Source: Chromatiales bacterium (GTDB lineage Bacteria; Pseudomonadota; Gammaproteobacteria; RBG-16-57-12). From it: a DNA stretch of 64,000 nt. This document shows, piece by piece, positions 1 to 64,000 of this stretch; within the stretch, counting starts at the first letter, position 1, and every line of letters begins with the position of its first letter. A program made the translations under genes and the position numbers. The stretch is taken from the NCBI GenBank assembly GCA_026989455.1, contig JALSJH010000059.1, positions 784 through 64,783 of the forward strand, written 5' to 3'. The notes under the pieces are model-generated. The model was not told where the DNA came from, made no database searches, and saw only the letters and a list, made by a program, of their open reading frames with translations.

Positions 1-332
1 AAGATTTACAAGAATCTTTTCGTCACCTGGAATCTATATTTCAAGCAGAAAATGGGGCTCCAGAATCTGATGAAATGGAAATTCTTGTTACATTAATTGA
101 GGCCTATGAAAATAAACATTATTCGATTAGTCCGCCTGATCCTATTGAAGCCATTAAATTTAGAATGGATCAACAGGGACTAAAAGCTAGAGATCTAGAA
201 GCTTTTATTGGTGGCAGTGGAAGAGTTTCTGAGGTATTGAATCGTAAACGTCCTCTAAGTTTGCGAATGATAAAACGCTTACATAATGGTTTGAAAATTC
301 CCTACGAAAGTTTGTTAGCTGATGTTGTCTAA
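1..332 (+). CDS. higA: HigA-type antitoxin, XRE-family HTH (5' end truncated by window edge)
   Basis: The reading frame is open from position 3 with no stop. The C-terminal HTH segment LKARDLEAFIGGSGRVSEVLNRKRPLSLRMIKRLHNGLKIPYESLL resembles E. coli HigA. The cognate toxin would lie upstream, outside the window. Confidence 0.6.
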   Translation, partial: DLQESFRHLESIFQAENGAPESDEMEILVTLIEAYENKHYSISPPDPIEAIKFRMDQQGLKARDLEAFIGGSGRVSEVLNRKRPLSLRMIKRLHNGLKIPYESLLADVV

Positions 333-380
333 ATTTGTAAATCGTAGAGGAAATTATGCAGAAACACATAACGAATAAGA

Positions 381-821
381 TTATATCGCGCGAAGCCGCG
401 ATATGAATCGGTTTGTTGGACAAGCCCGGGGAGTCCTGCGCTCATGATCAGTGCAGGTGACGGCACTCAGATCTTCACCGCAAATCTTGCAGGTGGTTGC
501 AGATGTCACCGTGACACTTTCGTTAACACGGGTATTTCCCGCCACCTTCCCATTCTCGTGCTTGCCTTTGCCATGTTGGCCCGAGTGACCGAGAGCGGTT
601 TCATCCTTTTCCGTTTGAGAGGACGGTATGCTTGAGTTCTTGTTGTTTTTCTTGGTGGAGGGTTCGAGAAAAGTAGCCAAGATCAGCTCAATGATCATCA
701 TCATGCTGTTCATGAGCAACTTAACCTCACCGGTCACTTTGCCGTCATCGCACAACCGGCGGAAGTCAGCTCTTAGCTTGGCTACTTCATTTCGAACTCT
801 GTTTTTATCTGCAATGGCCAT
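381..821 (-). pseudogene. Possible transposase N-terminal remnant (IS66-like architecture)
   Basis: The 146-aa ORF has a coiled N-terminus, a Lys/Gly-rich linker (GHSGQHGKGKHENGK) and a CKICGEDLS zinc-finger-like motif reminiscent of the IS66 TnpC N-terminus. No catalytic domain follows, a perfect palindrome lies inside its 3' end, and the 333-1256 region is otherwise non-coding. Family assignment is uncertain. Confidence 0.3.
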
Positions 822-1256
822 AGGGTATTAACAGGGTGTTGGGTAATGAAGCCTATTATGCCCCCTGTTTTTATGGGCTCACTGGGTGGCGTATCAGGCG
901 AGAATAGGATTCGATGAATCAAATCAGCATCATGAAGTGGAGATAAGGCGTGAGTGGCTGCCTTACTTGGAATGAGGGCGGGTTATTTTGAAAGGCAGGT
1001 GCTTCGCTATTTTAACCCCCCAAAACGTGTCAAGAAAATTATCAACTTTTTTATGGAGGTGAGCAGTTACGTAATTTCATTAAATAAGACTTCCAAATTA
1101 TTTTAGTGATGTGATGCAATAAAATCACCATGAAGGAAATGGCGATGCCAGATGCTAATATAACCACACTATCAAAAAGGCCACTTGAAATCAAAAACCA
1201 GCCTTCTTACGGCAAACTTAATCAAAGCAGCGCCTGATTCCGTCGAAATGCTTGGT

Positions 1257-2990
1257 CTAGCTTCCTGATTGCCGGGTGACGTCAACGTAGAGCGTGATGC
1301 GCTGTCCCGGTTGTAGATATTTTTGGGTGTTGAGGCTGTTCCAGCGTTTTAAGTCGGCCACGGTGACGCTGAATTTTTGTGCGATCCGCGAGAGGGAGTC
1401 CCCTTGGCGGACTCGGTATTTTATGTTTTGTAAGGGAGTACTGGGCCCGTTGTTGAACTGTTTTGTCAGCGGTGGTTTGCTACTCCAGATGACCAGCTGT
1501 TGACCTGGTTTTAAGGGGTCTCTTGGTGCCATGGCGTTCCACTTTGCCAGCTCCTTGACTCCAACTTTATGTTTTCTTGAAAGATCCCATAACGTATCTC
1601 CCCCTTTTACGGTATGAGTGATTTTATGGCCATCCCGCTTGCGTTGCTGAATGGTTTTTTTGCGACTTTCAGCCGTTTGTCGGTAACTGTTTAGGCTGCG
1701 CGTTGCGGTGGGCACTAGAAGGTGTTTTCCGGCACGAATCATGCTGCCACTGATCTTGTTGCTCTCTTTTAATAAATCGACACTGGTTTGATATTTTTTG
1801 GCGATCAACAGCAGGCTCTCTCCCGGCTGAATGACATGGCGTACCCATTTGACGCGTCTGTTTTCGGGTAGTTGCGCTAAAGCCTGGGTGAATGTTTCAG
1901 CATTCTCTTTGGGTAGTAGTAGGTAGTGTGGGCCATCGGGGTCTGTTGCCCAGCGGTTGAAGCCTGGGTTGAGGTTGTAGAGGTGATCGGTGCTGAGTTC
2001 GGCCAGTTCGGCGGCGAGGGCAAGATCAATTTGGCCGCCGGTTTCGACTTTTTCAAAGTAGTGCTCATCCGGAATGGGGGTGAATTTGACATTGAAAGTC
2101 TCTGGCTTGGCGACAAGGTTGCTCAGTGCCAGCAGTTTTGGAACATAGCCCTTGGTCTCTTTGGGTAGGTCTAAGTTCCAGTAGTCAGTGGGTTTTCCAC
2201 GGCTCTTGTTTTTTCGAATGGCGCGTGAAACGGTGCCTGAGCCTGAGTTATAGGCGGCGAGGGCGAGCAGCCAATCACCATCAAAGGTTTTATGTAGCCG
2301 TTGCAGGTAGGTGAGTGCCGCTTTGGTGGATGCGTAAACATCGCGTCGACCGTCATACCACCAGTTTTGTTTTAGTCCAAAGTACTCCCCGGTGCTGGGT
2401 ATGAATTGCCAGATACCTGCGGCACGCCCGTGGGAGTAGGCGAAGGGAAGGAAGGCGCTTTCTACAATGGGCAGCAGGGCGATTTCGCTGGGCATACCAC
2501 GCGCCTCGACCTCTTCGAGAATAAAGTGCAGGTAGGGGTGTGCACGCTCAGTAACCCGTAGTAGATAGCCCGGATGTTTTGCATACCACGCTTGGTCAGC
2601 CTTTACACCGGGGTGGTCGTTGTCGGGTAGTCCATAGTTTTGGCGCAAGCGGTGCCAAAGGTCGGTGGGTTCGGTGGCGGCAGGTGCCTGCTCTACGATG
2701 GCTTCGTCTGGTGTGGTGGGTGGGGTGAGCTGGCTCTGCTCTACGTCAGCCACATCGGGAATCAGAGGTTCCAGTGGCTCACGTAGCGCCTCACTTCCCT
2801 GTTGTCTGTTGATGTAGTGAATGGATTCAATGTTGCTCTCTTCGGGTTGCTCGGTTTGAGCTGTCTCTTCGATGGGGTTCAGGGGGGTGTCGCTCACTTT
2901 TTCAGGCTGTGTTACGCACCCATTGAGTAGTAGCAGAGTACTGAAAAGGGCGAGTAATTTGAACGAATTGTTATTTGTGATCTGTGGCAA
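1257..2990 (-). CDS. mltD: Membrane-bound lytic murein transglycosylase D (lipoprotein, SLT domain plus two C-terminal LysM repeats)
   Basis: Signal peptide with lipobox LLNGC. Central lytic transglycosylase domain (AIWQFIPSTG, AAYNSG). Two LysM-like repeats at the C-terminus. Sits in the enteric position next to gloB. Confidence 0.85.
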   Translation of the reverse strand: MPQITNNNSFKLLALFSTLLLLNGCVTQPEKVSDTPLNPIEETAQTEQPEESNIESIHYINRQQGSEALREPLEPLIPDVADVEQSQLTPPTTPDEAIVEQAPAATEPTDLWHRLRQNYGLPDNDHPGVKADQAWYAKHPGYLLRVTERAHPYLHFILEEVEARGMPSEIALLPIVESAFLPFAYSHGRAAGIWQFIPSTGEYFGLKQNWWYDGRRDVYASTKAALTYLQRLHKTFDGDWLLALAAYNSGSGTVSRAIRKNKSRGKPTDYWNLDLPKETKGYVPKLLALSNLVAKPETFNVKFTPIPDEHYFEKVETGGQIDLALAAELAELSTDHLYNLNPGFNRWATDPDGPHYLLLPKENAETFTQALAQLPENRRVKWVRHVIQPGESLLLIAKKYQTSVDLLKESNKISGSMIRAGKHLLVPTATRSLNSYRQTAESRKKTIQQRKRDGHKITHTVKGGDTLWDLSRKHKVGVKELAKWNAMAPRDPLKPGQQLVIWSSKPPLTKQFNNGPSTPLQNIKYRVRQGDSLSRIAQKFSVTVADLKRWNSLNTQKYLQPGQRITLYVDVTRQSGS

Positions 2991-3027
2991 GGCGCTATTC
3001 CATCAATATGAATCGGGGGTGTTGTGT

Positions 3028-3801
3028 TCAGTCTAAATCGTCTTTCCATTTGCGTACAGTGGCAAATACGTCGACTGGGTTGCTTAGCACACTTTTACTG
3101 TAGTTTGATGCGGCTTTAATCAGTGCTGGGTTGTCCCAGCGGAGAAAAGGGTTGGTCTGCTTTTCAACGCTTAGCAGGCTGGGTACGGTGGCTTTTTTTT
3201 CAGCGCGGAGCTGCTGTACTTGCTGCTGTCGCTGGGTGATGGCATCATTTTTTGGTTCGGCAACCCGTGCAAAGGCAAGATTGGCGAGGGTGTATTCATG
3301 GGCGCAATAGATCAGCGTTTTTTCGGGTAAGGCTCGAATGGTCTCCATCGCATGTTGCATCTGTGCGGCGCTGCCTTCAAACAATCGCCCGCAACCCCCG
3401 GCAAACAGTGTGTCGCCGCAAAAAAGCAGCTGGTGACCGTAATAAATGACGTGCCCGGCGGTGTGGCCGGGGGTGTCAATGACTTGGAATTTAGCCTCTA
3501 TTTCGCTGATTGTAATCTGCTCTCCCCCTTTTAGCGGGTGAGTGACTCCACGGATATTTTCGCGGGCCGGGCCATATACCGGGATCTCATAGTGTTGTGT
3601 AATGGCAGCAATGCCGCCGGTATGGTCACTGTGGTGGTGAGTGATCAAAATAGCCGCCGGGATTAAACCATGTGATTGGCAATAGGCGACCACACGCTCA
3701 CCATCACCCGGATCTACAATGGCCACTTGTGAATGCTGCTGATTGCCAATTAACCAGATATAATTATCGTCAAAGGCGGTAATAGGGTAAACCGTGAGCA
3801 T
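3028..3801 (-). CDS. gloB: Hydroxyacylglutathione hydrolase (glyoxalase II)
   Basis: Metallo-beta-lactamase motif THHHSDHTGG, 257 aa, conserved position between mltD and yafS. Confidence 0.85.
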   Translation of the reverse strand: MLTVYPITAFDDNYIWLIGNQQHSQVAIVDPGDGERVVAYCQSHGLIPAAILITHHHSDHTGGIAAITQHYEIPVYGPARENIRGVTHPLKGGEQITISEIEAKFQVIDTPGHTAGHVIYYGHQLLFCGDTLFAGGCGRLFEGSAAQMQHAMETIRALPEKTLIYCAHEYTLANLAFARVAEPKNDAITQRQQQVQQLRAEKKATVPSLLSVEKQTNPFLRWDNPALIKAASNYSKSVLSNPVDVFATVRKWKDDLD

Positions 3802-3847
3802 AAGGGTGCAAAGCTCTCTAATTAATTAAAGAGATGAATTTTACGCA

Positions 3848-4648
3848 ATGTATAACGCAATCAGCAAGCTAAAGCACCAAAAGAGAAGCTACTCGCAGCG
3901 GCGTGATGCGCTGAATCACTGGTATTGTGGTTATACCGGGCAGCAATTTTTGGCACTGGCGCAGCCTCGTCTGGAGGCGCTGCTGGCGGATCTTTTTGGT
4001 TATTATCTGCTCCAGGTCGGTGAGTTGGGTAGTGTGGATCTGCTGGGTCAGAGCCGCATTAAACAGCGGGTTATCCTTGATGACAGTGGCAGAGTACACC
4101 CCCAACCTCATCCACTATTACCCTGTGAGGTTGATAAGCTCTCCATTGTAACCGACAGTGTCGATGTGGTGGTTTTGCCGCATACCCTTGAAATTCATGA
4201 TAATGCTCATCAGATATTGCGTGAGGTGGATCGAATTCTGGTGCCTGAAGGGCATGTGTTGGTGATGGGGTTTAACCCTTATAGTCTTTGGGGGGGCACG
4301 ATGTGGCTGCAAAAAAGTGTGGGCCGTTTACCGTGGCAGGGCCATTTTTTATCACCAGGGCGGGTGAAAGATTGGTTGAAGCTGCTGGGGTATGAGATCG
4401 AACATATGGAGAGCTATTTTTACCGCCCGGCGCTTCGCCACCCGGCATTGATGGATAAATTGATGTGGTTGGAGCGCTGGGGTGCTCGCTACTGGCCTAT
4501 TTTGGGTGGAGGCTATATCCTTGTGGCGAGAAAGCAGGTATCAACATTGACCCCGATTCGTCCCCGCTGGCAGGTGCGCCGTCGTCTTGGATCGTTAGGG
4601 GTCGCCCAATCATCCATGCAAAGAGATCATGATAGTGAAGAGAGTTGA
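3848..4648 (+). CDS. SAM-dependent methyltransferase, YafS-like
   Basis: Similar to E. coli YafS over its length, including the GFNPYSLWG and ILVARK segments. Conserved gloB-yafS-rnhA-dnaQ context. Confidence 0.7.
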
Positions 4649-5075
4649 GTTATTTACTGATGGTGCCTGTAAAGGCAACCCTGGCCCTGGCGGGTGGGGG
4701 GCGCTGTTGCGATATGATGGCCATGAAAAGCCGCTGTATGGTGGCGAAAAGCTGACAACTAATAACCGCATGGAGTTGATGGCGGCCATTATGGGGCTGG
4801 AGAGCTTGAGTGAGGGGTGTGAGGTTTCACTGACTACCGATTCACAATATGTGAAAAAAGGCATTAGTGAGTGGATCATAAACTGGAAAAAACGCGGCTG
4901 GAAAACAGCCAGCAAGAAACCAGTAAAAAACGTCGATCTGTGGCAGCGCCTCGACGCGGCAGTGACGCGTCACCAAGTGGAGTGGCACTGGGTGCGCGGC
5001 CATACCGGTCATCGTGAAAATGAGATCGCCGATGAGCTGGCAAACAGGGGAATAGCTGAGCTCTCTTCTTCTTAG
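4629..5075 (+). CDS. rnhA: Ribonuclease HI
   Basis: [30 protein letters not shown] and the C-terminal [14 protein letters not shown] are hallmarks of RNase H. Confidence 0.9.
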
Positions 5076-5093
5076 AATCAGGACTTAATTGTT

Positions 5094-5837
5094 ATGCGCC
5101 AAATCATATTGGATACAGAGACTACCGGTATAGAGCCGAAGTCGGGTCATCGTATTATTGAAATCGGCTGTGTGGAGATGATTAACCGCCGTCTAACGGG
5201 GAATAATTACCACCAATATATACAGCCTGAGCGGGAAGTGCCGCAGGAGGCGATTGAAATTCATGGTATTACCAATGAATTTCTGGCAGACAAGCCGCTC
5301 TATGGGGCGATTGCTGATGACTTTCTTCAATTCATTAAAGGAGCGGAGTTAATCATCCACAACGCGGCATTTGATATTGGCTTTATTAACCATGAGTTCA
5401 AATTGCTGAACACTCAATTTACTGATATTCGTGACCACTGCGCGGTTGTTGACACCTTGGCAATGGCGCGCAAAAAACATCCAGGGCAGAGAAACAGTCT
5501 GGATGCTCTCTGTAAGCGCTACTTTATCGATAATACCAAGCGCGAGTTGCACGGTGCGCTGTTAGATTCGGAAATTCTCGCTGATGTCTATTTGGCGATG
5601 ACCGGCGGGCAGCGCAATCTCTTGCTGGATAGCGGTGATGATAATGCCGGTGCGGTGGCCACCACTGATATCCAGCGTCTAAAGTCTGACCGGATACCGC
5701 TAAAAGTGATCACTGCGACGGCAAGTGAGCTTGAGGCCCATGATAAGCAGCTGCAATTGATCGATAAAAAAAGTGGTGGTCAGGCAATCTGGTTTCAATC
5801 AGCGGGGGATGGTGCCGATAGTAAGGTGGTTCACTGA
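5094..5837 (+). CDS. dnaQ: DNA polymerase III epsilon subunit (3'-5' exonuclease)
   Basis: Exo I motif ILDTETTGI, Exo II and Exo III motifs (HNAAFDIGF, HGALLDSEILADVY), 247 aa. Confidence 0.9.
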   Translation: MRQIILDTETTGIEPKSGHRIIEIGCVEMINRRLTGNNYHQYIQPEREVPQEAIEIHGITNEFLADKPLYGAIADDFLQFIKGAELIIHNAAFDIGFINHEFKLLNTQFTDIRDHCAVVDTLAMARKKHPGQRNSLDALCKRYFIDNTKRELHGALLDSEILADVYLAMTGGQRNLLLDSGDDNAGAVATTDIQRLKSDRIPLKVITATASELEAHDKQLQLIDKKSGGQAIWFQSAGDGADSKVVH

Positions 5838-5854
5838 TTGAGGATGAAATAAGC

Positions 5855-6610
5855 ATGAAACTGCCCGCTACACTGCCCGCCCGATTACGGGCGAGTGCCA
5901 TTCACTTTGCGCTCAGCTTGGCTGTTTTTCTGGTACTGCTCAGTTTGATTGTCTACATCTGGTATCCCGGGGCGCTGTTTTGGGTTGACGGTGGGGTTAG
6001 CGGAGTGAAAATCCTGATCGCAGTTGACTTGGTTTTGGGGCCGCTGTTAACCCTGATTATTTACAATCCCACCAAAACCCGACGTCATATTGTGATGGAC
6101 TTCATGCTGATAGCAGCCATCCAGGTGGCTGCTTTGGCTTGGGGTGTCAACACCATCTATGATCAAAAGCCACTGGCAGTGGTGTTTGATGGCAGTGCCT
6201 TTCAGATAGTGGATAAGGATTATCTGGAGAAACAGGCGATTGATATCACCGCTTTGAACAGCGAGGGCGCTCCGCTGCCGCTGATCTACTACTCCCGAAA
6301 ACCTCAAACCACAGAAGAGAGTGTAGGGGCGATCACGCAGCTGTTTATTAACTCAATTCCCGAATGGGCTGTGGTGACACTTTTTGATCCGCTTGATCTT
6401 CACCTGGCGGCGCTGAAAGAAGCGTCTGATAAGACAAAACGCCGACATCGTGAAAATGAGTTAGTCATGGCACGCTACCGCTCACTTTTATCAGAAAAAC
6501 AGTTAACTGAAGCGGATTCACTGTTATTGCCACTCAGTGGTCGTTTCGGTGACGGCTTGATGGTATTAGATCCATCGGGTGCGCTGCTGGGCAGTTTTCG
6601 GGTTGAGTGA
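5855..6610 (+). CDS. Hypothetical membrane protein (two N-terminal TM helices)
   Basis: Hydrophobic N-terminus with no recognisable catalytic motifs. Sits where tRNA-Asp follows dnaQ in enterics. Confidence 0.45.
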   Translation: MKLPATLPARLRASAIHFALSLAVFLVLLSLIVYIWYPGALFWVDGGVSGVKILIAVDLVLGPLLTLIIYNPTKTRRHIVMDFMLIAAIQVAALAWGVNTIYDQKPLAVVFDGSAFQIVDKDYLEKQAIDITALNSEGAPLPLIYYSRKPQTTEESVGAITQLFINSIPEWAVVTLFDPLDLHLAALKEASDKTKRRHRENELVMARYRSLLSEKQLTEADSLLLPLSGRFGDGLMVLDPSGALLGSFRVE

Positions 6611-6745
6611 GCTGTGGTTAATCAGAGCTTCCTTAATAAAATGCCAAAAATGAAAAACAGGATGCGTTAAGCGGCGTATCCTGCTACTGTTTGTGCCTCA
6701 TTTTTTAGCTGAACTTATCAAAAAACCAGAGAATAAAGCATCCTA

Positions 6746-7813
6746 ATGGATAATCGCGTCGAAAATTTGCACATCATCTCCGAAGTTCCTCTGATTCGCC
6801 CAGATCAGGTGAAAGCGATGTATCCGCTTACTCCGGAGAGCATTGATACGGTCATGCAAGGGCAACAGCAGATTCGCAACATTCTGGATGGAAAAGATAA
6901 ACGTCTGTTTGTGGTGGTTGGCCCCTGTTCCATCCACGATGTTGAGCTGGCACTTGACTACGCCAAGCGGCTTAAAACATTGGCAGATGAGCTAAAAGAG
7001 AGCCTCTGTATTGTGATGCGGGTCTATTTTGAAAAACCTCGCACCAGCATCGGCTGGCAGGGGTTGATTAACGATCCTGATATGGATGGCAGTTGTGATA
7101 TCGCCAAAGGGTTGTTGATGTCGCGAAAGCTGCTATTAAAAATTGCCGAGCTGGGGCTGCCTGCTGCCGGTGAGGCGCTGGATTTGATTACACCACAATA
7201 TGTTCAGGATCTCTTCTCCTGGACAGCCATCGGCGCGCGCACCACAGAGTCACAAACCCACCGTAAAATGGCCAGTGGCTTCTCAGCACCTGTTGGGTTT
7301 AAAAATGGTACCAATGGTGATTATGACGTCGCCATCAACGCCATCATCTGTGCGGCTCATAAAAATGATTTTGTCAGCATTGACCCTTTGGGTCAGGTGG
7401 CGGTTATTCGTACCAAAGGCAACCCCTACACGCACATGGTGTTGCGTGGCGGAAGCGACGGCCCCAACTACGATGAAAAGCATATCTCAGCCTGTGAAAA
7501 GCAGCTGGCCCATGGCGGGTTGCCACTTAATATTATGGTGGATTGCAGCCATGCCAATGCGCAGAAAAACCACCTGAAGCAGCGGGCAGTATTGGATGAT
7601 ATTGCCCAGCAGATTATTGATGGTAACCAATCCATCAAAGGGGTGATGGTTGAAAGTAATATCAAGGCGGGTAATCAGCCCATTCCTGCAGATCATGGGC
7701 AGTTGGCGTATGGTGTATCGGTTACCGACAAGTGTATTGATTGGCAGATGACTGAAGATGCACTGCGAGAGCTGGCACAAAAAACCGCAGTAGCACTTAA
7801 GAGTCGAGGTTAA
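6746..7813 (+). CDS. 3-deoxy-7-phosphoheptulonate (DAHP) synthase, class I
   Basis: 355 aa with class-I AroF/G/H motifs (KRLFVVVGPCSIHD, GARTTESQ, HMVLRGG). The isozyme cannot be assigned. Confidence 0.85.
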   Translation: MDNRVENLHIISEVPLIRPDQVKAMYPLTPESIDTVMQGQQQIRNILDGKDKRLFVVVGPCSIHDVELALDYAKRLKTLADELKESLCIVMRVYFEKPRTSIGWQGLINDPDMDGSCDIAKGLLMSRKLLLKIAELGLPAAGEALDLITPQYVQDLFSWTAIGARTTESQTHRKMASGFSAPVGFKNGTNGDYDVAINAIICAAHKNDFVSIDPLGQVAVIRTKGNPYTHMVLRGGSDGPNYDEKHISACEKQLAHGGLPLNIMVDCSHANAQKNHLKQRAVLDDIAQQIIDGNQSIKGVMVESNIKAGNQPIPADHGQLAYGVSVTDKCIDWQMTEDALRELAQKTAVALKSRG

Positions 7814-7854
7814 ACCCCCTCAATCCTGCCTCCGTCTGATTCGATGAGCTAAAA

Positions 7855-8772
7855 TCACTTGGTATGACAGGTGAGACACAAGGCGCTTTCGGCGTTTGAG
7901 ATCCGTAAAAAACTTGGAATGAACTCACTGGTTGGCCCTGCCGATGGCACACCATGGGGGTCATGACAAGAGGCACACTCCACCTCATAGCCCTCCCCCG
8001 TATTGTACATGCGAATTTCGTTGGTATCACTCCGGCCATTTCCATTGATATCAAAAAAGCTTAATTTCCCAGCCTGAATGCCCGTAGGTATCCTAAAGTC
8101 GACGCCCGCGCCAAGGGTGGTGGGATATTCCACGCCGATGGGGTGGTCATTACGTAGATCAGTACTGATGAAAAAGGCTGAAAAATCGGCCATTCCCAGC
8201 GAAGGAAACATCGGTGGTGTGCCATGGCAGCGGTTGCAGTCTGAGGCGGTGCTACCAAACATAACCGCGTGGTTGCCACCGCTAGGGCCTGGCCCACTCC
8301 AGCTATCGAGAAAGGCCATATCAACACTGCTCTCCTGAGCGGGGTTATAACCACCCGAGCCGGGCATGTTGATCACCGAGTCTATGGCGATGGTGCCATC
8401 GTGACAAGAGAGGCAGGTTAACGAATTAGCCCCAGGGTCGGTGATAGTCTGGCCTAGGGTGGTGGGCATGTCGTAGAGTGTATAGGGATCCGACGGGCGG
8501 GTTCTGTTCCAAAGTGGTATCGCCCCCATCTGGCCGCTGGCTCCATGGGGGGTGTGGCAGTAGACACATACGGCATCATAGTCGTTGCGATAGGCGTTCA
8601 TGAACCCTTCCATGTCTGAGTAGCGCTGGGTCAGGTTATGCCCGGTGTTGGCTACCGTGGTATGGTTGGGTGCCTTGGAGGCCGCACGCCAGCCATCAGC
8701 AGAGGCTACTGAAATCAATAGCAGAGTGCTGATTGTAACGAGCAGTACCAAAGAGCTACGGGTGAATCGCAT
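7855..8772 (-). CDS. Secreted pentaheme c-type cytochrome
   Basis: Signal peptide followed by five CxxCH motifs (CVYCH, CLSCH, CNRCH, CASCH, CLTCH). Paralogous to the ORF at 32782-33633. Monocistronic and divergent from the histidine kinase gene. Confidence 0.8.
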   Translation of the reverse strand: MRFTRSSLVLLVTISTLLLISVASADGWRAASKAPNHTTVANTGHNLTQRYSDMEGFMNAYRNDYDAVCVYCHTPHGASGQMGAIPLWNRTRPSDPYTLYDMPTTLGQTITDPGANSLTCLSCHDGTIAIDSVINMPGSGGYNPAQESSVDMAFLDSWSGPGPSGGNHAVMFGSTASDCNRCHGTPPMFPSLGMADFSAFFISTDLRNDHPIGVEYPTTLGAGVDFRIPTGIQAGKLSFFDINGNGRSDTNEIRMYNTGEGYEVECASCHDPHGVPSAGPTSEFIPSFLRISNAESALCLTCHTK

Positions 8773-9049
8773 ACAACCTCCACGGCCAAGCGTAAATATT
8801 AATTAGTGTATTATAGTTGTTATTTTTTGGTTAATAAAGTTTATAAGTGAAGCGACCTTCTAGGTGAGAGACTATTGGTTGGGTGCGGTTACGATCGCTA
8901 CTCTCTACTTGTATAGTGTCGACCAATCACGACAAACCTTTTGTTTTTTGTTGGATTGGGTGAGGGTTTTCTGCGATGGCCCCAAGAGTGGACGTTTTGG
9001 GTGGGTTGAAAATTACCGAAGAGCCGAAGATGGTGGATCCGTAAGCGCT

Positions 9050-10810
9050 ATGAAAAAACTAATCGATAAATTTGATACGCCGATCCATCACGAGCAGATA
9101 CGCGCCCTGTATCAGCAGTCACCCTTTGTGCTCTTCAGTGTGTTGGCAGTAACTTTCATCGTTGCCATCTTTTTTTGGGAGCAGGTTGATCACCAGCTGC
9201 TGATCTCCTGGGTGGTGGTCAATTTGTCACTCACTTTTGCTAGGGTAGTGCTGGTTAAATCTTTTCAACGTGTTAACCCACAGGGGTCCACGCTGGTGAA
9301 GTGGGGGTTGCTGTTCTCATTTTCATCGCTGCTTTCCGGGGTTATCTGGGGGCAGATCGCGGTTCTGTTTATGGATACGGGGGATTTGATCAATACCCTG
9401 TTTTCGGTGCTGGTAATTATTGGCATGGCATCGGGAAGCCAGGTTTCACTCTCCACTTTCTTGCCAGCCTACTTTGGTTTTGGTGTGCCAACGCTGCTGC
9501 CACTGGCGGTTGTTTTATTCAATCAGCCTGAAAACACCTTTGTATTGATTGGTTATATGGCGATGGTGTTCATCATCGCCAGTCTGGCCTTCTCGCTCAT
9601 TATGAATCGCAATGTTTCGGAGTCGATACGGCTGCGATTCGAAAATCTGGATCTGCTGGAGAGCCTTGAACTGCAAAAAGATATTGCTGAAAAAGCCAAT
9701 ACAGATAAATCACGGTTCCTTGCGGCGACCAGCCATGACCTACGCCAACCGCTGCACGCCATGGACCTTTACCTGGGTGCCTTAAAAAATATACTGAGTG
9801 AACAGGAGCAGGTTGAGCTGTTAAATAAGGGGCTGCAATCCAGTGCCGCGCTGGGTGAACTATTGGCGGCGTTGATGGATGTATCACGTCTGGATGCGGG
9901 GGATGTGGTGGTTGATTTCAGCGTGGTTAACCTCGATAGCTTGTTGCAGACTATCTGTGATGAGTATCAGGAGAAGGCGAGTTGCCAGAAGATGGTGCTT
10001 GAGTTTAAGCCATCGAAGTTGCTAGTGGAGAGTGACGAGTTAATGTTGGGGCGGATGCTGCGTAATTTGGTTAATAATGCGTGTACCCATAGCGCCGGAA
10101 CTCATATTTTACTTAAGGCTGAAAAGAGTGGAGAGCGAGTATGTCTTACGGTATTTGATAATGGTAAAGGTATCCCTAAGTCGCAACAGCAACAGGTGTT
10201 TTCCGAGTTTTATCAGTTGAATAATCCTGAGCGTGACAGAAATAAAGGGCTGGGTCTAGGGTTGGCTATTGTTAAGCGCCTTGCCACTCTTTTGCACCAT
10301 GATCTGCAGCTGGAGAGTGCGGCAGGAGAGGGCTGCTCTTTTAAGTTGTGTTTGCCCTTTATCGGGGTGGCTGATAACGCGGTGATCGATGCGGTGGATA
10401 CCACTAGCCTGGATGTCTCTGGGCTGTTTGTCATTCTTGTTGATGATGAAGCGGATATCAGAAATGCCATGCGCACCTTGTTGTTGCAATGGGGGTGTGA
10501 GTTGCTGGTGGCGGACAGTTTGCAATCATTGCAGCGGGAGCTGGCCGAAATTAACTATCCACAGCCCGATGTGTTGCTGTGTGACTATCGTCTGCGGGAG
10601 AATAAAAATGGTTTGGAGGTGGTTGTCGCCATGCGGCAATATTTTAATGAAGAACTTCCGGCGGTTATTATCAGTGGCGATACTGACAAAGCGATAGAGG
10701 CGGAGGCCCTGGAGCAGGGGTGTGATGTTTTACACAAGCCGATCCGCCCCGAGCTATTGCGTACAGCGATTTATAACCTTGCTAGGAAGTCTCTGATTAA
10801 GCCAGCATAA
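9050..10810 (+). CDS. Hybrid sensor histidine kinase (6-TM N-terminal sensor, HisKA, HATPase, C-terminal receiver)
   Basis: Six predicted TM helices. H-box ATSHDLRQPLHAM, N/G boxes (LVNNACTHS, DNGKGIP, GLGLGLAIV). C-terminal REC domain (ILVDDE ... LCDYRL). The track ORF begins at 8864, but the likely start is the ATG at 9050 (MKKLIDKF), so the start is approximate. Confidence 0.75.
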   Translation: MKKLIDKFDTPIHHEQIRALYQQSPFVLFSVLAVTFIVAIFFWEQVDHQLLISWVVVNLSLTFARVVLVKSFQRVNPQGSTLVKWGLLFSFSSLLSGVIWGQIAVLFMDTGDLINTLFSVLVIIGMASGSQVSLSTFLPAYFGFGVPTLLPLAVVLFNQPENTFVLIGYMAMVFIIASLAFSLIMNRNVSESIRLRFENLDLLESLELQKDIAEKANTDKSRFLAATSHDLRQPLHAMDLYLGALKNILSEQEQVELLNKGLQSSAALGELLAALMDVSRLDAGDVVVDFSVVNLDSLLQTICDEYQEKASCQKMVLEFKPSKLLVESDELMLGRMLRNLVNNACTHSAGTHILLKAEKSGERVCLTVFDNGKGIPKSQQQQVFSEFYQLNNPERDRNKGLGLGLAIVKRLATLLHHDLQLESAAGEGCSFKLCLPFIGVADNAVIDAVDTTSLDVSGLFVILVDDEADIRNAMRTLLLQWGCELLVADSLQSLQRELAEINYPQPDVLLCDYRLRENKNGLEVVVAMRQYFNEELPAVIISGDTDKAIEAEALEQGCDVLHKPIRPELLRTAIYNLARKSLIKPA

Positions 10811-10842
10811 AGTATTCATGAGCTGTTCAGAGCTTCCCTAGA

Positions 10843-11442
10843 TTATGAAGGACTGATACCTAAAAGTTCACGCGCTTTCAAGCCGGCCTGCATGCGATTA
10901 TCTACCTTCAGCAAGCGCAGCAGTACCGTGATGTACTGCTTGATAGTACCTTCCGATAGATACATCTTTTCTGCAATGTCCTTGTTGCTTAGCCCTTCGG
11001 CAAGATGAGCGAGAATCTGCTTCTGTTTATCTGAAAGGTCAACGGTGTTGGCTTTATCCAGATTAATAGGCAGATAACGTACACCCAATAAAACCTGCTT
11101 CACCGCCAGTAAAATGGTATCCCCTGAGGATGATTTTGTGACATAACCGGCAGCACCTGCATCAATACAACTGCGAATGGTCTGGCTATTTTCATCGGCA
11201 GAAACAATCAGCAGGGGGGGGCTTTTTAGTTGTGAGCAGAGCTGTTTGATGCTGACCGCGCCTTGCATTCCCGGCATCCCTAAATCCATCATCAATAGAC
11301 CGTAATCCGCGTGATGCAGGCGCTCTCTGACGCTATCCAGCGTATCAGCAAAATCAATAACCAGATCTTCATCGAGTTGTTTCAACCAGACCGCCATGCT
11401 GTCGCGGAACAGACCATGGTCATCGGCAAGTAATAGATGCAA
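10843..11442 (-). CDS. Response regulator, NarL/FixJ (LuxR-HTH) family
   Basis: N-terminal REC domain (LLLADDHGLFRD ... LLMMDLGMPG) and C-terminal LuxR HTH (LSDKQKQILAHLAEGLSNKDIAEKMYLSEGTIKQYITVLLRKL). Confidence 0.85.
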   Translation of the reverse strand: MHLLLADDHGLFRDSMAVWLKQLDEDLVIDFADTLDSVRERLHHADYGLLMMDLGMPGMQGAVSIKQLCSQLKSPPLLIVSADENSQTIRSCIDAGAAGYVTKSSSGDTILLAVKQVLLGVRYLPINLDKANTVDLSDKQKQILAHLAEGLSNKDIAEKMYLSEGTIKQYITVLLRLLKVDNRMQAGLKARELLGISPS

Positions 11443-11502
11443 AACGGAGCCGCCTCTGAGATAGAAAAAGAGTGGAAGACCCTATCCTATTTTTTGTCGT
11501 AA

Positions 11503-11540
11503 TACTAACCAAAGTTAGTCTGAATTACTAACCAAAGTTA
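11503..11540. promoter_or_regulatory. Direct repeat pair TACTAACCAAAGTTA (2 copies, 23 bp centre-to-centre) in the divergent promoter region
   Basis: Exact 15-bp direct repeats at 11503-11517 and 11526-11540, between the LuxR regulator start (11442) and the lipoprotein start (11601). Candidate operator for the adjacent regulator. Confidence 0.35.
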
Positions 11541-11600
11541 ATATTGGGTGGGGGCTGTTTAGGTGATAATGAGCACACTAACATATCAGCATTAAAAAGG

Positions 11601-14453
11601 ATGTTACACATGTATAACCCGCGAAAAGGTACCTTGTTTTACCCGTTTTTAATCGCTGCGCTACTGCTCTCCATAACCCTGCTTAGTGGCTGTGGTGGGG
11701 GTGAAGAGAGTGTTGCTGAGGGTGCGCCGGAGACGTTGCAGGAGGAGGCCATCATCGCAACATCCAAGATTTCTGGTTATGTTCTGGTAGCGAGTCTCCC
11801 GGTCAATGACACAACAGTGCAATACACATACCAGGCTTCTTTTGATAATGGTGACTTTCCAGCAAGCCAGGTGACGGCTCGCATTACCGAAACTCCGGAT
11901 GGCATCATCCTCATTGATGGTACCTTGAGCTTCAGTAATGTGGAAGCCAGTGGTCGCCAAGTGAGTAACAAGCACTTTGTTATTCAACGTGATCTTAGTA
12001 AGCCATTTCATGTTAATGACCTGATTTGGGCTATTGAGGCTCAGCGTGAAGCCAGCCTAAGTTTTGATGCTGAACAGTATGAGCTGCGGATGGGGGTTGG
12101 CGAGACCCGCGATGTCAGTTACCAGCTATTGGCGTTCAATCCGGATACGGTGGCTACTGGGCTGAGTTTGCGGGAAGAGGTTGATGCGGCTGTGCAGCTG
12201 AGCAGCCGTAATAGCGGCGTAATTAGTTTGACCCCAGGTAGTAGTCGTTTTCGGCTTAGCCAGAGCATCACCTCCCTGACTACCGGTCGTTTTGAATTGA
12301 CCCTTACCGCTACTTTGCCAAGTACTGGCTTGGAGCAGAGCGTGCGCATCAATATTATTGTTGAAGCCGATTTGGATGGCGATGGTGTGCCTGATGAGAT
12401 TGATCTGTGTGCCTTTAGTATCTTGGGTGACTCCGTCGATAACAGTGGTTGTGCGGCAACCGATGTGGTTGATAGCAGCGCCTTTCGTGACTTGCAGATA
12501 GGTGAGACCACCTTTCGTGTGCAAGAGAATAATCTCGAAGAGCAATACTCAAACGGCATACTCACCGGGTTGCAGGCCAGTGGCTCACTCTTACTACTGA
12601 CCCCTCTCGGTGATATTGTATTGAAAGAGGCTGAGCTTGTTTTTGAGTATGGTACATCCGGGATGGGTGGTATCGAGCGTCTACGGGGTACTGCACAAGT
12701 CCCCTTTCCTGATGTGGGTATGCTGGCTGATGCAGAGGTTGGTACACCGGTGATAGCGGATGTGGGCCTCGATTATGGCCGTAACTTGTCTGATCTTGAA
12801 GCACCGTTGGTAGATGATCGCCAATATCTGTTTTTCAACTTTAGTGCTGGCTTTGAGGCGAGTGTTGGCCCTATCAGTTTCGAAGCGCCGGGTGGCAAGG
12901 CGATTACCTTTGTTCTCGATCCGCTGGACCCCTTCTTTTTCTTCACCGGCGACCTGCCAGGGCTGTCTGATATCGGAGTAGAAGATCTTGGTATTGCCAT
13001 GTCACTGCGGGGGCTGATTCCCTTCACACCTGATACGACTTGGGGTATCGGTGATGATATCGGTAATTTTGATGCCAACCTCTATCTGCAAGGTGTCATT
13101 CCCTTTGCTCGTTGGCCGTTAAATCTTGATGGTTCGCTGGTGGTTGATGTGGATGCCAATGACGATGGGCAGACGCTGTTTAACAGCTTTACGCCAGATG
13201 TAGAGTATGGGGGCAATGGTACGCTCAATGTGGGTGTCGATTTCCTTAAGTTTTTCGGTTTTAGTTTCGAATTGGGCAGTGCCAGTCTGGGTATTAAAAT
13301 GACCAATGGTGAGCAGAATGCCTATTTTAGCGGCATGCTTGATCCCGACACCGATTTTTTGCCGCAAGAGTTGGTGCCAATTCGCCCCAGTGCCACGGTT
13401 AACATGGCGGGCCTTATCAGTGACGATATCGCCAAATCATTTTTACGTGGTGAGGGTGAGTTTAATCTCGATGCTTCAACACTAGGGCGCTTGGTGGGCA
13501 TCAATCTTAATAACCTCAGTACGACAAGCGCAACATTCAGCGCTGACCGTGATGGTATAAACCTGACGGGCTATACACGCACCAGCATCTACCCTGATGT
13601 GGGTTTTGATGGGGATGCTCGGCTCAATGCCAATTTTACGGGGTCATTGACTAGCTGGAGTATCGATCTCAGCGGTGAGATGTCAATTGCCAATACCCCA
13701 ATCAGTGAAGGTCGGCTAGAGGTCAGTACAGCGGGCATGTTGGTGAGTGGTGAGTTTGTCACACCGTTGACCCGCATCGGGATGAACGGGCAGATTGATG
13801 CCAGTGGCATTGAAATGCGCGGTAATACAGGCATTACTATTCCGATCAGCGTGGTGGAGAGCGTGGTTGAGTGGGTGGTAGATGCCGCTATCTGCGGTAC
13901 TGAACGGGTGACTGATGCCGCACGGTGCGGCTTGGATTCAGTGACCAGCAGTGCAATTTGTGGCTACCAGGCCGTGACCAGCGCGGCTCAATGTGGTACC
14001 CGCACCGTGACCAGTGCGGTTCACTGTGGTACGAGCACCATTACCAGTGCCGCCAGATGTGGAACCAATTGGGTGACCGACATCGCAACGTGTGGCTGGA
14101 GTGTCATTACTGGGCAAGGGGGTTGCAGTGTTGCTAGGTCTTGCAGTGTTGCCAATAGCTGTAGTATCGCTAACACCTGTGATATTGCGAATACCTGCTC
14201 GATACCCGCAAGCTGTGATATTCCCCGTGGTTGTAACAACAGCACCAATGTCACGCTTCCAAAGGGTGAATTCCGTGGTGACATCGAACTGTTATTGGGT
14301 AATCAGGGTATCGGTGGTGAAGTGAGTGGTGACTACTGCTTTGCGGGTGACTGCACCACCCTTACTGGGGGACGAGTCAAGGCCGGTAGTAGTGGTCTGG
14401 AGGCATGTATAACCATCCCTGCGGGTATTGGTGAGGTGTGCGCGCCTATCTAA
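11601..14453 (+). CDS. Large lipoprotein with C-terminal Cys-Gly tandem repeat module
   Basis: Likely start at 11601 (MLHMYNPRKG, AAGGA RBS); the track ORF starts at 11544. Lipobox LLSGC. One TSP3-like Ca loop (DLDGDGVPDEID). The C-terminus has 7 x 11-aa repeats (AxCGxxxVTSA) followed by 6 x 6-aa repeats ([ST]C[SD][IV][AP][NR]). No recognisable enzymatic motif. Confidence 0.7.
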   Translation: MLHMYNPRKGTLFYPFLIAALLLSITLLSGCGGGEESVAEGAPETLQEEAIIATSKISGYVLVASLPVNDTTVQYTYQASFDNGDFPASQVTARITETPDGIILIDGTLSFSNVEASGRQVSNKHFVIQRDLSKPFHVNDLIWAIEAQREASLSFDAEQYELRMGVGETRDVSYQLLAFNPDTVATGLSLREEVDAAVQLSSRNSGVISLTPGSSRFRLSQSITSLTTGRFELTLTATLPSTGLEQSVRINIIVEADLDGDGVPDEIDLCAFSILGDSVDNSGCAATDVVDSSAFRDLQIGETTFRVQENNLEEQYSNGILTGLQASGSLLLLTPLGDIVLKEAELVFEYGTSGMGGIERLRGTAQVPFPDVGMLADAEVGTPVIADVGLDYGRNLSDLEAPLVDDRQYLFFNFSAGFEASVGPISFEAPGGKAITFVLDPLDPFFFFTGDLPGLSDIGVEDLGIAMSLRGLIPFTPDTTWGIGDDIGNFDANLYLQGVIPFARWPLNLDGSLVVDVDANDDGQTLFNSFTPDVEYGGNGTLNVGVDFLKFFGFSFELGSASLGIKMTNGEQNAYFSGMLDPDTDFLPQELVPIRPSATVNMAGLISDDIAKSFLRGEGEFNLDASTLGRLVGINLNNLSTTSATFSADRDGINLTGYTRTSIYPDVGFDGDARLNANFTGSLTSWSIDLSGEMSIANTPISEGRLEVSTAGMLVSGEFVTPLTRIGMNGQIDASGIEMRGNTGITIPISVVESVVEWVVDAAICGTERVTDAARCGLDSVTSSAICGYQAVTSAAQCGTRTVTSAVHCGTSTITSAARCGTNWVTDIATCGWSVITGQGGCSVARSCSVANSCSIANTCDIANTCSIPASCDIPRGCNNSTNVTLPKGEFRGDIELLLGNQGIGGEVSGDYCFAGDCTTLTGGRVKAGSSGLEACITIPAGIGEVCAPI
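13880..14240 (+). repeat. Coding tandem repeats (33-bp then 18-bp units) encoding Cys-containing peptide repeats
   Basis: Periodic protein sequence ICGTERVTDAA / RCGLDSVTSSA / ICGYQAVTSAA / QCGTRTVTSAV / HCGTSTITSAA / RCGTNWVTDIA / TCGWSVITGQG, then SCSVAN / SCSIAN / TCDIAN / TCSIPA / SCDIPR. Confidence 0.7.
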
Positions 14454-14567
14454 ATCAAACCATAGCAAGGGTGCCGCACTTTTCGTTTGAAAAAAGGCAC
14501 CTTTGAACCACAGGATGATTAGCCTAATCCCCCGGTAGCGGCCTGTATGCTGCCGGGGGGTTAGGCT

Positions 14568-15644
14568 TTATGGGATATGCCGGTGCTGTGCCAATGCCCA
14601 GGCAACGTGCTCTCTGATCAGTTCATTTTTATCATGCGCTCTCTCTTGTAGTGCCTTGATGACGCGCTCACTTCCTTGTGCGTTTCCTAGCGCCACCGCA
14701 ATGTTGCGTATCCAGCTAGTGTGACCAATACGACGAATCGGTGAGCCTGCCATGTTGTCGAGGAAGGTTGCTTCACTCCATAAAAATAATTCGGCCAGTT
14801 GCGGCTCTGCCAGTCCATGGCGTGGCAGGAAGTCCTGTTCACGGCTATAGCGGGCGAAGCGGTTCCACGGGCAGGCGAGTTGGCAATCATCACAGCCATA
14901 TATTCTGTTACCCATCGCCTTGCGGAATTCGATGGGGATCGATCCTCGCAGTTCAATAGTGAGGTAAGAGATGCAGCGTCGACCATCCACTTGGTAGGGG
15001 GCGACAATGGCTTGGGTAGGGCAGAGGTCGATACAGGCCGTGCAGCGCCCACAATGATTAGTCGTCGTGTTTTGTGCATCTATGGGAAGCGGTAGATCGG
15101 TGTAAAGCTCACCCAGAAAAAACCAAGAGCCAGCTTGTCGGTTGATTAGATTGCTGTGTTTGCCAATCCAGCCAAGCCCCGCTTTTTCGGCCAACGCCTT
15201 TTCCAATACCGGCGCACTATCCACAAAGGCGCGATAGCCAAATTCACCCACCTGCTGTTGGATGAAATCGGCCAGCTGTTGCAGCCGTTTACGCACTACT
15301 TTGTGGTAATCCCGCCCGAGGGCGTAGCGTGAGATGTAGCCTTTGCTTGATTGTTGTAATAGCTTGCCCGCAACCACGCCATCGGGTGGCAGGTAGTCCA
15401 TGCGCACCGAGATAATGCGCAGTGTGCCCGGCGCTAGCTCGGCGGGGCGGCTACGCTTGTTGCCGTGGCGCGCCATATATTCCATCTCACCGTGATAGCC
15501 CTTTTTTAGCCAGCGATTCAAGTGCTGCTCGGCATCCTCCAGCTGACAGTCGGCGACACCTAACTGCTGAAAGCCGAGTTGGCGCGATTTTTCTCTAATT
15601 TTTGCCAGCAGTGCTTGATTATCATTATGTTTTTTTTCGGGCAT
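14568..15644 (-). CDS. queG: Epoxyqueuosine reductase
   Basis: Two 4Fe-4S ferredoxin motifs (CGRCTACIDLCP, CDDCQLACPW) plus a C-terminal HEAT-like tail. Divergent from nnr as in E. coli (yjeS/yjeF). Confidence 0.85.
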   Translation of the reverse strand: MPEKKHNDNQALLAKIREKSRQLGFQQLGVADCQLEDAEQHLNRWLKKGYHGEMEYMARHGNKRSRPAELAPGTLRIISVRMDYLPPDGVVAGKLLQQSSKGYISRYALGRDYHKVVRKRLQQLADFIQQQVGEFGYRAFVDSAPVLEKALAEKAGLGWIGKHSNLINRQAGSWFFLGELYTDLPLPIDAQNTTTNHCGRCTACIDLCPTQAIVAPYQVDGRRCISYLTIELRGSIPIEFRKAMGNRIYGCDDCQLACPWNRFARYSREQDFLPRHGLAEPQLAELFLWSEATFLDNMAGSPIRRIGHTSWIRNIAVALGNAQGSERVIKALQERAHDKNELIREHVAWALAQHRHIP

Positions 15645-15662
15645 AGTGGTTATGATAGCGCT

Positions 15663-17147
15663 ATGAGCTCACTTCCTCACACACTTTATTCTGCACAGCA
15701 GACCCGGGTACTGGATGCTATGGCAATTGAGCGTGGTACTCCCGGTATTGAGCTGATGGAGCGCGCCGGAGCAGCGGCGTTTAAGCTGCTTAAGGCGTGC
15801 TGGCCTAATGCACAAAAAATTGCGGTGGTTTGTGGTGGTGGCAATAATGGTGGTGATGGTTTTGTAGTGGCACGTCTAGCGCAGCAGGCCGGGGGTTCGG
15901 TAACGCTTTTTTTACTGCAAAATCCAAAGCGACTGAAGGGTGAGGCGGCTGAGGCGTTCGAGAAGCTTAAGCAGGCATCCGTTACACAGGTATACGGCCT
16001 GCCAGAAGGGCTTGAAGGTTTTGATCTGGTGGTTGACGCACTGCTGGGTAGCGGCTTGACAGCAGCGGTGCGCGGTGAAGTTGTCGATGCCATTGAGCGG
16101 ATAAATCAGGCGGCAAGGCCGGTTTTATCGCTGGATCTCCCCTCCGGATTAAATGCCGATAGCGGCCAGGTGATGGGGTGTGGGGTCAAGGCTTCGGCAA
16201 CAATCAGCTTCATCGGCTTGAAGCGCGGCCTGTTGACGGGCATGGGGCCAGGGTTTAGTGGTGAACTCTACTTCTCTGATCTGGCTCTTCCCGAGGCTCT
16301 ATTTTCACAGCTAAGCGGTACGGTCGAGCGGGTCGATTACGCCTCTCTAAAGCATCTAATTAAACCTAGGCCAGCTTATGCCCACAAGGGCGTGTGTGGG
16401 CATCTGCTATTGGTGGGGGGTGATCAAGGAATGAGCGGTGCGATTCGTCTGGCGGGTGAGGCGGCATTGCGTAGTGGCAGTGGCTTGGTCTCTATTGCGA
16501 CCCGCAAAGTGCATGCATCGCTGATTACGGCACAGCGCCCTGAGTTAATGAGTCATGGGGTTGAAAATGAAGCAGATCTGTTGCCACTCTTCGCCCGCGC
16601 GGGAGTGATCGCTTGTGGCCCTGGCCTAGGTGTGGATAGTTGGGGGCGGCGAATGTTGGCGCAGGTTTTGGTGCAACCCCAGCCGTTGGTGTTGGATGCA
16701 GATGCTCTCAACCTATTGGCTAAAAGCCCGTACAGGCGAGATAACTGGCTGCTCACCCCCCACCCTGCTGAAGCGGCACGGCTGCTTGCTATCTCAACTG
16801 CTGAGGTAAATACGGATCGTTTTGCTGCCGTTGCCGCACTACAGCAACGCTATGGTGGTTATGTGCTGCTTAAAGGGGCGGGTACGCTGATGTGTGACCC
16901 TTCGGGTGAAATAAAGCTGTGTAGTGATGGCAATCCCGGTATGGCCAGTGGAGGCATGGGGGACTTGTTAGGCGGGTTGTTAGCGGCGCTGATCGCACAG
17001 GGCATGACGCTGGCTCAGGCGCTTCCTTTAGGGGTTGCAATTCATGCTGCCGCGGGTGATGGTGCGGCGGGTCAGACACCGCGTGGATTATTGGCCAGTG
17101 ATCTGCTTCCCCACCTTCGCCAATTGGTTAACCCCTACAATGAATGA
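15663..17147 (+). CDS. nnr: Bifunctional NAD(P)H-hydrate repair enzyme (epimerase/dehydratase)
   Basis: YjeF N-terminal domain ([12 protein letters not shown]) and C-terminal carbohydrate-kinase-like domain (GPGLG, GDLLGG). The track ORF starts at 15579, but the likely start is the ATG at 15663. Confidence 0.85.
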
Positions 17148-17601
17148 GAAAAATATTTTTCTGGCAGATGAGAAAGCGACCCTTAACTTAGGGAGTGAGC
17201 TGTCAGCTGTCTGTGCTTCGGGTGCGATTATTTACCTGCACGGTGATCTGGGGGCAGGTAAAACGACACTGGTTCGTGGTATTTTGCAGGCGTTGGGTCA
17301 CTCGGGGCCGGTGAAAAGTCCTACCTACACGCTGGTTGAACCCTATGAGCTGGCGGGGCAGCCAATCTATCATTTTGATCTCTATCGATTGGCAGACCCC
17401 GAAGAGTTGGAGTATATGGGGATTCGCGACTATTTTTCAGACTGTGGTGAGCTTTGTCTGGTGGAGTGGCCAGCGTGTGGTCAGGGTATTTTGCCCGCTG
17501 CTGACCTAGATATTTACCTCGATTATCAGCTTCCCGCACGTAGTGCTAGGCTGTTGGCGCGGAGCGAAAAGGGACGGGCGATTCTTGATCGGCTGGGTTG
17601 A
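17140..17601 (+). CDS. tsaE: tRNA threonylcarbamoyladenosine biosynthesis protein TsaE
   Basis: P-loop [13 protein letters not shown], 153 aa. The ATG at 17140 overlaps the nnr stop by 8 nt. The track ORF's 5' extension (17035-17139) is read-through. Confidence 0.85.
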
Positions 17602-17734
17602 AAGTGGGTGTTTTTAGTGGTTGCTTAATGGTGTTTGAGAGCTTTCTTTTTTAACTTGCTGATTTTTAATGAATTTAAAATCTTGAAAAGTTGTCGATCT
17701 CGGTTCAGAATTTAGAGTGATTAACTCTTTCTGA

Positions 17735-19084
17735 ATGCGAGGCGTGATGACCCGATTTTTATTACTGCTTTTGTTGCTCTGTTCACCACTCGCTGCTTTT
17801 GCTGGGCAGCAGGTGGAAGAGTTGCGTGCCAGTGCCGATCACAACTCCACCCGCATGGTTATCGAGCTGAGCAATCGCGTCGACTATCACGTTTTTACCC
17901 TAGGCAACCCTCACCGCGTGGTGGTGGATATTGCCGATACGACCCTCGATACCACAATTAACCAGAACGCTCTGGCCCACGGTCCTATTCAGCATGTGCG
18001 CTTTGGTACCCGTAAAGGAGATGATCTGCGTTTGGTGTTAGACGTGAATCAGAAGGTGGTACCCAAAGCCTTCCTCCTAGAGCCTCAGCAGGGGGTCGGT
18101 TATCGTTTGGTGATTGATTTTCCGGGGGTAGGGGAGTCGGCAGAACAGCGTAAGGTAAAGCAGAAGGCGGACACCACGGCTAAACCAAAGCATATATCAA
18201 AAACAGCGCCGCAAAGTTATCGTGATGTGGTGGTAGTGATCGATGCCGGTCATGGCGGTAAGGATGTGGGGGCGATTGGTGCAACCGGCAGCTACGAGAA
18301 GACCATTGTCTTGGCGGTCTCGAAAAAGCTGGCCAAATTAATCAATGCACAACCCGGTATGCGGGCTGTTTTAACCCGTGAGGACGACCACTTTTTAACC
18401 CTGCGTGAGCGCACTCGGATTGCCCGAGACAATCATGCTGATCTGTTTGTCTCCATTCATGCGGACTCTTTCAAGTCTCATCGTGCCAAAGGCTCATCGG
18501 TTTATGCCCTCTCTCAGCGGGGGGCCAGTAGTGAAGCTGCACGTCTGCTTGCCGAAAAAGAGAATGCCGCTGACTTGATTGCGGGTACCGATGCGGATGA
18601 AGACAATGAGATGCTGCGTTCGGTTCTATTAGATCTCTCCCAGACCGGGGCTATTAAGGAGAGTATCGCAGTGGGTGAGCGGGTGTTACGCAATATGGGT
18701 CGAGTTAATAAACTGCATAAAGAGCAGGTGGAGCAAGCGGGTTTTGCGGTGCTTAAATCACACGATGTGCCCTCCATATTGATTGAGCTGGCTTTCCTCT
18801 CTAACCCGGCTGAAGAGCGTCGCCTAAAAACCCACCAGCATCAAGACAAGCTAGCACGCTCCATCTGGGCGGGGGTGCATGACTATTTTATTGATACCCC
18901 GCCGCCGGGTACTCTGCTGGCGCTTAATGACGCTAAGCATATTATTCGCTCAGGTGAGACGCTCAGTGGTTTGGCGCATCGCTATCAGGTGAGTATGGAT
19001 GCGATCCGCTCTGCAAATGCCCTGCGTAGTGACCGACTACGCATCGGGCAGTCCATTCTTATTCCAGTACATGTTGGTGGCTGA
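17735..19084 (+). CDS. amiB: N-acetylmuramoyl-L-alanine amidase (AMIN + Amidase_3 + C-terminal LysM)
   Basis: Signal peptide, AMIN-like N-terminus, amidase_3 core (VVIDAGHGGKD, SIHADS), C-terminal LysM (IRSGETLSGLAHRYQV). Sits at the enteric amiB position between tsaE and mutL. Confidence 0.8.
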   Translation: MRGVMTRFLLLLLLLCSPLAAFAGQQVEELRASADHNSTRMVIELSNRVDYHVFTLGNPHRVVVDIADTTLDTTINQNALAHGPIQHVRFGTRKGDDLRLVLDVNQKVVPKAFLLEPQQGVGYRLVIDFPGVGESAEQRKVKQKADTTAKPKHISKTAPQSYRDVVVVIDAGHGGKDVGAIGATGSYEKTIVLAVSKKLAKLINAQPGMRAVLTREDDHFLTLRERTRIARDNHADLFVSIHADSFKSHRAKGSSVYALSQRGASSEAARLLAEKENAADLIAGTDADEDNEMLRSVLLDLSQTGAIKESIAVGERVLRNMGRVNKLHKEQVEQAGFAVLKSHDVPSILIELAFLSNPAEERRLKTHQHQDKLARSIWAGVHDYFIDTPPPGTLLALNDAKHIIRSGETLSGLAHRYQVSMDAIRSANALRSDRLRIGQSILIPVHVGG

Positions 19085-19140
19085 TTAGGGTTATGCGGTG
19101 TGTTAGAATCCCGTGCCCATCCATTGTGTGAGCTTTCCCC

Positions 19141-20985
19141 GTGAAACAGAGTCAGACTCCCCCCCGCATCCACCCCTTATCCACCCAGGTTTCGAACCAA
19201 ATTGCGGCGGGCGAAGTGGTCGAGCGTCCAGCTTCTGTGGTTAAGGAGCTTATGGAGAATGCGCTGGATGCCGGTGCCGATAAAATCGAGCTGGAAGTGG
19301 AGCAGGGTGGCGTTAAGCTGATTCGCATTCGCGATAATGGCTGTGGTATCCATAAAGATGACTTGGCACTGGCGTTGTGTCGACATGCGACCAGTAAAAT
19401 TAGTCGAGCCGAAGACCTTGAGCAGGTGGCAACGCTGGGTTTTCGCGGTGAAGCACTGCCCAGTATCAGCTCAGTGTCGCGCCTTAAAATTGATTCTCGC
19501 ACCGCAGTGGAAGAGTGCGGGTGGAGTGTTCAGGGTGATGGCAGTGAAGTCAGCAGTGCGCCGGAGCCAGTGGCTCATCCACCTGGGACAACACTAGAAA
19601 TTCGAGATCTTTTTTACAACTTACCGGCTCGGCGTAAATTCTTACGCACCGAAAAGACAGAGTTTAATCATCTGGATGAAGTAGTCAGGCGCATTGCGCT
19701 GAGTCGTCACGATGTGGCGATTACCGTTCACCACAACAACAAGTTGGTAAAGGGGTACCGTGCGGCGAGTGATGCCGCTTCGCATCGCCAGCGTATCGCT
19801 GCAATTTGCGGTTCAGGCTTTGTTGATCATGCGATCACTATCGATTTTGAAGCAGCAGGTCTGCGTCTGACTGGCTGGATAGCGGAGCCTGCGTTTTCTC
19901 GCAGCCAAGCGGATCAGCAATACTTCTTTGTCAATGGTCGGGTGGTGCGGGATAAATTGATCACCCACGCGATCCGCCAAGCCTATAAAGATGTGCTTTA
20001 TCAGGGGCGACACCCGGCTTATATCCTCTATTTGGAGATCGATCCGATATTAGTGGATGTCAATGTCCACCCGACCAAGCATGAAGTACGTTTTCGTGAA
20101 GGGCGCTTGGTGCATGATTTTCTGTTTCGATCCATTCACCAGGGGCTGGCTGCCGTCCGTCCCGGTGATCGCCCCGAGGTTGTTGAACACCCGGTGGGTG
20201 AGGCTGCGCCGCCGCTGAATCTGGCCGCAGTGGGTGAAAGTATGACACCACAAAACACAACATTTAACCCGCAAAGCCAGCAACGAATGCCGCTCAAGGT
20301 GATGGAGCAGGTCGCCATTTATGGCAAGCTGCACTCGGGTTCGGCATCGCCTGGTGCAGTGCCAACTCAGCCTTTCAGCGGCCATCAAGCGGGTGAAGAG
20401 GCACCACCTTTGGGTTATGCGGTGGCACAGATACACGGTGTCTATATTATTGCCCAAAACAGCCTAGGAATGGTGATTGTTGATATGCACGCCGCCCATG
20501 AGCGAATCACTTATGAGCGAATGAAATGCTCGATGCAGAGTGACGGTATAAAATCTCAGCCACTGCTGGTTCCCATAAATATTGCCGTCAGTGAACGTGA
20601 GGCGCGTCTGGTTGAGGAGCGTAGTGAGCTGTTCAGTGGTCTTGGTTTTGAGCTTTCACCTGCCGGGCCGCAAAGCCTTGTGATACGCCAGGTGCCAACT
20701 ATTTTGAAAGATGCAAATGCAGAGCAACTGGTAAGGGATTTACTCTCTGATGTGATCGTGCATGGCAGCTCGCGGCGCGTTGAGCAGGAGGTGAATGAGA
20801 TTCTAGGCACCATGGCGTGCCATGGTTCCGTGCGTGCTAACCGGCAGCTGGCACTGCCTGAGATGAATGCACTGCTGCGGGATATGGAACAGACTGAGCG
20901 CAGTGGCCAGTGTAATCACGGCAGACCCACCTGGACTCAGCTCTCTATGGCTGATCTGGATAAACTCTTTATGCGCGGTCAGTAG
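19141..20985 (+). CDS. mutL: DNA mismatch repair protein MutL
   Basis: GHKL ATPase motifs (ELMENALDAGA, RDNGCGI), 614 aa. Confidence 0.9.
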   Translation: MKQSQTPPRIHPLSTQVSNQIAAGEVVERPASVVKELMENALDAGADKIELEVEQGGVKLIRIRDNGCGIHKDDLALALCRHATSKISRAEDLEQVATLGFRGEALPSISSVSRLKIDSRTAVEECGWSVQGDGSEVSSAPEPVAHPPGTTLEIRDLFYNLPARRKFLRTEKTEFNHLDEVVRRIALSRHDVAITVHHNNKLVKGYRAASDAASHRQRIAAICGSGFVDHAITIDFEAAGLRLTGWIAEPAFSRSQADQQYFFVNGRVVRDKLITHAIRQAYKDVLYQGRHPAYILYLEIDPILVDVNVHPTKHEVRFREGRLVHDFLFRSIHQGLAAVRPGDRPEVVEHPVGEAAPPLNLAAVGESMTPQNTTFNPQSQQRMPLKVMEQVAIYGKLHSGSASPGAVPTQPFSGHQAGEEAPPLGYAVAQIHGVYIIAQNSLGMVIVDMHAAHERITYERMKCSMQSDGIKSQPLLVPINIAVSEREARLVEERSELFSGLGFELSPAGPQSLVIRQVPTILKDANAEQLVRDLLSDVIVHGSSRRVEQEVNEILGTMACHGSVRANRQLALPEMNALLRDMEQTERSGQCNHGRPTWTQLSMADLDKLFMRGQ

Positions 20986-21055
20986 TCGCCCTAATCTCTG
21001 GGGAATTAGAGTATAATGGGCGAGTTTAATTAATATTTTTCGATTTGGAGTTTTC

Positions 21056-22270
21056 ATGTCTGATATCAAAAAGGTTGTCTTGGCTTACTCTGGTGGCTTG
21101 GATACATCGATTATTCTCAAGTGGCTACAAGATGAGTATCAATGTGAAGTGGTCACTTTTACCGCAGATATCGGCCAGGGCGAAGAGGTAGAGCCTGCGC
21201 GTGCTAAGGCTGAGGCGTTAGGTATCAAAGAGATCTACATCGATGATCTGCGTGAAGAGTACGCCCGTGATTTTGTCTTTCCGATGTTTCGTGCCAATAC
21301 GGTTTATGAGGGTGAATATCTGCTGGGTACCTCGATTGCCCGGCCACTGATTGCGAAACGCCAAATTGAAATTGCAAAAGAGACCGGGGCAGATGCCGTC
21401 TCACATGGTGCTACGGGTAAGGGCAACGATCAGGTGCGTTTCGAGTTGGGCTACTACGGCCTCAAGCCAGATGTACATGTGATTGCCCCTTGGCGTGAGT
21501 GGGATCTTAACTCACGCAAAAAACTGCTGGCCTACGCTGAAGAGCATGGCATTGCGGTTGAAAACAAAAAAGGCAAAAAATCCCCTTACTCTATGGATGC
21601 CAATCTACTGCATATCTCCTACGAAGGTGGAATTTTGGAGGACCCTTGGGCGGAGCCAGAAGAGGAGATGTGGCGTTGGAGTGTCTCCCCTGAGCAGGCA
21701 CCCGATGTGGCAACCTATATCGAGCTGACCTACCTGCAAGGCGATATTATTGCGATCGACAATGCAGGAATGACCCCCGCTCAGGTGATGGAGCATCTGA
21801 ATAAAGTGGGCGGCGATAACGGTATCGGTCGATTGGATATTGTTGAAAACCGTTATGTGGGCATGAAGTCCCGTGGTTGTTACGAAACCCCAGCCGGAAC
21901 CATTATGCTGAAAGGGCATCGTGCCATTGAATCCATTACTCTGGATCGTGAAGTGGCGCACTTGAAAGATGAGCTGATGCCGCGCTATGCCCAGATGATC
22001 TATAACGGTTACTGGTGGGCACCCGAGCGGCAGATGATGCAGGAGATGATCGATGCCTCGCAGGTGACCGTGAACGGTAAGGTGCGCCTGAAGCTCTACA
22101 AGGGTAATGTGACCGTAGTGGGGCGTGAGTCTAAGAGTGATAGCCTGTTTGATGCCAATATTGCAACCTTTGAAGATGATGAAGGTGCTTATAATCAAGC
22201 CGATGCCGAAGGGTTTATTAAACTGAATGCATTGCGTTTGCGGATTGCTGGAAATAAAAGAAAGTGGTAA
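21056..22270 (+). CDS. argG: Argininosuccinate synthase
   Basis: PP-loop AYSGGLDTS, 404 aa. Confidence 0.9.
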
Positions 22271-22292
22271 CCGGTTCGCTGTTTGCTGGGCT

Positions 22293-22733
22293 TTAGAGTT
22301 TCCTCACCAACTCCTGTAGTTGCGTGAGGTAAGCTTGCTCATCGGGTAACACATTGTAGCGTTGTGAGCGCCACATCTCTTCCGCTAGCTGCTCCATCAT
22401 AAGGTGTTCCGCATCGTGAGCAACCTTCTGTTTTTCTAGTAGCTGGCGCGCTACATCACGGATGCCAGTAGGGCGATCGGTTGATATCTGCTCATGCAGG
22501 GCGATGTGCATCGCCATATGCAAAAAGGGGTTGGTTTCACCCAGTTCTGGGGGGTACTCACGCTCTGCATGCTGGTCTTTTTGTGTGACCAGTTTTTGAT
22601 ATTCGGGGTGCATTTTGATAACCCCCGCGATGATCTCTTCCAGCGGAGTGAGTGGCTGCTGTTGTTGTTGCTTATCCCAAGCGGAAAAAAAACCTTCACG
22701 AAGCTGCTTGCGGTCTTGACTGAAAAACATCAC
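22293..22733 (-). CDS. DUF1841-like hypothetical protein
   Basis: 146-aa acidic, helical protein with the NPFLHMAMH motif. Its start overlaps the nth stop, suggesting co-transcription with nth. Confidence 0.55.
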   Translation of the reverse strand: MMFFSQDRKQLREGFFSAWDKQQQQQPLTPLEEIIAGVIKMHPEYQKLVTQKDQHAEREYPPELGETNPFLHMAMHIALHEQISTDRPTGIRDVARQLLEKQKVAHDAEHLMMEQLAEEMWRSQRYNVLPDEQAYLTQLQELVRKL

Positions 22734-23423
22734 TTATATCTCCGTCTTTTCGTTGTACTCGCATAAATCTTCAATCAGGCAGGAACCACAACGTGGCTTA
22801 CGCGCAATACAGCTGTAGCGGCCATGTAGAATTAGCCAGTGGTGAGCATCAACCAAAAACTCTTTGGGAATCACTTTCATCAGTTTTTCCTCTACGGTTA
22901 ATACATTTTTACCCGGCGCGATTTTGGTTCGATTGGAGACACGAAATATGTGTGTATCCACCGCCATTACCGGATGACCAAAGGCAGTATTGAGCACCAC
23001 ATTGGCCGTTTTTCGTCCCACGCCGGGCAGTGCCTCCAACGCTTCACGGTTTTCAGGTACCTCACCCTGGTGTTGGTTGACCAGCAGAGCGCAGGTTTTG
23101 ATGATATTGGCCGCTTTGGTATTGAAGAGGCCGATACTTTTAATGTGTTGTTTGAGCTCCTCTTCACCCAGCTCAAAAATTGCCTGTGGGGTGTTGGCGA
23201 GAGGGAATAGTTTATCTGTTGCCCTGTTCACCCCTTTGTCCGTTGCTTGTGCCGAGAGAATGACGGCAATTAACAGCTCGAAAGGGCTTGAGTAGTGAAG
23301 CTCTGTCACCGGGTTCGGATTCTCTTCGCGCCAGCGCGAAAAAATCTCATATCGTTTTTCTCTGTTCATCGGGCTAGAAACCGGTTTTTGAGCTGAAAAT
23401 GAAAAAAGTGCCGATGGGCACAC
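22734..23423 (-). CDS. nth: Endonuclease III
   Basis: HhH-GPD domain (LPGVGRKTANVVL) and a C-terminal 4Fe-4S cluster loop (CIARKPRCGSCLIEDLC). Confidence 0.9.
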   Translation of the reverse strand: MCPSALFSFSAQKPVSSPMNREKRYEIFSRWREENPNPVTELHYSSPFELLIAVILSAQATDKGVNRATDKLFPLANTPQAIFELGEEELKQHIKSIGLFNTKAANIIKTCALLVNQHQGEVPENREALEALPGVGRKTANVVLNTAFGHPVMAVDTHIFRVSNRTKIAPGKNVLTVEEKLMKVIPKEFLVDAHHWLILHGRYSCIARKPRCGSCLIEDLCEYNEKTEI

Positions 23424-23588
23424 ATGTTTGGCTGGATTATGCCGTTACAATCAAGTAGCTTGTTAAAGAATTGATGGAAGCTTGCAATTATTAAAGGAAT
23501 TGTACATATTCCAGTGTATAAAGTCATGGGCTCTGAAATGTTCGAAGCGGCCAGATGTATGGCAAAAGTAAAGAGTGGGAGTAGATAG

Positions 23589-26426
23589 ATGCGCGATTGG
23601 ATTAATTTATTACTGGTTATTACCTTTTCATTGGTATTGGCCGCCTGTGGTGGCGATGGTTTGGGAACCTCCGGAACGACAGCCCAAGATCCGCCACCAG
23701 TGGCTGACCCAGATGCACCTGTTCCCACCTCAGATGCAACCAATATAACGCTATTGGTCAGTAGTCCGCAAATGCCATCAGACGGCTCAAATACAGTTAC
23801 CTTGACGGCGGTGGCACGAGATAACAGCAACAGGTATGTAGAAAACACTACCATTGAGTTCTCGGCATCATCCGGTGGTATTTTAACCGGTGAGCGCACT
23901 GCAACTAACTCTTCAGGGCGAGTCTCTGCAACGCTGGATATTGGTGGCGACCCCGCTAACAGAACAATTGTGGTTACTGCGGTTGATAGTGTAACCGGCC
24001 AGAGTGCTAATCGGTCAGTTGAAGTGAGGGACACGCGGTTTATCTTTTCCGGTCCTCAGCGTATTGAGGTGGGTGAGAGTGCTGAGTTAGTGGTGCAGTT
24101 AGTGGATGCTGGTGGTAACCCAATCACCTTTCAAAATATCACCTTGACCTCCTCTCAGGGTAATACCATACAAGCACCTACTGGGCTGGTTACTGATAGT
24201 ACCGGTCGTATTACAGTGACAGTACTTGGCGGGGTCGCGGGTTCTGATTTCATTACCGCCAGCGCTTTTGGTCTGAATGCTGATAACAGTACCTTTTCAC
24301 TGGATATTATCACTGCGGATGCCATTTCATTTTACTTCGACTTGCCGGTCGATAATGCTGAGATTGCATTGGGCACGAACGCTGCTTTTCGTGTCTGCTT
24401 GACGGATGGCGCAGCCGCTGTAGCGGCGGGAACCACCATTCAAATTTCATCTACCCGCGGAACCTTTGGTTCAAGTGGTGGAGCTGTTGCCTCTTACAGC
24501 TCGGATGGATTGGCAACTTGTTGGGATGATACGCTGTCCAACCAAGGAGCGGGCTTCGCTCAGGTATTGGCGACTACCTCCAGTGCTACAGTCGCTTATG
24601 ATGAGCTGAGTGCCTCAAAATTACTTGAGTTTATTTCAACCACTGTCAGCTTAGTTAATATACAAGCTGCGAAATCCATTTTGGAGCGCGGAGAGCAGAC
24701 TCAAATTGTCGCTACATTGCGTGATAGTCACTATAATTTGGTGAAAAATAGAACGGTCAGTTTTTCCATTGATGCCGATGCCAGTAATGGCAATCTTAAC
24801 CCCCCCACAGCGACCACCAACAGTAATGGGGAGGCAACAGTTGTCTATACTGCGGGGATGGCTAGCTCTGGGCTGTATGATGTTATTATCAAAGCAGAAG
24901 ATTATGAGTCGGGGCTTTTTTCAACCACAGAGCTTACGGTTCAAAATAGAGCATTGCATGTAGCGCTGGGTCGCGGTAATACTATGGCTAATTATGATGA
25001 TGGGTCCTTAACCTCCTACGCGCTACCTTATAGTGCCATCGTAACTGATTCTGCTGGGCAACCTGTTGCTAATCAGCCGATAAGCCTCTCCATCTGGTCG
25101 CATCGATATTTCAAAGGTAGTTACTACCCCACATACTCTCCAACCGGCGGTTTTATTCTCTATAGCAATGCACCAGTTGATGAGTATGAGTGGGATGTGC
25201 CCGGTGACGGTGTAATTAGTTGGGGGCGCGTGCTCAGTTGTGGTAATGAAGATACTGATTTTAACGGCATCGCAGACTTTAATGAGGACCTCAATAGAAA
25301 TAGAACTTTTGACCGGACAAATGAAGATCTGAATGGTAATGGTGTTATCGATTTAAGTGAGGATACCAATGCAAATGGTATTTTGGATATTCTTGAGGAT
25401 GCGAATCGAAATGGTATTTTAGATCCGGGTGAGGATCTTAATGGTAATGGTAAATTGGATGCCACTGAAGATATCAACCTCAATGGGGTGTTGGATGGTA
25501 GTGAAGATGTCAATGAAAATGGTATTTTGGATGTGCTCGAAGATACCAACCTCAATGGTCGATTGGATCCAGGCGAGGATTTGAATTTCAATGGTGTGCT
25601 AGATGCTACGGAGGATCTGGACGGCGATGGTTTCTTGACCTCGGAAGATATTAATCGCAACGGTATTTTGGACCCGGGTGAAGATACCAATGGTGATGGT
25701 GTGTTGACCACAGAAGATCTTAACGGCAACGGGGTGCTGGATGTCAGTGAAGATCTTAACCTCAACGGTGTGCTGGATTTTGGTGAAGACCTGAACGGTA
25801 ACGGTATCATTGATGTGAGTGAAGACCGTAATTTGAATGGTTTTCTGGATGTGCTTGAAGATGCCAATAGAAATGGCGTGTTAGACCCGGGTGAAGACCT
25901 CAATGGTAATGGTCTTTTAGATCTTAGCGAAGATATTAATGGTAATGGTGTGCTGGATGTTGATGAAGACATTAATGGTGATGGCGTATTCTATGCCTAC
26001 GAGGATAGTAACCAAAATGGTATTTTAGACCCGGGTGAAGATCTGAATGGTGACGGTATTCTCAACCTTCCAGTAGATGTAGATGTGAATGGTAATGGCC
26101 GTCTTGACCCAGGCAATGTTGCGACAATTTCGGTAGATGACACTATTGGTGCCTTCTCAATCAACACCACCACTGATGAAAATGGTGTGGCTATCTTTGC
26201 AGTGATTTATGCTGAAAGTTTTGCAGGTTGGTTGGAGGTGTCACTTGAAGCGAGAGTGATCGTTGATGGTACTGAAAACTCGGACCGGACTCGCTTTATT
26301 TTACCGGCACTGGCCGATGACCTTAATCAGGAGGATACTCCCCCGGCAGGCTATGTTAGCCCCTTTGGTCGTGGTTATGATGTGCGTACTGGCCTGATTC
26401 AGGGTTGTACGGTGGACGAGATTTAG
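23589..26426 (+). CDS. Large lipoprotein with bacterial Ig-like domains and about 25 tandem EF-hand/TSP3-like calcium-binding loops
   Basis: Lipobox LVLAACGG. Several roughly 90-aa Ig-like (Big-type) repeats (TIVVTAVDSVTGQSANRSVEV and similar). From about residue 545 to 850, back-to-back 11-13 aa loops match D-x-N-x-N-G-x-L-D-x-x-E-D. Confidence 0.75.
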   Translation: MRDWINLLLVITFSLVLAACGGDGLGTSGTTAQDPPPVADPDAPVPTSDATNITLLVSSPQMPSDGSNTVTLTAVARDNSNRYVENTTIEFSASSGGILTGERTATNSSGRVSATLDIGGDPANRTIVVTAVDSVTGQSANRSVEVRDTRFIFSGPQRIEVGESAELVVQLVDAGGNPITFQNITLTSSQGNTIQAPTGLVTDSTGRITVTVLGGVAGSDFITASAFGLNADNSTFSLDIITADAISFYFDLPVDNAEIALGTNAAFRVCLTDGAAAVAAGTTIQISSTRGTFGSSGGAVASYSSDGLATCWDDTLSNQGAGFAQVLATTSSATVAYDELSASKLLEFISTTVSLVNIQAAKSILERGEQTQIVATLRDSHYNLVKNRTVSFSIDADASNGNLNPPTATTNSNGEATVVYTAGMASSGLYDVIIKAEDYESGLFSTTELTVQNRALHVALGRGNTMANYDDGSLTSYALPYSAIVTDSAGQPVANQPISLSIWSHRYFKGSYYPTYSPTGGFILYSNAPVDEYEWDVPGDGVISWGRVLSCGNEDTDFNGIADFNEDLNRNRTFDRTNEDLNGNGVIDLSEDTNANGILDILEDANRNGILDPGEDLNGNGKLDATEDINLNGVLDGSEDVNENGILDVLEDTNLNGRLDPGEDLNFNGVLDATEDLDGDGFLTSEDINRNGILDPGEDTNGDGVLTTEDLNGNGVLDVSEDLNLNGVLDFGEDLNGNGIIDVSEDRNLNGFLDVLEDANRNGVLDPGEDLNGNGLLDLSEDINGNGVLDVDEDINGDGVFYAYEDSNQNGILDPGEDLNGDGILNLPVDVDVNGNGRLDPGNVATISVDDTIGAFSINTTTDENGVAIFAVIYAESFAGWLEVSLEARVIVDGTENSDRTRFILPALADDLNQEDTPPAGYVSPFGRGYDVRTGLIQGCTVDEI
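25224..26139 (+). repeat. Coding tandem repeat (roughly 36-39 bp units) encoding the Ca-binding loop array
   Basis: Visible periodicity of GATxTxAATGGxAATGGTGTGCTGGAT-like units. The antisense ORF 25160-25972 is an artefact of this repeat. Confidence 0.7.
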
Positions 26427-26453
26427 CCTCTCTACTGTGCGGTATGTTTAGTT

Positions 26454-26483
26454 AAAAAGGGTGGCATTGCCACCCTTTTTTAA
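26454..26483 (+). terminator. Rho-independent terminator after the repeat lipoprotein gene
   Basis: Hairpin AAAGGGTGGC-ATTG-CCACCCTTT followed by a T-run. Confidence 0.55.
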
Positions 26484-26533
26484 TGGGTTAAATAGCTTTA
26501 TTTAGCTGTAAAAGAGATGGCAATATTCATTTT

Positions 26534-28735
26534 ATGTCGAGTCGTCAACCTATCTGGTCAGTAGCTGTTCCTTCGCCTCTGCGTCGCCGTTTTGACTATC
26601 TGCTGCCCGATGATTTTACAGCAGTGCCTAGGCCGGGGCAGCGGGTAGAGGTTCCTTTCGGTGGTCGCCAATTAGTGGGGGTGCTACTTCAATCGTTGAA
26701 TAAGGGCAGTGCCACGCCCCATAATAAGCTTAAAAGTATGGTCAGGGTGTTGGATGAGGAGGCATTGCTAGGTGGTACGCTGTTTCGTTTGTTGGAGTGG
26801 AGCAGTCGCTATTACCACCATCCCATTGGCGAGGTTTTTTCCGTAGCACTGCCGACTCTGCTACGCAAAGGGGGCGATTTGGCATATCGCGGGCAGCGCT
26901 GTTGGCAGCTGAGTGATGCAGCTCTCGAAGTTGATCCAGAGCAGCTTAAACGGGCACCCAAGCAGCGCCAGCTGCTGTCACTGTTGATCGAGCATAGGGT
27001 GTTGAGTGACCGGCAACTAAATCAACACGCCAAGGGGTGGCAAGCGGCGATGCGCCTGTTACGCGAGAAGGGGTTGGTGGTCATCGAGCAGCAACCTGAG
27101 ATAGGCCAAGTCGCTGCGGAAGAGGTGAAAGAACTCAACTCGGAGCAATCGATAGCGGTTAATGATGTGGTTTCAGGTTTATCGGCTTTTCACCCCTTTT
27201 TGTTGAATGGGGTGACGGGTTCGGGCAAAACAGAAGTCTATCTCTCCATTGCTGAAAAGGTGATTGAGCAGGGTCGTCAGGTGTTGATTTTGGTGCCTGA
27301 GATAGGGCTCACCCCCCAGTTAGTGACACGTTTTCAGCAGCGCTTTGCGGTGCCCATTGCCTTGATGCACTCAGGATTAAGTGATCAAGAGCGCCTCGAT
27401 AGCTGGATGATTGCCCGTGATGGTCGCGCTCCGCTGGTGATCGGTACCCGTTCAGCGGTCTTTGCACAGATGAAAAATCTGGGTCTGATTATTGTTGATG
27501 AGGAGCATGACGGCTCGCTTAAACAGCAGGATGGTTTTCGTTACTCCGCCCGTGATGTGGCGGTGATGCGTGCGCGCCTTGAAAAAGTAGCCATTGTTTT
27601 GGGTTCAGCAACCCCCTCGCTGGAGACGTTGTATAACGTGGCTCAGGGGCGGTATCGGGAGCTTAAGTTGACCCAGCGGGCGGGCGGTGCCAAGCCACCG
27701 AAGATCGAGGCACTGGATGTGCGGGGGCAATATATGGAGCATGGCATCTCCAATGCGCTGATCACTCGAATGCGCCAGCACCTGGGAAAATCGGGGCAGG
27801 TATTGCTGTTTCTGAATCGTCGAGGCTACTCACCCACTCTGCTGTGCCACGATTGTGGCTGGTCTGCCGAGTGTCAGCGCTGTGATAGTCACATGGTGTT
27901 GCATCAGCGCGAACAGCGGCTTCGTTGCCACCACTGCGGTAAAGATGAACGCATGGTGCGGGTTTGCCCACAATGTAAAAGTGAGCAGTTGCGCTCCATA
28001 GGCCAGGGAACGGAGCGTATTGAAGAGGCGTTGCAACACCATTTCCCCGAGTACAGCATTGTTAGGATTGATCGTGATAGCACCCGGCGCAAGGGTTCAC
28101 TTCAGGCGATGATTGATGGGGTTCATGAGGGTAAACACCAGATTTTACTGGGCACGCAAATGCTGGCAAAAGGGCATCACTTTCCGAATGTGACGCTGGT
28201 GGGGATTCTCGATGCAGAGCAGGGGCTGTTCAGTGCTGATTACCGTGCCGTGGAGCGTATGGCGCAACAGATCCTGCAAGTGGCTGGGCGAGCAGGCCGG
28301 GCGCAGCGCCCGGGTACGGTTATCATTCAAACCCACCACCCTGAACACCCGATGTTGCGCGAGCTGTTGGAGCAGGGTTACACAAAGTTTTCCAGTGCGC
28401 TGATGCGTGAACGAAAAGAGACCGAGATGCCGCCTTTTACTGCATTAGCCCTGCTGCGGGCGGAGTCCACCGACCAAGCATTGCCGCAATGCTTTTTGAG
28501 TGAGGTTTATCAGTTAGCTGCGGCGCACCAGTTGCCCGATGTTCTTCTATTAGGCCCGGTGCCCTCTCCCATGGAGCGTCGGGCGGGTCGTTACCGTGCG
28601 CAGCTGTTAATTCAGACCCCCCAACGAGGTGCTTTGCATCGCCTTTTGGAGCGACTGCTGCCGCAACTGGAAAAAAGCAAGTTGGGGCGCAAGGTGCGTT
28701 GGTCGCTGGATATCGATCCCATCGAAATGTATTAG
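26534..28735 (+). CDS. priA: Primosomal protein N' (replication restart helicase)
   Basis: Walker A GVTGSGKTEVY, DEEH box, and a Cys-rich zinc-binding region (CHDCGWSAECQRCD ... CHHCG ... CPQC). Confidence 0.9.
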   Translation: MSSRQPIWSVAVPSPLRRRFDYLLPDDFTAVPRPGQRVEVPFGGRQLVGVLLQSLNKGSATPHNKLKSMVRVLDEEALLGGTLFRLLEWSSRYYHHPIGEVFSVALPTLLRKGGDLAYRGQRCWQLSDAALEVDPEQLKRAPKQRQLLSLLIEHRVLSDRQLNQHAKGWQAAMRLLREKGLVVIEQQPEIGQVAAEEVKELNSEQSIAVNDVVSGLSAFHPFLLNGVTGSGKTEVYLSIAEKVIEQGRQVLILVPEIGLTPQLVTRFQQRFAVPIALMHSGLSDQERLDSWMIARDGRAPLVIGTRSAVFAQMKNLGLIIVDEEHDGSLKQQDGFRYSARDVAVMRARLEKVAIVLGSATPSLETLYNVAQGRYRELKLTQRAGGAKPPKIEALDVRGQYMEHGISNALITRMRQHLGKSGQVLLFLNRRGYSPTLLCHDCGWSAECQRCDSHMVLHQREQRLRCHHCGKDERMVRVCPQCKSEQLRSIGQGTERIEEALQHHFPEYSIVRIDRDSTRRKGSLQAMIDGVHEGKHQILLGTQMLAKGHHFPNVTLVGILDAEQGLFSADYRAVERMAQQILQVAGRAGRAQRPGTVIIQTHHPEHPMLRELLEQGYTKFSSALMRERKETEMPPFTALALLRAESTDQALPQCFLSEVYQLAAAHQLPDVLLLGPVPSPMERRAGRYRAQLLIQTPQRGALHRLLERLLPQLEKSKLGRKVRWSLDIDPIEMY

Positions 28736-28997
28736 TGTAGTGTCCTAAACTGTATGCGTATTAAGACGAGACGAAACAGGTTAGCTGGTAGGCGCGCCCT
28801 CGCAGGGGTAGCCACTCTACCTCAAGAGGACGCAACACCCCAGGTGGCCTGTTTCGTCTCGCCCGAAGGGAAGCCATTAAATACACGATTGCGGCGTTGC
28901 AGACCTTGGAAAGGGAGCGGCCATTCCCTGCGGTCTGCGTCTGGCACTCGCGTATTTACTGGCTTTCTTAATATGCATACAGTTTAGGACACTACAC
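28735..28997. mobile_element. MITE-like palindromic element with 31-bp terminal inverted repeats (30/31 identical) and nested internal hairpins
   Basis: The left TIR GTGTAGTGTCCTAAACTGTATGCGTATTAAG (28735-28765) is the reverse complement of the right TIR at 28967-28997 except for one mismatch. An internal 16-bp inverted repeat (GACGAGACGAAACAGG / CCTGTTTCGTCTCGCC) and further stems are present. No ORF of substance lies inside. The element starts on the last base of the priA stop codon. Confidence 0.5.
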
Positions 28998-29120
28998 TAG
29001 CCCAACCCCTTTCCATCTGGTTTCACCGAAATAATCGTACCGCTCCATTTTGCATCCCGTCAGGATGCGTTAAAATAGCGTCAACAATTAGACACGCTGG
29101 CTACTCTCTGGAGAATTTAC

Positions 29121-30893
29121 TTGAAAGATCATCTACATGGCTTGATTTTGGATGCTGTCGCACAACTTCGCAAAGAGGGGCTTCTTGCCGAAGAGGCGGA
29201 TGTTGATGTGAAAGTCGAGCGCACACGGGACTCCTCACATGGTGATTTTGCCACCAATGTTGCCATGGTGATGGCTAAGCACGCGCGTCGTAAACCACGT
29301 GACTTAGCTGAGATGGTTATCGAGCGACTGCCGAGTTCGGCGAGTGTGAGTAAGGTTGAAGTGGCAGGACCTGGCTTTATAAATTTCTATATTACTGATG
29401 ATGTGCTGCAATCGGTTGTTAAGCGGATTGCCGCAGCGGGTGAGCGCTATGGCCATAGCACGATGGGTGAGGGCAAGCTGGTTCAGGTTGAATTTGTCTC
29501 GGCTAATCCTACTGGGCCGCTGCATGTGGGGCATGGCCGTGGGGCGGCTTATGGCGCAGCGGTGGCTGATCTGTTGGCTGCTGTGGGTTATCGTGTTCAC
29601 CGCGAATATTATGTGAACGATGCGGGTCGACAGATGGATATATTGGCCGCTTCAGTCTGGTTACGTTATTTACAGGTTTGTGGTGAAGAGATTGTTTTTC
29701 CGACGAATGGTTATAAAGGTGATTATGTCTCGGATATTGCCCGTTTATTGAAAGAGCGTGAGGGTGATCGATTCAAACAGGCAGCAGATGACGTGTTATC
29801 GGGCCACCCACTGGATGCGCAGCCAGATGGTAGCGGCGATAAAGAGGCCTATATTGATTCTGTTATCAGCCGCGCAAAGCAGCTGTTAGGCGTAGATGGC
29901 TACCGTACTGTTTTTGACCATGGTCTGGATTTGATACTGGATGATATTCGGCAAGATTTGCAAGAGTTTGGTGTTACCTATGATGATTGGTATTCCGAGC
30001 GCTCATTAACAGAAGGTAGCAGTGATAAGGTTCAGCAGGCACTCGACCGCCTGGAGTCCAATGGCCACATTTACTTGAAAGAGGGTGCCAAGTGGTTTAA
30101 GTCCAGTGAATTTGGTGATGAGAAGGATCGGGTTGTGGTGCGTGATAATGGCCAGACAACCTATTTTGCCTCTGATATCGCCTACCATATGGAGAAGCTT
30201 GAACGCGGTTACGAGCGGGTTATCGATGTCTGGGGTGCGGACCACCATGGTTACATTCCTCGGGTTAAAGCCGCACTACAGGCGCTGGGTGATGATGTGA
30301 GCAAGCTGGATGTGTTGTTGGTGCAGTTTGCAATACTTTATCGTGGCGGTGAAAGAGTGCCGATGTCGACCCGTAGTGGCTCCTTTGTGACGCTACGTGA
30401 GCTGCGTAATGAGGTGGGGAACGATGCTGCGCGGTTTTTCTATGTGATGCGTAAAAGCGAACAGCACCTTGATTTTGACCTTGATCTGGCGAAATCGAAG
30501 TCCAATGAAAACCCCATCTATTATATTCAATATGCCCATGCGCGGGTTTGTAGTGTTATGCGCCAATTAGAAGAGAAGGGCCTAAGCTACGACCAAAAGA
30601 GTGCATTTAGTGGGTTGGAGCTGTTGAGTGAAGAGTGTGAGCAGGCACTGCTGGTTGCACTTGCCAAGTTTCCGGAAATTGTTGAGGCGGCAGCGCTTAA
30701 TCATGAGCCTCATCAAATTGCACACTATCTGCGCGACACGGCAAATAAATTTCATACTTACTATAATGCCCATCAATTTATCGTTGAGAGTGGAACGCGG
30801 AGAAATGCACGCCTGGCACTGATTTTAGCGGTTAAACAGGTGTTGGCAAACGGGCTGAGGCTGCTTGGGGTGAGTGCGCCGGAGTCGATGTAA
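29121..30893 (+). CDS. argS: Arginine--tRNA ligase
   Basis: HIGH motif region [14 protein letters not shown] and a C-terminal anticodon-binding domain. TTG start per the ORF track. Confidence 0.9.
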
Positions 30894-31570
30894 TGGTGCA
30901 TGACTATAAAAACAGTCGTCACTCAAAAGCGGCTGGTTCGAGCGGTTCCAGTACAGCGAAAAAGCGCGGAGCTGTTAGCGCGAAGAGTAAGCCTGAGAGT
31001 GCTGTGGCGGCATCTCGTGCGGGAATGTCCCCGGCAGTGGCGTTGAGCTTGGGGCTAGGCATTGGCTTGAGCGTTGCCGCTTATCTCTATTTTGTTCTTT
31101 TGCCTGCTTCGGTAGAGGAGGCAGCTGCACCGAAAATTGAAGTGGTTGTGAAAGAGAGTCTCCCCGCTCCGCCAGTGAAAAAAGTAGCTGATGTTGAGGC
31201 AGCGCGTTTCGATTTTTATTCAATTCTTCCTAAGCTTGAAGTGATCATTCCGGATCAGGAGATCTACGAACAGAAAAAAGATTCACAGGGGAATGAGACA
31301 CAAAAAACAATTAAGCCAATTAAAAAACCAGGTCGCTATCTATTGCAAGCAGGCTCATTCCGTAAGGCGGCTGATGCGGAGCGGGTTAAGGCTGAGCTGG
31401 CATTTTTGGGTGTTGAATCGTATGTTGAGCCGGTTGTTATCGATAATCTAAATACTTGGCATCGTGTGCGAGTAGGTCCTTTTGACAATAATAAGTCTCT
31501 AGATAAAATTCGCAACCGACTGCTGGATAATCAAATTGAGGTGATGGTGCTTAAGGTGAAAGGGGGCTGA
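30893..31570 (+). CDS. SPOR-domain cell-division protein (FtsN/DedD-like)
   Basis: Cytoplasmic N-terminus, one TM helix (AVALSLGLGIGLSVAAYLYFVLL), a Pro/Lys-rich linker and a C-terminal SPOR domain (RYLLQAGSFRKAADAERVKAELAFLG ... WHRVRVGPF). Abuts the argS stop. Confidence 0.75.
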   Translation: MVHDYKNSRHSKAAGSSGSSTAKKRGAVSAKSKPESAVAASRAGMSPAVALSLGLGIGLSVAAYLYFVLLPASVEEAAAPKIEVVVKESLPAPPVKKVADVEAARFDFYSILPKLEVIIPDQEIYEQKKDSQGNETQKTIKPIKKPGRYLLQAGSFRKAADAERVKAELAFLGVESYVEPVVIDNLNTWHRVRVGPFDNNKSLDKIRNRLLDNQIEVMVLKVKGG

Positions 31571-31675
31571 ATGCCTCTATCTGCTGAATAGTTACGATTG
31601 CTTCTGGATAGGGTGGCCAAGGGTGTGAAAAGAGTTAGCCCTCACTTGAGGGCTAATCTACGAGCCGATCAGTGA

Positions 31676-32806
31676 CTACTGCTCTTTCTCTTTCATCTCT
31701 TTGCGGATTTTATCTCTATATTTCACGCCTAAATAACCATCTTGTGCTGTGATTGAGGCTGGCCTGAAGATGTCAATCTTTCGAAAAAACTGATCGGCAT
31801 AATAGATGCGACCATCTTCATCAACTTCTAACCCGGAAGGGAGCATGAAAGTACCTGGTCTACCATCGTTGCTGCGGCTGCCAATGAACAGAAGTAGCTG
31901 ACCCTCGGGGTTGAATATCTGGAAGTTGCCAAATGCCGAGTCACCAACATAGACGTTGTTATCTTTGTCTGTCGCAATTCCTTTTGGCCGTGAAAAGTTG
32001 CCACTGTAGCGTCCGGCAACACCGAATGTAGATATGAAGTCACCCTCTGCGGTGAAAGACTGGACACGGAAGTTGCCGCCATCCACAACGTAAACGGTTC
32101 CATCGGGTGCGGTGCTGACCTGAATGGGTAGATTGAAATCACCCGGTTTTTTACCACGCTCTCCGACAACTCTTTTGATTTCAAATGTCTCAGCATCGAT
32201 GACATACATGTGATGACGGGTGCTGCTAATGCCCCCGCTATCGATCACATAGAGGGTTTTTCCATCAGGGCTGACGGCGACACCCGATGGGCGGTCAAAG
32301 AGGGTTCGTCCTTCCAGCTTGCGCTGGTATTCACCCTCTTCATTGTATACTTTTATACTTTTATCTGTGATGTCAGCTACATATAGATTGCCATCCGCGT
32401 CGATGTCGATTCCTAGCGGTTTTAGCAGCATGCCAGGCCCCTCTTTTACACCGATAAAAGAGGTCTTCCCTCTGGGTACATCGAATAAAATGACGGCACG
32501 CTGAACGGTGTCAGTTACATATATTTTCCCTTTTCTGACTGCGATACCAAAAGGTTTTGCCAAGCCTGTTGTGCTTTCAGTGGAACCGGTTGCCAGAAAC
32601 TTGAATTTCATTGCGGCCGTTACATCTGCAATGCTGGCACCGCTGTAGATGGTTCGTTCATATATGAATCTAGGGTCTTCTGGAGGGTATTGCGGTGGTT
32701 TGAATTCGGGGCGGTTCTCGCTTGAGCAGCCCGTGAGGGCGGCCATGACGAACAGCAGTGAGAGCGCAAGGGTTGTTGTTATTATTTTGTGTGGCAAGTG
32801 TTGCAT
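31676..32806 (-). CDS. NHL-repeat beta-propeller lipoprotein
   Basis: Lipobox LTGC. Six NHL-like repeats (GIAVRKGKIYVTD, GIDIDADGNLYVAD, GVAVSPDGKTLYVID and others). Its start overlaps the upstream cytochrome gene by about 25 bp, indicating an operon. Confidence 0.75.
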   Translation of the reverse strand: MQHLPHKIITTTLALSLLFVMAALTGCSSENRPEFKPPQYPPEDPRFIYERTIYSGASIADVTAAMKFKFLATGSTESTTGLAKPFGIAVRKGKIYVTDTVQRAVILFDVPRGKTSFIGVKEGPGMLLKPLGIDIDADGNLYVADITDKSIKVYNEEGEYQRKLEGRTLFDRPSGVAVSPDGKTLYVIDSGGISSTRHHMYVIDAETFEIKRVVGERGKKPGDFNLPIQVSTAPDGTVYVVDGGNFRVQSFTAEGDFISTFGVAGRYSGNFSRPKGIATDKDNNVYVGDSAFGNFQIFNPEGQLLLFIGSRSNDGRPGTFMLPSGLEVDEDGRIYYADQFFRKIDIFRPASITAQDGYLGVKYRDKIRKEMKEKEQ

Positions 32807-33633
32807 AAAATTTCTCTTCTCACCGTTAGTAGAAGTTCGTTGGTTGAGTTGTGTACATCATGGCAAGATGCACACTCTATATTTCCATCGTAAAGGCGAA
32901 CACCATTGCTGAAACCTGCTGGATCCAATGGGAGCTTAAAGTCGCGATCTCGCCAGTTGAACCCGCCATACTGAATGGATATCGGGTGTTCATCTGAGAG
33001 GTCGGTGCCCAATACTTTCGGGGAAATATCGTGTGCGGCCTCTCCATCATGACATGTGCCGCAGCTGTCTAAATCTTTCGCGCTGTTCATGCGCATGTGC
33101 ATCGCAGCATCATCTTCACTCCTAAAGCTGCCAGGTGTGAAGAGCACCATATCCATTGCCATGGTGCCATCGTGGCATGAGAGGCAGAGCAAACTAATGC
33201 TGGACGGGGTGCGCAGCGGCGCATCGAGGCTGGGTGATGTGTAGGGTGTGTATTGATCGGCTGCGGGTGCAAAACGGTTCCAGCCTGCAATGCCCCCCAA
33301 TAGCTCACTGTCGGTATCGGCCTCTTCTGGCGGCAAGTGGCAGTAGACGCAGGGGTTTCCGTAGTCAGAAAAAGCAACCCCTGCCATTGCATTAACCCCG
33401 GCACGCTCATTGAGGCCAGTGAAGTCATGCTTTGAACCCATGATCGGATCATTCAGGCCAATGACCGGGTCAGCTATAATACCGACTGTCGCCAAAGCCT
33501 GTGATAGCCCGAAGGCTGATGCAATGACAGCAGAGAACAGTAGCAAATGCTTTCTACCCAAGGGCATATGAAATTTTAGAGAGTCTTTTAAGTTCATTTT
33601 GTTCCATTTTTTTTTGGGCATAATTAGCCGCAA
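32782..33633 (-). CDS. Secreted pentaheme c-type cytochrome (paralog of 7855-8772)
   Basis: Five CxxCH motifs (CVYCH, CLSCH, CGTCH, CASCH, CNTCH) in the same order, with the same flanking residues (LxCLSCHDGT, DHPI, ECASCHDxH, C-terminal CxTCHTK) as the other copy. The signal peptide suggests the real start may be the internal Met at about 33567. Confidence 0.8.
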   Translation of the reverse strand: MRLIMPKKKWNKMNLKDSLKFHMPLGRKHLLLFSAVIASAFGLSQALATVGIIADPVIGLNDPIMGSKHDFTGLNERAGVNAMAGVAFSDYGNPCVYCHLPPEEADTDSELLGGIAGWNRFAPAADQYTPYTSPSLDAPLRTPSSISLLCLSCHDGTMAMDMVLFTPGSFRSEDDAAMHMRMNSAKDLDSCGTCHDGEAAHDISPKVLGTDLSDEHPISIQYGGFNWRDRDFKLPLDPAGFSNGVRLYDGNIECASCHDVHNSTNELLLTVRREILCNTCHTK

Positions 33634-34021
33634 CCTTATCCCTCTTTATCGGCAAATTGCGCCAATATTGAAGCATCTTAATAAATTGGTGCGCCATAGT
33701 CTATGCCCAGCATTAAACTAACGTAAAAATGGGTGCTAATTTTGGGTTGAGTGTCCTTCATTTATTAGACTTTTTTCAAGTAGAGGCCGTTATGTTACCC
33801 TGTCCGCGTGGTGGTTCATCACATTGTGATTTTTCAAGAATCTGTGGATATTTCAGGGTGCGAAAAGGATTGAAAATGAGAGATAGCCGACGTTTTTTAT
33901 TGCTGAGCCGAGTACAGCGCCTCTACTATCCTGTCGGATCAGTTGGCCTGACCGGCCAACCCTTCGGACAACTCCGTGGTATTCCACTTTGGCGTTATAG
34001 CCCTTGCCAAGGGAGTAACCA

Positions 34022-34987
34022 TTGCCTGCGAGCTATGCCTTGATGCTAAATACCACAAAATCGCTGATCCAACAGTATAGTAGGGTCGCTGTACTAGCCT
34101 GGCTCACGTTGTTAGCTCCGGCCATTGCAGCAGAACCCAGTAAAAATATTTTAGAGCTGCCCGCAGAAGTTCAATTAAACACTCTTACACATATACCTTT
34201 GAGTGAAAGTGAGGTGCGCACCAAGGTGGAGTATGCGCATCGTCTTTTTGATATGAGTCTCGCTAAACGAATTTCTAGCAGTCATCATGAGCAGGCAATA
34301 ATGTTGCTGGAACAAGCGCATGCGCAGGCTGATGCTGCACAACAAGCGCTTGCTAACGGTGCACTGTCTGAGGCTGATGATTTGGTGAATCAGTGCTATC
34401 GCAGCATAGCCATCGCTTCGACGCTGGTGCCCAGCGAGCACCAGCGTGCTCTTGCAAAAACAACGCACTCGAGCATGGTTGAAGGGTTGGCTCACGCCAA
34501 GGAACTCCATGCAAAGGCTTACCAGCGAGTGGCTGAAATCAGTCAGCATGTTAAGTTTGACGCGGAAGCCGTTTATCAACTTGAACAGTTGGCGATGAGT
34601 GAGGTGGTTGATAATAATTACCAAGAGGCCAATCGACATTTGCGGCAAGCTCGAATGCTGGTAGACCTTGCTACCATGAAGATGCTAGATAATCAGACCG
34701 TTACCTATCACGTTGATGTCAGCACACCAGCGCTGGAGTATCAATATGAGGTGGGGCGTTTTCGCAGTTACGAAGAGCTTATTCCGGTAGCCATTGAGAT
34801 GAAAAAGCCCAATAAAATGCAGTTGATGTTGATTACTCGAAAGGTGGATGAAGGCTTGTGGAAGGCTGAGCAGGCACAAATCACGGCAGATGCGGGGGAT
34901 TACCCCAAGGCCATCCGTATGGTGATGGATGCCTCTGTTGATATTCGCAGGGGCTTGAAGCTGATGAAAGTAAAGCTCTATGAATAG
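34022..34987 (+). CDS. Hypothetical secreted alpha-helical protein
   Basis: A signal-peptide-like segment (VAVLAWLTLLAPAIAA) after an internal Met at about 34043. The remainder is helical and rich in A/E/Q, with no known motif. Confidence 0.5.
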   Translation: MPASYALMLNTTKSLIQQYSRVAVLAWLTLLAPAIAAEPSKNILELPAEVQLNTLTHIPLSESEVRTKVEYAHRLFDMSLAKRISSSHHEQAIMLLEQAHAQADAAQQALANGALSEADDLVNQCYRSIAIASTLVPSEHQRALAKTTHSSMVEGLAHAKELHAKAYQRVAEISQHVKFDAEAVYQLEQLAMSEVVDNNYQEANRHLRQARMLVDLATMKMLDNQTVTYHVDVSTPALEYQYEVGRFRSYEELIPVAIEMKKPNKMQLMLITRKVDEGLWKAEQAQITADAGDYPKAIRMVMDASVDIRRGLKLMKVKLYE

Positions 34988-35008
34988 TTGAGCCTTCGAG
35001 CAAGTCGT

Positions 35009-35776
35009 CTATAAGCACTTACCCACAGATTGTGGCTTGCAGCGTTTCCGGTTTGGCCAGATGGCATTGCCAAGGATCGCATCATCGAGAATGACATCGC
35101 TCAGGTCAGCAGTGCTGAAATCAGCACCCGTTAAATTTGCACCGGTCAGATTGGCATCCATGAGTGAGGCGCCTTGAAACTTGGCTTTGGTAAAATCACT
35201 GTAGCTGAGGTCGGCACCGTCTAGCTTGGCTTTATTGAAGTTGGCAAGCTTTGCTTGGCTGTTATTTAACTTGACCCTCTTTAGGTTGGCCTGTTCTAGG
35301 TTGGCCTCTGTTAGGTTTGCGCCGCTGAGCGTGGCTTGGCTAAGATTGGCGCTATAGAGGCGGGCCTTTTGCAGACGAGCATTTTCTAGATTAGCCTTTT
35401 TTAAAACAGCCCGATCAAGTCGTGCTTTCTGTAGTTTGGCACCGCTAAGATTGGCACCCGTAAAATCAGCACGTACAGCGTGGCTGTAACGCATGGCAGC
35501 ATTGCTAAGGTTACTGCCGCTGAGATTGGCGCGATCAAGGTCTGCACCTGTGAGATCGGCATCAGCAAGGTTGCTGTTTTTTAGGTTGCTGTTGAGTAGC
35601 AGGGCTTCGCTGAGGTCGACACCCGCTAAATCACGGCCACTGTGATCGCAGTCCATCCAGTTGACACCCGCTTGTGGTGGGTCATCACAACTGGCTACAG
35701 CAAGGTTAGTTGCCAATAACAGGAGAAGGGTAAGAGTGAGTCGCTGTTTAATTTTGTTATTCATTCCACCGCACAA
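35009..35776 (-). CDS. Secreted pentapeptide-repeat protein
   Basis: Signal peptide followed by about 35 consecutive pentapeptide repeats (A[DN]L[ST]x pattern such as ANLSGADLSEALLLNSNLKNSNLADADLTGADL). Confidence 0.75.
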   Translation of the reverse strand: MCGGMNNKIKQRLTLTLLLLLATNLAVASCDDPPQAGVNWMDCDHSGRDLAGVDLSEALLLNSNLKNSNLADADLTGADLDRANLSGSNLSNAAMRYSHAVRADFTGANLSGAKLQKARLDRAVLKKANLENARLQKARLYSANLSQATLSGANLTEANLEQANLKRVKLNNSQAKLANFNKAKLDGADLSYSDFTKAKFQGASLMDANLTGANLTGADFSTADLSDVILDDAILGNAIWPNRKRCKPQSVGKCL

Positions 35777-35835
35777 AGGTTGCTAGAGTTGGGTCGTCAC
35801 TCTATTACTCGAAGCGAATCAGTACAAGAGGTTCC

Positions 35836-36336
35836 TTGATGAACAAGTGCATTTTGGCAAAAAAAATGGGGCATGCACTTAAAGTGCGCGGCGTAATGGT
35901 GGCAGCTGCGGAGTCCTGTACGGGAGGGGGTGTCGCCTATGCTATTACCGCGATTGCAGGTAGTTCAGCATGGTTTGATCGTGGCTTTGTAACTTACACC
36001 AACCGGGCTAAGCAAGAGATGCTGGGTGTCTCTGGGCAAACACTGGCCAAATATGGTGCGGTTAGTGAGGCGGTAGTAATTGAAATGGCGCTGGGTGCGC
36101 GACGAAATAGCACCGCTGAGTTGACACTGGCGATTAGCGGTATCGCGGGGCCAGGTGGTGCAACGCTGGATAAGCCCGTGGGAACGGTCTGTTTTGCCTG
36201 GAGTTATGGCGAGGATGAGTTACGATCCGAAGTGAAGCAGTTCAGTGGTGAGCGCGAAGCTGTTCGCGAGCAATCCATTGTTCATGCCCTGCACGGGGTA
36301 TTACGTATTTTGGATGAGCCTGCTGATGTGGTTTGA
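35836..36336 (+). CDS. pncC: Nicotinamide-nucleotide amidohydrolase (CinA C-terminal domain family)
   Basis: CinA C-terminal domain, 166 aa. Sits at the conserved position immediately upstream of recA, as ygaD/pncC does in E. coli. Confidence 0.8.
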   Translation: MMNKCILAKKMGHALKVRGVMVAAAESCTGGGVAYAITAIAGSSAWFDRGFVTYTNRAKQEMLGVSGQTLAKYGAVSEAVVIEMALGARRNSTAELTLAISGIAGPGGATLDKPVGTVCFAWSYGEDELRSEVKQFSGEREAVREQSIVHALHGVLRILDEPADVV

Positions 36337-36347
36337 AGATTAAAAAA

Positions 36348-36367
36348 TAGTGTATAAATGTACATGT
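36348..36367. promoter_or_regulatory. Candidate LexA/SOS box upstream of recA (degenerate CTGT-N8-ACAG)
   Basis: GTGTATAAATGTACAT matches 6 of 8 conserved positions of the gamma LexA box. It lies about 300 bp upstream of the recA GTG, with a long leader in between. Confidence 0.3.
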
Positions 36368-36658
36368 TGTGTATAATTCATTTCAAGCAGGCATTGCTTT
36401 AGGAGGCTCTGATCAAGTCATGAATGTTTTATGTTGGCTGAAATCGTCCTCATTTATCCCGAAAATTGCACCAATAGAGCAACTATTACTGCGTATTTCG
36501 GAGCAAATGAGAGCAATTTCCTCTCAGCCTAAATTAATCCAGACTTAACCAGAGACTCCTTTGGAGTTATTCCGAATAACATCCATTATTGTGAAGTGTT
36601 CGGAACCGCTATTGGCAATGACCAACAACATTAAAAGCAGTCGTCAGGAGAGACTCTC

Positions 36659-37675
36659 GTGGATGCAAACAAACAGAAAGCGCTACAAGCGGCATTGAGT
36701 CAAATTGAAAAGCAATTTGGTAAAGGCTCCGTTATGCGTATGGGTGATGCCGGTGCATTGCGCGATATCGAGGTAATATCGACGGGTTCACTGACACTGG
36801 ACGTTGCGCTAGGTGTCGGTGGTCTACCCAAAGGACGGGTGGTTGAAATTTACGGCCCGGAGTCATCGGGTAAAACAACGCTAACGCTGCAGGTGATTGC
36901 AGAGGCACAAAAGGCGGGGGGTACCTGTGCCTTTGTTGATGCAGAGCATGCATTGGATCCTCAATATGCCGAAAAAATCGGGGTCAATGTTGATGAGTTG
37001 CTGGTATCGCAGCCCGACACGGGTGAGCAGGCGCTGGAGATAACAGATATGTTGGTGCGCTCGGCGGCAGTGGATGTCGTTGTGGTCGATTCGGTGGCTG
37101 CCTTGACACCAAAGGCAGAAATTGAGGGTGACATGGGTGATACACATGTTGGTTTGCAAGCACGATTAATGTCACAGGCGCTGCGTAAGTTAACGGCTAA
37201 TATTAAACGCTCTAATACCTTGGTTATTTTTATTAATCAGATTCGTATTAAAATTGGTGTGATGTTTGGTAATCCTGAGACAACTACGGGGGGTAATGCG
37301 CTGAAGTTTTACTCCTCTGTTCGTCTGGATATTCGCCGTATTGGCGCGATCAAGAAGGGCGACGAGGTGGTGGGTAATGAAACCCGCGTTAAAGTGGTCA
37401 AAAATAAAGTGGCTCCTCCCTTCAAGCAGGCTGAATTTGAGATTATGTATGGACACGGGATCTCACGCCAAGGTGAAATTATTGATTTGGGTGTCAAGCT
37501 GGGCTTGGTGGATAAAGCAGGTGCCTGGTATAGCTACAACGGCGATCGTATCGGCCAAGGTAAGGATAATGTGCGCAACTTCTTGAGGGAGAATCCAAAA
37601 ATTGCGGCGACCATTGAGGCGGCTATTCGTGCGGAACTACTACCAGTCACTGCTGCTGAAGAGGCAAAGAGTTAG
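36659..37675 (+). CDS. recA: Recombinase A
   Basis: Walker [13 protein letters not shown] plus L1 and L2 loops, 338 aa. GTG start with a GGAG RBS. Confidence 0.95.
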
Positions 37676-37689
37676 GCTTTTCGCTTATG

Positions 37690-37741
37690 GCGAATAAAAT
37701 AGACAAAGGGAGCTTAGGCTCCCTTTGTCTGTTTTATTCGC
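37690..37741 (+). terminator. Strong hairpin between recA and recX (24-bp perfect stem, 4-nt loop)
   Basis: GCGAATAAAATAGACAAAGGGAGC-TTAG-GCTCCCTTTGTCTGTTTTATTCGC, followed by CTCTCTATTG. Likely the recA terminator/attenuator controlling recX read-through. Confidence 0.6.
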
Positions 37742-38047
37742 TCTCTATTGTGGGTATAACTCGTTGGCGATAAATTCACTTTATTAGGGGGATTTGCACG
37801 ATACAGATACGATGGTATACTTCGCGGCCTGTTATTTAGATGAAGTCTAAAAAGTAGGTCTCAGAGTGTTGGTTCTCTTTGGTTTGAGGTCGCGCCATCC
37901 GTGTTTCGAGTCTCTCTGAAGATTGAGTGGGGGGTTTACGAGAAATAGTTTTCGTTCCAGCAAAGAAAAAATATTCGAAAAGCTGGTGTTTTTTTCGAGT
38001 AAATTAAGGTTTTTTATGTCATTTTTAACGCAGCTGGAGCGAAAAAT

Positions 38048-38533
38048 ATGAATCGTGAAAAGCGCTCAGAAGGATATTTAAATAGAAAGCCCCAGCCGTG
38101 TGCTGAGGTTCGCCAGTATGCGATGTTGCTATTAGCCCGCCGTGAACATGCGCGTTTTGAGCTGACGGCAAAGTTGTCGGCAAAAGGTTTTGAGTCGCCG
38201 CACGTAGAGTCTGTTTTGAATAGTCTTGAGGCTGAAAATTTATTGAGTGATAAACGTTTTGCAGAGTGCTACATTCGTTCCCGAGTTAATAGGGGGTATG
38301 GGCCATATCGCATCCGCATGGAGTTGCAGGTACGCCAAGTTGATGATGAAATTGTAAATGAACTTTTGCACCACCGCTGGGACTGGAATGAGCGGGTTAT
38401 CGAGGTGCGTAGGAAGCGCTTTGGTGACGTGCCAGTGACAGACATGAAGGTGCGGGCGAAACAGCAGCGTTTTTTGCAATATCGTGGCTTTAGTTCAGAG
38501 CAGATAAACGCCGCGATGCGGCAAGATGATTAG
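38048..38533 (+). CDS. recX: Regulatory protein RecX
   Basis: 161-aa three-helix-repeat protein in the conserved position after recA. Confidence 0.8.
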   Translation: MNREKRSEGYLNRKPQPCAEVRQYAMLLLARREHARFELTAKLSAKGFESPHVESVLNSLEAENLLSDKRFAECYIRSRVNRGYGPYRIRMELQVRQVDDEIVNELLHHRWDWNERVIEVRRKRFGDVPVTDMKVRAKQQRFLQYRGFSSEQINAAMRQDD

Positions 38534-38566
38534 GCATGATGCGCCGCAAACCAAGAGAGTTGTGAA

Positions 38567-41197
38567 ATGAAGAGTGCAGCAATACGTAAGGCATTCCTGG
38601 AGTTTTTCCATGAGCGTGGGCACAAGCATGTGGCGAGTAGCTCATTGGTGCCGGGTAATGATCCCACACTGCTTTTTACCAATGCGGGTATGGTGCAGTT
38701 TAAAGAGACTTTTTTAGGTCTAGAGGATAGAGCCTATCACCGTGCGGTCTCCTCGCAACGGTGTGTTCGCGCAGGCGGCAAGCACAATGATCTAGAAAAT
38801 GTGGGTTATACCGCGCGCCACCACACCTTTTTTGAGATGCTGGGTAATTTCAGTTTTGGCGACTACTTTAAGGAAGAGGCGATACGGTATGCGTGGGAAT
38901 TCCTAACGGAGGAGCTGCAGCTGCCCAAAGAGAAGCTTTGGGTGACCGTTTATGACGAAGATAGTGAAGCGGCTGATATCTGGATTAAAAAAATGGGTAT
39001 TAGTGAAGAGCGGCTGAGTCGAATCGGTGATAAGCCTGGCGGAAAAAAATACGAATCGGACAACTTTTGGTCAATGGGCGATACCGGGCCTTGTGGTCCT
39101 TGCTCGGAAATATTTTATGACCATGGTCCTAGCGTTGCCGGTGGCCCACCAGGAACACCAGAAGAGGATGGTGATCGCTACATTGAAATATGGAACCTAG
39201 TCTTCATGCAGTATGACCGCGACGCGGAGGGTACTATGCGCCCGCTGCCCAAGCCCTCAATCGATACCGGTATGGGGCTTGAGCGCCTTGCAGCGATTAT
39301 GCAGGGTGAGCATAACAATTATGACATCGACCTGTTTCGCAATCTCATTCATGCGGCTGCAAAGTTGACCGGTACCAAAGACCATAACAACAAGTCACTC
39401 CGTGTCATTGCAGATCATATTCGTGCTTGCTCATTTTTGGTGGTTGATGGGGTGGTGCCTTCCAATGAAGGGCGTGGCTATGTGTTGCGCCGGATTATTC
39501 GCCGAGCCATTCGCCACGGTAATAAACTGGGCACCAAAGATCCCTTTTTTCACAAGCTGGTGGGTCCGCTCTGTGAGGAGATGGGAGAGGCGTATCCTGA
39601 GCTGAATAAACTTCGCGAACATATTGAGCGTATCTTGAGTCGGGAGGAGGCGCGCTTTGCAGAGACTCTAGAGCAAGGGTTGCAAATTCTCGAGTCGGAA
39701 ATAAGCAAGCTGAATGGCGATACTATTACGGGTGATGTGCTGTTTCGTCTCTATGATACCTATGGTTTTCCGGTGGATTTAACCGCTGATATTGCACGAG
39801 AACACCAGTTGGGTGTCGATGAGGCGGGGTTTGAGGTTGCGATGGCGGCCCAGCGTGAGCGTGCCCGAGCTGCCAGTTCATTTGAAGGCGATTTTGGCAA
39901 AAAAATTGAACTGAAAGGTCATACTGAGTTTTTGGGTTATGACTCTTTAAGTGCAGAGGCCAAGGTACTCTCCATCTACAAGTCGGGAAGGTCAGTTGAT
40001 ACGCTCGATGAAGGCGAGCAGGGGATGGTGGTGTTGGATAGAACCCCATTTTATGCAGAGTCGGGTGGGCAAGCGGGTGATGCAGGTCTGCTGGCTCGAA
40101 ATGGTGGACACTTCGAAGTGATTGATACCCAAAAACAGGGTGCTGCTGTATTTGGGCACTTGGGTAAGCAGCTTAGCGGCTCGCTTAAAATAGGTGACAG
40201 AGTAGATGCCAACGTCAATGCGGCCACTCGCCGTCGTGTTGAGTGTAATCACACCTCAACTCACCTGTTGCATGCGGCGCTACGTAAAGTTTTGGGCGAA
40301 CATGTCACACAGAAAGGGTCACTGGTTGAGGCGGAGCGGCTACGTTTTGATTTTTCACACTTTGAATCGATCAATACAGAACAGCTGGCGGCTATTGAAG
40401 CGCTAGTGAATAGTCAGATTCGTGCAAATTCCCCCATCGAAACCAAAGTGATGACACCCGATGATGCAGTTGCTGAAGGTGCGATGGCGCTCTTTGGTGA
40501 AAAATATGGCGACTCGGTGCGTGTTTTACGGATAAATGACTTCTCAATGGAGCTATGCGGCGGTACGCATGTAGAGCGTGCCGGTGATATTGGTTTTTTC
40601 AAAATCACCTCAGAAGGCGGCGTTGCGGCGGGCGTTCGCCGAATCGAAGCGGTAGCTGCAGAGGCTGCTCTGCAGTGGGCAAACGAAAGTGATGCCAAGC
40701 TGGCTGAAGTTGCGATGCGGGTAAAAGCAGCGGGTCGTGATGATGTGGTTACAAAAGTAGAGCAGCTGCTGGAGCGTACTCGGGGTCTGGAGAAGAGCCT
40801 CGCCGCAGTGAAGGCCAAACTGGCAAGCGCGGCGGGTTCTGATTTGGCCTCACAGGCCGTTGATGTTGGTGGGGTTAAGGTGTTGGCCGCAAAGCTCGAA
40901 GGGGCAGATGCAAAAGGGTTGCGCGAAATCGTTGATCAATTAAAAAACAAACTCGGTTGTGCGGCGGTGGTGGTGGCTTGTGTTAATGGTGAGAAAATTA
41001 GTTTGGCAGCGGGTGTTACAAAAAATGCGACAGACCGCATTAAGGCCGGTGAGCTGGTAAATCAGGTGGCTCAACAGGTGGGTGGCAAGGGCGGTGGTCG
41101 TCCTGATATGGCCATGGCGGGTGGAAATCAGCCCGAAAACCTAGAGCAAGCGCTATTATCTGTTCAAAATTGGGCAAAACAACAAATTAACTCGTGA
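38567..41197 (+). CDS. alaS: Alanine--tRNA ligase
   Basis: 876 aa, class II motifs, editing domain HxxxH/CxxxH ([11 protein letters not shown]; CGGTHV) and a C-terminal DHHA1 domain. Confidence 0.95.
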
Positions 41198-41269
41198 AAT
41201 TATGTAGGAAATTTCCTACAATACCGACAAAGGATGGAAGGGAAGCCCCTTACCATGTGAAAACAGATC

Positions 41270-42490
41270 ATGGCTCTGATAGTTCAAAAATATGGCGGTA
41301 CCTCGGTTGGCACCACTGAACGCATCGTAAGTGTTGCGGATAAGGTGATTCAAGCCAAGATGCAAGGGAATGATGTCGTGGTTGTGGTCTCCGCTATGAG
41401 TGGGGAGACAAACCGATTGATTGAGCTTGCCAGTGAAATATCTGCGCAGCCTGCAGCGCGAGAGATGGATGTGCTGGTCTCCACGGGTGAGCAAGTCACT
41501 ATTGCACTGTTGACCATGGCGTTGAATGCCCGTGGTTGCCCCGCAATATCATATACAGGTTCACAAGTGCGTATCTTGACCGATAGCATGCACAGCAAAG
41601 CGAGAATCAAAGAGATCGATGGTACTCGTATTAGTCGCGACTTATCGTCAGGTCGGGTAGTGGTTGTTGCCGGTTTTCAGGGCATGGATGGCAACGGTAA
41701 TATTACAACACTCGGCCGTGGCGGTTCAGACACTTCGGCTGTTGCCATTGCCGCCGCGTTAAAGGCCAATGAGTGTCAAATATATACCGACGTGGATGGT
41801 GTCTATACCACCGACCCCCGAGTCGAACCGCGAGCGCGGCGACTTGAGCGCATCACCTTTGAAGAGATGCTTGAAATGGCGAGTCTTGGTTCAAAGGTGT
41901 TGCAGATTCGTGCGGTAGAGTTTGCCGGGAAATATAATGTACCGTTACGCGTGCTTTCAAGCTTTACTGAAGGCGAGGGCACCTTGATCACCTACGAGGA
42001 AGATGGCGTGGAAGAAGCACGAATTGCAGGAATTGCATTTAATCGGGATGAGGCGAAGTTAACTGTACTGGGCGTGCCAGATCATCCCGGTGCCGCCCAC
42101 CAAATATTGGGGCCGATTGGCGAAGCCAATATTGAAGTGGATATGATTATTCAAAATGTTGGTCGAGATGGAACCACAGACTTCACCTTTACCGTGCACC
42201 GCAATGATGTACAGAGAGCAGTTGAAGTACTTAACAAAGTGGCCAATGATCTTGGGGCGCGGGAAGTGAATAGTGATGACTCAATTATTAAGCTTTCGCT
42301 GGTGGGCGTTGGTATGCGCTCACACGCAGGCATTGCGAGTAATATGTTTGAAATCCTAGCAAAAGAGGGTATCAACATAAAGATGATTTCGACCTCTGAA
42401 ATTAAAATTTCAGTGGTTATCGATGAGAAATATCTGGAGCTGGGCGTTCGTGCATTGCACGACGGCTTTGGTCTGGAAAAAACAGCCTAG
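41270..42490 (+). CDS. lysC: Aspartate kinase (monofunctional, two ACT domains)
   Basis: KYGGTSV kinase N-terminus and C-terminal tandem ACT domains, 406 aa. Confidence 0.85.
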   Translation: MALIVQKYGGTSVGTTERIVSVADKVIQAKMQGNDVVVVVSAMSGETNRLIELASEISAQPAAREMDVLVSTGEQVTIALLTMALNARGCPAISYTGSQVRILTDSMHSKARIKEIDGTRISRDLSSGRVVVVAGFQGMDGNGNITTLGRGGSDTSAVAIAAALKANECQIYTDVDGVYTTDPRVEPRARRLERITFEEMLEMASLGSKVLQIRAVEFAGKYNVPLRVLSSFTEGEGTLITYEEDGVEEARIAGIAFNRDEAKLTVLGVPDHPGAAHQILGPIGEANIEVDMIIQNVGRDGTTDFTFTVHRNDVQRAVEVLNKVANDLGAREVNSDDSIIKLSLVGVGMRSHAGIASNMFEILAKEGINIKMISTSEIKISVVIDEKYLELGVRALHDGFGLEKTA

Positions 42491-42719
42491 GAGTGGCTGT
42501 ATCAGGGTGGCGGGTGTCTTTTTATATTAATTCACCTATAATTTGTAAGGCACTAAGATGGAGCTAGTATTAGGATGATGGTGTCCCTAAATTTTAATGT
42601 TAACAATTGTTGACAATGAAGCTGTGATATTAAGCTCGAAAATGAGCTATATTAGTTGATAGTAATATTGCGTTTGGTGATATCACAGTTTTGGATGTAG
42701 TTGTAAAGGAGAGATGTAA

Positions 42720-42920
42720 ATGTTGATTTTAACCCGTCGAGTGGGCGAGACCCTGATTATTGGTGATGATGTTACCGTGACTGTACTCGGTGTAAAAGGT
42801 AATCAAGTGCGGATTGGTGTGAATGCTCCAAAGGATGTATCAGTACATCGTGAGGAGATCTATGAGCGCATTCAGCAAGAGAAAGCACAGCAGGCGGCTG
42901 CTGCCGCTGAGCAAGATTAA
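42720..42920 (+). CDS. csrA: Carbon storage regulator CsrA
   Basis: [48 protein letters not shown] is a near-canonical CsrA. A sigma70-like promoter TTGACA-N17-TATTAA lies upstream. Confidence 0.9.
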
Positions 42921-43065
42921 TTTTTATCGCTGGTTTTCATGGTAACAAGTAGGTAGTTTGAATGGCGGAGTCGAAAGGCTCTGCTTTTTTTATGAATAAA
43001 TATCAAATAAATGCGAGATTTAGCTTTTCTCTTGGTGCTTTTTTTGCGAGAATACGCCGCATGTT

Positions 43066-43155
43066 GGAGAGCTGGCCGAGTGGCTGAAGGCGCACCCCTG
43101 CTAAGGGTGTATAGGGGTAACTCTATCGAGGGTTCGAATCCCTCGCTCTCCGCCA
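43066..43155 (+). tRNA. tRNA-Ser (anticodon GCU)
   Basis: Cloverleaf starting GGAGAGCTGGCCGAGTGG with a long variable arm, anticodon loop CTGCTAA, TpsiC GGTTCGAATCC, and 3' CCA encoded. Confidence 0.85.
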
Positions 43156-43255
43156 TTATTTATTGATTTTATTGGAAAAACTCCTCCGGTAAATAGAAGA
43201 GATAATGAGTTGACATGTGTTAGTTAAATTAGCATAATGCGCACCTCAGAACAAT

Positions 43256-43332
43256 GCGCTCGTAGCTCAGCTGGATAGAGTACCTGGCTACGAACCAGGG
43301 GGTCGCAGGTTCGAATCCTGCCGAGCGCACCA
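43256..43332 (+). tRNA. tRNA-Arg (anticodon ACG)
   Basis: GCGCTCGTAGCTCAGCTGGATAGAGTA ... anticodon loop CTACGAA ... GGTTCGAATCC ... CGAGCGCACCA. An upstream promoter TTGACA-N17-CATAAT is visible. Confidence 0.85.
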
Positions 43333-43340
43333 TATAGAAT

Positions 43341-43369
43341 AAAAAAACCAGCAAATTGCTGGTTTTTTT
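43341..43369 (+). terminator. Rho-independent terminator after tRNA-Arg
   Basis: AAAAAAACCAGCAAATTGCTGGTTTTTTT is a perfect hairpin flanked by A and T runs, so it may act bidirectionally. Confidence 0.6.
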
Positions 43370-43768
43370 ATGCCTGTGTATCTCTCCTGCTCTCACCAAT
43401 AGCGCTTTCTTAGGGGATCACTGACTAAGTCTGGATGAGTTTAGGCTGAGAGGGGGTTGCTCTCATTTGTTCCGAAATGCGCAGTAATGGTCGTTCTATT
43501 GGGGTGGTTTTCAGTAAAAATGAGGGTGGCTTCAGCTAGCATAAGATATTCATGACTTGATCAGAGCTTCCTTGGTGAAGCGTCTTCAGGCTTTTGATTG
43601 TCCATGCTTGCATGGTCTGTAATCATTGGGTGTTGGTGTAAGCCGTTGTTTCACGCTCCACAAGTGGAGTGGTCATGGCCGGCGTTAGGCAGTGTGGTGA
43701 GAGTCAAAGTGTGAAAGCTGTTAAGGCGTAGTGCGGGGTTTGTGATTGTCTAGTGTGGTTTGAAAATA

Positions 43769-43855
43769 TGGTGCCTGGGAGAGGACTTGAACCTCCACGG
43801 GGTTGCCCCCACTAGCACCTGAAGCTAGCGTGTCTACCAATTTCACCACCCAGGC
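43769..43855 (-). tRNA. tRNA-Leu (anticodon CAG)
   Basis: The reverse complement reads GCCTGGGTGGTGAAATTGGTAGACACGCTAGCTTCAGGTGCTAGTGGGGGCAACCCCGTGGAGGTTCAAGTCCTCTCCCAGGCACCA. It has a long variable arm and anticodon loop TTCAGGT. Confidence 0.8.
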
Positions 43856-43945
43856 ATGTGCAATGAATTCGAGCAGGGTGCCCGATGAGGGCGAACTATA
43901 CAGAGGCGTTTTTTTTCTGTCAATACTTTCAATTGTCGGGCGGTA

Positions 43946-44296
43946 CTATTTTTTATGGCAAGCCTGGCAACTGGCTGAGCCGGGGAATGCGATGATTGAG
44001 TGGTTGTGATGTTCAGTGCCCTGATCTTCTGCTGTGCTGTTGTGGCAGTCCAAGCAACTTACCCCAGCTCTGGTGTGCGCATCATCGACGATACGGGTGA
44101 GTGGTTGAAGATGTGCTTGTTGATGGCACTCTATGCAGGGTGCGCTCTGTTGAGTGGTGTCTGCGTAAGCGAGTGGTGCGTTGATAAAAACGAGTGCGGC
44201 TGTAGCTAGCCAGTAGTAAGTATGTGAAATTGCTCTGCATGGCTGTTGTTCGTGCTGTTTGTTTAGGTTTGGTGTGGTTGTTTGGTTGGAAATCAT
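43946..44296 (-). CDS. Small secreted tri-heme c-type cytochrome
   Basis: Three CxxCH motifs (CIECH, CLDCH, CQACH) after a hydrophobic signal-like segment. The start codon is uncertain. Confidence 0.55.
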   Translation of the reverse strand: MISNQTTTPNLNKQHEQQPCRAISHTYYWLATAALVFINAPLAYADTTQQSAPCIECHQQAHLQPLTRIVDDAHTRAGVSCLDCHNSTAEDQGTEHHNHSIIAFPGSASCQACHKK

Positions 44297-44490
44297 TTTG
44301 TATCCCCTGAAAGTGGTTGAGGATGGTCACTTTTTTCATTGTAGCCTCGGCCTGAAAAAAGTGTAACTTTGCGCGTCCCGAATTTAACTGGGTTCATTCA
44401 GATGCTGCATAAATTTTCAAGATTAATTGCGCCTAACAGGTTAGAATACCCGGATCATATAAGTAAGATAGCAGAGTAAACTGAGAATTC

Positions 44491-46878
44491 ATGACTAAAC
44501 AGCCGCAGAGTGACCCACACGCTGACCGCGAGGCCTGCAAATACGATAACCCTATTCCCAGCCGTGAGTTCATCATGGAGATCATCGCTGAGGCCGGTAA
44601 ACCGCTCACCCGTAACTACTTGATCGAGAAGCTTGATCTGCAAGAGCCTGAGCAGATCGAGGCGCTGCGTCGTCGGCTTCGCGCCATGGAGCGTGACGGG
44701 CAGTTACTGTACAACCGTCGCGGTGCCTATTGTCTTATTGATCAGACAGATTTGGTGCGTGGGCGTGTTGCTGGGCATCCGGATGGCTTCGGTTTTCTGA
44801 TTCCTGATGAAGGCGGGGATGACCTGTTTCTTTCCGATCGTCAAATGCGCCAGGTTTTTCATGGTGACCGAGTGGTGGCTTATGTTTCCGGCGTGGATCG
44901 GCGCGGTCGTCGTGAGGGCTCAATCGTTGAAGTGTTGGAGCGCAGTCACACGCATGTAGTGGGTCGTTTTTATGTGGAGGATGGGATTGGCTTTATTCGC
45001 CCAGACAATAAACGTATTGCGCAGGATATTCTGGTGCCGGTCGATCAATATGGCGGTGCTAAGCATGGTCAGTTCGTCACTCTGGAAGTGTTGTCATACC
45101 CTACGGTTAAACGTGAAGCGGTTGGCAAAGTTACCGAGGTTTTGGGTGATCATATGGCGCCGGGAATGGAGATTGATGTCGCCATTCGCTCCTATGGGTT
45201 GCCTGAGAAGTGGCCGCAGTCAGTTTTAGATGAAATTAAGAAGTTTGGTGAGCAGGTGCCTGAAGAGGCTAAGCAGGGTCGAGAGGATATCCGCGAGCTG
45301 CCTTTGGTGACCATCGATGGCGAAGATGCGCGGGATTTTGATGACGCTGTTTTTTGTGAATCTCACGGCAAAGGGTGGCGTCTATTGGTCGCAATTGCCG
45401 ATGTCTCTGCCTACGTTGAAAATAACGCCCCGCTGGATGTTGAGGCGCGTGAGCGGGGTAACTCAGTCTACTTCCCGGAGCGTGTGGTGCCGATGTTGCC
45501 GGAGGTGCTCTCCAATGGTCTCTGTTCAATTAACCCCAAGGTCGATCGTCTCTGCATGGTTTGCGAGATGTTTATTACGGCGCAGGGTGCGGTGCGTAAA
45601 TATCGCTTCTTTGAAGGTGTGATGCGCTCACATGCCCGCCTCACCTATAATAAAGTGGCTGCGATGTTAGTGGATCAAGATAAGGATCTTCGCGCCGAAT
45701 ATGCGAATGTTTTGCCGCATGTCGAGGAGTTACACCGACTCTATGGTGCGCTGGATAGTCGTCGTAAAAAACGGGGTGCGATTGAGTTTGATACCACCGA
45801 AACACGCATTGTCTTTGCTGAGGATCGCAAGATCGAGAAGATTGTGCCCACGACACGCAATGTCGCACACATGATGATTGAAGAGTGTATGTTGGCGGCG
45901 AATGTTTCGGCGGCGGATTATATGTTGACCGGTAAGATTGCCACGCTCTATCGCATACATGAAGAGCCGCAGGAGAAGAAGATTGAGAAGCTCAAGGAGT
46001 TTCTTGCCGAGCTGGGTCTTAGTTTGCGTTGCCGCACCAAACCAACGGCAGGCCACTACACCAAGTTATTGACCGATATTCAGGATCGGGCGGATAAACA
46101 CCTGATCCAAACAGTGATGTTGCGCAGTATGAGTCAAGCGGTTTATCACCCGGATAATGTGGGCCACTTTGGTCTTGCATATGAAAGTTACGCACACTTC
46201 ACCTCGCCTATTCGCCGTTATCCGGATCTGTTGGTTCATCGCGCAATTAAGCATCTCATCTCGGGTAAGTCGCTAAACGAGTTTGTTTACTCAAAAAGTG
46301 ACATGGCTAACTTGGGTGAGCACTGCTCCATGACGGAGCGCCGTGCCGATGAAGCGACGCGTGATGCAACCGATTGGCTGAAATGTGAGTATATGCTGGA
46401 TAAGGTCGAGCAGGAGTTCGATGGTATTGTGACCAGCGTAACCGGTTTCGGGCTCTTTGTTGAGATGAAGGATATCTATATAGAGGGGTTGATTCATATC
46501 ACCTCACTTGCCGATGACTATTTTCACTTCGATCCAGCCAAGCATCGCCTGCAAGGTGAGCGGAGCGGAATTTCATATCGCTTGGCTGATCCTGTTCGTG
46601 TGCGAGTTACAAGAGTCGACCTAGATGACCGCAAAGTTGATTTTGAACTTGTGCCCTCTGAGGCGGATCAAAAAGCATTGGCTGATGCGCCAGCGCCTAA
46701 GCCAAAGCGCCCGCGTAAGCCACGTAAACCTCGCCATCATCAAGCCGAAGCAGCGGCAGTCAAGTCAGATGAGAGCAAGCCAGCAGCATCTGTAGAGGAA
46801 GGTGACAAGCCGCAGGGCAAGGGTCGGCCAAAACGCAAGCGCAAACCTAAGCCGAGAAAGGCAAAGCCTCAGGATTAG
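44491..46878 (+). CDS. rnr: Ribonuclease R
   Basis: Cold-shock, RNB and S1 domains, plus a Lys/Arg/Pro-rich C-terminal tail (KPKRPRKPRKPR ... KGRPKRKRKPKPRKAKPQD). Confidence 0.9.
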   Translation: MTKQPQSDPHADREACKYDNPIPSREFIMEIIAEAGKPLTRNYLIEKLDLQEPEQIEALRRRLRAMERDGQLLYNRRGAYCLIDQTDLVRGRVAGHPDGFGFLIPDEGGDDLFLSDRQMRQVFHGDRVVAYVSGVDRRGRREGSIVEVLERSHTHVVGRFYVEDGIGFIRPDNKRIAQDILVPVDQYGGAKHGQFVTLEVLSYPTVKREAVGKVTEVLGDHMAPGMEIDVAIRSYGLPEKWPQSVLDEIKKFGEQVPEEAKQGREDIRELPLVTIDGEDARDFDDAVFCESHGKGWRLLVAIADVSAYVENNAPLDVEARERGNSVYFPERVVPMLPEVLSNGLCSINPKVDRLCMVCEMFITAQGAVRKYRFFEGVMRSHARLTYNKVAAMLVDQDKDLRAEYANVLPHVEELHRLYGALDSRRKKRGAIEFDTTETRIVFAEDRKIEKIVPTTRNVAHMMIEECMLAANVSAADYMLTGKIATLYRIHEEPQEKKIEKLKEFLAELGLSLRCRTKPTAGHYTKLLTDIQDRADKHLIQTVMLRSMSQAVYHPDNVGHFGLAYESYAHFTSPIRRYPDLLVHRAIKHLISGKSLNEFVYSKSDMANLGEHCSMTERRADEATRDATDWLKCEYMLDKVEQEFDGIVTSVTGFGLFVEMKDIYIEGLIHITSLADDYFHFDPAKHRLQGERSGISYRLADPVRVRVTRVDLDDRKVDFELVPSEADQKALADAPAPKPKRPRKPRKPRHHQAEAAAVKSDESKPAASVEEGDKPQGKGRPKRKRKPKPRKAKPQD

Positions 46879-47625
46879 GTGACAGTGGCTGATCAGGTTA
46901 TATTTGGATTGCACGCGGTGCACTCGCTACTTCAATACAACGGCAAGCTGGTTGTTGAGTTGCAGGTGGCAGATCAACGCCGTGACTCTCGTTTGGCTGA
47001 AATTGTGGCGCTGGCTGAAAATAGTGGGATTGCGGTTCGCCAAGTTTCGCGAGAGGTGTTGGATAGTGGCAGTAGTGGTGCGCGTCACCAAGGGGTGTTG
47101 GCGCTGTGTAAGCAGAGCCCCAGCTACCATGAAAAAGATCTGCCTTACCTGCTGGATGCTGTTGAAACTGCGCCACTACTGCTGATTCTTGACGGCGTGA
47201 CAGACCCACATAACCTAGGTGCCTGCCTTCGCAGTGCAGATGCCGCGGGTGTTCATGCGGTGATAGCCCCAAAGGATAAGGCGGCTGGGCTGAATGCCAC
47301 GGTTCGCAAAGTGGCGTGTGGTGCGGCTGAGCATGTTCCCTTCTTTCAAGTAACCAATCTGGCACGTACCTTGCGGCTGTTACAGGCGCGTGGTATTTGG
47401 TTGGTCGGTGCCGCAGGTGAGGCTCAAAGCACTCTGCACCAAGCTGATCTTAAAGGCCCTCTTGGGCTGGTGATGGGGAGTGAGGGTAAAGGTATGCGCC
47501 GATTGACCCGCGAACACTGCGATCTGTTGGTTAATATTCCAATGCACGGTTCGGTCTCCAGTCTTAACGTCTCTGTGGCGACGGGGGTCTGCCTGTTTGA
47601 GGCGGTGCGCCAGCGCCACGCTTGA
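46879..47625 (+). CDS. rlmB: 23S rRNA (guanosine-2'-O)-methyltransferase RlmB (SpoU family)
   Basis: SpoU/TrmH motifs (LILDGVTDPHNLGACLRSADAAG, LVMGSEGKGM). Immediately follows rnr as in E. coli. Confidence 0.85.
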   Translation: MTVADQVIFGLHAVHSLLQYNGKLVVELQVADQRRDSRLAEIVALAENSGIAVRQVSREVLDSGSSGARHQGVLALCKQSPSYHEKDLPYLLDAVETAPLLLILDGVTDPHNLGACLRSADAAGVHAVIAPKDKAAGLNATVRKVACGAAEHVPFFQVTNLARTLRLLQARGIWLVGAAGEAQSTLHQADLKGPLGLVMGSEGKGMRRLTREHCDLLVNIPMHGSVSSLNVSVATGVCLFEAVRQRHA

Positions 47626-47848
47626 TTTTCTATTTGATTAAGCCCCCACGCTTCACAACCTATTGATTCCACACTGAAACGACTCTCTAGTCTAAAATGT
47701 CTGCTGTTGGTGTGTGTTTCTTGATTGCATTATTTGCCGAGCTTAAGTAGAATGCGCGTTCCCGTGCTTGTGTGCGCGGGTTTTTTGTATTAACTCCTTG
47801 CCTTTCGCGCTATGCCGAAGGCCAGAAAAAGTCCGAAGGGAGCTTTTA

Positions 47849-48211
47849 ATGAAACATTATGAAATCGTATTTCTGGTTCACCCGGATCAGAGCGAGCAGG
47901 TCTCTGCAATGATCGAGCGTTACCGTGGAATCATCGAGGCGGATGAAGGTAAAATTCATCGTCTAGAAGATTGGGGTCGCCGCCAGTTGGCCTATCCTAT
48001 TAACAAAATTCATAAGGCACACTATGTTCTGATGAATGTTGAGTGCTCAAAAAATGCATTGGATGAGTTGACCAGTATGTTCCGCTTTAATGACGCAGTG
48101 CTGCGTAATATGGTTGTCAGCATGAAGGGCCCAGTGGTTGAAGCTTCACCACAAGCACGTCGTGAAGAGAGTCAAGGGCGTACTGAAGAGACTAAAGCGG
48201 CTGCAGAATAG
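47849..48211 (+). CDS. rpsF: 30S ribosomal protein S6
   Basis: [19 protein letters not shown]-terminus with an acidic C-terminal tail. The track ORF's 5' extension from 47768 is read-through. A TTGCAT-N17-TAGAAT promoter and a leader hairpin lie upstream. Confidence 0.9.
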
Positions 48212-48251
48212 GCACCGTTTGTTATTTGAATTGTAAAGATAGGATATAGAG

Positions 48252-48482
48252 ATGGCTCGTTATTTTCGTCGTAGAAAGTTCTGCCGCTTCACGGCAGAGG
48301 GTGTTACAGAAATCGATTACAAAGATCTCGCTACCCTGAAAAATTATGTTACTGAAACCGGTAAAATTGTACCTAGTCGTATTACAGGCACAAAAGCGCG
48401 CTATCAGCGTCAGCTCTCTACCGCTATCAAACGTGCTCGTTTTCTTGCGCTATTGCCTTACTGTGATGCGCACGAAAACTAA
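48252..48482 (+). CDS. rpsR: 30S ribosomal protein S18
   Basis: [26 protein letters not shown] is a canonical S18 N-terminus. Confidence 0.9.
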
Positions 48483-48518
48483 GCCGTTTATGCACAAAGT
48501 ATAAGGTAGGTATAGGTT

Positions 48519-49457
48519 ATGCGGTCTTTGGCATCATTTATTATGCGTGGCCGCATGCAGGCAGTTCTGATTACAATACTGTTTGCTGGACTGTCGTTGC
48601 CGCTCGCGCCCTTTATCTACCTAAGTGGCGGTGCGGTGGCGTTAGTGACACTGCGCTTGGGTGCGGTGAGTGGTTTTTCGGTCGTTCTCATGTCCGGTGC
48701 AGTGATTTCACTGTTAGCGATGATTGCCATGGGGAGTCTGCTTCCCGGCATCGTATTCATGGCTATGATTTGGCTGCCCGTTTGGGCGCTATCAGTACAG
48801 TTGCGGCAGAGCGGCTCACTCAATTACGTGATCGCCATTACGTGTGGGATCGGGTTGTTATTGACTCTAGTGGCCCACTTGCTACTGGGCGATCCGGTGG
48901 TTTGGTGGCAGCAGGTATTGGAGCCGCTCTTGGCAACCATGGGTGACGCGGCTGGTGGTGTCGAAATGGCCGCTTTTACCGAGCAGTTGTCTCGGTTGAT
49001 GACGGCGATTGTTGTGGTTGCCTTGACGCTGAATATACTATTTGGCCTTTTTATTGGGCGATGGTGGCAGTCGCAGCTCTATAATCCGGGTGGGTTTCAG
49101 CTGGAGTTTCATCAGCTGCGTCTACCAAAAGCACTCGCATGGGTAACCCTTGTGGTGATGTTAGTATCTATGTTTGCCCAACAGGGCGCAGGGATGCTGG
49201 CCGGCAATCTGATGATTGTTTTGGTCTTTTTCTACCTCCTGCAGGGGGTGGCGATTATCCATGGTGTGGTTGCTGAACGAAAAATGAGTGTGGGCTGGTT
49301 GATCGGCCTCTATTTTTTGATGGTGTTTGCACTGCCACAAGTGGCAGCACTGTTGATGCTGCTGGGGCTTGGCGATACATGGCTTGATATACGCCGGCGC
49401 CTCTCCCGCCCCGAGAAAGATCAGCAAAAGAGTGATGATCAGGACAGCGTTGATTGA
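48519..49457 (+). CDS. Polytopic inner-membrane protein (DUF2232-like) between rpsR and rplI
   Basis: About eight TM helices. It replaces priB, which is absent here, as in Pseudomonas-type gammaproteobacteria. Confidence 0.6.
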   Translation: MRSLASFIMRGRMQAVLITILFAGLSLPLAPFIYLSGGAVALVTLRLGAVSGFSVVLMSGAVISLLAMIAMGSLLPGIVFMAMIWLPVWALSVQLRQSGSLNYVIAITCGIGLLLTLVAHLLLGDPVVWWQQVLEPLLATMGDAAGGVEMAAFTEQLSRLMTAIVVVALTLNILFGLFIGRWWQSQLYNPGGFQLEFHQLRLPKALAWVTLVVMLVSMFAQQGAGMLAGNLMIVLVFFYLLQGVAIIHGVVAERKMSVGWLIGLYFLMVFALPQVAALLMLLGLGDTWLDIRRRLSRPEKDQQKSDDQDSVD

Positions 49458-49487
49458 ATTTAATGATTAAACAAGAGGTGTATTGGG

Positions 49488-49937
49488 ATGGATGTGATTC
49501 TTCTCGAGAAAGTTCGTAACCTGGGAAGCCTGGGTGATAAAGTTTCTGTAAAATCGGGCTATGGCCGTAATTTTTTGATTCCACAAAGTAAGGCAGTGCC
49601 GGCAACAGCATCAAACATTGCCTCTTTTGAAGCGCGTCGTGCTGAGCTTGAAAAGGAAGCATCTGAGCTGCTGGTAGCCGCTCAAGTGCGTGCGGAAAAG
49701 CTGGAAGGATTGGCTGCGGTGACCATCGTGGGTAATGCAGGTGATGAAGGTAAACTGTTTGGCTCTATCGGCACAGCTGATATTGCAGCAGCGGTAACAG
49801 CGGCGGGTGTTGAGCTTAGCAAAGCCGAAGTGCGTATGCCTGAAGGGGCTATTCGTGCGGTAGGCGAATACAGCGTTACAGTTCACCTGCACGTTGATGT
49901 TGATAGCCAAGTGAGTGTCAGCGTAACGGCTGAGTAA
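49488..49937 (+). CDS. rplI: 50S ribosomal protein L9
   Basis: [33 protein letters not shown] is a canonical L9. Confidence 0.9.
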
Positions 49938-49952
49938 CACAGCGGCAAAAGA

Positions 49953-49987
49953 GGGCGGGTACTCGACACGGGTGCCCGCCTTTTTTC
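49953..49987 (+). terminator. Rho-independent terminator after rplI
   Basis: GGGCGGGTACTCGACACGGGTGCCCGCC followed by TTTTTT. Confidence 0.6.
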
Positions 49988-50081
49988 GTTGTGCTATCTG
50001 TGCCCTGTAGGAGTGCAGATGCTGCATGCCCTTCTATTATGATAACCTCCCTGCTAACTCTCTATTCTGAATAAAGCGATT

Positions 50082-51482
50082 ATGTCCCCAAAAACAAACT
50101 CGGGTAATCCGGTCGATGAGTCGACAGCCTCCTTAAAGATTCCACCGCACTCAATTGAAGCGGAGCAGTCGGTACTCGGCGGCCTTATGCTAGATAATAA
50201 CGCCTGGGATCAGGTGCTTGACCTAGTCGCCGAGGAGGACTTTTATCGTCATGATCATCGGATGATTTTTGCGGCAATTGCCGTTCTCGCAGGACGAAAC
50301 GATCCGTGTGATGTAATCACACTCTCTGAACAGCTGGATAAAATGAAAGAGCTAGAGGGTGTTGGGGGGCTGAGTCAACTGGGGATGTTGGCAAAAAACA
50401 CCCCGAGTGCCGCCAATATTCGTGCCTATGCTGAAATAGTGCGCGAAAAATCAGTGCTGCGGCAGTTGATTGATGTGGGAACAACGATTGCCAATAGTGG
50501 CTATCAGCCCGATGGGCGCAATAGTAGTGAGCTGCTTGATCTTGCGGAGAGTCTGGTTTTCAAAATTGCCGAGCAGGGGTCGAAAAGTAAACAGGGCTTT
50601 CAGGATATTAACGAGCTGTTGGTCAAGGCGGTTGATAAAATTGACACGCTCTACAACAGTGACTCACCGATTACCGGTATCACCACCGGTTTTGTCGACT
50701 TTGATAAACAGACCTCGGGGATGCAGCCTTCCGATTTAATTATTGTTGCGGGTCGACCCTCCATGGGTAAAACAACTTTTTCAATGAATATTGCTGAAAA
50801 TGCAGCATTGAAAACCAAAAAACCAGTGGCTATTTTCAGCATGGAGATGCCAGGTGAGCAGTTGGTGATGCGGATGCTCTCCTCCTTTGGTCGTATTGAT
50901 CAGACTAGGCTGCGTAGTGGTAATCTCGAGGATGAAGATTGGCCGCGCCTTACCTCGGCTGTTTCACTGCTACAACAGACGCAGATTTTTATTGATGATA
51001 CCCCCAGCCTAAGCCCCAACGATCTGCGTGCACGCTCTCGTCGGTTGGTGCGTGAACATGGTGATCTGGCGCTGATCGTCATTGATTATTTACAGCTGAT
51101 GCAGGTGCCGGGGTCAAAAGAGAATCGTACCGCTGAAATATCTGAAATTTCACGCTCGTTGAAAGCGTTGGCCAAAGAGTTGAATGTGCCGGTTGTGGCG
51201 CTCTCTCAGCTCAATCGTAGCTTGGAGAGCCGCCCCAATAAACGTCCGATTAACTCTGATTTGCGTGAATCCGGGGCGATTGAGCAGGATGCAGATGTGA
51301 TTGTCTTTATCTATCGTGATGAGGTCTATAACGAAGATAGCCCAGATAAAGGCGTGGCGGAGATAATCATCGGCAAGCAGCGTAATGGGCCCATTGGCAC
51401 TACCCGCCTGACATTTTTGGGTAAATATACCAAGTTCGAAAACTACGCCGGCCCAGCTTATGATGAGGATGGACTGACGTGA
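50082..51482 (+). CDS. dnaB: Replicative DNA helicase DnaB
   Basis: Walker A GRPSMGKTTF and the other DnaB family motifs, 466 aa. Confidence 0.95.
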   Translation: MSPKTNSGNPVDESTASLKIPPHSIEAEQSVLGGLMLDNNAWDQVLDLVAEEDFYRHDHRMIFAAIAVLAGRNDPCDVITLSEQLDKMKELEGVGGLSQLGMLAKNTPSAANIRAYAEIVREKSVLRQLIDVGTTIANSGYQPDGRNSSELLDLAESLVFKIAEQGSKSKQGFQDINELLVKAVDKIDTLYNSDSPITGITTGFVDFDKQTSGMQPSDLIIVAGRPSMGKTTFSMNIAENAALKTKKPVAIFSMEMPGEQLVMRMLSSFGRIDQTRLRSGNLEDEDWPRLTSAVSLLQQTQIFIDDTPSLSPNDLRARSRRLVREHGDLALIVIDYLQLMQVPGSKENRTAEISEISRSLKALAKELNVPVVALSQLNRSLESRPNKRPINSDLRESGAIEQDADVIVFIYRDEVYNEDSPDKGVAEIIIGKQRNGPIGTTRLTFLGKYTKFENYAGPAYDEDGLT

Positions 51483-52576
51483 TGCAACGAGCCTGGGCTA
51501 GCATCGATCTGGTCGCGCTACAGCGTAATCTATCGATTGCAAAACAGGCCGCGCCACAAAGTAAACTGTTGGCAGTAATCAAGGCGGACGGCTATGGTCA
51601 TGGTCTCTGCCAAGTCGCCGAGGCGTTGCAAGCTGCCGATGGTTTTGGTGTGGCTTGCCTACAAGAGGCGATCAAGCTGCGCGAGGCGGGTATTCAAAAA
51701 ACGATTTTACTGCTGGAAGGGGTTTTCAGCCCTGAAGAGCTTAAATGGGTAGAGCGCTATAAATTATCGATGGTTGTTCATCAGGTTCAGCAGCTCGAGT
51801 GGCTAGAGCAGTTAGCTGATAGCCGTGATTGCTTGATCTCTACCTGGTTGAAGCTTGACACAGGGATGCACCGCTTGGGTTTTTCTGCCGCTCAGTTTGT
51901 TGAGGCCGAAGCGCGTCTGAAAAGTTGCGCAGCGGTTGATGGTGATATTACCGTGATGAGCCATTTTGCAAATGCGGATTTGCCGACTCACCCTGCTAAT
52001 CAGCAGCAACTCTCTCTGTTGAATGCGTTATCGAAAACATCACCAAAAAGCATGGCAAACTCCGCAGCACTGCTTGCGCTGCCGCAGAGCCATTTTGACT
52101 GGGTGCGTCCGGGTATCATGCTTTTTGGCTGCTCCCCGTTTGCCGAGTGGCCAGCTGAAGGGTGTGAGCTGCACCCTGTGATGACGTTAAAGGCGAGGCT
52201 GTTTGAGATAAAGTCGCTTAAAAAGGGTGATGCTATCGGCTATGGTGGTGGCTGGGTCTCTCCTGAGGATATGAAGGTGGGCGTGGTCTCAATCGGCTAC
52301 GGTGATGGTTACCCGCGTCATGCTGCCAATGGCACGCCGGTCTGGATTAATGGCTATGAGTGCTCACTGGCGGGGCGAGTCTCTATGGATATGATCTGTG
52401 TGGATCTGCGTAACTATCCCGACGCCCAATGTGGTGATGAAGCTGTTTTATGGGGTGCTGGGCTTGCCATAGAGCGCGTTGCCGCAGCGGCAGGAACAAT
52501 TGGCTATGAGTTGCTGTGCGGGATTACCCCACGGGTTAAATTGGAATATTTGCGGGTGAGCGATGGCCAAGGTTAA
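51479..52576 (+). CDS. alr: Alanine racemase
   Basis: PLP-lysine motif AVIKADGYGHG, 365 aa. The ATGA overlap with the dnaB stop matches the dnaB-alr arrangement in E. coli. Confidence 0.9.
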   Translation: MMQRAWASIDLVALQRNLSIAKQAAPQSKLLAVIKADGYGHGLCQVAEALQAADGFGVACLQEAIKLREAGIQKTILLLEGVFSPEELKWVERYKLSMVVHQVQQLEWLEQLADSRDCLISTWLKLDTGMHRLGFSAAQFVEAEARLKSCAAVDGDITVMSHFANADLPTHPANQQQLSLLNALSKTSPKSMANSAALLALPQSHFDWVRPGIMLFGCSPFAEWPAEGCELHPVMTLKARLFEIKSLKKGDAIGYGGGWVSPEDMKVGVVSIGYGDGYPRHAANGTPVWINGYECSLAGRVSMDMICVDLRNYPDAQCGDEAVLWGAGLAIERVAAAAGTIGYELLCGITPRVKLEYLRVSDGQG

Positions 52577-53930
52577 AACAGTTTTTGCCTGTACCGAGTG
52601 CGGTGCTCAGGCAGGTAAGTGGGCGGGTCAATGTGCCGACTGTGGGGTTTGGAACTCACTGGTTGAGCAGAAGCTGGAGTCGGCATCGCCGGCCAATGTT
52701 CACCCCCGTTTTGCAGGTTATAGTGGTGGGGTTCGTGCACAGATACAGATGCTCTCCGATGTGGAACGCCGCACCGATCTGAAAACACGCACGGGCATTA
52801 ATGAGCTGGATCGAGTATTGGGCGATGGCTTGGTGCATGGTGCGGTTGTGATGCTGGGCGGTGACCCCGGTATCGGTAAGTCTACTCTATTACTACAAGC
52901 GATCGCCGCGTTGAGTGACCGGCTACCTTGCCTCTATATTACTGGTGAGGAGTCACTGTATCAGGTGAGTGCGCGTGCTCAGCGGCTCGGCCTGCAACTG
53001 GATCGCCTTCAGTTACTGGCAGAGACCTGTGTTGAGCGTATCTTGGAAATTGCTCAACAAGCCAAACCTAAAGTGATGGTTATCGACTCCATTCAGACGG
53101 TTTATACCGAAGTGCTTCAGTCAGCACCCGGTGGGGTCTCTCAGTTGCGCGAAAGCGCGGCGATGCTGGTGCGTTATGCTAAACAGAGTGATACCGCGAT
53201 TTTTCTGGTTGGGCATGTCACAAAAGAGGGGACGCTGGCAGGGCCAAGAGTGTTAGAGCACATGGTCGACACGGTGCTCTATTTCGAAGGTGATGCCAGT
53301 AGCTCATTTCGTGCTATACGAGCCATTAAAAACCGCTTTGGTGCGGTAAACGAGCTAGGTATGTTTGCCATGACCGAAAAGGGGCTGCGCGCCGTTACCA
53401 ACCCCTCGGCGATGTTTCTTTCACGGCACCCCGAGCCAGTCCCGGGTAGTGTGGTGATGGTTACCCGCGAGGGAACTCGGCCGCTGCTGGTAGAGGTTCA
53501 GGCGCTGGTGGATGAGAGTCATCTAGCCAATCCGCGACGTGTCAGCATTGGCCTGGAACACAACCGTTTGGCGATGTTGCTGGCGGTACTGCATCGGCAT
53601 GGCGGTATACCCACCTTTGACCAGGATGTGTTTGTGAATGTGGTTGGTGGTGTTCGGGTCACCGAAACAGCGGCCGATCTGGCAGTGATTCTGGCGGTAC
53701 TCTCCAGTTTGCGTAATCGGCCACTGGATAATGGGACGATTGTGTTTGGTGAGGTTGGGCTATCCGGTGAAGTGCGACCGGTACAGAGTGGGCTTGATCG
53801 CTTGAAAGAGGCAGCAAAGCACGGTCTTAAACGTGCAATCATACCAAAAGAGAATGCCCCCAAAGGTGGAGTTGAGGGGTTAGAGGTTATAGCTGTCAGC
53901 CGATTGAGTGATGCCTTAGGCTATTTGTAG
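52563..53930 (+). CDS. radA: DNA repair protein RadA (Sms)
   Basis: N-terminal zinc finger CTECGAQAGKWAGQCADCGVWNS, Walker A GDPGIGKST, and a C-terminal Lon-protease-like domain. The start overlaps the alr end by 14 nt. Confidence 0.9.
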   Translation: MAKVKTVFACTECGAQAGKWAGQCADCGVWNSLVEQKLESASPANVHPRFAGYSGGVRAQIQMLSDVERRTDLKTRTGINELDRVLGDGLVHGAVVMLGGDPGIGKSTLLLQAIAALSDRLPCLYITGEESLYQVSARAQRLGLQLDRLQLLAETCVERILEIAQQAKPKVMVIDSIQTVYTEVLQSAPGGVSQLRESAAMLVRYAKQSDTAIFLVGHVTKEGTLAGPRVLEHMVDTVLYFEGDASSSFRAIRAIKNRFGAVNELGMFAMTEKGLRAVTNPSAMFLSRHPEPVPGSVVMVTREGTRPLLVEVQALVDESHLANPRRVSIGLEHNRLAMLLAVLHRHGGIPTFDQDVFVNVVGGVRVTETAADLAVILAVLSSLRNRPLDNGTIVFGEVGLSGEVRPVQSGLDRLKEAAKHGLKRAIIPKENAPKGGVEGLEVIAVSRLSDALGYL

Positions 53931-53940
53931 CCGCCAGAAC

Positions 53941-54315
53941 TTATTGATCTTTGCTCTCAATCAGGGCGGCAAGTTCACGATCGAGAATGCTCTCATCGCC
54001 TAAATTCAACTCAATTAAGCGGCGCAGGTGAGTGATGCTCTCCAAACCGATGTGCAGGCAGTTGAAGCCGATATGCTGATCATCCAGGTGTGTCACCTCA
54101 GCCTCCATTCTGATTGAGATAGTATTCTCACCCCCGTCAAGATCAAGCTCAATCAGGAACTTCTCTCCCAGTGCACCTTCCCAGTCGCGGGGTCGCTCCA
54201 GCAGTGCTCCCTTTAATGAAATATCGACAAGCGGACTGCTCCAGCTGCCCATAACATTGACCATGTTGGCCGTCGCCTCAAATGGTATGCGTGTAAAGCG
54301 TCTCTTCTCTATCAT
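53941..54315 (-). CDS. PilZ-domain protein (putative c-di-GMP receptor)
   Basis: 124 aa with RxxxR-like (RRFTRIP) and D/NxSxxG-like (DISLKG) PilZ signature segments. Confidence 0.65.
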   Translation of the reverse strand: MIEKRRFTRIPFEATANMVNVMGSWSSPLVDISLKGALLERPRDWEGALGEKFLIELDLDGGENTISIRMEAEVTHLDDQHIGFNCLHIGLESITHLRRLIELNLGDESILDRELAALIESKDQ

Positions 54316-54382
54316 ATTCTCCCCCGGGTAGGCTTAGTATTAAACTACTGCATTAAAAGCCGATGATGCAATCTTTTTCTGG

Positions 54383-55519
54383 CTACTTGGTGAGTAGTAG
54401 ATTCTTTAGGATACGTTGATATATCGAGCTAAGAAGGTCAAGGTCACTACTGCGTACACACTCGTTTACCTTGTGAATGGTTGCGTTGATCGGTCCTAAT
54501 TCCACCACTTGTGAGCCGGTTGGTGCAATAAAGCGCCCATCCGAGGTGCCGCCGGATGTGGAGAGTTCGGCACGGTAGCCGGTGACTGACTCAATGGCAT
54601 CACCTGTGGCCTCGACTAATGCGCCCGCCTTGGTTAGAAAGGCGAGCCCTGACAAATTCCACTCTATTTGATAATTGAGCTGATGGCGATCAAGCAGTGA
54701 CTCCACCTGTTGCTGGAGCTTTTGGTGAGTGGTTTCAGTTGAGTATCTGAAGTTGAAAATAACCTCGCACTCACCAGGGATCACATTGGTCGCCCCGGTG
54801 CCGCTGTTAATATTGGATATTTGAAAGGAGGTGGCAGGGAAAAATTCATTCCCATTGTCCCACTCAATGGCACAGAGTTCGGTGAGTGCGGGCATCGCCT
54901 TGTGTATCGGGTTTTCCGCCAGATGGGGGTAGGCAACATGCCCCTGAATCCCTTTGATCACTAGACGGCACCCCAGCGAGCCGCGCCGCCCATTTTTGAT
55001 AACATCGCCCAGTTTTGTGGTGCTTGACGGTTCACCCACCAAACAGTAATCCATCTTTATATTGTTTTTCTCAAGGTAGTCGACAACTTTGACCGTGCCA
55101 TTGATTGAGGGGCCCTCCTCATCACTGGTGATCAAGAAGCCAATGGTTCCAAGGTGATCAGGGTGCTGTGCTACAAATGCTTCACAGGCCGTTATCATCG
55201 CCGCAAGACTGCCTTTCATATCGGCTGCGCCACGTCCGTAGAGGTAGCCATCGCGCTCTGTCGCCTCAAAAGGCGGCGAGTCCCACTCACTTATGGGGCC
55301 TGTTGGCACCACATCAGTATGCCCTGCAAATGCAAATAGAGGCTTAGATTCGCCACGATGCGCCCAAAAATTATCGACTTCACCGAAGGGGAGCCGAGTG
55401 ATGGTAAAGCCAATCGCTTCAAGCCGCTCAATCATTAAATTATGACACCCCCCATCGGAAGGGGTAACCGAGGGTCGGTTGATCAACTGTTTGGCGAGGG
55501 TTAGGGTTGCTGAACTCAT
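54383..55519 (-). CDS. dapE: Succinyl-diaminopimelate desuccinylase
   Basis: M20 peptidase metal ligands (GHTDVVP, SDEEG, the [11 protein letters not shown] dimerisation domain), about 375 aa. Confidence 0.85.
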
Positions 55520-55738
55520 TGAATATCAATTCTTTATTGTTGTGATACGGTTGTGTTAATCATAGCAGAAAAGAGGGTTGGGGCGTTACTTGCTGAGCTG
55601 TTCAATACGACAATGATCCCAAGGGTGGGCTTTCGATAGGCTTAGTGTGTTAATTGCAGTATAATGTGACGACTTTTTAGTGTGTATTTAAAAGAACGGG
55701 CGTTGTCAGCGCTACCGTTCGGCATCCGAGGATGGAAA

Positions 55739-56254
55739 ATGACAAAACAATCAAGTTACTCCTACGAAGATTTGATTCGTTGTGGGCAAGGTGAAGTTTT
55801 TGGCCCTGGTAACGCACAACTGCCTGCACCGCCCATGCTGATGTTGGATCGCATTATGACGATCTCTGAGGAGGGTGGGGAGCACGGTAAAGGACAGATT
55901 ATTGCCGAGCTGGATATCAACCCCGATATGTGGTTTTTTGAGTGTCATTTTAATAATGATCCGGTGATGCCGGGTTGTTTAGGGCTGGATGCCATGTGGC
56001 AGTTAGTTGGTTTTTATCTGGGTTGGATGGGTGGGCCGGGTCGTGGTCGTGCCTTGGGATCCGGCGAGGTGAAGTTTACAGGCCAGGTAACCCCTGAGTG
56101 CAAAAAAGTCACTTATTATATTGATATCAAACGGTTAATTATGCGTCGATTGGTGATGGGTATTGCCGATGCTCGCATGGAGGTGGATGGTCGTGAGATT
56201 TACACCGCCAAAGATCTGCGAGTAGGTCTTTTTACCTCAACAGAAAATTTTTAG
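55739..56254 (+). CDS. fabA: 3-hydroxydecanoyl-ACP dehydratase/isomerase
   Basis: 171 aa with active-site region [24 protein letters not shown]. The ATG at 55739 has an AGGA RBS; the track ORF's extension from 55682 is read-through. Confidence 0.9.
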
Positions 56255-56257
56255 GGG

Positions 56258-57478
56258 GTGCTCTTGAAACGCGTCGTTATTACCGGTTTAGGCATTGTTT
56301 CCAGCATTGGCAACAATAGACAAGAAGTGGCCGACTCATTGCGACAAGGAAAGTCGGGCATTGAGTACGCCGCTGAATATGCAGAAAGAGGCTTTCGCTC
56401 TCATGTTTACGGCTCGATCAATATCGATATTGAAGCGCTGATTGAGCGAAAAATCCGCCGCTTTATGGGCACGGCAGCCGCCTACAACTATATCGCAATG
56501 CAGCAAGCGGTTGAGATGTCAGGTTTGACAGAAGCGCAGATATCCCACCCGCGTACTGGTCTAATCGTGGGGTCCGGTGGCGCATCCCATGCCAACTCCG
56601 TTGCCGCTGCAGACATTCTGCGTGAGCGTGGAATTCGCCGTGTTGGGCCTTACATGGTGCCAAAAACCATGGGTTCAACCACTTCGGCTAATTTGGCAAC
56701 TGCCTTTAAAATCAAAGGCATCAACTACTCAATCAGCTCAGCCTGTTCGACCAGCGCCCACTGTATTGGTAATGCTTGTGAGCAGATTCAAATGGGCAAA
56801 CAGGATGTTGTCTTTGCCGGTGGTGGTGAGGAGCTGAGCTGGGAAAGCTCCTTGATGTTTGATGCCATGGGCGCGCTCTCAAAAAAATATAACGAAACCC
56901 CTGGCAAGGCCTCCCGTGCTTACGATGCCCACCGCGATGGTTTTGTCATCTCCGGTGGTGGTGGTCTGGTGGTGTTGGAGTCATTGGAGCATGCCGAAGC
57001 GCGTGGTGCCAAAATCTATGCCGAGATCGTAGGCTATGGCGCAACATCCGATGGTTTTGATATGGTGCAGCCATCCGGAGAAGGCGCAGTGCGCTGTATG
57101 CAGCTGGCGATGTCGACGGTTGATGGGGAAATTGACTATATCAACGCCCACGGAACCAGTACCCCAGCGGGTGATGTGAAAGAGCTGGGTGCGATTCGTG
57201 AAGTGTTTGGTAATGATATGCCCAAAATCAACTCGACTAAATCACTCACCGGACACGCACTGGGAGCGGCGGGTGTGAATGAAGCGATCTATTCACTCAT
57301 TATGATGGAAGAGGGCTTTGTGGCTGCATCCGCCAATATTGACGAGCTTGATGAAGCCGCGCATGGGATGCCGATTGTGCGCGAACTTGAAGAGCTGCGT
57401 CTGGACAGAGTGATGAGTAACAGCTTTGGTTTTGGTGGTACTAACGCAACACTGGTGATGCAGCGTTACGCGGGGTAG
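56258..57478 (+). CDS. fabB: 3-oxoacyl-ACP synthase I
   Basis: 406 aa with active-site Cys ([10 protein letters not shown]) and the His/His elongating-KAS pattern. Immediately downstream of fabA. Confidence 0.9.
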
Positions 57479-57493
57479 TATCCACCTCTATAT

Positions 57494-57523
57494 AAAGGGC
57501 GCTCTGTGGAGTGCCCTTTATTC
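57494..57523 (+). terminator. Rho-independent terminator after fabB
   Basis: AAAGGGCGCTCTGTGGAGTGCCCTTTATTCT. Confidence 0.55.
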
Positions 57524-57574
57524 TACACGCCGTTTCCCTTGCCATGAAAAACCTCACCTTATCTCGACCTTCCG

Positions 57575-58237
57575 ATGAATGACTTCTGTTACGCCCCTCC
57601 TGTAGATGATGGCCTGGATGTTATCTACCAGGATGAGCAGCTAATTGTTGTCAGCAAACCGAGCGGGCTGCTCTCCGTGCCGGGACGGGGAGCAGACAAA
57701 CAAGATTGTATGATCCACCGAGTTCAACGTAGTTTTGCAGATGCGTTGATCGTGCACCGTCTGGATATGTCGACATCCGGTATTCTACTTTTGGCGCGCA
57801 GTAAAGAGGTACATCGGCTGCTCAGTTACGCCTTCCAGGTGCGGCGAGTCGAAAAACAGTACACAGCGCTCGTTGCGGGCAGACCGGGTATTGAGAGTGG
57901 TGAAATTAATTGGCCACTTATTTGTGATTGGCCCAATCGCCCGCGACAGAAAGTTGACCATGAAGTGGGCAAACCCAGCTTAACCCGTTACCACTGCCTA
58001 TCCTATGATGAAATCTTAGACGCGACACGTGTTGCGCTGTCGCCCGTCACGGGGCGCTCTCATCAGCTGCGGGTGCACATGTTATCCCTAGGCCACCCAA
58101 TTCTGGGGGACTCCCTCTACGCCCCGCCTGATATTAAGATAAAAGCACCGCGCCTCCAACTACATGCCAACGAAATGGTTATTCAACACCCCACTTCGGG
58201 TGAATTACTGCGGCTCTATTCTGAACCGCCGTTTTAA
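57575..58237 (+). CDS. rluA: Pseudouridine synthase, RluA family
   Basis: Near-collinear with E. coli RluA. Catalytic HRLDMSTSG and the LICDWPNRPRQKV segment match the E. coli DLPLICDWPNRPKQKV segment. Confidence 0.8.
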   Translation: MNDFCYAPPVDDGLDVIYQDEQLIVVSKPSGLLSVPGRGADKQDCMIHRVQRSFADALIVHRLDMSTSGILLLARSKEVHRLLSYAFQVRRVEKQYTALVAGRPGIESGEINWPLICDWPNRPRQKVDHEVGKPSLTRYHCLSYDEILDATRVALSPVTGRSHQLRVHMLSLGHPILGDSLYAPPDIKIKAPRLQLHANEMVIQHPTSGELLRLYSEPPF

Positions 58238-58269
58238 TGGGTCAAGATAATAAATTGTGATAATGTGAA

Positions 58270-59511
58270 GTGATGAGAGTAAAACGATATAAAAATCCAA
58301 TAATCCCAATGGTGCTATTTTTTATCGCGCTAATTTTCAGCAGCGTGGCGCACAGCGAATCCGACGAGAATAGCGAAATATCTTTTGAGGCGTGGCTTGC
58401 TGATTTGCGTGATGAGGCGCTGCGCGAGGGTATTTCAGCAGAAACCGTCAGGTTGGCTTTAACTGACTTGGAGGTGGTGGAGAGAGTGGTGGCACTTGAT
58501 CGTCGCCAACCAGAGTTCACCCAGACTTTTTGGTCTTACTTCGATGCCCGTATAACAGATTGGCGTATCCAACGTGGCAAGCGCATGTTGAAAAAACATG
58601 CCAAACTGCTTGCGGAGATAGAGAAGCAGTACGGTGTCCCGGCACGTTATCTGGTCGCCTTTTGGGGTATGGAGACCAACTACGGAAACTATCTTGGCAA
58701 ACACTCAACGATCGCTTCACTGGCAACCTTGGCATACGACCCCCGGCGCAGCACCTTCTTTCGCAAACAGTTGATTAATGCGCTGCGGATTATCGATCAG
58801 GGGCATGTGAAAACGGAAGATATGGTGGGTTCATGGGCGGGTGCCATGGGCCACCTACAATTTATGCCGAGCACTTTTTTGCAGTATGCCGCCGATGGCG
58901 ACAATGATAAACGTATTGACCTATGGGAAAGTCTGCCCGATGTTTTTGCCTCAGGGGGGCACTATCTAAAAAGTATCGGCTGGCGTTATGGCGAGCTTTG
59001 GGGGCGCGAAGTACGCCTGCCTTCGGATTTTGATTGGCAACAAGCCACGCTGAAAAATCGCCAAACGGTTGATTACTGGCGTTCACGAGGTGTCACCAAA
59101 GCGGATGGGCGTTCACTGGCAAAAGATAAGACATTAGGTTCGATTATCCTCCCCCAGGGTGCCGCTGGCCCGGCTTTTCTGGTTTATGAAAACTTTGACG
59201 TGATTATGGATTGGAACCGATCAATTAAATATGCCATTGCGGTCGGGCACCTGGCTGATCGTCTCATTGAACTGCCCGAGTTGAAAGGAGGCCGAAATGC
59301 CGATAATCGCCCCTTGAGCTTTGATGCGGCAAAAGAGATGCAGCAACGCCTTAATGAATTAGGCTTTGATGCCGGCACACCCGACGGCATCGCAGGACGC
59401 AAAACCCGTGAAGCGGTACGCAGTTACCAAGCTTCTATTGGCTTAGTGGCAGATGGATTTCCTTCGGTTTCGATTCTGGAAAAGCTACAGCAACAGCAAG
59501 GTGCGGATTAG
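58270..59511 (+). CDS. Lytic murein transglycosylase (MltB/Slt35-like) with C-terminal peptidoglycan-binding domain
   Basis: Signal peptide, MltB-family core (GMETNYGNY, ... QFMPSTF) and a C-terminal PG_binding_1-like domain (LNELGFDAGTPDGIAGRKTREAVRSYQ). Confidence 0.75.
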   Translation: MMRVKRYKNPIIPMVLFFIALIFSSVAHSESDENSEISFEAWLADLRDEALREGISAETVRLALTDLEVVERVVALDRRQPEFTQTFWSYFDARITDWRIQRGKRMLKKHAKLLAEIEKQYGVPARYLVAFWGMETNYGNYLGKHSTIASLATLAYDPRRSTFFRKQLINALRIIDQGHVKTEDMVGSWAGAMGHLQFMPSTFLQYAADGDNDKRIDLWESLPDVFASGGHYLKSIGWRYGELWGREVRLPSDFDWQQATLKNRQTVDYWRSRGVTKADGRSLAKDKTLGSIILPQGAAGPAFLVYENFDVIMDWNRSIKYAIAVGHLADRLIELPELKGGRNADNRPLSFDAAKEMQQRLNELGFDAGTPDGIAGRKTREAVRSYQASIGLVADGFPSVSILEKLQQQQGAD

Positions 59512-59600
59512 TTGAAAGAGTGGCAGAATGTTTTTTTATAAAAAACTAAAGGAACTTATTGCCCGGGACGTTAGGTGAACTGGGAGCGGTAAATATCTTC

Positions 59601-59627
59601 GAAAATGTTGAAAGATATATCCGCTAA
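59601..59627 (+). promoter_or_regulatory. Candidate sigma-28 (FliA) promoter for fliC
   Basis: GAAAATGT-N11-TCCGCTAA compared with the consensus TAAAGTTT-N11-GCCGATAA. The spacer length is right, the -10 matches 6 of 8 and the -35 matches 5 of 8. It lies about 60 bp upstream of the fliC ATG. Confidence 0.4.
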
Positions 59628-59686
59628 GCACAATCTAGATGAGGCGATACCCGTGGATGTTTGGGTGGGTCTTGGGAGATACTAAA

Positions 59687-60517
59687 ATGGCTCTATCAGT
59701 TCAAACCAACGTAATGTCACTTTCCGCACAGCGTGCACTTGCCAATACCGACAGCATGCTGAGTACCTCGATGACGCGCCTTTCAACTGGCTTGCGTGTA
59801 AACAGTGCAATGGATGATGCAGCAGGACTTGCGATTGCTGAACGTATGAATGCCCAGGTTAAGGGTATGAATGTGGGTATTCGAAATGCATCGGATGGCA
59901 TCTCCATGGCGCAAACCGCTGAGGGTGCGCTGGGTTCAATTGGTGATTTAATGCAGCGTATGCGTGAGTTGTCTGTGCAGTCTGCCAACGGCACCAACTC
60001 CGTAAGTGACCGCGCTAACCTAGACGCTGAATTTCAGGAGCTCGCCTCTGAGGTGACGCGTGTAATTACTTCTACCGAATTCAATGGACAAGCCATTTTG
60101 GGTGGAGATGCTGGGGCGTTTAACTTCCAAGTAGGCGCTAACAATCAGGCGGATAACCGGATTACAGTCACCACCTCTAACTATACGACAGCAACAACGA
60201 TTACTGCGGTAACGGGTGGCGACATCACCACCTCTGGGAATGCGGCGACCGCGATGGATAATATTGATGCAGCGATTGATACCATTACCAGTACACGGGC
60301 AAATCTGGGTGCGGCGCAGAGTCGAATGGAGTCTGCGATTAATGTTTTGCGCATTAATGCTGAAAATCAAGAGGCGGCGCGTGGTCGTATAATGGATGCG
60401 GATTTTGCGACAGAAACAGCAACTTTGACTAAAGGTCAGGTGTTACAGCAAGCGGGTATTGCGATGTTGTCACAGGCCAATCAATCCTCACAAAATGTGT
60501 TGAGCTTGTTACGGTAG
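59687..60517 (+). CDS. fliC: Flagellin (short, 276 aa; D0/D1 domains only)
   Basis: Conserved flagellin N-terminus (MALSVQTNVMSLSAQRALANT ... LSTGLRVNSAMDDAAGLAIAERM) and C-terminus (GQVLQQAGIAMLSQANQSSQNVLSLLR). The track ORF's 5' extension from 59639 is read-through. Confidence 0.85.
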   Translation: MALSVQTNVMSLSAQRALANTDSMLSTSMTRLSTGLRVNSAMDDAAGLAIAERMNAQVKGMNVGIRNASDGISMAQTAEGALGSIGDLMQRMRELSVQSANGTNSVSDRANLDAEFQELASEVTRVITSTEFNGQAILGGDAGAFNFQVGANNQADNRITVTTSNYTTATTITAVTGGDITTSGNAATAMDNIDAAIDTITSTRANLGAAQSRMESAINVLRINAENQEAARGRIMDADFATETATLTKGQVLQQAGIAMLSQANQSSQNVLSLLR

Positions 60518-60579
60518 CTAATGGGTCGATCCTCCCCCTCATTTGGGGGGGGCGTTAGTTTCAATGTGAAAAAAGGACA

Positions 60580-60963
60580 ATGAGCATGAATATACCTACG
60601 CAGTTGCCATTGGACCCATCAAAAGTTGCAATTACACCTCAACCTAGCCAACGCGTTCAGAACACCGAGCCTACTCAGGTAGAAATGCTGCCCTTAGCAC
60701 CATCAGATGAAGCAGAAAAGGCAGAAGAGGTAGATAAGCGTCGTGATGCGCTCGATGATGTGGTTAAAAATTTAAATGATCATGTCCAGCAATATCGTCG
60801 TGAATTACAGTTTCAGATTGACGATGAGAGTGGGCGTACGGTTGTTAAGGTGATGAATGTTGAGAATGGTGAGGTGATTCGCCAGATGCCCTCGGAGCAG
60901 GTTTTGGCAATGTCTCACCAGCTATCTGAGATAACTGGAACAATGTTCCAGGAGAAAGCCTGA
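60580..60963 (+). CDS. flaG: Flagellar protein FlaG
   Basis: 127-aa FlaG-family protein located between fliC and fliD. Confidence 0.65.
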   Translation: MSMNIPTQLPLDPSKVAITPQPSQRVQNTEPTQVEMLPLAPSDEAEKAEEVDKRRDALDDVVKNLNDHVQQYRRELQFQIDDESGRTVVKVMNVENGEVIRQMPSEQVLAMSHQLSEITGTMFQEKA

Positions 60964-61007
60964 ATGTTCTGTATGATTCAGGCTTTCTGCTGTGGAGGTA
61001 AAATGTC

Positions 61008-62387
61008 ATGATTAGCGCTCCAGGTATAGGCTCCGGCCTCGACGTGACGGCCATTGTTAATGCGATGATGGGGGTTGAGCGGATTCCGCTGCTACGCCTT
61101 GAAGATCGAAAGCAGAGTTTTGAAGATCAAATTAGCGGCTACGGCACACTTCGCAGCGCTTTGGATGATTTTAAAACCGCAATGGATGATCTCTCCAGCC
61201 TGGATAAATTTGAAATCTATAAAGCAAGCTCCGGTGATGAAGGGGTTGTTACCGCCACGACTGATAGTGATGCGGCGGCAGGTAGTTATCAGCTGACGGT
61301 GGATCGTTTGGCGCAGGCGCATAAAATGGGCTCTGCGGGTATGGTCGCACCCACAACTACCTTTGGTGGTGCCGACCCAGCGGATGCGCTTAATATAACT
61401 GCAGGCAGTAGCAGCTTCTCCATCAATACCTATAATGGCGGTGCCGGAATGACCCTGGCCGAGATAAGCGATGCAATTAATGCAAATGCCGATAACGACG
61501 CCGTGTCGGCAACTATTATTACCGGCAACAACGGTGAGCAGCAACTGAGTCTCACGTCAAAAAGTAGTGGTTACGATGAGCGTATTCAGGCCAGTTATGC
61601 GGGTGCTGGAGACACCTCTGCACTCGGCTTAGCTACACTAAACGATGACCCTGATCTTCCAGGTACTCCCTTGGCTGATTTGAGCAAGCTTGACGCGCTG
61701 TTCTCGGTTGATGGTGTTACGGGCATCACTCGAGCCTCCAACGCTATTAATGATGTCATTGGTGGTGTCACCTTAGAGCTGGTCGGTGTGGGTAGCAGCC
61801 GGATCGACATCGCAAATGATAAGGATGAGGTTAAAAAATCGATTGAGGGATTTGTCTCTGGTTACAATGACCTTCTGACCAAAATTGACCAGTTGGCTGC
61901 GGTTAATACCGGCAAGTTGGCGGGTGATAGCTCGCTGCGCAGAATCGTTTCTGAGTTTCGTAGTGAAATTAATACTGCGGTCGCAGGTGGCAACTTAACC
62001 ATGTTGTCCGAGGTGGGGGTTACCACCAATAAAGATACCGGAAAGCTGGAGCTGGATGCTGCGGATTTTGATGCGGCTATTGCAAATAACTTTCCTGATG
62101 TGGCGCATCTGTTTGGAAATGCCACCGATGGTATCGCCATGCGGCTTGCCGATTCTGCGGATCTGATGCTGAAATCCAGCACGGGCCTTATCGATATTCG
62201 CTCAAATGGTTTGCAAGAGAGTGTGAAGCGACTGGATGATAATATTCTCCGTTTGGAGGCGTTGCTCGAGACTCGAGAGGAGAACTACTTCAAACAATTC
62301 AGCATGCTGGATGGGTTGGTTTCGAGAATGAATTCAACAGGTGCTTACCTGACTGCTCAGTTGAGTGCAATGTCGAATAATAATTAG
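61008..62387 (+). CDS. fliD: Flagellar filament cap protein FliD
   Basis: N-terminal GIGSGLDVTAIVNAMMGVERIPLLRL with heptad-repeat N- and C-terminal regions, 459 aa. Confidence 0.8.
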   Translation: MISAPGIGSGLDVTAIVNAMMGVERIPLLRLEDRKQSFEDQISGYGTLRSALDDFKTAMDDLSSLDKFEIYKASSGDEGVVTATTDSDAAAGSYQLTVDRLAQAHKMGSAGMVAPTTTFGGADPADALNITAGSSSFSINTYNGGAGMTLAEISDAINANADNDAVSATIITGNNGEQQLSLTSKSSGYDERIQASYAGAGDTSALGLATLNDDPDLPGTPLADLSKLDALFSVDGVTGITRASNAINDVIGGVTLELVGVGSSRIDIANDKDEVKKSIEGFVSGYNDLLTKIDQLAAVNTGKLAGDSSLRRIVSEFRSEINTAVAGGNLTMLSEVGVTTNKDTGKLELDAADFDAAIANNFPDVAHLFGNATDGIAMRLADSADLMLKSSTGLIDIRSNGLQESVKRLDDNILRLEALLETREENYFKQFSMLDGLVSRMNSTGAYLTAQLSAMSNNN

Positions 62388-62569
62388 CACCTTGAGTTAT
62401 TATATTGAGCAAAAAACCAGCCTTTTGACTAACGAGTTTCGAGAGGGCTGCTATCCTGAACAGTGCATGTTTTTCTGGGTAAAACAAAAGCTCATATTAG
62501 AGTTGCTGGGAATCACCAGAGTGAATGGATTCTCTTTCTTGATTAAAAATAACTTACTGGGGAAGTTTA

Positions 62570-62998
62570 ATGTCATTTCCAAATGCAAGAAAAGGGATCA
62601 ATCAATATAGTCAGGTTGGCACCTCTTCGGGGGTCGAGTCCGCATCTCCCCACCGCCTTATCCAGTTGCTGATGGAGGGGGCTCTGGATAAATTGGCCGC
62701 CGCAAAAGGGTTTGTCGAACGTGGCGATATCGCAGAGAAAGGGCGATTCATCTTTTGGGCAATCTCGATTATTGGTGGCTTGCGGGGTAGCTTGGATATG
62801 GATAAAGGGGGTGAAATCTCTCAGAATCTTTACTCCCTTTATGACTATATGGAAAGGCGACTGGTCGAAGCCAATCGCAATGATGATATTGCGATGATTG
62901 ATGAGGTGATTGATCTGCTACGTGAGGTAAAAGTAGGGTGGGATGAGGTTCCTATGGCGCTAAGAGGTGGTTCCACGCAGGCAGCTCACGGTGAGTGA
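62570..62998 (+). CDS. fliS: Flagellin-specific chaperone FliS
   Basis: 142-aa four-helix FliS family protein (YSQVGTSSGVESASPHRLIQLLMEGAL ...). Confidence 0.85.
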   Translation: MSFPNARKGINQYSQVGTSSGVESASPHRLIQLLMEGALDKLAAAKGFVERGDIAEKGRFIFWAISIIGGLRGSLDMDKGGEISQNLYSLYDYMERRLVEANRNDDIAMIDEVIDLLREVKVGWDEVPMALRGGSTQAAHGE

Positions 62999-63308
62999 AA
63001 AGTTACAGCGGTTGCTCGATGCAGAGAAAGTGACCGAAAAGATGTATGCGTTGGTGGCTGATAAAGATTGGTCGGCAATGGCGTTATTGCAAGATGAGCG
63101 CGATGAAAACTTAAAAGAATACGATCTGCTGCCGGTTGTTGATGCAGAGCAACAGGAGCTACAGGCCGCGCTTCAGCGCATTGTGATGCTAGATGAAAAA
63201 TTGCGTGAGTTAACTGAAAACTCTCTGCAGCACCTTTCTGAGAGGATTGGTGATTTCAACACCTACCGCCGAGCACAAAAGGCCTACCTGCAAAATTCGG
63301 GTAGCTGA
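62991..63308 (+). CDS. Putative FliT-like flagellar chaperone
   Basis: Small helical acidic protein whose GTG start overlaps the fliS stop. The position matches fliT in fliDST operons. Sequence evidence is weak, and the track ORF starts at 62967. Confidence 0.4.
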   Translation: MSEKLQRLLDAEKVTEKMYALVADKDWSAMALLQDERDENLKEYDLLPVVDAEQQELQAALQRIVMLDEKLRELTENSLQHLSERIGDFNTYRRAQKAYLQNSGS

Positions 63309-63319
63309 CCGCTCTCTTT

Positions 63320-63703
63320 TTACTCCACCCTTTCAATAGCGTGCTCTGGTATTTTTGCTACGGTAGCCGCAATCAGCTCCATCAATTTTGACTGAGTGCA
63401 GGGTTTCTCAATAAAAGTATCCTGGGGTCGATGGAGGCAGTAATTTCGGTGCGTCACTCCGCTGGATGTAAATATAAATGCGATATGTGGTTGGTGGGAG
63501 CGAATCAGGTCAGCGGCGGCGATGCCGTTGAGCTCAGGCATCTCAATATCGATAATTCCGAGATGATAGTGGTTGCTCTGGTAGGCCAGTGTGACCGCCT
63601 CCAGGCCATCGCGTGCGCAGTCAAATGTAAAACCAGCCTCTGCCAGCCAGTGGCTAAGCAGTGTTAGTGTAAGGCAGTCATCTTCTACGAGTAGTATTTT
63701 CAT
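63320..63703 (-). CDS. Single-domain CheY-like response regulator
   Basis: 127-aa REC domain only (ILLVEDD ... IIDIEMPELNG ... FIFTSS ... K). Confidence 0.75.
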   Translation of the reverse strand: MKILLVEDDCLTLTLLSHWLAEAGFTFDCARDGLEAVTLAYQSNHYHLGIIDIEMPELNGIAAADLIRSHQPHIAFIFTSSGVTHRNYCLHRPQDTFIEKPCTQSKLMELIAATVAKIPEHAIERVE

Positions 63704-64000
63704 GAACTTCCCTTATAGGTCGCATCTAGAGTAAAGTACCCGTCGACCAGTATTGCCAACAAAAGGCAGGGCCGATAATCATGGCTTGTTTAGAGACCCA
63801 CTAAAGATAGCATGAGCCGTAACTCTATACACTTGCTGATAACTTCTATTTTTTTGGTGGAAGTTCGTTCTCTTCACAACTTATTGATTTTACAGTCATA
63901 TAAGAAATTCACCAAGCTTGTGGCTACAGCTAATCTCTTTTGTTTAGCTTAGGCGTCTGTCTGTTTTACGTGGTTTTCTGCTTTTTTATCACTACCATAA

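Follow-up and report, generated by a model that had tools for sequence, protein, structure and literature searches.

[quoted passage not shown] The element, which we call El1, is non-coding and has the form GTGTAG...CTACAC. It represents a new family of a well-known class, from uncultured marine-sediment Gammaproteobacteria. By itself, El1 is of little consequence, and it is an ordinary element apart from a conserved, covarying internal hairpin. As a MITE, it makes a very clean case: a stop codon was regenerated on insertion, three relatives have the empty site, and copies reside in hosts of differing GC content.

El1 exhibits the features by which MITEs are recognized. It is small and non-coding (its sole ORF, of 77 aa, is broken elsewhere), its terminal inverted repeats (TIRs) are conserved in all copies, comparison of filled and empty sites reveals a target-site duplication, and copies are dispersed in differing contexts (loci L006, L008 and L007/L009, with a solo TIR in L003).

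Insertion site between priA and argS

The priA ORF (733 aa; 26534 to 28735, + strand, from the ORF list) ends in a TAG stop codon at 28733 to 28735. As had been noticed in an earlier, sequence-only reading of this DNA, the left end of El1 shares the final G of this codon, which is the first base of the element. The priA-argS region of relatives bears out the mobility that this reading had suspected. Three relatives (L014, L016 and L017), with 85-89% nucleotide identity in argS, exhibit a precise empty site, ...ATGTATTA|GC..., with a single TA, and the filled site in the window is TA[263 bp]TA. By this comparison, the left copy of the duplicated target TA (28733 to 28734) doubles as the TA of the priA stop, and the right copy is located at 28998 to 28999. 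Because El1 begins with G, the TAG stop was regenerated and PriA is unchanged. PriA is 733 aa in all three empty-site relatives, with PriA Pfam domains present; therefore, the insertion restored the stop codon. Filled and empty sites together show that the insertion hit the TA of the priA stop codon, that this TA was duplicated, and that the predicted PriA protein was unaltered.

The same alignments show that the native argS spacer and its putative promoters are intact downstream of El1. This spacer, with its promoter-like matches, is kept in the empty-site relatives, and the flanks align base for base. The matches are two sigma-70-like sites at 29049 to 29116 (+ strand), identified by a consensus scan only, and they are followed by the argS ORF (590 aa; 29121 to 30893, + strand, from the ORF list), whose orthologues are Pfam-annotated. 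A 98%-identical strain of the same species carries El1 at this locus too, where its contig breaks inside the palindrome; that assemblies break inside these palindromes is a caveat for annotation.

Architecture, copies and target of El1

A repeat search places the left TIR at 28735 to 28766, where the three full copies are identical except at one position, and the right TIR at 28966 to 28997, for which a shuffle control was also used. When the flanking TA is included on each side, the arms (28733 to 28766 and 28966 to 28999) are 34 nt long with one mismatch, and they contain the 31-nt arms recognized previously (28735 to 28765 and 28967 to 28997). The 64-kb window contains exactly two occurrences of the 23-nt TIR core, versus 0 expected from 100 dinucleotide shuffles.

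Between the TIRs, two hairpins with 22-bp basal stems surround a central mini-palindrome, CCCGAAGGG (28862 to 28870), that forms the symmetry center of El1. Hairpin A (28767 to 28861, - strand) was detected by repeat search, and hairpin B (28871 to 28965, + strand) by repeat search and folding. The nested 16-bp inverted repeat of the sequence-only reading corresponds to perfect stretches of 14-16 nt within the arms of hairpin A (28767 to 28788 and 28840 to 28861; 22 nt, 86%). The further stem-loops that it mentioned correspond to the second pair of arms (28871 to 28892 and 28944 to 28965; 22 nt, 86%). The predicted fold of the element is Y-shaped and has an energy of -159.8 kcal/mol (z = -14.1 for the + strand and -12.6 for the - strand), and 0 of 200 shuffles were as good.

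El1 is a second-order palindrome with two inverted copies of a core hairpin of ~55 nt. The conserved core hairpin is located at 28891 to 28945 (+ strand) and is common to El1 and two other elements, El2 and El3, whereas a diverged copy in inverted orientation, on the minus strand, forms the apex of hairpin A (28787 to 28841). Hairpin A matches the reverse complement of hairpin B at 58 of 101 positions (z = 3.3), and the core covariance model, R1, assigns it 19 bits (12.7 bits in the L006 copy and 19.8 bits in the L008 copy). Compensatory changes in hairpin A include a paired 1-nt indel. El1 probably originated when a single transposon end, made up of the TIR and a subterminal hairpin, was duplicated in inverted orientation around the central mini-palindrome.

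The judgment that El1 has no credible ORF proved sound. The 77-aa ORF at 28754 to 28987 is an artefact, because it is disrupted by frameshifts and stops in both other full copies and has no relative among 5.8 billion proteins. For annotation, both this ORF and an 83-aa ORF at El2 should be regarded as spurious. When El1 was compared with Rfam 15, only a chance-level match was obtained (MIR844, 20 bits versus a gathering score of 70), and a scan of the whole window at gathering scores recovered three tRNAs only. A literature search by element sequence string returned no relevant match (an unrelated Plasmodium paper only). Outward translation from El1 was rejected, in that all three outward frames reach stops before the element ends. 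Several resemblances were dropped after inspection by eye: integron attC R'/R'' boxes, a dif/XerCD site, an IHF site, group II intron ends, a retron msr/msd (no reverse transcriptase is nearby) and a sigma-54 promoter, whose spacing fits El1, but whose GG is lacking in El2.

Two further full copies of El1, at L006 and L008, are ~90% identical and have unrelated flanks and genes. In addition, a 45-nt derivative consisting only of the two TIRs is present in L007/L009, where flanks and neighbors differ, and L003 has a solo TIR. As evidence against mobility, the sequence-only reading had named a single copy, with every relative carrying the identical sequence at that locus; the results are the reverse, with copies of ~90% identity in unrelated neighborhoods. 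Given these copies and the empty sites in relatives, the MITE reading stands, and the ERIC/REP-like repeat that had been offered beside it fails on sequence and on architecture. The sources of El1 relatives are marine-sediment metagenomes and metagenome-assembled genomes. Their host loci have 40-45% GC, versus 50% for the window, and related copies in hosts of differing GC content imply horizontal spread.

The scans covered 185,579 GTDB species genomes (by 18-mer) and JGI/ENA metagenome contigs (by 21-mer); the host genome lies outside both collections. With a TIR 18-mer, GTDB yielded one real match (the solo TIR in L003) and four chance matches, and the metagenome scan yielded four loci. The 64-kb window itself contains one copy, and no further copies were found with nhmmer and model R1 in ~245 kb of relatives' and other loci, nor in the roughly 150 kb of related genomes. 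Exact-pattern scans of GTDB genomes, JGI/ENA contigs and IMG/VR found no autonomous parent insertion sequence (IS) with matching TIRs, but diverged TIRs would escape such scans. IMG/VR had no match to the TIR or to the core motif, and BLAST searches of plasmids and phages with El1 and its TIR gave no match, diverged TIRs again being able to escape.

All four copies whose junctions were compared (window, L006, L008 and L007) have the form Y-TA-[element]-TA-G, and the solo TIR is likewise at YTA|G. Duplication of a TA target with a CTAG-like preference is what characterizes IS630/Tc1-mariner elements. The junctions agree equally well with duplication of a 3-nt TAG, so that more than one transposase family could be responsible. 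A 4-nt YTAG duplication like that of IS5 or MITEPsy1 was rejected: in the window and in L007, TTAG is on the left and CTAG on the right, and the empty site is TTAG. Most likely, a TIR-binding DDE transposase mobilizes El1 in trans, and this enzyme would cut and paste the element into TA, preferring CTAG or TTAG. An IS630/Tc1-mariner-type enzyme is probably the best fit, with an IS5-family (IS427-like) enzyme as the alternative.

The core hairpin and alternative readings

The core hairpin consists of GTT, a 7-bp covarying stem, CTTGGAAAGGGAGnnnCCATTCCCTGCG, the return stem and GCCT. It recurs in El2 and El3, whose termini differ from those of El1. In the stem, 95% of cells are paired, versus 34-56% in slid controls; changes on both sides affect 6 of the 7 stem pairs, and no shuffle out of 500 attains the observed value. 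The loop region of ~30 nt is almost invariant across the three elements, and the internal core is better conserved among them than the termini are. This order of conservation is the reverse of what is expected for a family defined only by transposase recognition of TIRs.

El2 (183 bp; 33912 to 34094, + strand) carries its core hairpin at 33989 to 34043 and lies within the part of a 308-aa protein gene that encodes the signal peptide. Empty sites in L016, L017 and L025 make it a precise presence/absence polymorphism. El2 split the signal-peptide coding region, and the host gene is now predicted to start inside the element: a C-to-G change breaks the pairing of AAGGGAG with TTCCCT and, 6 nt past AAGGGAG, produces a TTG start (34022). 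Gene callers use this TTG; an ATG at 34043 is the other candidate start. El2 appears to supply the start codon and n-region, a concrete case of a MITE remodeling the N-terminus of a protein. In a database of 5.8 billion proteins, the El2 ORF matched itself only. Rfam gave a chance-level match for El2 (drum, 14 bits versus a gathering score of 43) and no match for El3. These genomes also differ from one another in at least two other short TIR elements; therefore, MITE activity is common in this lineage.

An internal hairpin that is more conserved than the transposon ends, and that has a covarying stem, suggests selection on a folded single strand. We infer that the subterminal core hairpin is under selection, either as the cis-acting signal of the element or as an RNA structure. 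The first of the alternatives to be weighed takes up the latter option and adds to the MITE explanation without excluding it. Here, El1 is a MITE whose core hairpin is a functional + strand RNA module acting in cis, for instance in RNase processing or stability or as an initiation hairpin that sequesters a Shine-Dalgarno (SD) sequence. We consider this possible but somewhat unlikely. It would explain the persistence of the family, and it agrees with the near-invariant loop and covarying stem of the three elements and with the pairing of AAGGGAG and TTCCCT, which resembles an SD/anti-SD hairpin. G-U wobbles fit the + strand at four core positions versus one for the - strand (nine versus four over the whole of El1), and the downstream gene has the same sense as the + strand of the element in four of four judgeable cases (argS, the L006 methyltransferase, the El2 host gene and the El3 kinase), but neither the wobble nor the orientation counts are statistically significant. 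Moreover, the comparison involves only five distinct sequences from three lineages, and none of the three elements matches an Rfam family. Palindromic DNA can also gain compensatory changes by intrastrand templated repair, without RNA function, and in hairpin A, where El1 carries its other, inverted copy of the core, the apical hairpin differs and lacks resemblance to an SD hairpin.

A broader proposal is that the core hairpin is an undescribed functional module borne by transposons. It might be a cis-acting single-stranded DNA signal for mobilization, or an outward SD/anti-SD RNA module that restarts translation or processes host-gene mRNA; El2 and El3 seem to act in this way on a signal peptide and a histidine kinase, respectively. 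We regard this proposal as quite doubtful.

Movement of El1 in single-stranded form by an HUH/Y1 transposase, as for IS200/IS605 or REPIN/RAYT systems, is very unlikely; such an enzyme would recognize the subterminal hairpins, and the apparent TA duplication would be a target tetranucleotide plus a matching element end. HUH transposases recognize conserved subterminal hairpins (as in IS608 and ISDra2), and El1 carries conserved, covarying hairpins in that position, as well as GTAG/CTAC motifs in its termini like those of REP sequences. The junctions alone fit duplication of TA and insertion 3' of TA by an element ending in TA equally well. However, TA is present on both sides in four of four copies examined, even where the target had a single TA. 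The ends of IS200/IS605 elements are not mutual inverted repeats, and their two hairpins are on one strand, whereas El1 has near-perfect 34-bp inverted repeats and its two core hairpins lie on opposite strands. Neither a tnpA nor a RAYT gene was seen in the neighborhoods of copies or at the relatives' loci. REP sequences are imperfect palindromes of 20-40 nt, and REPINs are inverted pairs of ~100 nt, with a RAYT gene, high copy number and no target-site duplication. A RAYT-mobilized REP or REPIN was therefore rejected for El1, which has 263 bp, 34-bp TIRs and a TA duplication, with no RAYT-like gene in any neighborhood; REPINs are also much shorter and usually very abundant.

That El1 is resident rather than mobile, whether as a gene for a structured RNA, as a cis-regulatory element of priA/argS or as a terminator, is extremely improbable: its predicted fold is very stable and it directly follows a stop codon upstream of argS, but it is absent from the same spacer in three relatives, its copies occupy unrelated loci elsewhere, and it has no U-tract, terminator-like site or Rfam match. 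An intrinsic (Rho-independent) terminator is a GC-rich hairpin directly followed by a U-tract. In El1, the sequence after the stem is GCCCAACCCC, and a consensus scan detected no promoter inside the element and no terminator-like site in it or at its end; the terminator role that had been suggested for El1 was thus not upheld.

As a MITE, El1 could nonetheless affect transcripts. Read-through RNA from priA would form a perfect 34-bp duplex closing a three-way junction, and such a duplex would be a likely RNase III substrate or 3' structure, similar to those of Correia elements, rather than an intrinsic terminator. A role for El1 as a 3' stem-loop, which had also been put forward, or in mRNA processing is possible.

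Comparison with known elements

Traits reported for bacterial MITEs include TIRs, TA termini, target-site duplication, transcripts with long stem-loops and signal-peptide fusions (PMC2229807). Mobility has been demonstrated experimentally for MITEPsy1, a 100-bp MITE of Pseudomonas syringae that is derived from the IS5 family and inserts at CTAG or YTAA (PMC3189936). Its use of CTAG shows that IS630 is not alone in having a CTAG-type target. However, MITEPsy1 duplicates 4 nt, and two of the four El1 junctions, with TTAG to the left and CTAG to the right, are at odds with this. RUP elements (repeat units of pneumococcus), which are linked to IS630-Spn1 and a TA target, resemble El1 in being small, non-coding and mostly intergenic, with TIRs, insertion at TA with duplication and presumed trans-mobilization by an IS630-family enzyme (PMC2229807). 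RUP is 107 bp long, with short TIRs that match IS630-Spn1 and ~100 copies per genome, whereas El1 has 263 bp, TIRs of 31-34 bp, no parent IS found, an apparently low copy number and, in its interior, two core hairpins in inverted orientation.

Correia elements (NEMIS) of Neisseria share with El1 TIRs (~24-26 bp or more), TA termini, target-site duplication and a long-hairpin transcript (PMC2229807). They have no sequence similarity to El1, and they are simple hairpins of 100-155 bp, whereas El1 is a Y-shaped second-order palindrome. Both have a conserved internal motif: a covarying hairpin in El1 and, in Correia elements, an IHF site, which is a linear protein-binding sequence. RNase III cuts the TIR duplexes that Correia elements form in mRNA (PMC2229807, PMC10969869), and this cleavage could serve as a model for a possible effect of El1 on the priA read-through transcript.

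ERIC/IRU and YPAL elements differ from El1 in their 7-bp TIRs, lengths of 127-168 bp and enterobacterial hosts, and no sequence relationship to El1 was detected. Like El1, they are imperfect palindromes inserted at TA, and close relatives differ in whether a site is empty or filled (PMC2229807). They are co-transcribed with neighboring genes and affect mRNA stability, and fusions of YPAL and ERIC with ORFs can supply part of a signal peptide, as in YPO1552 (PMC2229807). This last fusion is a direct precedent for El2.

Insertion of El1 at the priA stop codon

The 263-bp element El1 occupies window positions 28735-28997, and its coordinates and repeats agree with the sequence-only reading, in which it was taken for a MITE or an ERIC/REP-like repeat following priA. 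A repeat search placed its outer inverted arms at 28733-28766 and 28966-28999 (34 nt, one mismatch), enclosing two nested inverted pairs, 28767-28788 / 28840-28861 and 28871-28892 / 28944-28965, each 22 nt long and 86% complementary. The 23-nt core of the terminal inverted repeat (TIR) occurs twice in the window and in none of 100 dinucleotide-preserving shuffles, and El1 is present once within these 64 kb. The predicted fold is a Y, with a 34-bp closing stem, two hairpins of ~95 nt (A on the left, B on the right) and a central CCCGAAGGG; its energy is -159.8 kcal/mol (z = -14), compared with z = -12.6 for the minus strand. No match to El1 was found among Rfam families. A 77-aa ORF, previously judged an artefact, is disrupted in other copies and has no homologue among 5.8 billion proteins.

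The priA stop codon, TAG, lies at 28733-28735, with its G as the first base of El1, and argS starts at 29121. As had been proposed, we compared the priA-argS spacer in relatives, whose orthologous locus was reached via the SPOR-domain gene downstream of argS. El1 is present at the same place in L010 (GCA_054019255.1; 98% nucleotide identity in argS). Three more distant relatives have a precise empty site, in which priA and argS are separated by only 111-117 nt: L014 (GCA_054017615.1; 89% identity in argS), L016 (GCA_021647245.1; 85%) and L017. Their junction reads ...AATGTATTA|GC..., whereas the filled junction in the window reads ...AATGTAT-TA-[GTGTAG...263 bp...CTACAC]-TA-GCCC. The net gain is therefore 265 bp, that is, El1 plus a duplicated TA. 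Because El1 begins with G, its insertion restored the priA stop codon; PriA has a length of 733 aa in the window and in all these relatives.

Downstream of El1, the native spacer is conserved and contains two sigma-70-like matches (29049-29116), and argS probably keeps its own promoter. The earlier suggestion of a terminator is not supported: a consensus scan found no U-tract and no terminator-like site, so El1 is not an intrinsic terminator. In RNA reading through from priA, a perfect duplex of 34 bp would form, which is the canonical kind of substrate for RNase III; this enzyme cleaves the TIRs of Correia elements (PMC10969869).

Among assemblies of the same species, the L010 contig ends (position 1) inside the El1 palindrome, immediately after hairpin A, and three independent assemblies (L011, L012 and L013, at position 1) break at almost one point in argS, which suggests breaks induced by the palindrome or by strain variation. 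An SLT/LysM gene block follows the SPOR gene in L014 (5635-7368) and lies ~28 kb upstream in the window (1257-2990), a difference in position that points to a rearrangement whose breakpoint lies immediately downstream of the priA-argS-SPOR cluster.

Dispersed copies, target site and transposase

The search for dispersed copies that the sequence-only reading had called for yielded full copies and a derivative at unrelated loci. Scanning of metagenome contigs with an exact 21-mer recovered two full-length copies ~90% identical to that of the window. One, from marine sediment (L006), is 265 bp long, with a GGDEF/GAF gene on one side and an O-methyltransferase gene on the other; the second (L008) is 284 bp long, its hairpin B loop being enlarged by 21 inserted nt, and it has a metallophosphoesterase gene and an ORF without annotation as neighbors. 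In L007 (1872-1916), between DUF6998 and a small ORF, a 45-nt palindrome flanked by TA...TA consists of two El1 TIRs only; the identical sequence occurs on the minus strand of L009 (13846-13890), the two loci representing two JGI samples. This palindrome is an internal-deletion derivative of El1. The neighbors of the L006, L007 and L008 copies are unrelated to priA or argS. The copy loci in L006-L009 have a GC content of 40-45%, compared with 50% for the window, so the hosts differ and horizontal spread is implied. Among 185,579 GTDB species genomes scanned, the one real relative is a solo right TIR (299-328; 25/26 nt identical) directly 3' of a PDZ-protease stop codon in L003, the Saanich-Inlet-type proteobacterial MAG SI074_bin90 (JABJKL010000243.1).

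Every El1 copy is flanked by TA...TA, preceded by a pyrimidine and followed by G. For L006 and L008 the target is CTAG; for the window and L007 it is TTAG. A 3-nt TAG duplication would fit the junctions equally well, but the ends would then be asymmetric. The left and right flanks in the window and L007 (TTAG and CTAG, respectively), set against TTAG at the empty site, exclude a duplication of 4 nt.

Duplication of TA at CTAG or TTAG is a hallmark of IS630/Tc1-mariner transposases, and a transposase of this type probably mobilized El1. RUP and IS630-Spn1 provide a bacterial precedent for TA-duplicating mobilization by IS630 (PMC2229807). Origin from an IS5-family transposase is possible, in that the IS5-family MITEPsy1 also targets CTAG/YTAA, but MITEPsy1 duplicates 4 nt (PMC3189936). 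With regard to the IS630/Tc1-mariner assignment, exact-pattern scans of GTDB, metagenomes and IMG/VR, and BLAST searches of plasmids and phages, revealed no parent IS with El1 TIRs, and the transposase is therefore one that we infer. The MITE reading holds, as El1 has the defining features of these elements, within-genome copy number aside. It represents a genuine and clearly bounded new family of a known kind of element.

Related and polymorphic insertions

A profile of the three El1 copies detected El2 in the window (33912-34094; 183 bp; core hairpin at 33989-34043), which has an imperfect outer inverted repeat of ~37 nt (33906-33942 / 34064-34100; 84% complementary) and a predicted fold with z = -7.4. 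El2 is a proven insertion in the signal-peptide coding region of a gene that is uninterrupted in L016, L017 and L025, where its 308-aa product begins MRDSRCFLLLSLAWLVLLAPAIAAEP...; in the window, El2 splits this region after ...LLLS. The flanks would reconstruct an ancestral CTG AGC C-TA-G CC TGG (a CTAG target), in which case GA now stands in place of the left TA through later mutation. From the old start, ATG 33877, there now runs a spurious ORF, listed as an 83-aa protein in the L010 annotation. The present start lies within El2, at TTG 34022 (6 nt after AAGGGAG) or ATG 34043, and the frame continues through the right arm to what is left of the h-region, MLNTTKSLIQQYSRVAVL|AWLTLLAPAIAAEP. 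A C-to-G change gave rise to TTG 34022 and also disrupts AGGGAG/TTCCCT pairing within the core. A MITE-supplied signal peptide has a published precedent in YPO1552 (PMC2229807). El3 (L003 1077-1213) also carries the core hairpin and separates an OmpR-type response regulator gene from its histidine kinase gene, whose ATG (1176) closely follows the core, within the right arm; the solo El1-type TIR is ~750 bp upstream.

Comparison with relatives revealed further short TIR-bounded elements, present or absent between strains. An element of ~160 bp between cinA and recA (36400-36559; TIRs GGAGKCTCTGRTYAAGTC) has empty sites in L016, L017 and L025; an 86% identical, inverted copy in L010 (6155-6316) occupies a site equivalent to window ~35009. 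Such different sites in the window and the 98%-identical L010 indicate strain-level insertion polymorphism. L025 (GCA_054017615.1) carries two copies of a ~165-bp family (6584-6752, after recA, and 11532-11694, after the aspartate kinase gene; 78% identical, inverted) whose TIRs begin CCTAGAYCCT; the window has empty sites at both places (about 37752 and 42527). Evidently, MITEs turn over often in this lineage.

A 24-bp hairpin (37690-37741; 96% complementary, 4-nt loop) lies 15 nt after the recA stop codon and is probably the recA terminator, though unusually long. Downstream of the aspartate kinase gene, where relatives have csrA, three tRNA genes (43066-43855; two on the plus strand, one on the minus strand) lie within ~2 kb in which no ORF reaches 150 aa.

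A covarying core hairpin

El1, El2 and El3 share a hairpin of ~55 nt whose loop region, CTTGGAAAGGGAGnnnCCATTCCCTGCG, hardly varies. The 7-bp stem of this hairpin differs wholly among them with pairing kept in each (GCAGACC/GGTCTGC, ATAGCCC/GAGCTAT and GTGCCTC/GAGGCAT, respectively). Across five distinct sequences, 95% of cells are paired and 6/7 stem pairs have changes on both sides, values reached by 0/500 shuffles; slid controls are 34-56% paired.

The core covariance model has a second match in each of the three El1 copies, at the apex of hairpin A and on the other strand (19, 12.7 and 19.8 bits). Hairpin A aligns significantly with B in reverse complement (58/101 identity, z = 3.3) but not in direct orientation. 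El1 is thus a second-order palindrome, [TIR][core hairpin, inverted] CCCGAAGGG [core hairpin][TIR], which is most simply read as one transposon end duplicated in inverted orientation.

The termini of El1 and El2 are only weakly alike (21/38 identity, with 7/500 shuffles as good), so the core is better conserved than the ends. MITE families do not usually show this pattern, which suggests that the folded single strand is under selection. G-U wobbles are more numerous on the plus than on the minus strand (4 versus 1 in the core, 9 versus 4 in the whole of El1), and the plus strand is the sense strand of the downstream gene in 4/4 judgeable contexts, neither bias being statistically significant. 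We consider it unlikely that the core hairpin is a new functional structured module.

What the first reader, a model, noticed from the sequence alone, without database searches (positions are those of the whole stretch)
31676..33633. Operon coupling a pentaheme cytochrome to an NHL-repeat beta-propeller lipoprotein
The cytochrome stop overlaps the NHL lipoprotein start by about 25 bp on the minus strand, implying translational coupling and 1:1 co-expression. NHL six-bladed propellers are protein-interaction or enzymatic scaffolds. A lipid-anchored propeller next to a soluble multiheme cytochrome would make a two-component redox complex that I cannot assign to a characterised pathway. The downstream secreted helical protein (34022-34987) and secreted pentapeptide-repeat protein (35009-35776) may belong to the same accessory patch, lying between argS-SPOR and pncC-recA.
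Basis: partly seen in the sequence, partly recalled or inferred. Interest (0 to 1): 0.6.

Follow-up and report, generated by a model that had tools for sequence, protein, structure and literature searches.

The report
OmcE-like five-haem cytochrome with propeller partner
This is a real, widely conserved two-gene operon: a five-haem relative of the Geobacter "nanowire" cytochrome OmcE, with the outer-membrane beta-propeller lipoprotein that accompanies such cytochromes; the pairing has been noted before, but its function is untested.

Summary
Window 32782-33633(-) encodes a Sec-exported cytochrome with five CXXCH motifs. Window 31676-32806(-) encodes a six-bladed NHL propeller lipoprotein. The two genes overlap by 25 nt.

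The overlap is not a start-calling artefact. Only the ATG at 32806 or the TTG at 32797 leaves a usable lipoprotein signal peptide. The N-terminal 65 residues are conserved, and residues 47-53 form the strand that closes the propeller.

The pair is adjacent in 63 of 64 related genome loci. The same 25-nt or 16-nt overlap occurs in 39 of about 60 loci where it could be parsed.

The cytochrome family is homologous to OmcE, the tetrahaem subunit of Geobacter nanowires (profile versus PDB 7TFS, E 9e-22). It carries one extra haem motif in a segment aligned to an OmcE loop region. The propeller is homologous to the lipoproteins that sit beside four-haem OmcE-like genes in porin-containing clusters.

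Two papers already mention the parts. One is the Tenderiales "secondary cytochrome cluster". The other describes "5-haem OmcE-like proteins" as a possible new nanowire family.

No beta-barrel gene lies in this window. The neighbouring helical and pentapeptide-repeat genes are lineage-specific and not part of the module.

Most likely the pair is an envelope electron-transfer unit with a non-catalytic propeller partner. Whether the cytochrome polymerises is unresolved.

The parts
32782..33633 (-). Pentahaem c-type cytochrome of the OmcE family, five-haem subfamily. It is Sec-exported and not a lipoprotein. The start codon is uncertain (TTG 33633, ATG 33621 or ATG 33597).
   Evidence: ORF. Five CXXCH motifs at 33337-33351, 33172-33186, 33049-33063, 32860-32874 and 32791-32805. 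Five further invariant His residues (H69, H179, H201, H216, H261) in 31 homologues. Pfam Paired_CXXCH_1 and Cytochrome_C7. Family profile versus PDB: 7tfs_A, E 8.8e-22; 9yuq_N, E 6.9e-14.
31676..32806 (-). Six-bladed NHL beta-propeller lipoprotein, predicted to be outer-membrane anchored. It is the cognate partner of the cytochrome.
   Evidence: Pfam NHL, E 6e-25. Lipobox LTGC at 32726-32737 with invariant Cys27 and Ser at +2. AF2 pLDDT 91.1, six blades, with N-terminal strand 47-53 closing blade 6. Foldseek top matches are TRIM2, TRIM3, TRIM71 and Thin NHL domains. 32% identity (8e-40) to the lipoprotein next to a four-haem OmcE-like gene in L076.
32782..32806 (-). A 25-nt dual-coding overlap. 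The last haem motif and stop of the cytochrome (L-C-N-T-C-H-T-K-stop) are read in another frame as the first eight codons of the propeller (M-Q-H-L-P-H-K-I).
   Evidence: Sequence. The same -25 overlap occurs in 29 loci and a -16 overlap (ATG formed by ACA-TGC) in 10 loci. The conserved N-terminal pattern M-x-[HNY]-[LM]-[PS]-x-[KQE]-[IVM] of the propellers is exactly what the alternative frame of LCxTCHxK-stop allows.
31635..31656 (-). Terminator-like hairpin 20 nt after the propeller stop codon. It marks the end of the two-gene unit, which is convergent with the SPOR gene.
   Evidence: nine pairs, five of them G-C, loop of four, T-rich tail. This is a consensus match only.
33634..34021 (.). 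A 388-bp AT-rich region upstream of the cytochrome gene. It is the presumed promoter and regulatory region, shared divergently with the helical-protein gene.
   Evidence: GC 0.42. No convincing sigma-70 match on the minus strand in this interval. GAGGG Shine-Dalgarno sequence before TTG 33633.
7855..8772 (-). An unlinked paralogous five-haem OmcE-like cytochrome (305 aa). In many relatives its orthologue lies directly downstream of the propeller gene.
   Evidence: ORF with five CXXCH motifs. About 50% identity to the third gene of the cytochrome-propeller-cytochrome arrangement in L003 and L019. That three-gene arrangement is seen in 13 loci.

Best explanation
The two genes form a compact cytochrome-propeller module of the OmcE type.

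Shown:
- The cytochrome belongs to a large family homologous to OmcE, the tetrahaem subunit of Geobacter nanowires.
- It keeps the four OmcE haem motifs and three of the four conserved distal histidines (KHD, DHP, VH).
- It has an inserted segment with a fifth CXXCH and two new histidines.
- The propeller belongs to the same family as the lipoproteins encoded next to four-haem OmcE-like genes in clusters that also hold a large putative outer-membrane barrel.
- The two genes are almost always adjacent and usually overlap.

Inferred:
- Both proteins are exported by Sec.
- The propeller is acylated and sorted to the outer membrane (no Asp at +2).
- There it acts as a non-catalytic docking, chaperoning or assembly partner that holds or positions the cytochrome at the outer envelope.
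- The cytochrome is a chain of five bis-His haems, one probably solvent-exposed. It relays electrons between the outer-membrane or extracellular side and periplasmic carriers.
- In most relatives those carriers would be the two divergently encoded tri-haem class I cytochromes. This fits electron uptake in chemolithotrophic Gammaproteobacteria such as Ca. Tenderia.

Open: whether the cytochrome polymerises like OmcE or works as a monomer or short oligomer.
For: Homology of the cytochrome:
- Profile of 31 family members versus PDB: 7tfs_A (232 aa, deposited as 'Cytochrome c') E 8.8e-22; 9yuq_N (16 chains, 'Putative multiheme cytochrome c') E 6.9e-14.
- That 7TFS is the G. sulfurreducens OmcE filament is my own recollection. 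It fits the 232-aa length and the gene GSU0618.
- That 9YUQ is the D. soudanensis OmcE bundle is inferred from the preprint read.
- Ten invariant His residues for five haems.
- The extra haem segment (about residues 158-205) falls between the two stretches that match OmcE and the D. soudanensis chain. That gap lies next to loops the preprint maps to the filament surface.

Linkage:
- Adjacency in 63 of 64 loci.
- Overlap of -25 or -16 nt in 39 loci.
- Linkage extends to other phyla. In L076, L075, L062, L067, L069, L077 and L080, four- or five-haem OmcE-like genes sit beside NHL lipoproteins. In L062, L067, L069, L075 and L076 there is also a 520-680 aa ORF with no Pfam family. Four of these (L062, L069, L075, L076) were compared and are weakly homologous to one another.
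- The L076 four-haem protein hits 7tfs at 1.2e-22. Its neighbouring lipoproteins match the window propeller at 8e-40 and 1e-39.

Literature:
- Minimal omcE clusters encode OmcE, two beta-propeller lipoproteins, a large barrel and two multihaem cytochromes. Five-haem OmcE-like proteins are predicted to keep the insulated four-haem chain plus one exposed haem.
- Ca. Tenderia has a conserved cluster with a pentahaem, an NHL protein and two tri-haem cytochromes. Its architecture matches loci L039, L047 and L049.

Propeller as scaffold:
- Invariant residues are the repeated blade motif.
- The best structural matches are binding NHL domains.
Against: - No putative barrel, PPIase or undecahaem homologue lies in the 64-kb window. 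None is in the usual gammaproteobacterial cluster either, so the route to the cell surface is unexplained.
- The usual neighbours are class I cytochromes, a thioredoxin-like lipoprotein and a CcmI-like protein. These have a periplasmic flavour.
- No physical interaction, localisation or expression data exist for this pair. The main text of the Tenderia transcriptome paper does not mention it.
- The AF2 model of the cytochrome failed (pLDDT 42), so haem geometry and exposure could not be checked here.
- The window genome lacks the adjacent tri-haem cytochromes.
- One OmcE distal histidine (the TPH motif) is lost, so the haem wiring is not identical to OmcE.
Confidence: 0.6

Rival explanations
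1. The pentahaem is the polymerising subunit of a new OmcE-like filament. It would have a 'leaky' wire with one exposed haem per subunit, either extracellular or periplasmic. The co-translated propeller lipoprotein would be its assembly or anchoring factor.
For: - OmcE homology.
- There are exactly two conserved His per haem, with no spare one. OmcE subunits show the same budget and donate one His to the neighbouring subunit.
- The N-terminal KHD motif is retained throughout the family.
- A propeller lipoprotein is a hallmark of omcE nanowire clusters.
- Petersen et al. propose five-haem OmcE-like proteins as a possible nanowire family.
Against: - The second hallmark, a nearby large outer-membrane barrel, is absent from the window and from the usual gammaproteobacterial cluster.
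- A ten-His budget fits a monomer equally well.
- The hosts appear to be chemolithotrophs rather than metal reducers.
Confidence: 0.22
2. The five-haem protein is an adaptor, tip or base cytochrome. It would couple a separate conduit or wire (Uet or OmcE-like, or Cyc2) to periplasmic carriers, with the propeller tethering it beneath the outer membrane.
For: - In L062 the pentahaem-propeller pair lies directly upstream of a Uet-like set: a tetrahaem, a SurA-like PPIase, a putative barrel, tri-haem cytochromes and two propellers.
- In Nitrospirae loci L067 and L069, five-haem and four-haem OmcE-like genes share one cluster with propellers and a 522-aa putative barrel.
- In Tenderiales the pair's cluster follows the uet region on the chromosome.
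- Divergent class I cytochromes are present in most loci.
Against: - No such conduit genes lie in this window.
- Co-occurrence at whole-genome level was not tested.
- This overlaps with the best explanation and differs mainly in requiring a separate conduit.
Confidence: 0.3
3. The propeller is the catalytic subunit of a periplasmic redox enzyme that oxidises or reduces a small molecule. The pentahaem would be its dedicated electron acceptor or donor, by analogy with propeller-plus-haem enzymes such as hydrazine synthase.
For: - Partial Pfam hits to the SGL, arylesterase and Vgb-lyase propeller enzyme families.
- A weak sequence hit to the hydrazine synthase beta subunit, 5c2v_B, E 2e-7.
- Very high conservation of the propeller, with a mean column identity of 66%.
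Against: - The enzyme-family hits cover single blades and reflect the repeat.
- Invariant residues recur at the same position in every blade, which points to a structural motif. The one non-repeat candidate, His198, also sits at a blade-motif position.
- No cofactor or metal-binding motif was found.
- The top fold matches are protein- or RNA-binding NHL domains.
- The same propeller family accompanies structural OmcE-type cytochromes.
Confidence: 0.1
4. The overlap and pairing are artefacts: two unrelated neighbouring genes with a mis-called propeller start.
For: One NCBI record lists the orthologous propeller as a 310-aa product (MCF6217749.1). That most likely corresponds to a start at Met66 and would leave a gap after the cytochrome gene.
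Against: - Residues 1-65 are conserved at the protein level. Cys27 is invariant, and P41, P42, R46, F47, E50 and T52 are at least 90% conserved.
- Strand 47-53 is part of the propeller fold.
- The pair is adjacent in 63 of 64 loci, and overlaps recur.
Confidence: 0.01

Closest known systems
OmcE nanowire gene cluster of Geobacter and Desulfuromonas (OmcE = GSU0618, PDB 7TFS; D. soudanensis DSOUD_2954)
   Same: - The cytochrome is a sequence homologue (E 9e-22) with the four OmcE haem motifs and the KHD, DHP and VH histidines.
- A beta-propeller lipoprotein of the same family is encoded next to it.
- Both proteins are exported.
   Different: - Five haems instead of four.
- The TPH distal histidine is replaced.
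- No large outer-membrane barrel, no second propeller and no deca- or undecahaem partner lies nearby.
- The hosts are uncultured, probably chemolithotrophic Gammaproteobacteria.
- Filament formation is untested.
'5-haem OmcE-like proteins', proposed as a possible new nanowire family (Petersen et al., bioRxiv 10.1101/2025.10.22.684050)
   Same: The description fits: OmcE-like sequence, similar length, one additional CXXCH, mostly from uncultured bacteria of several phyla. This window's protein is very probably one of them.
   Different: - The section read does not describe gene context for the five-haem proteins, and no accession list was available. Membership is therefore by description only.
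- The tight, often overlapping pairing with a propeller lipoprotein and the lack of a barrel are added here.
[quoted passage not shown] Tenderia electrophaga and Tenderiales (Eddie et al. 2022, bioRxiv 10.1101/2022.05.06.490989)
   Same: - It holds a pentahaem plus an NHL protein.
- Loci from Ca. Tenderia MAGs (L039, L047, L049) carry orthologues of both window genes (57-59% and 48-50% identity) in a cluster that matches the published description.
   Different: The window keeps only the pentahaem-NHL pair. The two tri-haem class I cytochromes, the haem-containing c-di-GMP phosphodiesterase, the two Reg_prop propellers, the monohaem cytochrome, the thioredoxin-like protein and the CcmI-like protein are not in the window.
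Uet (undecahaem electron transfer) cluster of Tenderiales and Gallionella
   Same: - It contains a tetrahaem cytochrome (UetA), two NHL propellers (UetH and UetI), a barrel (UetC) and a PPIase (UetB).
- L062 shows the window-type pair immediately next to such a set.
   Different: The window has no undecahaem, barrel, PPIase, c7-type tri-haem or cupredoxin gene.
NHL propellers in the outer-membrane cytochrome clusters of Desulfovibrio ferrophilus IS5 (DFE_448-451 and DFE_461-465)
   Same: NHL-repeat propellers are co-expressed with multihaem cytochromes and were proposed to stabilise the cytochrome complex.
   Different: Homology to those particular proteins was not tested here. Those clusters hold larger cytochromes.

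Membership tests
OmcE-family multihaem cytochrome (sequence family) | Significant sequence homology to solved OmcE subunits | tested here: met
   Profile A1 versus PDB: 7tfs_A E 8.8e-22, 9yuq_N E 6.9e-14. The match covers both the N-terminal and C-terminal halves.
OmcE-family multihaem cytochrome (sequence family) | Four CXXCH motifs and four conserved distal histidines (KHD, TPH, DHP, VH) at the OmcE positions | tested here: not met
   The four homologous CXXCH motifs and the KHD, DHP and VH histidines are kept. The TPH histidine is replaced by Pro. A fifth CXXCH plus H179 and H201 are inserted. This is a five-haem variant, not a canonical tetrahaem OmcE.
OmcE-type nanowire system (as delimited by Petersen et al.) | A beta-propeller lipoprotein encoded beside the cytochrome | tested here: met
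   Lipobox, NHL repeats and AF2 propeller. Homologous to the lipoproteins beside the four-haem OmcE-like gene in L076.
OmcE-type nanowire system (as delimited by Petersen et al.) | A large outer-membrane beta-barrel gene nearby | tested here: not met
   tblastn with four mutually related candidate barrels (L076, L062, L069, L075) found nothing in the 64-kb window. None is in the usual gammaproteobacterial cluster. A barrel elsewhere in the genome cannot be excluded.
OmcE-type nanowire system (as delimited by Petersen et al.) | Polymerisation with inter-subunit His-haem ligation and a continuous haem chain | not testable with these tools
   AF2 without haems gave pLDDT 42. No multimer or haem-aware modelling was available.
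Tenderiales secondary c-type cytochrome cluster | A pentahaem cytochrome and an NHL protein encoded together | tested here: met
   Window. Orthologues are in Ca. Tenderia loci L039, L047 and L049.
Tenderiales secondary c-type cytochrome cluster | Accompanying tri-haem class I cytochromes, a haem-containing c-di-GMP phosphodiesterase, sensor propellers and a thioredoxin | tested here: not met
   tblastn with all cluster members from L001, L003, L019, L023 and L047 found only the cytochrome, its paralogue and the propeller in the window.
NHL-repeat six-bladed beta-propeller | NHL repeats folding into a six-bladed propeller | tested here: met
   Pfam PF01436, E 6e-25. AF2 pLDDT 91 with 24 strands in six blades. 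Foldseek matches to TRIM2, TRIM3, TRIM71 and Thin: TM-score 0.83-0.87 normalised to the target, E 1e-18 to 1e-22.
Bacterial lipoprotein (Lgt/Lsp/Lol pathway) | Signal peptide ending in a lipobox with an invariant Cys; the +2 residue decides sorting | tested here: met
   L-T-G-C27 with Ser28. Cys27 is invariant, and no Asp occurs at +2 in 32 homologues. Outer-membrane sorting follows from the E. coli +2 rule and is an inference.
Catalytic propellers (SGL/lactonase, arylesterase/PON, PAL, Vgb lyase) | Metal- or substrate-binding residues lining the central channel | tested here: inconclusive
   Only partial, single-blade Pfam matches. Conserved residues are blade-repeat positions.

The most novel reading that the evidence does not exclude
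The five-haem protein is the subunit of a previously unseen conductive polymer in uncultured marine and hydrothermal Gammaproteobacteria. It would have an OmcE-like insulated haem chain plus one exposed haem per subunit. Its assembly or anchoring would depend only on the translationally coupled propeller lipoprotein, without a dedicated porin. The result would be either a periplasmic or outer-membrane-tethered wire, or a secretion route different from Geobacter's.
Probability: 0.15. Interest if true: 0.75.

Novelty: new variant of a known kind. Interest (0 to 1): 0.45.

Why it matters
Cytochrome nanowires and outer-membrane conduits have been studied almost entirely in anaerobic metal reducers. 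This module shows that the OmcE fold and its propeller companion are widespread in uncultured Gammaproteobacteria, including the cathode-oxidising Tenderiales. At least 493 stretches in a collection of one genome per species (185,579 genomes) encode relatives of the cytochrome, counting distant ones.

The module is reduced to two genes, so it is a small, clonable system. It could be used to ask what the propeller lipoproteins of nanowire clusters actually do: chaperone, anchor or assembly platform. It could also show what a fifth, probably exposed haem adds.

The overlap has practical value for annotation. The first eight codons of the propeller are fixed by the last haem motif of the cytochrome. 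That gives a simple rule for calling the correct start, and one public record appears to call it too far downstream.

Tried and rejected
- AlphaFold2 of the cytochrome with a 31-sequence alignment gave pLDDT 42. No fold search was attempted on it, and the homology claim rests on sequence profiles.
- The afdb50 fold library was unavailable.
- The idea that invariant His198 of the propeller caps a haem was dropped. The residue sits at the repeated blade-motif position, and distant propellers vary there.
- The helical and pentapeptide-repeat neighbours were tested as module members and rejected.
- NCBIfam gave only sub-threshold hits: ScyF for the propeller (150 bits against a cut-off of 350), and DmsE, NrfH and octahaem families for the cytochrome. 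All were rejected as family assignments.
- NrfB, MtrA and ActA-type pentahaem or decahaem assignments were considered. Only a weak C-terminal match to chain 6r2q_A was found (E 3e-6). I take that chain to be MtrA, although the PDB copy names it cystathionine beta-synthase.
- The OmcE structure paper (PMC9357133) and the Shen et al. 2025 osc-cluster paper were not held. The role of the Osc proteins is therefore cited second-hand from PMC13194489.
- The main text of the Tenderia metatranscriptome paper has no data on this pair.
- No sigma-70-like promoter was found in the upstream intergenic region.
Full report

Two minus-strand ORFs occupy exactly the stated coordinates.

The upstream ORF, 32782-33633, encodes 283 aa counted from a TTG.
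- It has five CXXCH motifs: CVYCH, CLSCH, CGTCH, CASCH and CNTCH.
- It has a Sec-type signal peptide and no lipobox.
- Pfam finds Paired_CXXCH_1 and Cytochrome_C7.
- Its start is uncertain. TTG 33633 has the best anti-Shine-Dalgarno pairing. Homologues are mostly 260-271 aa, which fits ATG 33597. The choice does not affect the mature protein.

The downstream ORF, 31676-32806, encodes a 376-aa protein.
- It has NHL repeats (E 6e-25).
- It has a lipoprotein signal peptide ending L-T-G-C27.

The ATG at 32806 lies inside the cytochrome's last haem motif. The cytochrome stop TAA is at 32784-32782, so the overlap is 25 nt.

**2. Is the overlap a start-calling artefact?** No.
- The only other start that leaves a signal peptide is TTG 32797, which still overlaps by 16 nt.
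- The next ATG (Met21) leaves six residues before the lipobox cysteine.
- One NCBI record lists an orthologue as a 310-aa product. That most likely corresponds to a start at Met66.
- Residues 1-65 are conserved as protein in 32 homologues of 50-90% identity. Cys27 is invariant, and P41, P42, R46, F47, E50 and T52 are at least 90% conserved.
- In the AlphaFold2 model (pLDDT 91.1), strand 47-53 pairs with blade 6 and closes the propeller.
- Across related loci, the propeller start overlaps the cytochrome stop by 25 nt in 29 loci and by 16 nt in 10. Overlaps of 23, 4 and 1 nt occur in one locus each. About 13 loci have gaps of 9-116 nt.

The overlap is dual-coding. The invariant cytochrome ending L-C-x-T-C-H-x-K-stop, read one base earlier, can only give M-x-[H/N/Y/D]-[L/M/V]-[P/S]-x-[K/Q/E]-[I/V/M]. 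That is the conserved N-terminus seen in the propeller alignment.

A terminator-like hairpin follows the propeller stop at 31656-31635. The unit is therefore a two-gene operon. The overlap is consistent with translational coupling, but it does not prove 1:1 stoichiometry.

**3. Is the pairing conserved?**

A scan of one genome per species with a profile of the cytochrome returned 80 loci, out of at least 493 matching stretches.
- In 63 of the 64 loci that encode close relatives (40-80% identity over the best segment), a homologue of the propeller lies immediately downstream on the same strand. L057 is the exception.
- The hosts are uncultured Gammaproteobacteria: MAGs labelled Chromatiales, Ectothiorhodospiraceae, Thiohalomonadaceae, Thiomicrorhabdus and Candidatus Tenderia. 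There are also two Azospirillum.
- All of these cytochromes have five CXXCH motifs, apart from one ORF (L059) cut short in the middle.

**4. What is it?**

A profile of 31 cytochrome homologues was searched against all PDB sequences.
- The best hit is 7tfs_A (232 aa), E 8.8e-22. I recall this entry as the G. sulfurreducens OmcE filament.
- The next is 9yuq_N, E 6.9e-14. It has 16 chains, and I take it to be the D. soudanensis OmcE bundle of Petersen et al..

OmcE is a tetrahaem cytochrome that polymerises into extracellular nanowires. One haem per subunit is ligated by a histidine from the neighbouring subunit.

Alignment shows the following.
- The window family keeps the four OmcE haem motifs.
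- It keeps three of the four histidines conserved in OmcE relatives: KHD = H69, DHP = H216, VH = H261.
- The TPH histidine is replaced by proline.
- A segment of about residues 158-205 carries a fifth CXXCH (C191-H195) plus invariant H179 and H201.
- That segment falls between the two stretches that match OmcE and the D. soudanensis chain. The preprint maps adjacent loops to the filament surface.
- The family has exactly ten invariant histidines for five haems. This indicates bis-His ligation with no spare ligand.

Petersen et al. report PSI-BLAST hits described as '5-heme OmcE-like proteins' from uncultured bacteria. AlphaFold3 models of these keep the insulated four-haem chain and add one solvent-accessible haem. 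The authors call them a possible new nanowire family. The window protein fits that description.

**5. The propeller.**
- The AF2 model is a canonical six-bladed NHL propeller.
- Its nearest solved folds are the NHL domains of TRIM2, TRIM3, TRIM71, Thin and Brat, which are binding scaffolds.
- The invariant residues recur at equivalent positions in each blade: [K/R]-P-x-G at the first strand and D-x-x-N/F-x-R/Q at the second and third. The conservation is therefore largely structural, and no cofactor motif is visible.
- Ser at +2, and never Asp in 32 homologues, suggests outer-membrane sorting. This is an inference from the E. coli rule.

The propeller is homologous to the lipoproteins in more complete clusters from other lineages.
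- L076 encodes, in order: a four-haem OmcE-like protein (7tfs E 1.2e-22), an NHL lipoprotein (32% identity to the window protein, 8e-40), a 679-aa ORF with no Pfam family, a second NHL lipoprotein (1e-39), an 11-haem cytochrome and a 9-haem cytochrome.
- This matches the minimal omcE cluster described by Petersen et al.: OmcE, two beta-propeller lipoproteins, a large barrel and two multihaem cytochromes.
- Similar sets occur in L062, L067, L069 and L075. The 520-680 aa ORFs of L062, L069, L075 and L076 are weakly homologous to one another.
- For the analogous OmcS system, companion proteins are proposed to act in folding and secretion (second-hand).
- For D. ferrophilus and Tenderia, NHL propellers were proposed to stabilise or organise cytochrome complexes.

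**6. Context in relatives and in this window.**

In most gammaproteobacterial loci the pair lies in a larger conserved cluster.
- Upstream and divergent are two cytochromes, each made of three class I (cbb3 subunit III-like) domains, followed by argC.
- Downstream there is either a paralogous five-haem OmcE-like cytochrome of about 335 aa, or a different set.
- That set holds a c-di-GMP phosphodiesterase with a periplasmic CXXCH, two Reg_prop propellers, sometimes a Kelch propeller lipoprotein, a monohaem cytochrome, a thioredoxin-like lipoprotein and a CcmI-like protein.
[quoted passage not shown] Tenderia electrophaga. Three loci come from Ca. Tenderia MAGs.

In the window only the pair remains at this site.
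- tblastn with all other cluster members finds nothing. The exception is the paralogous pentahaem, which sits alone at 7855-8772(-) between a DAHP-synthase-like gene and a hybrid sensor kinase.
- No homologue of the candidate barrels, the PPIase or the undecahaem cytochromes is in the window.
- The helical protein and the pentapeptide-repeat protein upstream are shared only with the closest relative, L081 (90% identical cytochrome; 87% and 93% identity).
- L001 (80% identity) keeps SPOR-argS-priA downstream, but has the two tri-haem cytochromes and argC upstream.
- The upstream side was therefore rearranged recently, and those two genes are not part of the module.

**7. How it most likely works.**

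Shown:
- homology to OmcE;
- a five-haem variant with ten conserved histidines;
- a cognate propeller lipoprotein of the OmcE-cluster type;
- tight and often overlapping linkage;
- export signals on both proteins.

Inferred:
- The propeller is anchored in the outer membrane and acts as a non-catalytic partner that docks, chaperones or assembles the cytochrome.
- The cytochrome relays electrons at the outer envelope.
- In relatives it probably relays them to or from the divergently encoded class I cytochromes, which would suit electron uptake in chemolithotrophs.

Confidence is 0.6 for this general statement. The stricter claim that the cytochrome forms a filament is possible but unproven (about 0.2). 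The propeller hallmark is met, the barrel hallmark is not, and haem-aware multimer modelling could not be run.

An adaptor role beside a separate conduit is suggested by L062, L067 and L069. There the five-haem gene shares a cluster with a four-haem OmcE-like gene and a putative barrel. A catalytic propeller is unlikely (about 0.1).

**8. Novelty and score.**

The parts have been noticed before: the pentahaem plus NHL in Tenderiales, five-haem OmcE-like proteins, and propeller lipoproteins in omcE clusters. None has been characterised.

What this analysis adds:
- the link between those reports;
- the near-universal and often dual-coding linkage of the two genes;
- the absence of a barrel;
- a corrected start for the propeller.

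I rate it a new variant of a known kind, with interest 0.45.

Noticed in passing
window 7855-8772 (-): A second five-haem OmcE-like cytochrome (305 aa, with signal peptide) sits alone between a DAHP-synthase-like gene and a hybrid sensor kinase. Its orthologues (about 50% identity) are the third gene of a cytochrome-propeller-cytochrome operon in 13 related loci. Unlike its partner at 32782-33633, it keeps the OmcE 'TPH' histidine.
   Followed up: partly
window 31676-32806 (-); protein P0241: An NCBI record (MCF6217749.1 / MCF6230426.1) lists a member of the same 90%-identity cluster as a 310-aa '6-bladed beta-propeller'. That most likely corresponds to a start at Met66, which would drop the lipoprotein signal peptide and the strand that closes the propeller. 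It is probably a mis-called start caused by the gene overlap.
   Followed up: partly
window 35009-35776 (-): The pentapeptide-repeat protein has a lipobox (A-V-A-S-C) followed by Asp-Asp. In E. coli that would mean retention in the inner membrane. It is conserved (93%) only in the nearest relative, L081.
   Followed up: partly
window 34022-34987 (+): The 'secreted helical protein' has no Pfam or NCBIfam family. Comparison with L081 suggests it starts later than the listed TTG, probably at the ATG near 34043. It is 87% identical in L081 and absent from the 80 loci L001-L080.
   Followed up: partly
window 11544-14453 (+): A 969-aa predicted lipoprotein. Its C-terminal part holds about nine tandem 11-residue units, each with one Cys (...A-x-x-C-G-x-x-x-V-T-S...), followed by C-S/D-I-A-N-[ST]-C units. 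This is an unusual Cys-rich repeat of unknown function.
   Followed up: no
window 23589-26426 (+): A 945-aa predicted lipoprotein with dozens of tandem D-x-N-x-N-G-x-L-D-x-x-E-D units, which look like calcium-binding repeats. A long antisense ORF (25160-25972) is probably a by-product of the repeat.
   Followed up: no
L076 7120-8931; L062 1915-4239: The 11-haem cytochromes of the complete OmcE- or Uet-like clusters begin with an OmcE-like domain, including the KHD motif. They match the window cytochrome at 1e-12 to 1e-18.
   Followed up: partly
L062 4796-13584: In this Chromatiales MAG the pentahaem-propeller pair is directly followed by a Uet-like set: a four-haem OmcE-like protein, a SurA-like PPIase, a 594-aa putative barrel, two tri-haem cytochromes and two further NHL propellers. 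This may be an ancestral or combined arrangement.
   Followed up: partly
L047 9807-12275 and equivalents: The GGDEF-EAL protein downstream of the pair in many loci has a single CXXCH in its periplasmic N-terminal domain. This suggests a haem-based redox sensor that controls c-di-GMP next to the cytochrome genes.
   Followed up: no
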